Position numbers and translations under genes: made by a program
Origin: a virus
Taxonomy: Duplodnaviria > Heunggongvirae > Uroviricota > Caudoviricetes
DNA: 26,151 bases
Virus record (IMG/VR): IMGVR_UViG_3300029288_000128
Location: 1-26,151 of that record
Strand: one strand, 5' to 3'
Part shown: piece after piece, positions 1 to 26,151 of the stretch
Layout of the letters: every line of letters starts with the position of its first letter
Position numbering within the stretch: position 1 is the first letter of the stretch
Notes under the pieces: model-generated
Told to the model about the DNA's origin: nothing
What the model saw: the letters and a program-made list of their open reading frames with translations, nothing else
The model's database searches: none

Positions 1-851
1 TCATCTTGAAACTCTTTATACTTCTGAAGATCAGCAGAGCGTTTCTTTAAAGCATATAAGCCAGCTTTATTTCTAACCATGATACCTTCGTATCCATCTG
101 AAATATATTCGCTATGCTTATCCATGACTTGAGCTTCGTTGTCAACAAGATATGTTTCAACAAACTTCAGCTTAGAATTGTTATCAATCTGTTGATACAT
201 CTTAGTAACTTCTCTGATTCTAGAATAGAAATCATCTTTGTTTATCATATCAAAGATATGATATTCTAAGTCTTTACTTTGAGGTCTAAGCTTTTTAATG
301 AACGAGATTGCTTCTTGGAATGTATAGTCATGAGAATAAATCTCACCGTCCATGATCATGCCTACATTCATTACTCGAAGTAAGTCTGGTGTCAGATGTT
401 CAAGAGTTGTAAACTCTTTGCCCATCCTGGAATAATACTTGATTGTTTTATCGTCTATCTTTTTAGCTATACATCTTACGCCATCAAGCTTAGGCTGAAC
501 ATAAGCTGGATATACTATATCATGCTTACGTTCCTGGAACTTATGAGCTAGCATTGGAAGCAAGACTTCGTCCTGAATCTTAGCTATGTCTTTGACATAA
601 CCTTTATCTAGCTTATGCTTCCATGTAGCTTCAGCTTCTAGGCAAGCTTGTTCCCATGGCGATGTTGAATTAGAACGTCCTAGATTCTTACCCTCGGTAA
701 TAGTACTCGATGATTCTCTGACTTTGCTATCACCAGCTCCATACTTAACTGTGATTACAGCTTCATTTAAACAACCAGCCACGGAGATCTCCCAATGTTT
801 GATCTTACCTGTACTTGATTGTTCATAAAGCTTAGGAAATTTCTTAATCAT
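1..851 (-). CDS. lig: ATP-dependent DNA ligase (3' end runs off the window)
   Basis: Not in ORF track. Manual translation from ATG at 851: MIKKFPKLYEQSSTGKIKHWEISV...PMLAHKF...YVQPKLDGVRC (motif I KxDG)...MDGEIY (III)...YHIFD (IIIa)...YEGIMVRN (IV)...LQKYKEFQD (V). Confidence 0.96.
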   Translation of the reverse strand, partial: MIKKFPKLYEQSSTGKIKHWEISVAGCLNEAVITVKYGAGDSKVRESSSTITEGKNLGRSNSTSPWEQACLEAEATWKHKLDKGYVKDIAKIQDEVLLPMLAHKFQERKHDIVYPAYVQPKLDGVRCIAKKIDDKTIKYYSRMGKEFTTLEHLTPDLLRVMNVGMIMDGEIYSHDYTFQEAISFIKKLRPQSKDLEYHIFDMINKDDFYSRIREVTKMYQQIDNNSKLKFVETYLVDNEAQVMDKHSEYISDGYEGIMVRNKAGLYALKKRSADLQKYKEFQD

Positions 852-861
852 ATGTTATTAA

Positions 862-1293
862 TTAGACATACCAATTTCTTATGTATGTAAACCACGCTGG
901 TTCTTTACTTATCGCTTGATTAAAATATTTTTTAGACACTTTAGTGTGTGACCAATTCTTGATTCCGGGTGGCAATTCTTTTTTAGGATCCATTCTTGGC
1001 CAAGAAGATTCAATAGTAGTAAACGATCCTACATTATGTATGCCTCTGAGTCGTAGTACTAATCTGACTTCATACTTATGGACTTGATTAACACCTAATG
1101 TCTTATAAGAAAAGACAGCTTGGTCCCATATATCTGGGTTTGTAAACAAATCAAACAATACCTTTCTACCTTGGGGCCAACGCTTTATTATATTTCTTAT
1201 AAAATTAGTTGTAACATTATGATCAAACTTTAACACCGATCCTAACGCTACAAGCTGACCATCTGAAAACTTTATATCTTTTTCTTCTTGCAT
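862..1293 (-). CDS. Hypothetical protein (143 aa)
   Basis: ORF track; tightly packed, co-oriented, overlaps the upstream ORF end. Confidence 0.75.
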   Translation of the reverse strand: MQEEKDIKFSDGQLVALGSVLKFDHNVTTNFIRNIIKRWPQGRKVLFDLFTNPDIWDQAVFSYKTLGVNQVHKYEVRLVLRLRGIHNVGSFTTIESSWPRMDPKKELPPGIKNWSHTKVSKKYFNQAISKEPAWFTYIRNWYV

Positions 1294-1709
1294 TTAGTTG
1301 TTGGTTTGTCTGGTTCTATGAACGCGACACCATCTATCTTCAGTTCTTTTAGAACATCGACAATACTTTTAAGATAGTCCTGTAGGCCATCTAATTTATC
1401 AATAGGCTTATCGACCAAAGCCTTGATTAGTAACACCTTGTCTGATGTATGCTGATCATAAGGTATAGTACATCCTTGAAATCCATCGGCATAACTATTG
1501 CGATACTCTTTGCCACGAGTATACATACCGCAATGCGCACCTTGCTTCTCTGCCTCCTTGATAGTATCTGCATTAAGATACATAGTATCTGGAAGCAAAT
1601 GCTTGGAAGTTATACAATACGGATGGGGTTTATGATTGACATTGTCAATCGACCTAAGTTCAAAGTCTTTCGACTCTGGCTTAGGAATCTTTTTGATTTC
1701 TTCATCCAT
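1272..1709 (-). CDS. Hypothetical protein (145 aa)
   Basis: ORF track; ATG in A/T-rich context; packed between neighbours. Confidence 0.8.
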   Translation of the reverse strand: MDEEIKKIPKPESKDFELRSIDNVNHKPHPYCITSKHLLPDTMYLNADTIKEAEKQGAHCGMYTRGKEYRNSYADGFQGCTIPYDQHTSDKVLLIKALVDKPIDKLDGLQDYLKSIVDVLKELKIDGVAFIEPDKPTTKCKKKKI

Positions 1710-1713
1710 AAAG

Positions 1714-2070
1714 TTATTTTAATAATAAACAGACTCGGATTAAGTCCTTGGTTGTTGAGCAAGCAAAGACCTCCTTGTACTTCTTTGGGAATATTATCTC
1801 CAATGAGAACTCTGTGTGCTTAGTGCTTTTCTCCTGACAGAATATTGTTATGTGAGGTTTATCGACCTTGCCTTTAATAATAGTACCTAAGATTGGCAAA
1901 TCTTGAAAGTACATGCCCTCTACGTCAATATCTATCAATGATAATCCATCCGAACAATTACATGGATCATCCCAATTATAATAGGATTTAACGCGCACAC
2001 GCTTTTTGCTAATAACCTTTTTGTTTTTGCTATAATGTTTTATGATACTGATCACGCAATGTTCTATCAT
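1714..2070 (-). CDS. Hypothetical protein (118 aa)
   Basis: ORF track; co-oriented, 4-nt gap to the next gene. Confidence 0.7.
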   Translation of the reverse strand: MIEHCVISIIKHYSKNKKVISKKRVRVKSYYNWDDPCNCSDGLSLIDIDVEGMYFQDLPILGTIIKGKVDKPHITIFCQEKSTKHTEFSLEIIFPKKYKEVFACSTTKDLIRVCLLLK

Positions 2071-2085
2071 ATTGATATCATTAAT

Positions 2086-2101
2086 GTGAATTTGTATTCA
2101 C
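2086..2101. promoter_or_regulatory. GTGAA-N6-TTCAC palindrome, copy 1 (GTGAATTTGTATTCAC)
   Basis: Intergenic; exact reverse complement of the copy at 22775-22790. Confidence 0.7.
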
Positions 2102-2104
2102 TGA

Positions 2105-2368
2105 TTAATTAGTTGGTACTAATACCAAAGCCTTAGGGCCTTCGCCTATATCATTTTCTGACCAGCCTTGAGCTTCTAACTCAGGAGTTAGTTTCTCTAA
2201 GGCAACTTCGCCTCCGCTCCAACCTGAGTCTGGATCAGTTTCATAGGTAGCATTATCATCTAAGCTATCCAAAGGACTGAAGCCATTACCCTCAGAATCT
2301 TTCTGAAGAATGACTATACGATCTTCATCGATGCCTTCTAAAGCTTTTTTAAGTTCGCCTACTGTCAT
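2105..2368 (-). CDS. Acidic phage hypothetical protein (87 aa)
   Basis: ORF track; MTVGELKKALE...D-x-EGN pattern typical of small phage proteins. Confidence 0.85.
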   Translation of the reverse strand: MTVGELKKALEGIDEDRIVILQKDSEGNGFSPLDSLDDNATYETDPDSGWSGGEVALEKLTPELEAQGWSENDIGEGPKALVLVPTN

Positions 2369-2370
2369 AT

Positions 2371-2559
2371 TTATTTCTTTATCTGTCTGGCCAGGACAGT
2401 AATTAAATCGGCCTGTGTGCCTATTGATGTATATACTTCAGCTATCTGCTCGCTGCATTCATATGATACTCGGCTTTCAACCAAGTCCATACGACGCTCG
2501 ACATAGCAGAACACAATAGTAAAGCATAGAACAATAATAAGAAATGGTAATAATTTCAT
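2371..2559 (-). CDS. Small membrane protein (62 aa, N-terminal hydrophobic helix)
   Basis: LLPFLIIVLCFTIVFCYV hydrophobic stretch; ATGA overlap with the upstream ORF. Confidence 0.75.
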   Translation of the reverse strand: MKLLPFLIIVLCFTIVFCYVERRMDLVESRVSYECSEQIAEVYTSIGTQADLITVLARQIKK

Positions 2560-2723
2560 GGCTGTGGATCAAGGTCCTTTTGAGTTTGGCACTTTGTACA
2601 GATGGCATATGTGAAGACTTCTCCTTCCATATCTACATCTTGATGTCCAACCCGTGCCGTGCCACAATCAGGACACTTAGTTAAATATTTATATCTATGC
2701 TTGTAACCTTTAGGTACTGGCAT
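2556..2723 (-). CDS. Small zinc-ribbon protein (55 aa)
   Basis: Not in track. Manual translation MPVPKGYKHRYKYLTKCPDCGTARVGHQDVDMEGEVFTYAICTKCQTQKDLDPQP*; CxxC...CxxC; stop overlaps the next start (ATGA). Confidence 0.8.
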   Translation of the reverse strand: MPVPKGYKHRYKYLTKCPDCGTARVGHQDVDMEGEVFTYAICTKCQTQKDLDPQP

Positions 2724-3024
2724 ATGTTCTATTGTTTAATCCTATAATAACTTTATGTTCCTTCGGGCTATCATTGCCATGTAGCTTTTTGTAACAACAA
2801 GGATGATTAACTGTCCAGCCATACTTGCGTAAAAACAAAAATTGTTTTCTAATAGTAGCGAACTTCTTGCAATGATCACAAACATCTACAACTTGCCTGA
2901 CGCCTCTGAATCTACCTGAACCTAATTTATAATCTGGTTCATGATTCAAAAGTCCATTAGCAAGTTTCTCAGCTGGTGGAACATACTTAGCTGGCCTCAC
3001 ATTGGGCCGTTTATGTATTGCCAT
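2710..3024 (-). CDS. Hypothetical protein with possible Zn-binding residues (104 aa)
   Basis: ORF track; CDHC...HPCC. Confidence 0.75.
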   Translation of the reverse strand: MAIHKRPNVRPAKYVPPAEKLANGLLNHEPDYKLGSGRFRGVRQVVDVCDHCKKFATIRKQFLFLRKYGWTVNHPCCYKKLHGNDSPKEHKVIIGLNNRTYAST

Positions 3025-3028
3025 AGAA

Positions 3029-3292
3029 TTAAGACCTTAATGCTTTTTCAATCATGTCTGCCGTCTCCGGCTTAACAAGATCGAGTAGCTTGGTTTGATT
3101 AACAGGATCAAACATGGCAACCATGTACCAAGCATTGTCGTCTATGTTTTGAATGTCCTCTATTCTGCCTAGCTTTTCATCTACATAACCGTATGTATTA
3201 TCATACGATTTCCAAAGCTTAATCGCCGAAGCCTTGATGTCATCAAAGACTTCTTGGGATGGAGCTTCGTAGTAATCGAATTCTCTTGACAT
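3029..3292 (-). CDS. Phage hypothetical protein (MSREFDYYEAPSQEVFDDIK..., 87 aa)
   Basis: ORF track gives 3029..3355. The ATG at 3292 is preferred because the extension crosses an AT-rich repeat region. Confidence 0.8.
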   Translation of the reverse strand: MSREFDYYEAPSQEVFDDIKASAIKLWKSYDNTYGYVDEKLGRIEDIQNIDDNAWYMVAMFDPVNQTKLLDLVKPETADMIEKALRS

Positions 3293-3349
3293 ATAAGTAT
3301 TAATTAATTGTAATATACTACAGTAATGTAATATACTATTGACATATAA
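3286..3349. repeat. Nested direct repeats: TTGACATATAA x2 (3286, 3339) flanking TGTAATATACTA x2 (3309, 3327)
   Basis: Read directly from the sequence. Confidence 0.8.
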
Positions 3350-3381
3350 TGGCAACTATGTTATACCTCGTTGACCTTTAA

Positions 3382-3429
3382 TCAATAATAAAAAGACTGG
3401 GCTAATATTAGCACCAATCTTATTATTGA
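3382..3429 (-). terminator. Rho-independent terminator
   Basis: Minus-strand AGAUUGG(U)GCUA-auau-UAGCCCAGUCU followed by UUUUAUU; one U-G pair favours the minus strand. Confidence 0.75.
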
Positions 3430-3475
3430 ATCGAGTTCATGATTGCACATGTTACTTCTAGAAAATGAGCAATTA

Positions 3476-3491
3476 GTGAAGACGTCTTCAC
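3476..3491. promoter_or_regulatory. GTGAA-N6-TTCAC palindrome, copy 2 (GTGAAGACGTCTTCAC, perfect)
   Basis: Perfect 16-bp palindrome 1 nt after the stop of ORF 3493..3771. Confidence 0.7.
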
Positions 3492-3492
3492 A

Positions 3493-3771
3493 TTACTCTT
3501 TCGTTTGCACTTCTTCTATCCCATGAAGCTCCTTGATGCGCTTGTTAACCGCTGGTTCAACGACAGCTCGGGCCTCCTCAAAGCTATCATGAGTAACACC
3601 AAAGTCCTCTGTCTCGAACTTCTTATTGGGGTTGTAGTTACTAAGAGTGATCTTCCTTTGGTAGTGGAAGTCTCTTGGGCCTAACTTGACTCGGGCCTCT
3701 GTCTCTATAGGAGTTTGGGCCTTTGCCTTCGCATCTTCTATAGACTGATCTAAAGATACTTGATTAGACAT
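3493..3771 (-). CDS. Hypothetical protein (92 aa)
   Basis: ORF track; ATG start, plausible composition. Confidence 0.85.
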   Translation of the reverse strand: MSNQVSLDQSIEDAKAKAQTPIETEARVKLGPRDFHYQRKITLSNYNPNKKFETEDFGVTHDSFEEARAVVEPAVNKRIKELHGIEEVQTKE

Positions 3772-3772
3772 A

Positions 3773-3907
3773 CTAAGAATCGGGCCGTCTATTTACACTG
3801 ATCAAACACTCAGAGAAGAGAGATAGAATGTTCTCTCCTTTACTAAAGAATGAGGTAATAATTATTCTCTCCTTGTGAGGTAGAAGCAGAGATAAAATAG
3901 AAAGCAT
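3773..3907 (-). CDS. Possible small ORF (44 aa)
   Basis: Not in track. MLSILSLLLPHKERIIITSFFSKGENILSLFSECLISVNRRPDS*; TAATG overlap with the upstream stop and ends 1 nt before the next ATG. Confidence 0.45.
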   Translation of the reverse strand: MLSILSLLLPHKERIIITSFFSKGENILSLFSECLISVNRRPDS

Positions 3908-4098
3908 TAGTGAATTAAAGTGTAAATGAAATAGCATGCAGCAATTATGACTAATATTAAAGCAAACTTACGTCCTAAAGCCCCTCGACGATAGAGATTA
4001 AGACGTTCCTGACGGGCACTGCTTGCCCTATAAGGTGAGAACAAAGCATCTAATTTGTCACGGCCATCTGATAACAATGCTTGTAATTTCATAGGCAT
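3907..4098 (-). CDS. Small membrane protein (63 aa, C-terminal TM helix)
   Basis: FALILVIIAACYFIYTLI hydrophobic tail. Confidence 0.7.
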   Translation of the reverse strand: MPMKLQALLSDGRDKLDALFSPYRASSARQERLNLYRRGALGRKFALILVIIAACYFIYTLIH

Positions 4099-4111
4099 TT
4101 TATATTAATTT

Positions 4112-4161
4112 ATATAACATATAAAATATATAAATGCTACCAAGAACGTGGGTTAGACCAC
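4112..4161 (-). promoter_or_regulatory. Bipartite promoter-like element, copy A
   Basis: Plus-strand CGTGGGTTAGACCAC at 4147; minus-strand TATGTTATAT 25 nt downstream; 13 nt from ATG 4098. Confidence 0.55.
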
Positions 4162-4371
4162 TGCTATATCACAACCACAGGCGTATTTCTCTCCCAGTTT
4201 CATACGATTATGAATAGGACAGAATGCCGGGGCAAGCTTAATCTGCTCTGACTTGGCTAATGTTGGCACAATATAGCCTATAACCTTTCCGTTCTTAGTA
4301 ATAGCCAATGGTAAGGCAGTTAGTTCCTTTGACAAACTGCTCCTAAGAAGTTTTATATTTATTTTTCTCAT
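4153..4371 (-). CDS. Phd/YefM antitoxin-like DNA-binding protein with Cys/His-rich tail (72 aa)
   Basis: MRKINIKLLRSSLSKELTALPLAITKNGKVIGYIVP fits the Phd/YefM beta-alpha-alpha-beta-beta pattern (ITxxG+); C-terminal CPIH...CGC. Confidence 0.65.
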   Translation of the reverse strand: MRKINIKLLRSSLSKELTALPLAITKNGKVIGYIVPTLAKSEQIKLAPAFCPIHNRMKLGEKYACGCDIAVV

Positions 4372-4404
4372 AATGATATTGCTAATATTAAACTAAATAA
4401 AAAT

Positions 4405-4442
4405 AATAGTGTACACAATAGGTACTAAAAGTGTACACTATT
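4405..4442. promoter_or_regulatory. Operator: two GTGTACAC palindromes within a 12-bp inverted repeat
   Basis: AATAGTGTACAC (4405-4416), 14-nt spacer, GTGTACACTATT (4431-4442); overlaps the -10 box of the promoter below. Confidence 0.7.
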
Positions 4443-4477
4443 CTATGATTAAAGTCAACTAACGTGGGTCTGACTAC
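4428..4477 (-). promoter_or_regulatory. Bipartite promoter-like element, copy B
   Basis: CGTGGGTCTGACTAC at 4463, 4 nt upstream of the -35 box; TGTACACTTT at the same 25-nt offset as the other copies. Confidence 0.6.
4430..4458 (-). promoter_or_regulatory. sigma70-type promoter TTGACT-N17-TACACT
   Basis: Minus-strand -35 at 4458-4453 and -10 at 4435-4430, upstream of ORF 4153..4371. Confidence 0.7.
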
Positions 4478-4492
4478 TCCCGCCTGGGATAA

Positions 4493-4524
4493 CAAAAAGA
4501 AAGGGAGTAGCCGAAGCCACTCCC
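4493..4524 (-). terminator. Rho-independent terminator
   Basis: Minus-strand GGGAGUGGC-uucg-GCUACUCCC followed by UUUCUUUUU, just after the stop at 4541. Confidence 0.9.
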
Positions 4525-4540
4525 AATCTTTCTTAACCTA

Positions 4541-4861
4541 CTACTGTGTAACCTCGTCATCTTGAACTAAGGCAACGAAGAAGTCTGGTTGTTTATCACC
4601 TGCGACCTTACGATTGTTAGGTTGTAGGTATAACCTGTCACCTGGTTTCAAAGTCACGGCGTCGAAACGGTCAACCATTTTGCCGTCCTTGTCCTTAGAC
4701 TGTCTGCCAATGTTGACAGAGTAACCACCACCTTTGGCTTTCCAAGCGGCGCCAATTGATGGCCAGAAATTTCTTGGTCTTTCAGCTTCTGAGAAGCCGT
4801 TCGCGTAAGCGATTGTTGCTTTTGACATACTTTTTGTGTAGCAATGAAATGATAGATTCAT
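4541..4861 (-). CDS. DUF736-like protein (probable true start ATG 4828, MSKAT...)
   Basis: IGAAWK and NNRK..DKQPDFFV segments resemble DUF736 motifs (recognised by eye). Confidence 0.7.
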   Translation of the reverse strand: MNLSFHCYTKSMSKATIAYANGFSEAERPRNFWPSIGAAWKAKGGGYSVNIGRQSKDKDGKMVDRFDAVTLKPGDRLYLQPNNRKVAGDKQPDFFVALVQDDEVTQ

Positions 4862-4887
4862 CTAACATCTAATGCTAGCGTTAAATA

Positions 4888-5196
4888 TTAAATTAAGCCT
4901 TTATCTTTGGCGTAGTGTAGGGCATTAAGCACACCCGCCGATTCATCTTGATGACATTCAGTCCTAATGAACTTCTCTTGTTCACCTAAGGTAGGGAATG
5001 TCGTTGCTGTTTGGAGGACAGCAAAGCCTTTGTCAGTCACGCCTTGTTCTCTAGCCCAGCTAGGCGTGCTGATTTCGAAGAATAGCTTCATAAGACAAGC
5101 ATTATGAATTAAGCGAACTTGTTTATCGAGTCGACCTTTATAAATAAGTTCATACATATCAGTTATTTGCTTCCGAGAACGTGGGTCAGACACCAC
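4888..5196 (-). CDS. Hypothetical protein (start uncertain: GTG 5196, ATG 5157 or ATG 5091)
   Basis: ORF track; the annotated start lies inside a repeated promoter-like motif, so a downstream ATG is more likely. Confidence 0.65.
   Translation of the reverse strand: MVSDPRSRKQITDMYELIYKGRLDKQVRLIHNACLMKLFFEISTPSWAREQGVTDKGFAVLQTATTFPTLGEQEKFIRTECHQDESAGVLNALHYAKDKGLI
5145..5196 (-). promoter_or_regulatory. Bipartite promoter-like element, copy C
   Basis: CGTGGGTCAGACACCAC at 5180; minus-strand TATGAACTTA 25 nt downstream. Confidence 0.65.
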
Positions 5197-5231
5197 GAGT
5201 GGATGGCGAAGCTTATCAATTACGTAATAAT

Positions 5232-5259
5232 AAAAAAGGCGATACCGTGAGGTACCGCC
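5232..5259 (-). terminator. Rho-independent terminator
   Basis: Minus-strand GGCGGUACC-ucac-GGUAUCGCC followed by UUUUUU. Confidence 0.9.
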
Positions 5260-5264
5260 ATTAA

Positions 5265-5429
5265 TTATACTTCAGCTCTCTTTAAGCTTGACACATAGTG
5301 CCAAGACTGCGAGAACTGACAGACTGGACAATCAAACCAAAGTATCTTGTCTTCATTCTGTTTAACATAACCAAGAGCTTGACACTTTGGGCAAATGATT
5401 GTGAAGTAAACAATTTTCTTTTTTGCCAT
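5265..5429 (-). CDS. Small zinc-ribbon protein (54 aa)
   Basis: Not in track. MAKKKIVYFTIICPKCQALGYVKQNEDKILWFDCPVCQFSQSWHYVSSLKRAEV*; CPKC...CPVC; followed directly by a terminator. Confidence 0.8.
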   Translation of the reverse strand: MAKKKIVYFTIICPKCQALGYVKQNEDKILWFDCPVCQFSQSWHYVSSLKRAEV

Positions 5430-5458
5430 AAGATTATATTTAAGAATTAGCTAAGTTA

Positions 5459-5474
5459 GTGAAGATGTATTCAC
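5459..5474. promoter_or_regulatory. GTGAA-N6-TTCAC palindrome, copy 3 (GTGAAGATGTATTCAC)
   Basis: Intergenic; the stem extends to 12 bp on the minus strand with one G-U pair. Confidence 0.7.
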
Positions 5475-5502
5475 TAACCTAAGCCAAGTCTTAAGCACGC
5501 AG

Positions 5503-5652
5503 TTAAGCTTGATGTTGGCCTGAAGCCTGGTCATCTAGAAATTCTAGCTGGCCTACTTCAGTGTTAAGTATCTTACGGCCAAGGGCTGTAAGTTTAACAT
5601 TGTGCCTGTTGCTTGAACTACAGGCGAAGTTGATTGCATCTTGTGTGTACAT
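5503..5652 (-). CDS. Possible small ORF (49 aa)
   Basis: Not in track. MYTQDAINFACSSSNRHNVKLTALGRKILNTEVGQLEFLDDQASGQHQA*; first ATG downstream of promoter-like copy D. Confidence 0.45.
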   Translation of the reverse strand: MYTQDAINFACSSSNRHNVKLTALGRKILNTEVGQLEFLDDQASGQHQA

Positions 5653-5670
5653 AGATGTAAGTTAATTAAT

Positions 5671-5720
5671 TAAGTTCATAAGTAATTGATAAGCGCAGCC
5701 AATACCGTGGGTCAGACTAC
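5671..5720 (-). promoter_or_regulatory. Bipartite promoter-like element, copy D
   Basis: CGTGGGTCAGACTAC at 5706; minus-strand TATGAACTTA 25 nt downstream, identical to copy C. Confidence 0.65.
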
Positions 5721-6119
5721 GGCATGGCAGGTAGGTCAATGGCCGTAAGTATATATGTGTATTAATATCTGATTCCCCCATGTCTCTATATATGTATGTG
5801 TGTGTGTATAGTAAGCCCCACCAGTTAAATTATTTTTATTTCCCAGAGGATCCCGTTCCTTGGTTGACACTCGGTTAACACTCCCTTTCATGAACTTGAT
5901 CATAAGTTACTCATAAACTTCTCTACTTATGTAATAGATGGTAAAGGCCCGGTCCAGTCCACAAAGCGTTATATTATAGTTACTATCTCTGGACTAGTTC
6001 ATAGAATTAGAGACTATTACACCATGGCCCGGGAACTCTATACACAGTCTTGTCCCAAGTATTAATTAATAACAAATTGATAGGTTTTAATATCACGAAG
6101 ATTAGCCAAACTAAAGGCC

Positions 6120-6147
6120 TTGACATATCGTGTGGATGTGCTATACT
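6120..6147 (+). promoter_or_regulatory. sigma70-type promoter TTGACA-N16-TATACT with extended -10 (TGc)
   Basis: TTGACA 6120-6125; TG 6139-6140; TATACT 6142-6147. Confidence 0.7.
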
Positions 6148-6201
6148 GGTAGGGTAATAATAACGCACGTCTCCATGATTAAATTGCCCCACAATTGATC
6201 T

Positions 6202-6241
6202 AACCAACGGGCCCAACAGGCCTGGTTTTTGTTGTGTTTTT
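6202..6241 (+). terminator. Putative Rho-independent terminator
   Basis: AACCA(acg)GGCC-caaca-GGCCUGGUU followed by a U-rich tract. Confidence 0.5.
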
Positions 6242-6245
6242 AATA

Positions 6246-6600
6246 ATTACCGGAATGGTTAATGGTACATGGTACCAACGTTAACCTCCTTGGCGTTCCA
6301 TTCTGGTGATCATTAAGTACATAAGAGTGAAGATGTCTTCACTTACAATTCAGTGTTGTAGCGTTTAGGGGAAGGCTACCAGAAAACATCTCCTTAATAA
6401 CTTTGCTTTGTGATCAAATAAAATCGCCGCTCTGCCCAGGCCCCGCAACGGCGACTGTGATTTGGTCATAAAGAAAGATGACGACATCCGTGGAAACAGG
6501 GCACGGGTACTTAGTCATAAACACTGATACATAGCCCCAGCTTCTCTACATGAAGCTAACTAAACTCTAATTCACAGGGAATGGGGCCTTAGTACCCAAA
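6246..6600 (+). ncRNA. Candidate structured RNA or long structured leader (family not recognised)
   Basis: Stems 6246-6258/6298-6310 (13 bp, 2 G-U), 6401-6419/6460-6477 (18 bp, 2 G-U, inner 6-bp stem), 6505-6511/6591-6597, 6534-6539/6582-6587, 6540-6544/6552-6556; no long plus-strand ORF seen. Confidence 0.45.
6327..6342. promoter_or_regulatory. GTGAA-N6-TTCAC palindrome, copy 4 (GTGAAGATGTCTTCAC)
   Basis: Intergenic, inside the structured region. Confidence 0.7.
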
Positions 6601-6622
6601 AGGCATTACTAGATACACGACA

Positions 6623-7003
6623 ATGAATGAACTTTATTCCGATTGTTTCATGATAGGAACTAATCCTAGCAAAAAAGGAGGAGGTTATGTTGTCACTGAC
6701 AACAAAGGCAATATTATTGATAAAGAAACAATCTACAGACCCGGGTTTACTAACAACGAAGGTGAACTTCTTGGCGTTCTCAGGGCCACAGAATTGATTG
6801 ACAGTCACGGAACTGTTTATACTGACAGCCAAAACACAATCAAGTGGATTAACAGAGGTTATAGTAAAGCACGTCCTGATCTGGGCCACATAATGGCAAG
6901 AGCCAAGAAAAACATAAAGATAAAGAACATAAAGCTTACATGGGTTCGTAGGGAAGTAAACAAAGCCGGTATCACTGTGGAGAAAACTCACAATTTATAT
7001 TAA
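6623..7003 (+). CDS. rnhA: Ribonuclease HI family protein
   Basis: D7, TNNEGEL (E48), YTDS (D68) and WVRREVNKA match RNase HI motifs; the fourth acidic residue is replaced by Gly. Confidence 0.9.
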   Translation: MNELYSDCFMIGTNPSKKGGGYVVTDNKGNIIDKETIYRPGFTNNEGELLGVLRATELIDSHGTVYTDSQNTIKWINRGYSKARPDLGHIMARAKKNIKIKNIKLTWVRREVNKAGITVEKTHNLY

Positions 7004-7027
7004 TTTACGACCACGTAAAACAAAAAT

Positions 7028-7180
7028 ATGTCTCCAAACGTTTTAAAAAGACAAGAGTGCGAAGTTTACAGCCGTGTTACAGGCTATATGAGGCCCGTGA
7101 AACAATGGAACGATGGTAAGAAGGCGGAATACATGGACAGAAAAACTTTTAAACTAGACAAAATGCTCCCGACTACATAA
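7028..7180 (+). CDS. Stand-alone NrdD (class III RNR) C-terminal glycyl-radical peptide (50 aa)
   Basis: Not in track. MSPNVLKRQECEVYSRVTGYMRPVKQWNDGKKAEYMDRKTFKLDKMLPTT*; R-V-x-G-Y glycyl loop and N-x-G-K-x-x-E-x-x-x-R motif of NrdD C-termini. Confidence 0.88.
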   Translation: MSPNVLKRQECEVYSRVTGYMRPVKQWNDGKKAEYMDRKTFKLDKMLPTT

Positions 7181-7194
7181 GTCTGGAGTTTTTT
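7166..7194 (+). terminator. Putative Rho-independent terminator
   Basis: CUCC-C-GAC-uacauaa-GUC-U-GGAG followed by UUUUUU. Confidence 0.6.
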
Positions 7195-7195
7195 A

Positions 7196-7224
7196 TTGAC
7201 AATTTACAATTTTAATGATAGAAT
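7196..7224 (+). promoter_or_regulatory. Near-consensus sigma70 promoter TTGACA-N17-TAGAAT with TGn extension; predicted leaderless mRNA
   Basis: -35 at 7196-7201, -10 at 7219-7224; ATG 7231 lies 6 nt downstream, at the expected +1. Confidence 0.8.
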
Positions 7225-7230
7225 ATTACT

Positions 7231-7656
7231 ATGTCACAACGTATAAGGTGTTATCCACCAAAAGATTTCTTAATTGCCTTCCTGGCAACAAGGAATGTCA
7301 ACGTAGTCGAAGACAAAGAGCAGATACTGCACTATTTTGGCAGTAGTTTTAAAGAATTGAAGTCATTAATCAAGGCAGACAAGCCTGATTTGGTGATTAT
7401 TAACAGTCCTGACCTTGAAATTAACGAAGAAGACCTGCAATTTTGCAATTACGTAGTAGATCCCATCTCATCGGACAAAGATCTCTACCAAAATGCTACA
7501 GTGAAGACGAATAACGCGCGTCTTTGCCAGATTTATTACAGAAAATTAGATCTACAACGCAGGATGACTATTTTCTACAGGGAAATACAACCTACGTCGT
7601 CATCTAGAGCAGGTGAATACTTAAACCGGTTCATTAAATTCATGCGTTGGGCATAG
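7231..7656 (+). CDS. Hypothetical protein (141 aa)
   Basis: ORF track; has its own promoter; contains KPDLVIINS. Confidence 0.85.
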   Translation: MSQRIRCYPPKDFLIAFLATRNVNVVEDKEQILHYFGSSFKELKSLIKADKPDLVIINSPDLEINEEDLQFCNYVVDPISSDKDLYQNATVKTNNARLCQIYYRKLDLQRRMTIFYREIQPTSSSRAGEYLNRFIKFMRWA

Positions 7657-7883
7657 TTTGCCCATCTCTCGACATGGCGAAGAGACGCGTCATGTCTGGA
7701 AGGTGTAATATATAAACCATCGAGACGCTTCGGCGTATATCCTTCACGGAAAAGAACAGAAATTATAAATACTTCTTTCTTTCCGATTCCCTCAACATCA
7801 TCGATGCCTGTCGTGTATTACATTTCTATTGCTATGTTGAGGGATGAGCTAATTATGATTACGACACCCAATCTACTCGGGTG
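7648..7883 (+). ncRNA. Candidate structured RNA or 5' leader of the giant gene (family not recognised)
   Basis: Consecutive hairpins: 7648-7664, 7671-7696, 7699-7745 (with ACGC-UUCG-GCGU), 7747-7785, 7788-7798/7834-7844 (11 bp perfect), 7865-7883. Confidence 0.5.
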
Positions 7884-7894
7884 CCCTGTTAAAA

Positions 7895-10800
7895 ATGAAT
7901 ATAGACAAACAACAATACACGAATACCGTCTTAGCAGCTAAGAATAAACTGAAGAATGGAACTTCTTGGGGCGATGTTTGGAATGAAGTCAAGTCTAAAT
8001 TCAAAGAACTACCTAACGAACAGATAGATTACGATCTCGGGCCTGAGTGGCGCGAGGCGAATGCTTATCAAAAATATTTAAAAGGGAATCTACCTCCCGT
8101 ACGATCGACAGTGAAGTATAATTACTTCGCTGATTTGGAATTGGCCAAAGCCAAACTAAACAAAGGCTTCGATCTCGCCAAAGTGCAGAACGAGTTGACT
8201 AGTAAGTATAAGAGTTTAGATTCTAAACAAGTTCTTACAGACCTAGGTGCACAGTACAAGCTACCTAAAGCCGGGCCCATGACTCCTGAGATCAAGAAAC
8301 TCCAGACCGTTACTCCTAAAGAGGAACTCAAACTAAAGGCCTACCAGAAAACATTAGATCCCGATTACCTTAGTGGTAAGAAGGATCCTGTTAAAGATGC
8401 CGTTAAGATTGAGAAAGAAGCCATTGACCAGGCCAAAAGGATTGACGACTACAATAAACCCGAGCCAACTGTTACCGTAGTAGAACCAAAGCAGCAGGAC
8501 GTCACCATTGTTGAGCCCAAGCCACAGAAAGTTGAAGTCGTTGATCAACGTATGTCAGAGAAGCCAAAAGTAGATCTGGATACGAACCCTTATACACCAG
8601 AAAAAGAACCTTTTGTCAAGCCACTAAAGGTAGATGATACAAGGACTTCTTCCGATACCGCTCATAGATTGAATCTTTTCTTTGATAACGATCCTGATGT
8701 CGCCAATCTTGATAGAAAGTACGGCAACAATCTAGATGCTATACACCAGCCAGGGAATGAAGACATCTTCAATGAAGTTGTGGGTGTTACGCTGCCTAAG
8801 ATGCAGGAACTCGTTAAGCCAATAATGGCTGACAATAAGTCAGGCATGGATTATATATCAGAACAACTTGATAAGTTCTACGATGAGACCAAAGTAACGC
8901 CTTACTGGCAGAGCCGGATCAAAGCAGTGACTGATAAGATGATCGCCGATCCGAACATTGATAATAAGAAACTCCCCAACCCATTCTTTACAGAAACGGT
9001 ATTCCCAAAATATGAACTAACATTAGCGGACCTACAGCCAAAGATAGATGCCGTGCAGTCAATGAGCACTATAAGCCATATTCAACCCACTATTAAGAAG
9101 GACGACAAGACCATAACCGTCATGTCTCAGATACCAAATAGCACGCCGATGATTGTTATCCCGGATCAAGTTGTACGTGATATGACAACCAGGAAGCTGA
9201 CAAAGGAAATAAACCTAGAAGAATGGCAGATCGAGTTGTCCAAGGCGCGAAGAGACAAGGAACTTGCAGTCACTGGCAAGATCCCGGCTATTCAAAAGAA
9301 ATTTAATGATGAAGTAGCTAAACTTGATGCATTGAAAAAGGCCACAGGTATTCCAGAGGATAGCATTATTAGAAAAACTCAAGTGGCAGAAAGAGAAATG
9401 ACTACCCAGGAAGGGGAGATATTACAATATATAAATACAAAATTGTCAAAAGCGTTCTCTTTTAAAGGGACCGAGTCTGTCAACGCTCTTAGATCCAAAC
9501 ATGGCGCCGCGATAGCTGAACTCTCCAAGAGCCTGAAAGTTTTGTCTGACTTGAATTCTTTTAACACAACTCGTAACGAACTTAGTGCTACGTATCAGAA
9601 GACAGCGCTTACCGAACAAGCTCTTACCAAAAAATATAAACAAACCAATTCTGATATAGAGAAACTTATTGCTGTTCCAGGAATGAAGAGTTATATAGAG
9701 GGTGCACAAAAAGATCCGGCACAGATAACCCCTGCCGAATATACTTCTCTTATTAATTTCCAAGCCGATAACAAGGCAAACATCAATAAACTTATCGAGT
9801 TAGGTAAGCAGGTAGAAAACATTCGGGCAGAAATGTCAAGGAACTCCATAGCCGGGAACAACGCGGCCAAAAGATATCAAGAGATAAGCGATGACATCAA
9901 GTCTAGCTTTAATGGCGCCGTCGCCGGCATAACCTCAACTAACTTCAAACAGATTGTTACGTCAGGAAACATCATGTCAGCCACAGAAGCGGACGATCTG
10001 ATTAAAACAATCAAAGGATATGATGCCAACAAGAGGTTCGTTGAATCGAACAATGACAAATACCTAAAGGAACTCGACAAGTACGACATGAAAACCCAGA
10101 AGCTGTTACTCGAAGAGGCTGTCATACAAGATAATATACAAAACATCTATAATGACCTAATAAAAGTTTCGAACGAGGTTACTGATGCTGATAAACGTAT
10201 CGCAAAATATAGCGGCTTCGATGAAGTGGCTAGACTTAAACATGAAAGCCAAGTCCAAGAAGCTGTATTAAAAGCCAACTATAATCCTTTTGCCTGGAAG
10301 ACTTTGAAAACCGCAACAGAAGAAGTCTTCGGAGAAAGCGCAACGGCTATGGACGTCACGGATGTAAGACTAGCTGCCGGCAAGAGCGTACTCGGCGGCA
10401 CAGGAGAACTTGCAATGGATATAATCTCAACGGTAGGTAAAGGATTGATACAGATCCCGCGCGTAGCTATCAATTCAATTGATGGTGTAGTTAAACTTGG
10501 CGCGGCCATGGGTAATTACCAGCTTTCTAACATGGAGAATCTTGGTATTAAAGGTAGCGAGATAGACTGGCTTAAACAACAGAACCAAAAGATAATAGAT
10601 TCACCTTGGCTCGCCGATGAGATGGGCAAGGGTATCGCGGCCGAAGCAGCTGATTATTATAAGAACCTACATACATACGTATTGCCTCAGATAGTAATGC
10701 ACGCTGGAGATACTGTTAAATTGTTAGAAGGTTTCTGCAACTTTGGTGAAGAAGGAACCGATATAGCGCGAGACTGGTTTCTTAATGGTGTTAAAAACGC

Positions 10801-13800
10801 AGGACTTTCGCAAGATGCAGTTAACTTGATAGAATCATTTAGCGAGGTCATTGATCCATACATATATGGCAGCAGATTATTGCATGCCATACGTTTAAAT
10901 ATGAATGACCCCGATCTCCCAGAGAATGCCGATCTATTATGGACGGAGTACGATAAGAAGACCGTCACCACGACAATAGATGGGCCATTGGAAAACTTTC
11001 TTGATCCATGGAACCAGGAAAGGATAGAAGAAATCAAAGAACTCAATAAAGGAATCAAAGATTTTAATAACATCCCGGCCGGGACAGAGCTTATTATTTA
11101 TCCAGGCAACCCATACGCTAGCCAGATCATGAAAGACATGGACAAAAGACAGAAGTTTATTGCAGGGATGCAGTCAGAAGAAAGATTTATAACAGACGAA
11201 ACGACATCTTTGTACGATATTGTCAAGGTAGGGCCAGACAGAGAAAAGATTATCACTTCTATTCTGGACTTAAATGATTTCAATGCACTTGGGTTGAATT
11301 CTAAGAATACTAATGACTGGACCGAGATACCTAAGGGCATCACGATACGCATCCCGAAGGCATTTGATGAACCATTGGTAGCCAATATCTTACTCAGCAC
11401 GTCTGCTAGATTAAAATATGCAAAGGAACATCCTATACGTTACACGTTGTTTAACGAAGCTTTGATATTGGGAACAGATCCGATTAACTATCTATGGGCC
11501 CCTGGGATGCAGGCAATCAAGCTTGGATCAACATCAGTATTAAAGGCTGGGTATTCTAAACTTGCTACGGCCGCAGAGAAATCAGCTTATCTAGCAACGA
11601 CTAAGAAGATGGCAGACTTCACTTGGAGTTTGTCTAGGGTTTTGTTTGAAAAGAAAGCCCCATTACCACAATTATATAACAACCCAGATAATTTAAGTTT
11701 CTTCAAGCTAGTTAAGAATGGAATGGAATTCAAGAGCATGGATCTTACAACGCTGTCTTCGTTAAGAACCAAGCTGGCTGCCATGTCCGTAGTCAATTCA
11801 CTCCCAGATATGTTCAGGCCTATCGTCAAGATGACCGACAATGAGATAGAAAACTTACGTGAATTAAATACAATCAAATATTTGCAGGGGCTTGAAGATG
11901 TGACAAAGACTCAGGGCCTTGCCAAAGATCAAATAGAAACATTCCTATCCAATTATATAAAGGATCAGAAAGGCGCCACTACCAGAGAGCGCGAGATCTT
12001 CCATGTGTTCTCGGAGAAACTCGGACTAGGTACTCAAGAAATCGAAGACATGATCGGCAAGACTCACCCGGAACTTTACTATAACAAAGTAGTCACTACT
12101 AAAGTCACAAACATAAAGGATATAGTAGACAAAGATATTATGGCAGACAAGGCCAAGTACGATGAGATTGTTAGGATAAACCAGTTCAAGGAACGCAAGA
12201 TCGATCCGGAGAAGATCCCAACAGGATTCAAAGTTGTTGTCAGTGAAGACAACTTCATTAAGCGCGTTAAGGATCAGATCTATTATTCCAGATTCGTCAC
12301 TAAGCCAGAACAGGAATACATGATGTTGCGCATGGGCAAGCTAGATGACATCGGTAACGAAGCTTTACTTAACTTCTTTAGACGCACATCTGTTAATGGC
12401 GAGCCGATCAGATTGATTATGAATCAGAAAGAACTGGATCAAGCAATTAGAAGAATGCATCTCAAATATCCTAAGGCTAAAGAATCAATCAATAAGGCCG
12501 TAGATGTGGCAAAGGAATACAGACGTAGAACAAAGTTCTATGCCAATGCAGTCAGCCAACAGATTCTTGTCCCGATCAAGATGACATCCAATATGAAGAT
12601 GTTTGTTTTGGATAGCAAGAATCCACTTGATTACAAATTATTAAAAGACAAACAAGCTTTCACCACGATCAAGAATCCTGACACTGGTGAAATGATTTTG
12701 ATATACAACAAGAACTATGCCAGCAAGATCGGACTAGGTATGGATCTTATCGCCTACAATGCTAAGTTGTACGGCAAGAAGATCTTAAACCTAGACGAAG
12801 CTATTGGCACAATGTCTACCAGCCTAAGGAAGATGGAAGTATCCGGAGGTAAAACTGAACGCACTTGGTTCAGAGAAAATCCTGATGGTTCTATTGAACT
12901 AGTTCAGCAACCTGCCACAGGTGGCAAAGCGAAAGTGGAGTTCACTCTTAAGAAAGGAACTGCAGCAGATAATATTACTCTACGTAATCTACTCGTTACT
13001 GCTGCTATCAGAAAAGAAATAGGTTGGCTTAGGAAATTTTTCAACAAACAAGAATACGCCATAATCTTTGGTAACAGAGAGAAGGGTATCAAAGGTTTGT
13101 TGGATAATATAATAGAGCTAAGCGGCAAGAAGATCAAAGTTAAGCAATCATACGAGAGAGACATGGGAGAAGTGCTTGATGATTTGCAACGCTTAGGTGC
13201 AGCTGGAAACAGAAAGAAATTTTCCATAGATGAACAAGATCTAGAAATATTTTCTGGTGATAGTCAGATAGAATTTTTGTTATCGCTGGCAGCTTCTATC
13301 CAAGATATTTATAGAACAAACAAAAGTATTTTTAATATAACACATGGCATTTTGAAAAAGACCAAAGAAGAAATCCAACGCAGTCTCGCCGCAGGCAAGA
13401 TGCCAGTACACAAGATGACTCCAGTAGAAGATCTGACTCTTTTGATTATGGACAAAGTCGAGAAGAATAAAAACTTCTTTGGAGGGAACAGCAAGATCAT
13501 TGATAAACTTTTAGGCGATGTGAATATAACAGACACGGAGAAATCCTCTATAGCTAAAGAAGTAGAATCATTAGCCAACTCTAGAAAGCAAATGCTTAAA
13601 GCCAAAAGGATTCTAAATAAGATGAGAGACGGTGGCTTTGCGAAGAACACAGTCGATGATATAAACCGTGGAATTAAAACGCAGTTTACTTTCAATACAT
13701 TAAAAGGCGAAAGCCGAGAAGCAGCGGTAGGTCGCGTACTTAAAACTATTCCAGGTTTCATCTCGCCTGAAGATGCGTCACGGTTCAAACTTGGCAAGTT

Positions 13801-16800
13801 GTCAGATGAAGCTGCGATGCAGATGGACTTCATGCACAAAGCGCTATACGCTTATGCTGCCAATCCAATCAATGAACAGTTCACTTATCTTATAAGCCGT
13901 AACATACCACAAGAAGCTTTGCCAGGAGCGATCACAGAATATTCCAAGCCTATTCTTGAGGCCTTTGTTAAACTAAGTAAGAAGCTTGATGATGAACATG
14001 GCGCACCAAAAGAAAGATTCACATCCATAATTGAGGATGCTGTTCATCATGCCCAAGATAGTCTTGTAGTTTTGAAACTTACAGCTGGGCAGATGGCTAA
14101 AGATGTCGTGGCCAAGCTAGATACGCTTGAATTGGAAGTGGCCAAAGCCAAAAAGCAAATGCTTAAAGACACTGGGACTTTTAATAAGTCTAAGTTTGGT
14201 AAGAAGTATCAAGCATTCACAAAGGTTGCTCAAGATAATCTGACCAGATCATCATCCAGATATAAACAACTTCTCGAGGAAGCTGAAGCTTATGCTAAGA
14301 AATATGGTACAGAATTTCATGACAGACTGTCTGCCGAGATGGAATTCATGCCAAGTTCAAGACTACAATCCGACTTTGTTATAACACCAGAGATTGAAAA
14401 GGCTTTGTACTCTGTGAAAACCGGCGAACACAAAGGCTCCACACTTGTTATAAGTAATCGTACTCCGGAAGAAGCGGCGGTGATCGAGTACTTGAGAAGC
14501 AAGCCAAATGAATTCTTAGAAGGTTCTGACTTTGTGGTAGAGAAAGCTGACGAAATTAAAGATCTAATGACGTCAGAAGAAATTGTAGAGTTAATGTACA
14601 AGCGCAATCTGAATCCTCTTGCTTATTGGATGCTAGATAATCAAAACGGATTGACAATGTACAAAGACAGTATAGTTAGATTGCTCAGTCTTTCTGTTGA
14701 CCCGACAGTGAGCAGAGAATTAAAACAAGTATACTACGATAAATTGTATAGATTCATGATTAACTCGAATGTAATGAGTTTTGATTTGTTTAAAAAAGAT
14801 TTACCTCACTTATCTGCCGAACGTCTGATGTTAATGAGTCCACAGCAATTGACTAAAGAAATCATGACTAGCAATGTCAGCGTTGCGCGCAAGCAAGAGT
14901 TACTCAAACTTGCCAAGGCTAAAGGCGCAGAGATGTTGCAGAAACAGTTGGAACTTTCTGATATAGAGAAAGCTACTACAGCAGGAGCTACAGAATCTAA
15001 ACTAGAATCATTGTCATCTGGTATTGTCCGATCCAAAAAGCAAACTCCTGTTGGAGAAAATCTTTCAAGAGCGGAACAGCCAGATTATATAGACCCGGAT
15101 AGATTGAGAGAAGGATCACTGAATCCTACTGAGAACAAAGATTCGAGAATAAATATAGATCAAAACGAAAAGTTGTTTGATGAAATGGAGAACTTGAATG
15201 CTGCCCTGTATGCAGTTAGGAAGGCGCTAGGTATCGAAGATCTTACCAAGCTTACTAAAGGAAAAGTTGCAGATAACCAATCATTACTGTGGAAGATTGA
15301 GAAATCATTTGATGGAGATATTGCCACTGAAGACGAACTTAAACTGTTATCGATGGCCAATGGCAATTACATAGCAGTAGGTGGTGCAGAATTTACAAAA
15401 GAAACTACGCGCAGAATGGCAAAGGCCAAACTACCGATAACAGAATTTGATAATGATAAGTTTGTGTCTGATATGGCTACTGCGTTAGATGCCCCGTCAG
15501 CCATGGGGCACGAAGATCTAGAGAAAAGAATCTTAGACACGGCCGGTACTTCTGAAATGCGTGCCAAAGTGGCCAAGATAGATGACGAACTAGCAACTGT
15601 AAATAATAGCGAAGCGAATTTAAGAGCCACGATATACTCTGATACCAAATTATTAGATGACGCAACGAAGAAAGGCCGAGCCGATAAAGTGACGGCCATA
15701 GAATCTGATCTTGTTTCTTACAGGAAGGCACTGGTCACTGTAGAAAGCAAGAAGAATGCATTAGAATTGGAAAGAGATAGTTTGTCAAGGAAGATTGATG
15801 CCAATACTAACGCTACTGATTTTCTCGTTAACAATAAATTCGATGGAGATTCATTCAAATATATTGAGAAGCGCATCGCCGAGATAGATAATAGTATTTC
15901 TAGAACTGAACGTCTTATCAAGTCAACGACTGACCGACAAACACTCGGGAATCTTCTTATATCTAAAAGAATGCTTGAAGCCGAAAGAAATATGTACAAT
16001 GCGGCCAAGCGCATGATAGTTCCATGGAATATAGCTACAATGAACGGCGTTCAGTTTACTGCCAAAGAAATATACCAAGCCGCCAAGGGATATATTTCAC
16101 CAGAGATGGAATCTAAACTGGCCACACTGGGCCCTAAGGTTGCCGAGTACATCAAGGACGCTAATGCCGGGAACATGAAAGCTATCGGTCTCGATGATAT
16201 CAACTTGCCAACAGTCAAGATGACCAAGATAAACAAAGACTCTATCCGAGATCTGTTTTATAAGCCTATTGAAGAGGGCAAGATCGGCCATCCTAGCGCG
16301 ATGAGGGTTCCAAAGGTTGATACTATCACAATTGAAACGATGCGTGATTCTGAGGCCATTGTGGCTGCAATAAAAGACCTTATAGAAAGGACTTCGAAAG
16401 AACAGAGATACCCATATGTGATCGATATGACCGGGAACTTGGCCAAAAGACTTGAACGTCTTGACCCAGAGCTGGCCAAGAAGGTTCACATAGTGAATAA
16501 AGATTACTTTACTCATGATTCTTTGGCTAATATTAACGCAACCGCTGGAACAATACTCACGGACAGCGAAGTTAAGGCCTATGAAGAAATAATCAAAGGC
16601 ATAAACGAGCATGGCCCAGTCTGGATATTCGGAGAAAAGTCAGCCAAGGTTAACGCGGATACTATCAAAGATGCATTCTATAAGAAGGCACTTGATGAAG
16701 ACGAGCGTCTATTACTGAGACAAGCAAGAATAGATAGCGATAGAATCACTAAGAAATTTAGAGAATCATCACCCGGTTCTGCCATGTTCTACCCTAAGGA

Positions 16801-19800
16801 TCCTGATAGTATAGTCTCGAGACTTGTTGCTATGGAAAAAGGCGACATAACCAAGATGACTATAGCCGAGTCTGCCGCCATAGCCGCACAGCGCGCCAAT
16901 GTTTACATGAGCAAGGCTGATATCTCCAGGTTTATTAAGGAAAATAACCTTGGAGAAAGCGAAGCAATGGACTTCCAGGCCGCAACTAAAGGCAAGAAGG
17001 TTCTTGTTATTGCCGATGACGTGCAGTCATCGTTGTTTGATGCTGATCGAAACACTTTAAACGAAGCCGTACACAATGGTATGGAGTTCATGTTCTCTGA
17101 CAAAATGTCAGTTGGAGAAGAACGTGTTTTGGAATACATCTCACAATTTAAAGGAGTGAAGTTGTCTTCAATCAAGGAGTCATTGATTGGTAAGATTAAA
17201 AATGGCCAAGTAAAGAATGGCCCTGATATGATCTTTACTATAAGCAAGAACATTAAAGAACAAAACCGCGCGTCACTACTAAAGAAGTGGGAAGAAGTTG
17301 ACGCCGCTGGCCAAGTCAGGATATACAAATCGTCAGACAAGATAATGAATGATATCCAGAATAAATTTACACAAGAAGTCGACAAGTGGAGATCGTCAAA
17401 AGAAAATTTCTTACCAGACTTTGCAGTAGAGAAAGCTAAGTTCGGCGAAGACCCGAAAGATATACTAATAGATCTCGCTTCAGTTGCCGGTACAAACAAA
17501 ATAAAAGAAGCGATGAAGCTAAACACAGAGGCAATGCTTAAGGATTACCGCGAACAATTGATGAAGACAATACCAGAGGGGATCGATGATATAACCAAGC
17601 GAGCAATGATCAAGCAGATAGAGAACGAAGTTGGATCAACTGCTATCCTTATGAAAGAAATTGGCACAGAGATATTCAAATTCGGTGAAGGTAAGACATG
17701 GCTTGAAACTTTAAGAAATAAAATTTCATCACGCCTTACGTTCTATGCAATGTTTGACCAACCTCAAACAGGATTGAATCCGGGTTACCCAGATGTGATA
17801 CCAGAATATGTGACGGCTTTGCGCTCAGCAGAATGGATGCTTCGTAACGGCAAAAGACTAGCAACAGAGTTGTCCGCATTAGGCAGCACATTGATGAGCG
17901 TATGGATACGCGCCGTCTTGCTATATAGACCTAGATGGCAAGTGTGGAATACATTAGGTGATGGTGTTAGAGCAATAGGTGCGGCCAAAGATGTTATGAT
18001 AATGAGCAAATACCTTGAAATACTTTCAGTAGGATCGTTTAAATTCTACAAAAAGTTCTTCAAAGAAATTTCCAAAATACCTTTAGAAGCTTTACCTAAA
18101 GGAGCCAGAGAAAGAATGAGCGGCTTCTTGTCTCATGATCTACTCGAACTTGATTTCTCCAAACCATTAACCAGAACAAAATACTTTGAACTTAAAAGTT
18201 CTTTGTCTGATGTGGCTAAGTTGATGAAAGAAGGCGGAGTATCTGCGACTGGCGAAACAATCACTCCAGCGATGATGGATCGTATGACTTCATCAGGTAT
18301 TGATAGAATAATTGCTTCGCCTGAATTCGCTCAAGAGAAGATCAACTTGATGAAGACTAGTGGATTCCTGTCGCGCGTTGCTAAGAGAGTCAGAGTCATA
18401 GATAGTGATATACAAATTGTTTCATCTACAATGGAATCAATGAGACGTGCCACATTGGCATGGAATTTGCTATACAAAAAATCAATGAGCGCTGCCAGAG
18501 CTGAAATGAAAATTAAGAAGTGGCAGTTCGACTATAGAGAACTCACATTAGCCGGACGTTTAATGAGAAACTTTTTTCCATTCTATACATTTACTTCTAA
18601 ATCACTGCAATTATATCTAGGGCTATGTGCCAAGTATGGACCTGGTGTTTGGAACGGAGCCAGCGCTTTGCTTGACGCGTTTGAATCAGCCACAGAAGAT
18701 ATGCCAGACCAATATAAAACTAGAATACAAATAGGTAATAGGGTTTGGTGGCTTACAAACTTTGGTGTCCAAGAATATTTTGATATGATAATCAACCCAT
18801 CCAAGATGATGGAAGAGTTTGTTAAAAATCCAGGGCATATGCTATTCGGTTTGAGCTTCGGGCCAATAGGTAGCGCCGCCATGAATGTTATTACCGGGAA
18901 AGGATTCTATGATACCACTGCTTCTACCGAAGAATTCTACCAACGCGGCTGGACTACAGAAGAAATAGATAACTTTAAAAATAAAGATGATGCTAAGTTT
19001 TCAGATTCTATTTCATTTGATAAGTCAGACGAAGCTGTCTACGCATTGCTAGTAGCCTCGTTACCATTTGGTGCGCTAGCTCAAGATCTTACGAAGGTAG
19101 ATATTGCTACGATACTCAGAGGCAATACCACCATGAATAGCAAGAAGGTCAGGACATTGATGAATTATTTCTTCGGTGCTAACTACAAGAAGATGGAAGA
19201 TATCGAGATGGTGTTTGATACTATGATGAAACTTCCACCTCACGAACAATACATACTCAAAGAATCATTGAAGCGCGAGAACCCTGACTTGTATGACTAC
19301 CTAAGACAGTACTCACTACTTAGTAAGATAACAAAGATTCTAAACGCACAAGGAGTTGATTGGTCTGACAAGTCTCAGAACCTTATTAATTCCATGGTTG
19401 TGTATCTTTATTATGATAAAGAATCAGAATTACATGGATCTGGTGACGAATGGTTGAATGAGAATCCAAACTTTAAAAAGATAATGGAAGCCCAATGGGC
19501 AACAGGGGCAATGACATCCGGCAAGATCTATGGCAAAGAAAAGTTTGCCAAGGCCCAACTAGAATCTATAGCTAAAAAGATTTTGACCAATGTCAAAGAT
19601 GCAGATGATAAGAAGATAGCCAAGATGAGGCTAGCCGGTATCGAGATTCCTTTTGACAAATCAATTAAGAAACAAGACTTGTATAATTCTTTCTACGATG
19701 ACAAAGGAAACTTCAGACTCACAAGCGAAGACCAGTTGGTTAATATAATTGATGCCTATGGGCTCGAAGGCAAACTGTTTGAGATAAACAATCTCAAGTC

Positions 19801-22090
19801 AGAAGCCGAGAAAGGATACCAGGATTGGAAAAACCTGTCGCTTAAAGCCAGAGATTTAAAGAATGCCAGTGATCAAAAGTATTATGACAGTATGTCGATG
19901 GTATTCAAAGTTCTGCCAAGCAATCTCGAAGACATGTCTCAAGAAGAATCGGCCAAAGTCTGGAACAAATATAACGCACTACTTAAGACTTTAATACTTG
20001 ATAACCCTGAATTCAAAAAGAAATATATGGCAGAGATGCCGGAGTGGCAGCGCAAGTACGGCGAATTCAATGCCAAGTACGCAGCTATCTGGGCCAAGTT
20101 AAGATCAACGTCTGATGATAGCGAGAATTACTTTACTAAATTCTCAAAGCAACCAGCCTGGTTCCAGAAGTGGTATTTTTATGGCAACCCTGAAGCCAGA
20201 ATCACGTACCCAAAATACACAACAATCTTTGCTGAGATGAAAAAGAATCCTAACGCCGACTACTATGATCTGTTCTACCAGAAACTTGGTGACAAGTCAT
20301 GGGATAAATTCAGAGAGCTAGTTTTCAAAAAGTATCCAGAAAAGAAAATCTATTTCCCTGTCGCTGCAATCTATAATAAGACAATCAAAAAATTAATAGC
20401 CCTTACTGGGGATGATAAGTCAGCACAGTTTGCTAAGTTATATGATTGGTTATGGGCCAAGCAAGATGTATTGAAAGCATGGGATAAAGCCAAGCCAGGC
20501 CAATATGTTTATATCGAGAAACTCAGAGAAATGAATAAATCAGGTGATGCCTCGGATTACTATCACAGATTCTATGCTAATAATGACAAGTCATGGAAAG
20601 AATTCCGGAAAGTTTACTTTGATAGAAAGCCATTACGTAAAGAATACTATCCATTGGCATTAGAACTTGAAGGCAAGACTTATGCTGAACGCGAAGCTAT
20701 ATTGAAAGATCCTAAATACAAGGATGCTATTATAGCCTGGAACAAAGATAAGCCGGGTGGCTTGGCGCGATCACAAGAGTATGTTAAATACGAAAAGCAA
20801 TGGGCCCAATTCAATGCTATTGATGATTCTACCTGGGAAGGTAAGCGTGCCAAGGCAGAGTTCTTAAAAACGAACCCCGATCTTGTAAAACTCTGGGATA
20901 ATAATGACAAGCCGGAAGAACTCGCGATCAAACACAAGCAAAGAGATTACTTTGATATCCTTTATCAGATACCAGCTGACGGCAAGGGGCGAGACTACCT
21001 AACAAAGTACTTTACTTTGAAAGCTCAGGCCGATAAATTCTTAAAAGATAATCCGGATCTTCAAAAATACTGGGATAGTAAAACAAAGATTACAACATCA
21101 AAAGAAAAAGTTGTCAATAATTTAAAAGATAAGTTCTTTAGTCTCACATTATCTGCTGACAAACAGCAGTTCTTAATTGAGAACCCGGAACTAGATCAGT
21201 ATTTCTTAAACCTTTTACCGCCTGGTATAAGGAGACTTAAGATACTTGAGAACTTATATTTCAAACTTAATGACAGCAGTACTAGAAAATCATTCCTACA
21301 AGCCCGGCCAGAGTTAATCGAGTACTGGGAGATGAAGAAGATGCCGGCCAGTTTCTTAACTAACCCGGGAGTAATGAAAGAATGGAACGATAAGTTGGCT
21401 AGCTTTACACGATTTACTGACGCTGCCACCAAAGGTAGATGGGAAGACGTCGAGTTGCTGCGCAAATCTATCTCTTCGGCGCCAGACACAACTACCGACG
21501 AAGGCAAATGGTTGGCCGATAAGATGTATACTGAGGCCATGAAAGCATGGTCAGCAACATTTGGTTCAATAATGTCTACATATTTCTTTAGAGCATTACC
21601 ATCATGGATAAGAGATGAGTATTTTAAGAGTCACCCTAATTCCAGGGTCCTATCGTATTTGTCTCTTGGTCGAGCCATGGAAGAAGGCTTACGTATATAC
21701 GAGTCAAAGAACAAGCAAGAATCCTGGGCACTTAAACTGCAGGAAAAGTATGGCAAAGATATGCCATATAAACTGAAGGATAAGGTACAGCGAGAAATGA
21801 TACGTCTTGGTAAATGGCACGACAGATCCTACTGGTCAAAAGCACAGTGGGCTGAATACAATCTGCAGCATTTGGCCAAGCAGAATAATATAAAGAGCTC
21901 TGATTTTGATAGGATCAAGTTCCTAGGCATCATAGCCAAGCGAGTTATTGAAACTTATTCACAATCTATCTTCCCGAAACCATTAAAAGAGTTCGGAGTT
22001 TTGAATGTATTCTTAGGATCAGAAGAACTGCTTATGCGGAAGAACCTCGCAAAGAAAACGAAAACAATATTGTTTGACTATGAGCTCTAA
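7895..22090 (+). CDS. Giant (4731 aa) virion/DNA-ejection or polyvalent protein with LysM-like segments
   Basis: Uninterrupted 14.2-kb ORF directly upstream of adaptor-like and nozzle-like genes; coiled coils, Gly/Ala hydrophobic segment, DPINYL motif, three LysM-like units, and a QFDY...FFPFYTF motif like those of phage polyvalent/internal virion proteins. Confidence 0.85.
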   Translation: MNIDKQQYTNTVLAAKNKLKNGTSWGDVWNEVKSKFKELPNEQIDYDLGPEWREANAYQKYLKGNLPPVRSTVKYNYFADLELAKAKLNKGFDLAKVQNELTSKYKSLDSKQVLTDLGAQYKLPKAGPMTPEIKKLQTVTPKEELKLKAYQKTLDPDYLSGKKDPVKDAVKIEKEAIDQAKRIDDYNKPEPTVTVVEPKQQDVTIVEPKPQKVEVVDQRMSEKPKVDLDTNPYTPEKEPFVKPLKVDDTRTSSDTAHRLNLFFDNDPDVANLDRKYGNNLDAIHQPGNEDIFNEVVGVTLPKMQELVKPIMADNKSGMDYISEQLDKFYDETKVTPYWQSRIKAVTDKMIADPNIDNKKLPNPFFTETVFPKYELTLADLQPKIDAVQSMSTISHIQPTIKKDDKTITVMSQIPNSTPMIVIPDQVVRDMTTRKLTKEINLEEWQIELSKARRDKELAVTGKIPAIQKKFNDEVAKLDALKKATGIPEDSIIRKTQVAEREMTTQEGEILQYINTKLSKAFSFKGTESVNALRSKHGAAIAELSKSLKVLSDLNSFNTTRNELSATYQKTALTEQALTKKYKQTNSDIEKLIAVPGMKSYIEGAQKDPAQITPAEYTSLINFQADNKANINKLIELGKQVENIRAEMSRNSIAGNNAAKRYQEISDDIKSSFNGAVAGITSTNFKQIVTSGNIMSATEADDLIKTIKGYDANKRFVESNNDKYLKELDKYDMKTQKLLLEEAVIQDNIQNIYNDLIKVSNEVTDADKRIAKYSGFDEVARLKHESQVQEAVLKANYNPFAWKTLKTATEEVFGESATAMDVTDVRLAAGKSVLGGTGELAMDIISTVGKGLIQIPRVAINSIDGVVKLGAAMGNYQLSNMENLGIKGSEIDWLKQQNQKIIDSPWLADEMGKGIAAEAADYYKNLHTYVLPQIVMHAGDTVKLLEGFCNFGEEGTDIARDWFLNGVKNAGLSQDAVNLIESFSEVIDPYIYGSRLLHAIRLNMNDPDLPENADLLWTEYDKKTVTTTIDGPLENFLDPWNQERIEEIKELNKGIKDFNNIPAGTELIIYPGNPYASQIMKDMDKRQKFIAGMQSEERFITDETTSLYDIVKVGPDREKIITSILDLNDFNALGLNSKNTNDWTEIPKGITIRIPKAFDEPLVANILLSTSARLKYAKEHPIRYTLFNEALILGTDPINYLWAPGMQAIKLGSTSVLKAGYSKLATAAEKSAYLATTKKMADFTWSLSRVLFEKKAPLPQLYNNPDNLSFFKLVKNGMEFKSMDLTTLSSLRTKLAAMSVVNSLPDMFRPIVKMTDNEIENLRELNTIKYLQGLEDVTKTQGLAKDQIETFLSNYIKDQKGATTREREIFHVFSEKLGLGTQEIEDMIGKTHPELYYNKVVTTKVTNIKDIVDKDIMADKAKYDEIVRINQFKERKIDPEKIPTGFKVVVSEDNFIKRVKDQIYYSRFVTKPEQEYMMLRMGKLDDIGNEALLNFFRRTSVNGEPIRLIMNQKELDQAIRRMHLKYPKAKESINKAVDVAKEYRRRTKFYANAVSQQILVPIKMTSNMKMFVLDSKNPLDYKLLKDKQAFTTIKNPDTGEMILIYNKNYASKIGLGMDLIAYNAKLYGKKILNLDEAIGTMSTSLRKMEVSGGKTERTWFRENPDGSIELVQQPATGGKAKVEFTLKKGTAADNITLRNLLVTAAIRKEIGWLRKFFNKQEYAIIFGNREKGIKGLLDNIIELSGKKIKVKQSYERDMGEVLDDLQRLGAAGNRKKFSIDEQDLEIFSGDSQIEFLLSLAASIQDIYRTNKSIFNITHGILKKTKEEIQRSLAAGKMPVHKMTPVEDLTLLIMDKVEKNKNFFGGNSKIIDKLLGDVNITDTEKSSIAKEVESLANSRKQMLKAKRILNKMRDGGFAKNTVDDINRGIKTQFTFNTLKGESREAAVGRVLKTIPGFISPEDASRFKLGKLSDEAAMQMDFMHKALYAYAANPINEQFTYLISRNIPQEALPGAITEYSKPILEAFVKLSKKLDDEHGAPKERFTSIIEDAVHHAQDSLVVLKLTAGQMAKDVVAKLDTLELEVAKAKKQMLKDTGTFNKSKFGKKYQAFTKVAQDNLTRSSSRYKQLLEEAEAYAKKYGTEFHDRLSAEMEFMPSSRLQSDFVITPEIEKALYSVKTGEHKGSTLVISNRTPEEAAVIEYLRSKPNEFLEGSDFVVEKADEIKDLMTSEEIVELMYKRNLNPLAYWMLDNQNGLTMYKDSIVRLLSLSVDPTVSRELKQVYYDKLYRFMINSNVMSFDLFKKDLPHLSAERLMLMSPQQLTKEIMTSNVSVARKQELLKLAKAKGAEMLQKQLELSDIEKATTAGATESKLESLSSGIVRSKKQTPVGENLSRAEQPDYIDPDRLREGSLNPTENKDSRINIDQNEKLFDEMENLNAALYAVRKALGIEDLTKLTKGKVADNQSLLWKIEKSFDGDIATEDELKLLSMANGNYIAVGGAEFTKETTRRMAKAKLPITEFDNDKFVSDMATALDAPSAMGHEDLEKRILDTAGTSEMRAKVAKIDDELATVNNSEANLRATIYSDTKLLDDATKKGRADKVTAIESDLVSYRKALVTVESKKNALELERDSLSRKIDANTNATDFLVNNKFDGDSFKYIEKRIAEIDNSISRTERLIKSTTDRQTLGNLLISKRMLEAERNMYNAAKRMIVPWNIATMNGVQFTAKEIYQAAKGYISPEMESKLATLGPKVAEYIKDANAGNMKAIGLDDINLPTVKMTKINKDSIRDLFYKPIEEGKIGHPSAMRVPKVDTITIETMRDSEAIVAAIKDLIERTSKEQRYPYVIDMTGNLAKRLERLDPELAKKVHIVNKDYFTHDSLANINATAGTILTDSEVKAYEEIIKGINEHGPVWIFGEKSAKVNADTIKDAFYKKALDEDERLLLRQARIDSDRITKKFRESSPGSAMFYPKDPDSIVSRLVAMEKGDITKMTIAESAAIAAQRANVYMSKADISRFIKENNLGESEAMDFQAATKGKKVLVIADDVQSSLFDADRNTLNEAVHNGMEFMFSDKMSVGEERVLEYISQFKGVKLSSIKESLIGKIKNGQVKNGPDMIFTISKNIKEQNRASLLKKWEEVDAAGQVRIYKSSDKIMNDIQNKFTQEVDKWRSSKENFLPDFAVEKAKFGEDPKDILIDLASVAGTNKIKEAMKLNTEAMLKDYREQLMKTIPEGIDDITKRAMIKQIENEVGSTAILMKEIGTEIFKFGEGKTWLETLRNKISSRLTFYAMFDQPQTGLNPGYPDVIPEYVTALRSAEWMLRNGKRLATELSALGSTLMSVWIRAVLLYRPRWQVWNTLGDGVRAIGAAKDVMIMSKYLEILSVGSFKFYKKFFKEISKIPLEALPKGARERMSGFLSHDLLELDFSKPLTRTKYFELKSSLSDVAKLMKEGGVSATGETITPAMMDRMTSSGIDRIIASPEFAQEKINLMKTSGFLSRVAKRVRVIDSDIQIVSSTMESMRRATLAWNLLYKKSMSAARAEMKIKKWQFDYRELTLAGRLMRNFFPFYTFTSKSLQLYLGLCAKYGPGVWNGASALLDAFESATEDMPDQYKTRIQIGNRVWWLTNFGVQEYFDMIINPSKMMEEFVKNPGHMLFGLSFGPIGSAAMNVITGKGFYDTTASTEEFYQRGWTTEEIDNFKNKDDAKFSDSISFDKSDEAVYALLVASLPFGALAQDLTKVDIATILRGNTTMNSKKVRTLMNYFFGANYKKMEDIEMVFDTMMKLPPHEQYILKESLKRENPDLYDYLRQYSLLSKITKILNAQGVDWSDKSQNLINSMVVYLYYDKESELHGSGDEWLNENPNFKKIMEAQWATGAMTSGKIYGKEKFAKAQLESIAKKILTNVKDADDKKIAKMRLAGIEIPFDKSIKKQDLYNSFYDDKGNFRLTSEDQLVNIIDAYGLEGKLFEINNLKSEAEKGYQDWKNLSLKARDLKNASDQKYYDSMSMVFKVLPSNLEDMSQEESAKVWNKYNALLKTLILDNPEFKKKYMAEMPEWQRKYGEFNAKYAAIWAKLRSTSDDSENYFTKFSKQPAWFQKWYFYGNPEARITYPKYTTIFAEMKKNPNADYYDLFYQKLGDKSWDKFRELVFKKYPEKKIYFPVAAIYNKTIKKLIALTGDDKSAQFAKLYDWLWAKQDVLKAWDKAKPGQYVYIEKLREMNKSGDASDYYHRFYANNDKSWKEFRKVYFDRKPLRKEYYPLALELEGKTYAEREAILKDPKYKDAIIAWNKDKPGGLARSQEYVKYEKQWAQFNAIDDSTWEGKRAKAEFLKTNPDLVKLWDNNDKPEELAIKHKQRDYFDILYQIPADGKGRDYLTKYFTLKAQADKFLKDNPDLQKYWDSKTKITTSKEKVVNNLKDKFFSLTLSADKQQFLIENPELDQYFLNLLPPGIRRLKILENLYFKLNDSSTRKSFLQARPELIEYWEMKKMPASFLTNPGVMKEWNDKLASFTRFTDAATKGRWEDVELLRKSISSAPDTTTDEGKWLADKMYTEAMKAWSATFGSIMSTYFFRALPSWIRDEYFKSHPNSRVLSYLSLGRAMEEGLRIYESKNKQESWALKLQEKYGKDMPYKLKDKVQREMIRLGKWHDRSYWSKAQWAEYNLQHLAKQNNIKSSDFDRIKFLGIIAKRVIETYSQSIFPKPLKEFGVLNVFLGSEELLMRKNLAKKTKTILFDYEL

Positions 22091-22775
22091 AGATGCTATA
22101 ATTTATATAGATACGTTGATAAATAAAAATATGATTATAAGAGACTTCATAAAAGATTTAGCCAGAGCGGCCAGTGACCCACAATATATTGTGACATCGG
22201 CAGTCGACTGGTTAGATATAATAAATTCAGAGGGCCAATCAATGTTCCCTGATGTTTTAATAGAGACTACTACCACGTTAACCTGGAATACCAGCACTGA
22301 GATAGATGAAACAAACAATATCATTGATCTAAGTGGCACAACTTACACCGGCATCTCAGATATTAAAGATATTTATCTTGTCGATTCCAACGGCAAGAGA
22401 TGGCCATACGATAATTATATCTATGACCGTGCAACGAAAAGAATCGACCTTGATCCCGAATCGCTAAAGACATCCGATATTTTCCCAAGCACAAGTTATC
22501 CTACAGTTATAATAAACTGGGTTGGCAGACTTGGCGCTGTTAACATGGCCAGCACAATAAGCTTAGATGTAGCCGAAGCTAGCTTGTTAAAAAAGATTTG
22601 CATCAAAGAAGCATTACAAAAAGTTCTTCTTGACCATATCAAGCTTGATAGATACAGAACTTTAGTTGCCAGATCAAACGAAGGAACTATCCTGGCCATA
22701 ATTACAGCCTACAATCAAGACATCGAGATGGATAGGAAGAGATTAAATAATTCTAATTCCGTCAGATCATTCTAG
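22074..22775 (+). CDS. Putative head-tail adaptor / tail tubular protein A-like (likely start ATG 22080 or 22131)
   Basis: Size, position before a nozzle-like gene, and N-terminal 'FIKDLARAASDP...DWLDIIN' helical pattern. Confidence 0.6.
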   Translation: MTMSSKDAIIYIDTLINKNMIIRDFIKDLARAASDPQYIVTSAVDWLDIINSEGQSMFPDVLIETTTTLTWNTSTEIDETNNIIDLSGTTYTGISDIKDIYLVDSNGKRWPYDNYIYDRATKRIDLDPESLKTSDIFPSTSYPTVIINWVGRLGAVNMASTISLDVAEASLLKKICIKEALQKVLLDHIKLDRYRTLVARSNEGTILAIITAYNQDIEMDRKRLNNSNSVRSF

Positions 22776-22790
22776 TGAATACAAATTCAC
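22775..22790. promoter_or_regulatory. GTGAA-N6-TTCAC palindrome, copy 5 (GTGAATACAAATTCAC)
   Basis: Overlaps the TAG of the adaptor gene, 12 nt before ATG 22803. Confidence 0.7.
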
Positions 22791-22802
22791 TGTCTCAAAA
22801 CA

Positions 22803-23198
22803 ATGGCCAAAACATATCGCGACTATTGTCTAGAGGCACTACAGAGACAACCAAAACTTTATAGCGGTATGTTCAATTGTGATGGTAGGTTAAAACCATT
22901 TCCTAATTTTTCTAGAAAGACTAAGACCTACACTGAGATCCCCAAGGAAGTATTAAGAACGTTGCCTCGAGACGGCCTTTTACTGGACAATACGAAAATC
23001 AAAACAAAGACTAAGGCGAGCATTAAGATTACTGGTACGCAAGTAGTTATGTATGGAAAAAAAATTAGCATGGAAATAATCCAAACTCCCGATAGTTGCA
23101 ATATAAAAGAGTATAATAAAATTTGGATGCATAACTATCGTGTTAGAAAAAGAATTAAAAAATTAAAAGAAGAGTTCGGGATAACTTACGAACTATAA
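22803..23198 (+). CDS. Basic hypothetical protein (131 aa)
   Basis: ORF track; Lys-rich; C-terminus YNKIWMHNYRVRKRIKKLKEEFGITYEL. Confidence 0.7.
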   Translation: MAKTYRDYCLEALQRQPKLYSGMFNCDGRLKPFPNFSRKTKTYTEIPKEVLRTLPRDGLLLDNTKIKTKTKASIKITGTQVVMYGKKISMEIIQTPDSCNIKEYNKIWMHNYRVRKRIKKLKEEFGITYEL

Positions 23199-23202
23199 TA
23201 AT

Positions 23203-26151
23203 ATGGAGTTACAAAATAAATATCATGTATTCCTTGATTATAAAGGATACATGATCGAGCCAACTACTTATAGATCTGCTCCTGCGCCACTGCTGGGAAG
23301 CAAGTTTTCTATGGGGAGGCCATCATACTCCGAGCTCGACTTCTGGCAGATTGGTGGTATGACAGATTTTTCACATGGAATCAACCAAAAGTTCATGGTT
23401 GATCCTGCAAGACTTTTCAATTCCGTAGGTTTAGATTTATCTAAGCCAGGAGAAATGCGTCTTGAAAAAGATTTGCAAGCATACACAATGCCAGCGACAT
23501 CAACCAACATAACTGCTCACTATAGAACTCTCACCAAACTTTATATAGGCGATGACAGCGGAAAAATCTGGTCCACTACTACCGGATCGGCTTTTTATTT
23601 TGAACACGATACGCAAGAAGATAAAATCTACAGTTTCTATGAATGCGAAAAGAAACTCTTTGCCGCATGCGGATCAGGAAACACATGGGTTAATACCGAT
23701 CCTGACAACTCAACAACCTGGACAAAGATATCAGACGCGATCAAAGTAGATGGTCTTTATAAGCCAGGAGAAACCATGACTCCATCTATAACCAAGAGTA
23801 TCTACAGTACATTCGCTGTCTGCCAACAGATCAAACCAGTAATGAGCAGCGAAACTTTCAATACATTAAAGATCTATTTGAAAAAAGAAGGATCACCGAC
23901 AAACGATCTAGTTATAAATATTTACCCTGAGTCAGCGTTGACCCCAGGATACCCGGACCTAGATGCTACATCTCTAGCTACATACACGTTAGCTCCGGCA
24001 GAAGTAAGCGCTACCGCTGGATATCAAGAATTCTCCCCAGACGGATCAGCAGATTATACACTGAATGCTAAAGTCAATTACTTTACTGTGGCAACTTCAT
24101 CAGGCGGAGACAGTTCTAATTGTTACAAGTGGTATTATGTCAACGGCCCAAGAGCACAATACGCATATGGCGGAGAACTGGAAACAGATCTATTGCAGAT
24201 GACAACGCCGGCCGCATTGTCTGGCGGATACTATTCTGAAGACATTGCCAGCTCAGCCAATGTACAAATACAAGCTTGCCAAAGTTTTACGCCTACAGTC
24301 ACATCAGATAAATTCTATGCCGTGTCATTAATGCTGGGTAAAACTCTGAGCCCTCTCAAGAATCTAATCGTTACAATAGAAGGAGACAATGCTGGGAAAC
24401 CAGATGGCAGCCCGATCATAACCTATACGGTAGACTCAAGTCTTGTAGACAATAGTTTTAGATGGGTTGAGAAAAAGGCTACGACAACATTCCAATTATT
24501 GTCAGGTGTTACGTATTGGGTGAGAGCCAAATGTACAGAAGCTCCTGTCACTGGCAACTTCTATAACTGGGCCAGGAACACGGCATCAGTTTATCCTAAT
24601 GGTACAGCGATGCTTACCACAGACGGCGGAACTACATGGTCAACACAGAACTGGGACTTTGCATTCAAAGTAAAAACTACTCCTGAATGGAAGGCCAATG
24701 AATTCGAGAACATGTTGATGACAATCAAGAGTGATACAGTGACTGATCTATACTATGTGCATAATAACTCCGATGTAATATTCGGATGGTTTGACGATGG
24801 TGTCAGACAAAGCATAGATGGATACAACTGGATACCAGAGCCACCAGATCCTTTATGGGTTATGCCATCAGGTGAAGGCACGACTCTTAATGCTATCTCA
24901 ATACCCAGAGGATTCCTGTCTGGGTCACAACGCGGTTTATGGATGTTTGCCGGCGGTGGATCTGGATATAACATCTGGAAGTTCCCTGACTATACAAGCA
25001 CGTCCAATTTCAGAGGCATGGACTCATGGAGTTATTTCGGAATCTTTTCAGTAGAAGAACAAGGAGTTTATTTTACAGAAGGTTCAAGCGTGTTCCCATC
25101 CAACCTCACCTACCTTGAAGAAGGATTTACTTTCAAATCATGTAGATTTATATACGCGTCAGCCAATGACGCCTACGCTATAGTTAGTAACGACGGATCG
25201 ACTTGGTACTTGGCGAGATGCAACATGAGTCTTACTCCTAAGCCAATGTATTGGTGGCTCGTTAAGCAATTGACGAAGATACCGGTTCACATGGCAGCTT
25301 GGGATGACCAAAAGATAATTGTATTCTATAGTGACAACACAGCAGAATATTTTGATAAGACTGCAAACTATTATGTAGATTCTGGTTACTTCGAAACACC
25401 TTGGATAGACGAAGGTATGATTAGACTACAAAAATTATATAGTAGTCTATCATTGCTATTTGATTCTTCACCATCAGGAACATCATCAACCATAGGGTAT
25501 AAGATGAATACCGGAGATAGTTATATCACATCATCAGCCTTTGCTGGAGCCGGTAATGAAGCTGTTTATGAGCTAGCCAATCCTACTCTAGGAAACAAGA
25601 TAATGATCAAGGGTACATTGAACGGCAAGACTGGAGATAAGACAGTGACACCTGTTGTTACTGATGTCACCTGGAAGTTCATACTTCAGTCTCCAAGCGA
25701 AGACACTACTACACAGAAAACATATTCGTTCATGGTAATAGGTGAGGATTGGATTGAACAAAATACAGGAGAAGTTCAAGAGTTCGGGCTATTAAGTCCT
25801 CGCACTCGCAGAGATTTGATGTCTGATCTTTGGGCTTCAACAGCCAAGAAGCAAATTCTTAACTACATAGATGCCGATAACAAAAGTGAAATCGGTCTTG
25901 AGATAGACTACGTAGGGACTGGCGCTTCCTGTATTCTTACGGTAGACAGAACTAATTTCACAATATCAACAGCAATAGATGGAGTAGCCGGAGTAAGCTA
26001 TGATTACGAAAATAAAACATTGGCAGAAGTAGCCACCTATTTTAACAATCTTGCAGACTATACTTGCAATGTCCATCAGGATCAACTGACAACCAGAACA
26101 GCACATGACATGGAACCAAGAAATGATTTAGAAATAAAGGGTGGAGCCTAT
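23203..26151 (+). CDS. Tail nozzle / tail tubular protein B-like structural protein with two inserted beta-sandwich domains (3' end runs off the window)
   Basis: Not in track (no stop before the window end). Manual translation is open for 983 codons: MELQNKYHVFLDYKGYMIEPTTY...FWQIGGMTDFSHGINQ...LYIGDDSGKIW...SGYFETPWID...; beta-propeller-like W/G/D repeats; position after the adaptor-like gene. Confidence 0.8.
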   Translation, partial: MELQNKYHVFLDYKGYMIEPTTYRSAPAPLLGSKFSMGRPSYSELDFWQIGGMTDFSHGINQKFMVDPARLFNSVGLDLSKPGEMRLEKDLQAYTMPATSTNITAHYRTLTKLYIGDDSGKIWSTTTGSAFYFEHDTQEDKIYSFYECEKKLFAACGSGNTWVNTDPDNSTTWTKISDAIKVDGLYKPGETMTPSITKSIYSTFAVCQQIKPVMSSETFNTLKIYLKKEGSPTNDLVINIYPESALTPGYPDLDATSLATYTLAPAEVSATAGYQEFSPDGSADYTLNAKVNYFTVATSSGGDSSNCYKWYYVNGPRAQYAYGGELETDLLQMTTPAALSGGYYSEDIASSANVQIQACQSFTPTVTSDKFYAVSLMLGKTLSPLKNLIVTIEGDNAGKPDGSPIITYTVDSSLVDNSFRWVEKKATTTFQLLSGVTYWVRAKCTEAPVTGNFYNWARNTASVYPNGTAMLTTDGGTTWSTQNWDFAFKVKTTPEWKANEFENMLMTIKSDTVTDLYYVHNNSDVIFGWFDDGVRQSIDGYNWIPEPPDPLWVMPSGEGTTLNAISIPRGFLSGSQRGLWMFAGGGSGYNIWKFPDYTSTSNFRGMDSWSYFGIFSVEEQGVYFTEGSSVFPSNLTYLEEGFTFKSCRFIYASANDAYAIVSNDGSTWYLARCNMSLTPKPMYWWLVKQLTKIPVHMAAWDDQKIIVFYSDNTAEYFDKTANYYVDSGYFETPWIDEGMIRLQKLYSSLSLLFDSSPSGTSSTIGYKMNTGDSYITSSAFAGAGNEAVYELANPTLGNKIMIKGTLNGKTGDKTVTPVVTDVTWKFILQSPSEDTTTQKTYSFMVIGEDWIEQNTGEVQEFGLLSPRTRRDLMSDLWASTAKKQILNYIDADNKSEIGLEIDYVGTGASCILTVDRTNFTISTAIDGVAGVSYDYENKTLAEVATYFNNLADYTCNVHQDQLTTRTAHDMEPRNDLEIKGGAY

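Follow-up and report, generated by a model that had tools for sequence, protein, structure and literature searches.

A 26,151-nt stretch of a caudovirus genome (the window) carries several copies of a short motif beside a run of small leftward genes, which raises the question of what the motif does and what reads it. The preliminary description placed four copies of CGTGGGTYWGAC on the plus strand, at 4147, 4463, 5180 and 5706, and all four are borne out. A scan of the 90-kb genome, shown to be complete, with the 14-mer GTCWRACCCACGKT gave four forward, no reverse and no control matches. Set against 100 dinucleotide shuffles, the four matches compare with 0.00 expected; the four sites are all on the minus strand and span 1.6 kb of the 90 kb. 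The conserved unit is longer than the 12–15 nt of the earlier reading. It comprises 24 continuous nucleotides, GTCTRACCCACGKTnTTRGnWGCR, with conservation beginning abruptly at GTCT, and an invariant A at position 28. With a weight matrix 29 nt wide, three full copies are found in the genome, A, C and D (scores 41–45); box B scores below threshold, and nothing in the genome beyond A, C and D reaches 12.

Outside this phage and its relatives, the box is hard to find. A 23-nt box pattern has one match in 185,579 prokaryote genomes (about four expected by estimate), and this lone match is probably due to chance. A DNA search of the phages collection gave no match, and an IMG/VR search with the box and TATGAACTTA gave no relatives. 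Matches to a 19-nt pattern in three unrelated contigs (~50% GC) were rejected as chance. Three metagenome contigs with one hit each were likewise set aside as unrelated, having no proteins in common with the phage. Inspection of the sequence also set aside sigma54, ECF, sigma32 and Bacteroidota promoter types, as well as DnaA boxes, iterons, pac sites and mini-ORFs, for unfit spacing or conservation.

The box recurs at orthologous sites in two other lineages, one comprising L009/L018/L022 and the other L020, and is also kept in the close strains L023 and L024; the source metagenomes of the phage lineage are landfill, groundwater and manure. The giant proteins of lineages sharing the box are 56% identical and the sequence flanking the box has diverged. 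The boxes are among the few non-coding stretches still alignable between lineages, and the box-to-ATG interval is conserved too. The more distant L010, L011 and L027 have a different gene order, and the box is absent. Each locus holds three to five copies, with tandem copies r2, r3 and r4 in relatives, and the 5′ half can also stand by itself, as it does in B of the window and r3 of L009.

The order box, small gene(s), intrinsic terminator, next box is the same in six loci (Table 1). Strong terminators had been claimed directly before B and C, and were found at 4524–4503 and 5259–5238; equivalents of T1 are present in L009, L020, L022, L023 and L024. In every lineage, 20–45 nt separate the terminator from box C and from box B/A (40 nt from T1 to C, ~20 nt from T2 to B), and since the box follows the U tract, it lies outside the upstream transcript. 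The full copies stand 60–100 bp before a start codon: C is 100 nt before ATG 5091, and A, which overlaps the stop codon of the 72-aa gene, is 60 nt before ATG 4098. Box D opens the leftward series of cassettes and precedes the 49-aa and Zn-ribbon genes. The predicted start of ORF 4888 at ATG 5091 is confirmed by homologues of 67–68 aa, an in-frame TAA upstream in L009, and upstream indels that are not multiples of three; the ~100-aa gene may start at an internal ATG, 4828. Pfam and PHROG searches with the cassette genes gave only weak zinc-ribbon matches, and an IMG/VR search with the 67-aa family gave no relatives. These comparisons support the box as a conserved, strand-specific, phage-restricted cis element heading terminator-box-gene modules.

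Table 1. Boxes, second elements, terminators and genes of the cassette region (window coordinates)
Feature	Position	Strand	Description
Box D	5694..5717	-	full 24-nt copy GTCTGACCCACGGTATTGGCTGCG, matrix score 42.9; orthologues L009 7917, L020 1149, L023 1197, L024 20
Second element of D	5671..5680	-	TATGAACTTA; orthologues keep only ATG
49-aa gene	5503..5652	-	first behind box D; window lineage only
54-aa Zn-ribbon gene	5265..5429	-	two CxxC pairs; conserved cargo of box D
Terminator T1	5228..5259	-	intrinsic, 9-bp stem and T run; ends box-D unit
Box C	5168..5191	-	full copy, matrix score 41.5; orthologues L009 7298, L020 717, L023 1979, L024 848
Second element of C	5145..5154	-	TATGAACTTA; orthologues TGTGAAC, TATGAGA at 24 nt
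67-aa gene (ORF 4888)	4888..5091	-	conserved cargo of box C
~100-aa gene	4541..4861	-	after 67-aa gene; homologues 95–116 aa
Terminator T2	4493..4524	-	intrinsic, UUCG loop and T run; ends box-C unit
Box B	4459..4474	-	16-nt half copy GTCAGACCCACGTTAG
Host-type promoter	4430..4458	-	TTGACT-17-TACACT, behind half-box B
72-aa gene	4153..4371	-	between half-box B and box A; window lineage only
Box A	4135..4158	-	full copy, matrix score 44.8; orthologues L009 6573, L023 2877, L024 1791
Second element of A	4112..4121	-	TATGTTATAT; L009 orthologue CGTGTATATT
63-aa membrane-protein gene	3907..4098	-	conserved cargo of box A

A second element had been claimed exactly 25 nt past CCCACG, and this holds for all four window copies (TATGTTATAT in A, TGTACACTTT in B, TATGAACTTA in C and D). 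In further copies the spacing is preserved in part: orthologues have RTG at 24–25 nt, but r2-type copies lack it. The TATGAACTTA-like part, earlier described as −10-like, is weak and is no conserved sigma70 −10: the orthologues read TGTGAA, CATGTA or CGTGTA, often without A−11 or T−7. The box cores take the form TTRGnW-16-yRTGwA and do not match the sigma70 consensus. Among box copies, a TAnnnT −10 at 16–18 bp from a −35-like hexamer is seen only in A and its L023 and L024 orthologues (TATGTT); C, D and most orthologues have no recognisable −10. Host-type promoters of the form ccTTGACA-N14-aTGcTATACT (consensus TTGACA-N16-TGcTATACT) lie at 6120, 42018, 44050 and 53408, and by sequence the box core is distinct from these promoters used elsewhere in the same genome. 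The host-type promoter described 4 nt downstream of copy B is indeed present; it is part of the inserted module that carries the 72-aa gene, and the 3′ half of box B has been replaced.

Gene content between copies does vary among related genomes, a check that had been proposed for the locus, and the indels are bounded by boxes. Alignments show a box-to-box deletion in the window (A2) and, in the interval from half-box B to box A, the 72-aa gene as an insertion (A3). One strain contig (X3) joins 4159 to 4517, another strain (X6) has 24 nt in place of the 49-aa gene, and this gene is missing from L009 and L020; box B is degenerate in L023 and missing from the L009 lineage. Most likely, the boxes also act as breakpoints for gene gain and loss. 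By analogy, this plasticity resembles that of the PeSL cassettes of T4-type phages (PMC2839356, PMC4122927). Both are small repeated modules of terminator and promoter beside small orphan genes, with a neighboring stem-loop terminating upstream transcription, and both occupy a plastic region in which indels between relatives start and stop at cassettes. PeSL promoters have a sigma70 consensus and an AT-rich upstream part (PMC2839356, PMC4122927), whereas the conserved part in our phage is a GC-rich 24-nt box with poor −10 and −35; PeSLs also number dozens of copies, compared with three to five at one locus here.

On balance we lean, if only somewhat, toward the box being the upstream, sequence-specific part of a promoter cassette that is phage-specific and depends on a dedicated factor. 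Boxes A, C and D would each start leftward transcription anew, serving three small-gene units in succession. The 5′ half, GTCWRACCCACGKT, would be a separable recognition site, and the 3′ half TTRGnWGCR, together with RTG ~16 bp further on, would form a weak core. Because this core departs widely from the consensus host-type promoters of the phage, initiation would require a dedicated protein acting in trans to recognise the box. This would probably be an activator or sigma-like factor that the phage encodes and that cooperates with host RNA polymerase. The repeated cassettes would also provide homology patches, at which recombination could delete, duplicate and swap small genes. The activator box or promoter class of the preliminary description is thereby retained as a conserved cis element heading modules, though its TATGAACTTA-like part is no conserved sigma70 −10.

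Some observations sit less easily with an activator plus a core. G19, G22 and C23 are conserved although they fall at would-be −35 or spacer positions, the continuous 24-nt conservation fits a single large reader equally well, and r2-type copies keep the full box without the RTG element. In addition, if the small genes are immediate-early, an activator encoded by the phage would not have been made by then.

Nearly all proteins of the phage lineage are unannotated, and the possible readers (a region-4 protein, a Ros/MucR-like protein and a Zn-ribbon protein) are candidates only. The first is a stand-alone sigma70 region-4 protein of 75 aa (genome 42466–42693; 40 bits), conserved in relatives. 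It carries the primary-sigma recognition helix SRERVRQIE, for which a TTGACA preference is expected, and this counts against it as the box reader. Sigma region 2 had no match in the complete genome, profile searches for sigma region 2 or 4_2 had none, and no sigma PHROG was seen among the families listed for 39 proteins (7 not listed).

Activator-dependent phage promoters, such as those with the T4 MotA box, Mu C/Mor sites or lambda cII sites, keep a good −10, and their activators are known. Like the box cassettes, they combine a weak core with an activator site that is conserved and sits at −35 or farther upstream, but their sites have other sequences. Phages with SU10-type capsids, of which our phage has a distant relative, use phage-specific promoters, for example tAATGTAtA in phiEco32 and GTAAtg-16-aCTA in phage 7-11, both phage-sigma promoters (PMC8948821). 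As in the phiEco32-like podoviruses, early and late blocks are opposed and there is a phage-specific promoter consensus, and the second element, yRTGTAw, resembles the AATGTA of phiEco32-like promoters. Those promoters, however, have no 24-nt upstream box and serve middle and late genes genome-wide (PMC8948821). No gp36-like sigma was detected in the phage, unlike in that group; phage sigmas of the gp36 type are very divergent (PMC8948821).

A different and, in our estimate, unlikely explanation is that the 24-nt block is by itself a complete promoter, used by some polymerase that is not the host sigma-A holoenzyme, as in N4 and T7, the enzyme being virion-delivered or an unrecognised phage enzyme. 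Here GTCTRACCCACG would be the upstream recognition part with hairpin potential, KTnTTR the T-rich melting tract, and initiation would occur near G19. The 24 contiguous conserved positions have the length and layout of a T7-type promoter, a block of ~23 bp from −17 to +6 (PMC4496689), and the r2-type copies speak for this explanation. Three to four clustered, co-oriented boxes head a gene block, as N4 P1–P3 do at the head of the early block, and both have a GC-rich conserved core, a partly variable complementary flank and then an A-rich template tract (PMC4496689). N4 virion RNA polymerase promoters, however, need a 5–7-bp stem with a 3-nt loop centered at −11 (PMC4496689), and no such fixed structure is found in the template strand of the boxes. 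The GTGG/CYAC template hairpin noted earlier can form its 4-bp pairing, but it is marginal and absent in several orthologues. Flank-to-box pairing is enriched relative to random genomic flanks (Fisher p = 1e-6), a signal mostly lost against composition-preserving shuffles (p = 0.003). Stems are 3–6 bp and loops 5–10 nt in variable register, no stem was found in L020 1149, L024 20 or the B copies, and covariation across orthologues is not consistent.

Nor has an N4/T7-like polymerase been found. PF00940 had no match at E ≤ 1 in the complete genome, though control genomes gave none either, and no two-barrel polymerase signature was seen in the complete genome. Attention falls on a 4,731-aa protein encoded 2 kb from the boxes, which is, by analogy, probably virion-borne. 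Searches with it against Pfam, PHROG, PDB and Atlas gave no lead, and its N-terminus has no relatives in IMG/VR. There is no conserved DxDxD in this or other large proteins, and no polymerase motif-B pattern. Its most conserved 670 aa are predicted to be all-helical (the fold covers this conserved core), and a fold search with the core gave no significant match. A complete-promoter block would also leave the fixed-distance RTG conservation without explanation. Less likely again is a block that acts as a self-sufficient promoter for a kind of transcription enzyme that sequence does not yet reveal; the 4,731-aa protein could conceal such an enzyme as a polymerase module or be delivered together with it.

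It seems quite improbable that the box is an operator, at which a phage repressor shuts off weak, host-read small-gene promoters later in infection. Lytic phages commonly shut off early genes, and the site is sequence-specific, asymmetric, and beside or overlapping the −35-like TTRGnW. Yet cores without a usable host −10 leave little to repress, a site mostly upstream of −35 is poorly placed for repression, and the tandem arrangement of r2, r3 and r4 is more suggestive of reinforcement. We give still less credence to a site mainly for recombination or mobility (an attC-like boundary or homing target) with no role in transcription. Indels and half copies do start or stop at boxes, but no integrase or recombinase is encoded beside the array, the spacing to terminators and start codons does not vary, the box-to-ATG sequence is conserved too, and homologous recombination between 24-bp repeats suffices, as argued for PeSLs (PMC2839356). 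Hardly credible is action in RNA, as a processing site, protein-binding hairpin or nut-like antitermination signal, for which the weak hairpin potential with its conserved loop and 3′ arm might be cited, but the boxes are probably seldom transcribed, because they lie behind strong terminators and box D heads the block with no leftward promoter detected upstream, an Rfam search gave no family match, and covariation is inconsistent.

The box gives an uncultivated, nearly unannotated phage lineage a cis element that is precisely defined and backed by phylogeny. It stands at the head of the leftward gene block and sets two classes of promoter apart within one genome, and a 24-bp box oligo offers a bait with which its reader, be it a factor or a polymerase, could be sought. 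If the block were a self-sufficient promoter, N4 and crAss-like phages would be joined by a third, independent example of an injected enzyme carrying out early transcription, and one in which the promoter of the system would be defined. Modular gene shuffling at terminator-promoter cassettes, known from T4-type myoviruses, is thus also seen in a phage group unrelated to them, here with what would be a non-consensus promoter.

The box, 24 nt long, is conserved, oriented and phage-specific, and forms part of terminator-box-gene modules. Its four copies (A-D) and the sequences 25 nt downstream of them are present exactly as the preliminary description had them, as are the strong terminators before B and before C and a promoter behind copy B (TTGACT-17-TACACT). 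The pattern GTCWRACCCACGKT gives four matches versus 0.00 expected, and neither strand of the 90-kb genome has a further one. Eleven representative copies anchored on the box define a conserved block of 24 positions (GTCTRACCCACGKTnTTRGnWGCR) plus an invariant A28, with an abrupt onset at G1 and only a weak AT-rich signal beyond A28. Full copies A, C and D have weight-matrix scores of 41-45, and no other site in the 90 kb reaches a score of 12; B comprises the first 16 nt of the box only.

A homologue of the phage's giant protein (56% identical) is encoded on a syntenic 88-kb contig, L009, which carries five boxes on the same strand in the corresponding place (four full copies and r3, a box-only copy). 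Scanning metagenomes with a 19-nt pattern yielded two more contigs of the L009 lineage (L018 and L022) and a third lineage (L020), and a search with homologues of the 67-aa cassette protein yielded two closely related strains, L023 and L024, each of which carries five boxes. Matches elsewhere are single and lie in unrelated contigs, and among 185,579 prokaryote genomes a 23-nt pattern has one stray match; hence the element belongs to this phage group alone. Few nucleotide stretches can be aligned between the window and L009; the cassettes are among them, with 74%-78% identity and more inside boxes.

The contig (90,151 bp, 38.5% G+C in IMG/VR; the window is its first 26 kb) is recorded as "linear, 76% complete". 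In effect it is a complete circle of ~90,153 bp, because position 1 cuts an ATP-dependent DNA ligase gene that resumes at the other end; adding 2 nt at the junction restores a single ligase ORF of at least 412 aa, and a second assembly of the same phage measures 90,153 bp. An SU10-type capsid protein and a large terminase are encoded, and most other proteins lack a family assignment. The phage DNA is present in landfill, groundwater, manure and wastewater metagenomes. The RtcB gene, uninterrupted in the related contig L025 (404 aa), is apparently split here into a 74-aa ORF (the RtcB N-terminus), a 153-aa ORF that matches HNH weakly (E 0.08) and a 338-aa remainder. Across the whole genome, Shine-Dalgarno sites precede only 3 of 62 start codons; T stands at -1 in 47 of 62, and -3 to -6 are rich in A.

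Coordinates of the features discussed (phage genome numbering unless another contig is named)
Feature	Position	Strand
Boxes A, B, C, D	near 4147, 4463, 5180, 5706	-
Terminator T1 (ends box D unit)	5228..5259	
Terminator T2 (ends box C unit)	4493..4524	
ATCAAT/ATTGAT motif near boxes	5679-5691	-
ATCAAT/ATTGAT motif upstream of r2/C boxes	about 5212-5219	
Leader of 67-aa gene	5100-5140	-
1-nt indels in strain contigs	5100-5156	
Stretch replaced in strain of run X6	5413-5661	
ccTTGACA-N14-aTGcTATACT promoters	6120-6147, 42018, 44050, 53408	+
Counterpart of 6120 promoter	L009 8172-8203	
Further host-type promoters	7196, 22074	
75-aa region-4 gene	42466-42693	+
75-aa region-4 gene, locus L029	1465-1692	
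196-214-aa protein	L025 10456-11046; L026 1666-2310	
Ligase gene, first part	3-851	-
Ligase gene, second part	89766-90151	
Minus-strand genes	~6200 leftwards, round the circle to ~62 kb	-
Plus-strand genes	6600 to 61,500	+
Start of 4731-aa ORF	7895	
Giant-protein residues 3137-4336	17303-20902	+
Interrupted RtcB gene	87314-89254	-

Module order is constant in all six loci. Box D leads into a Zn-ribbon gene (preceded in the window lineage by an extra 49-aa gene) and T1; ~40 nt later, one or more of boxes r2, r3 and C lead into the 67-aa gene and a ~100-aa gene; and ~20 nt after T2, box A leads into a 61-63-aa membrane-protein gene, with half-box B and an insertion beforehand in the window lineage. 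As predicted, ORF 4888 starts at ATG 5091: homologues are 67-68 aa long, an in-frame TAA separates box and ATG in L009, and indels of 1-2 nt lie upstream of the ATG in the alignment of relatives around box C; strain contigs also carry 1-nt indels. In the leader of this gene, AAAGGTCGAC and GCTTGTCTTATG are kept in three of three lineages with a variable spacer.

Gene turnover at the box is linked to recombination, and the expected variation in gene content between copies in related genomes was borne out. In the box C alignment, precisely one box-to-box unit present in L023 and L024 is missing from the window, as expected if two direct copies had recombined. A second alignment covers the interval from half-box B to box A: it has ~190 nt in L023 and L024, a 72-aa gene and a host-type promoter of its own in the window, and nothing in L009 and L022. 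In a strain from sequencing run X6, the 49-aa gene is missing and 24 nt stand in place of 5413-5661, and contigs from other runs break or join at boxes. This plasticity resembles that of the PeSL cassettes of T4-type phages (PMC2839356, PMC4122927). A pure recombination site is a less likely reading of the box, as is an operator. The boxes follow the U tracts of terminators and D heads the block, which places them outside upstream transcripts and points to a role at the DNA level where each unit begins.

The same placement makes action at the RNA level less likely. As to the proposed box hairpin, upstream flanks often pair with CCCACG (CGTGG/CCACG, CGGGG/CCC(A)CG, ACGTGG/CCACGT), with better energies than random genomic flanks (Fisher p 1e-6), but shuffling each flank gives a p of only 0.003, the register differs among copies and several orthologues have no stem. 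The hairpin signal is weak.

For the second element, three of the four copy classes keep the 25-nt spacing to within one base, but the hexamers are not conserved: orthologous comparison gives TATGTT and CGTGTA for A-type copies, TATGAA, TATGTA and CATGTA for D-type, and TATGAA, TGTGAA and TATGAG for C-type. What orthologues in three lineages do keep is an RTG lying 24-25 nt past CCCACG; r2-type copies are without it. Its identity as a host -10 was not upheld, because A-11 or T-7 is often missing. An ATCAAT/ATTGAT motif is also conserved near boxes; it recurs ~25 nt upstream of r2/C boxes, and in D-type copies it makes an IHF-like WATCAANNNNTTR between box and RTG.

The box cassettes are clearly a class distinct from host-type promoters, of which the genome has a near-consensus rightward family whose strong members are almost identical to one another, the one at 6120 being conserved in L009. 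Reading of the box by a separate polymerase seems unlikely. In the crAss-like phage phi14:2, the promoters used by the virion polymerase yielded no motif (10.1101/2020.03.07.982082). No sign of a polymerase was seen in the giant protein (4731 aa), which lacks a conserved DxDxD motif, a motif-B pattern and a PDB sequence match. Its family (about 25 representatives, 4300-5900 aa) shares a ~670-aa core (residues 3437-4110; FDYRDLT...FFPFY) predicted to be all-helical (pLDDT 68), and the predicted fold has no structural match.

The box is probably the recognition part of a promoter requiring a dedicated factor; for that factor we prefer, with slightly better than even confidence, an activator or sigma-like protein working with host polymerase. 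PF00940, sigma region 2 and region 4_2 have no match in the complete genome. A 75-aa stand-alone sigma70 region-4 protein (40 bits; homologues 92% and 64% identical, both 75 aa), whose gene follows a consensus promoter and a GroES-like gene, carries the primary-sigma helix SRERVRQIE and is a possible transcription factor or region-4 decoy. The L009 lineage has, just behind the ligase gene, an extra 196-214-aa protein with a sigma region-4-like N-terminal HTH and a Cys-rich basic tail, not found in the window genome; a Ros/MucR-like protein is common to both. The nearest precedent to have been studied is that of the phiEco32-like phages, which share the capsid type of the window phage and whose promoters, tAATGTAtA among them, are phage-specific, with transcription starting 6-8 nt downstream (PMC8948821).

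Follow-up and report, generated by a model that had tools for sequence, protein, structure and literature searches.

A large folded RNA predicted upstream of an RNase HI-like gene in a phage genome, and the variable slot that it occupies

The locus and the predicted fold

The window, by which we mean the whole stretch of 26,151 nucleotides that was analysed, corresponds to the initial 26 kb of a virus record of 90,151 bases that has a terminal repeat. The record contains 12 tRNA genes, at 56–62 kb, and two gene-strand switches; the host of the phage is probably a CPR bacterium. The RNA element described here sits at a divergent strand switch, with small genes to its left. To its right the order of the genes is RNase HI-like, a 50-aa gene resembling the C-terminus of NrdD, and then genes of 141 aa and 4731 aa.

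A sigma70-type promoter (6120–6147, plus strand), with an extended −10 and 11 of 12 consensus matches, would start transcription near 6154, and promoters of the same type and position are present in the relatives L004, L030, L032 and L052. The leader that follows (6154–6231, plus strand) evolves fast; it contains a terminator-like hairpin (6208–6224) and then a U-rich tract, the two forming a unit at 6208–6242. The RNase HI-like gene (6623–7003, plus strand) encodes 126 aa, matches the Pfam families RNase_H and RVT_3, and conserves D7, E48 and D68. The NrdD-like peptide gene (7028–7180, plus strand, Pfam NRDD) is annotated as a feature spanning 7028–7194 together with a terminator-like hairpin with a T run, which is predicted by folding at 7166–7194 on the same strand. 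The transcript probably ends at this hairpin, and the next promoter follows at 7196–7224.

Two further features lie to the left of the promoter. A second strongly structured non-coding region occupies 5440–5650 (z −7.9 on the plus strand and −3.9 on the minus strand for 5450–5599); it has a GTGAA palindrome within a long hairpin, and its Rfam matches are at chance level only. Four copies of a CGTGGG cassette, which is likely to be a phage-specific promoter or operator, are found in the window between 4144 and 5720, upstream of leftward genes, and the 5640–5830 block of this region is conserved in L004, L006, L030 and L032.

We conclude from the sequence that the gene-free stretch downstream of the 6120 promoter encodes a true folded RNA of about 360 bases, which extends from approximately 6232 to 6597. 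The folding z-score is −5.95 on the plus strand, where none of 100 shuffled sequences folds as well, and −2.12 on the minus strand, so that the dense base pairing reported in an earlier, sequence-only reading of this DNA does exceed that of shuffled controls. The fold predicted for the plus strand has about ten helices, to which a single long-range pseudoknot is added, and 12 of its 123 pairs are G–U. There is no conserved ORF in the element (the longest ATG-started ORF on the plus strand has 18 aa), which occurs as a single copy per genome.

The 5′ part of the RNA is a long helix with a three-way junction, H1 (6232–6324, plus strand); when the RNA is folded from the promoter, the U-tract of the terminator-like hairpin supplies the 5′ arm of this helix. 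The 13-bp stem with which the sequence-only reading began is found at 6246–6258/6298–6310, with its inner 6-bp hairpin, but the helix to which it belongs runs over 6232–6324 and does not start at 6246. H1-type helices of different sequence that capture the U-tract also exist in L004, L030 and L032, which makes four lineages with the window. The H1 loop carries a CCUCC motif resembling an anti-Shine–Dalgarno sequence; we rejected it as a feature of the family, for it occurs in the window, in L032 and in the leader of L004 and is absent from L047 and L031.

Next to H1 is a hairpin (6325–6344, plus strand) formed by the palindrome GTGAA-N6-TTCAC, and L047 has a hairpin of another sequence at this place. 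As had been noticed, the element contains one copy of the palindrome (6327–6342). The genome contains 11 copies, some of them inside genes, where 0.1 are expected; those in the window are at 2086, 3476, 5459, 6327 and 22775, and others are found in the relatives L006, L031, L032, L045 and L052. The palindrome is a genome-wide site and not specific to this RNA, and it is probably a protein-binding DNA site.

The core is a multibranch domain (6350–6527, plus strand) closed by P1 (6350–6357/6520–6527). It begins with the P2 hairpin (6358–6392), where a conserved purine-rich loop (6363–6374) and a conserved single-stranded linker (6381–6391) form the best-conserved sequence of the family. The long arm P3 (6401–6477) is the arm of 18 pairs described in the sequence-only reading, and its inner 6-bp helix (6424–6429/6449–6454) is also present; the internal loops of P3 are conserved, and its 9-nt terminal loop (6436–6444) carries the 5′ strand of the pseudoknot. 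The P4 arm (6478–6518) has a counterpart in L047. The 3′ domain (6539–6593, plus strand) consists of P5 (6540–6556) and P6 (6559–6593), and the bulge of P6 bears the 3′ strand of the pseudoknot, in which the last seven bases of the P3 loop (6438–6444) pair with 6583–6589. The probability of finding a perfect complement by chance, estimated from shuffles, is 0.003 for the window and 0.012 for L047. Since position 6589 is common to the pseudoknot and to P6a, one of them must be one pair shorter. The sequence-only reading had missed both P1 and the pseudoknot, and its description of the element was incomplete in this respect.

That reading also suggested that the RNA might be a switch, and described a hairpin at 6486–6508 that competes with a stem pairing 6505 with 6597. 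The hairpin exists, as part of P4, but it is dominant (pair probability 1.0) rather than alternative, and forcing the 6505/6597 stem costs 5.8 kcal/mol. The proposed switch is an artefact, because the stem is predicted only for a sequence truncated at 6246; its probability is 0.0 when the full 5′ arm is included, and no counterpart was found in the homologue.

Homologues of the RNA and contents of the slot

Syntenic relatives were gathered through matches to the RNase H and to the 141-aa protein. One of them, L034, is 96% identical to the window across the region, and its changes number 10 in the 92-nt leader (6154–6245) versus 5 in the 355-nt element (Fisher p 1e-4). Two of the changes in the element turn P1 pairs into G–U wobbles and two fall in unpaired positions.

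Three other relatives, L046, L047 and L049, form one distant lineage, whose homologue of the 141-aa protein is 47% identical. A covariance model trained solely on the window and L034 was run against 164 kb: it matches the element of this lineage (E 6–8e-6), with covariation in P1 and P2, and nothing else in the 164 kb. The sole non-coding blastn match between the window and L047 is 6343–6392 (76% over 50 nt, E 4e-5). The L047 RNA has a folding z-score of −5.58.

When the helices of the window and L047 are registered by hand, 25 of 58 pairs are double-changed, 2 are single-changed and none is broken; this count, in which P4b is treated as four invariant pairs, compares two independent lineages over helices that we chose, and it is not a statistical test. 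The double changes amount to 5 of 8 pairs in P1, 2 of 5 in P2, 5 of 12 in P3a (which also has one conserved G–U), 2 of 6 in P3b, 2 of 3 in P3c, 3 of 5 in P6a and 6 of 7 in the pseudoknot; P5 is invariant between the lineages, and the P4 arm shows one double change between L046 and L047. An automatic pair count on a MAFFT alignment, in which P3 is mis-registered, supported P2 only. The objective supports for the structure are the blind match of the model and the shuffle probabilities of the pseudoknot complement. Strand-biased folding, the blind match in a distant relative and the compensating changes all speak for what the sequence-only reading had suggested, that is, a novel non-coding RNA of the phage.

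Searches further afield gave no other homologue. Scans of viral contigs with motifs specific to the window or to the type B RNA described below returned nothing, or chance matches in coding genes. GTDB scans gave no matches, nor did annotated phage records, searched by DNA and by RNase H protein, or IMG/VR protein scans with the 141-aa and giant proteins. The phage genome contains no antisense copy of the conserved loops.

The sequence-only reading had paired the RNA with the adjoining RNase HI gene. This pairing does not hold among the relatives. In L046, L047 and L049 the NrdD-like gene comes directly after the homologous RNA, no RNase H gene lying between them, and RNase H is absent from the slot in L030–L032, L046–L049 and L052. 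Conversely, L004, L006 and L010 have the RNase H, and the RNA of their slot is unrelated (type B); the model has no match in ten other phages that carry this RNase H subfamily. Since each occurs without the other, the comparison indicates that the RNA and the RNase H gene are independent cargo in one slot. The junctions suggest that the leader of the NrdD-like gene received RNase H as an insertion; the NrdD-like gene follows in most syntenic relatives.

By the same comparison, the phage family as a whole has at least three different structured RNAs, all of them large, in this slot. The type B RNA (L004:2018–2335, L006:3689–3994, L010:1–125) is conserved, structured and undescribed; L004 and L006 are 72% identical, and 8 of 59 predicted pairs are double-changed between them. 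In one test the fold of L004 was better on the minus strand, so that the type B RNA may be encoded on either strand. The type C RNA (L030:3968–4790, L031:1–480, L052, L032:1975–2345) is also structured, with folding z-scores of −5.51 and −3.50, and its carriers have no RNase H. All that it shares with the RNA of the window is an architecture of the H1 type and a 3′ end that is similar. Type C varies by a 40-nt hairpin indel and, in L030, L050 and L051, by an inserted endonuclease VII HNH gene, which sits in the loop of a hairpin. The short leader of this gene repeats a strand of the closing helix, and the insertion site in L030 is the GTGAA-N6-TTCAC palindrome.

In the more distant relative L045 the equivalent slot contains about 620 nt of structured non-coding DNA (L045:1206–1830; z −4.4 on the plus strand and −4.7 on the minus strand). 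The models R1 and R2 detect neither types B and C nor the L045 element, and a likeness of the latter to the P2 loop that was seen by eye is thus unsupported.

A few neighbouring features can be mentioned here. Upstream of the type B RNA, an ORF of 111–113 aa with no Pfam family (L004:1497–1924, L006:3217–3624) lies inside an inverted repeat and forms the loop of a long-range helix. Structured and often ORF-poor DNA is found directly upstream of RNase H in several small phages that carry this RNase H subfamily (L001:2620–2990, L002:2850–2990, L018:2190–2490, L021 and L041), with z-scores of −3 to −5 that are mostly strand-symmetric. L002 also encodes a tmRNA (L002:4055–4428, 89 bits) about 1 kb downstream of its RNase H gene.

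Comparison with known RNAs

No match at the gathering threshold of Rfam 15 was found in the window, in agreement with the sequence-only reading, which had recognised no known family. At relaxed thresholds the element has two chance matches to miRNA families (E 3.7–4) and its L047 homologue none. That this reading could match no RNase P, tmRNA or group I or II core agrees with tests of motifs and models.

For group I introns, the motif test is the informative one, because Rfam RF00028 misses even the two group I introns of the same phage. These introns, which lie outside the window (G000, 62.9–65.5 kb and 87.3–89.3 kb) and contain endonuclease-like ORFs, interrupt a gene that probably encodes the capsid protein and the gene of the RtcB RNA ligase. 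They have 0–1 mismatches for most of the P, Q, R and S motifs, whereas in the element these motifs have 2–3 mismatches and come in the wrong order. The element resembles the phage's own introns in its size class, its pseudoknot and the HNH gene inserted in a loop of a slot-mate RNA. It differs from them in having neither these motifs nor a P3/P7 topology, and no gene is split: the element is flanked by a non-coding leader and by an uninterrupted ORF that has a start codon of its own.

Domain V of group II introns (RF00029) and RNase P (RF00010) gave no match at E 10, in searches whose controls worked; CR I of RNase P has 4 mismatches and CR V more than 4. RNase P RNAs of diverged form exist in CPR bacteria (PMC8172020). 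ARAGORN finds no tmRNA or tRNA gene in the window, and a T-arm motif requires 3 mismatches. No reverse transcriptase (PF00078), such as a retron or another RT-associated RNA would have as its partner, is matched in the genome. Neither the window nor L047 matches a riboswitch family, and in a thermodynamic model, calculated without ligand, no two exclusive folds gate the terminator or the start codon. Likenesses to motifs of SAM-I and cobalamin riboswitches and to CR II of RNase P are lost in L047.

HEARO and other OMEGA RNAs are structured RNAs of about 350 nt beside a gene with a nuclease fold. The element is similar in size and structure and also adjoins a nuclease-fold gene; unlike them, it has no Rfam match, and the RNA and the nuclease each occur apart and form no fixed pair.

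The closest likeness may be to ROOL and GOLLD, RNAs of phages and prophages that contain pseudoknots and kissing loops and form RNA-only particles; their loop–loop pairings may be intra- or intermolecular, and the function of these RNAs is unknown (PMC12286853). Like ROOL (RF03087) and GOLLD (RF02032), the element is phage-encoded, large, multi-helix and pseudoknotted and has no ORF, features that are predicted here from the sequence alone. It differs in length (about 360–450 nt versus 600–800 nt), matches neither model, lies outside the tRNA island and is so far confined to one phage family. RF03087 gave no match at E 10, with a control set that did not include ROOL. Most plausibly, by analogy, the element acts like ROOL and GOLLD, yet is a member of neither. 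We classify it as a new family, in the sense that it matches no catalogued Rfam family, of a known kind of RNA. Our literature searches found no large structured RNA described for CPR phages.

Possible functions of the RNA

The explanation that we favour, and to which we give about an even chance, is that the element is an orphan phage RNA that works in trans, serving as a folded scaffold or a decoy. Host RNA polymerase would transcribe it from the host-type sigma70 promoter, past a terminator that is leaky, as part of a short transcription unit made of the leader, the RNA, an optional RNase H gene, the NrdD-like peptide gene and the final terminator. The RNA would then fold into a compact particle locked by the pairing between the P3 loop and the P6 bulge, either within one molecule or between copies, and during infection would show the conserved single-stranded motifs 6363–6374 and 6381–6391 to a candidate partner, a protein or an RNA of either the host or the phage. 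Exchangeable cargo fits better than a regulator of one gene, because the gene downstream varies (RNase H in the window, the NrdD-like peptide in L047) and because unrelated structured RNAs fill the same slot (L004/L006 and L030/L032). Two observations count against an RNA acting in trans: a start codon always follows the element at 20–60 nt, which is what one would expect of a cis leader, and it has no terminator of its own at its 3′ end.

A second explanation, which is possible but rather doubtful, is that the element is a folded 5′ region that controls how much transcription passes the 6208–6242 terminator or how well the first gene downstream is translated; it could be a ligand sensor, or a structure that recruits ribosomes in a host without Shine–Dalgarno sites. 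In every relative the element does lie between the promoter and the first ORF, in both lineages about 30 nt separate the end of the pseudoknot strand from the start codon, H1 captures the U-tract of the terminator in four lineages, and most syntenic relatives have the same NrdD-like gene downstream. On the other hand, the terminator lies upstream, so that H1 would be made too late to prevent termination. The fold analysis gave neither an alternative structure that gates the start codon or the terminator (the competitor that had been proposed has a probability of 0.0) nor a match to a riboswitch family, and the same position is taken by three unrelated RNAs, in front of differing genes.

A ribozyme, or a self-splicing intron without ORF, that processes the transcript is improbable. 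Its size and pseudoknot, the HNH gene in the loop of the type C slot-mate (L030/L050/L051) and the group I introns elsewhere in the phage would be in keeping with this idea. The failure of the P, Q, R and S motifs, which are well preserved in the phage's own introns, the null results for domain V and RNase P, and the fact that no joinable exons were found argue against it.

The sequence-only reading had speculated that the transcript is an R-loop pre-primer for the initiation of replication, cut by the RNase H of the phage or of the host. We consider this still less probable. ColE1-type pre-primers need a conserved G-rich tract that seeds the RNA–DNA hybrid. The G-rich stretch at the 3′ end of the window's element is the pseudoknot strand, and L047 has no run of four G. 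The model for such a mechanism, ColE1 RNA II, is a structured RNA that forms a hybrid with DNA and is cleaved by RNase H (PMC6380287). The element resembles it as a long, structured predicted transcript with a sigma70 promoter, near a possible origin and next door to an RNase H gene. It departs from it in having no conserved G-rich tract and no promoter for an antisense RNA I across its 5′ part, in being exchangeable among relatives, and in that the RNase H gene is unlinked. The element is at the divergent strand switch, with the GC-skew minimum at 4986 and the AT-skew minimum at 6469, but skew tracks gene orientation throughout the genome; the minima coincide with the strand switch and are not independent evidence. 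Several relatives have DnaA-box-like sites about 30–130 nt upstream of the promoter, whereas no DnaA box occurs in the gap of the window itself when up to one mismatch is allowed. A DnaB-like helicase is encoded in the genome, and a search for a Toprim primase found none. An origin should not be swappable for three unrelated RNAs, and the RNA and RNase H fail to co-occur; an adjoining RNase H at a strand switch is thus weak evidence for an R-loop origin. It is possible that an origin lies in 5430–6120 and is activated by transcription from the promoter, without the element as a primer. Among the relatives, the region upstream of RNase H in L001, with DnaA boxes and a G-rich cluster, is a better origin candidate than the element of the window.

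Last, it is hardly credible that the element is no RNA gene but a set of DNA hairpins or protein sites whose folding is due to chance: it does include one copy of the genome-wide palindrome, but its G–U pairs are conserved, the changes in L034 preserve wobble pairing, folding is strand-biased, and long-range helices covary, the pseudoknot among them.

To return to the scaffold or decoy, a broader version of this idea, which we put forward tentatively and regard as somewhat unlikely, is that the locus is a dedicated RNA-cargo slot of these phages, whose hosts are probably CPR bacteria, in which at least three unrelated folded RNAs do the same job from one promoter and can be exchanged. If this is true, the job of the slot may be to provide particles that decoy a host defence or a translation factor, in the manner of the anti-defence proteins that replace one another at a hotspot.

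For ROOL and GOLLD the structures are solved and the function is unknown; the locus described here adds a compact family with a pseudoknot backed by covariation, small enough for probing and structure solution. It also offers a natural comparison, that of one slot with three unrelated RNAs, some of which have an inserted HNH gene. If the three RNAs of the slot share a target, the slot itself would point to their function.
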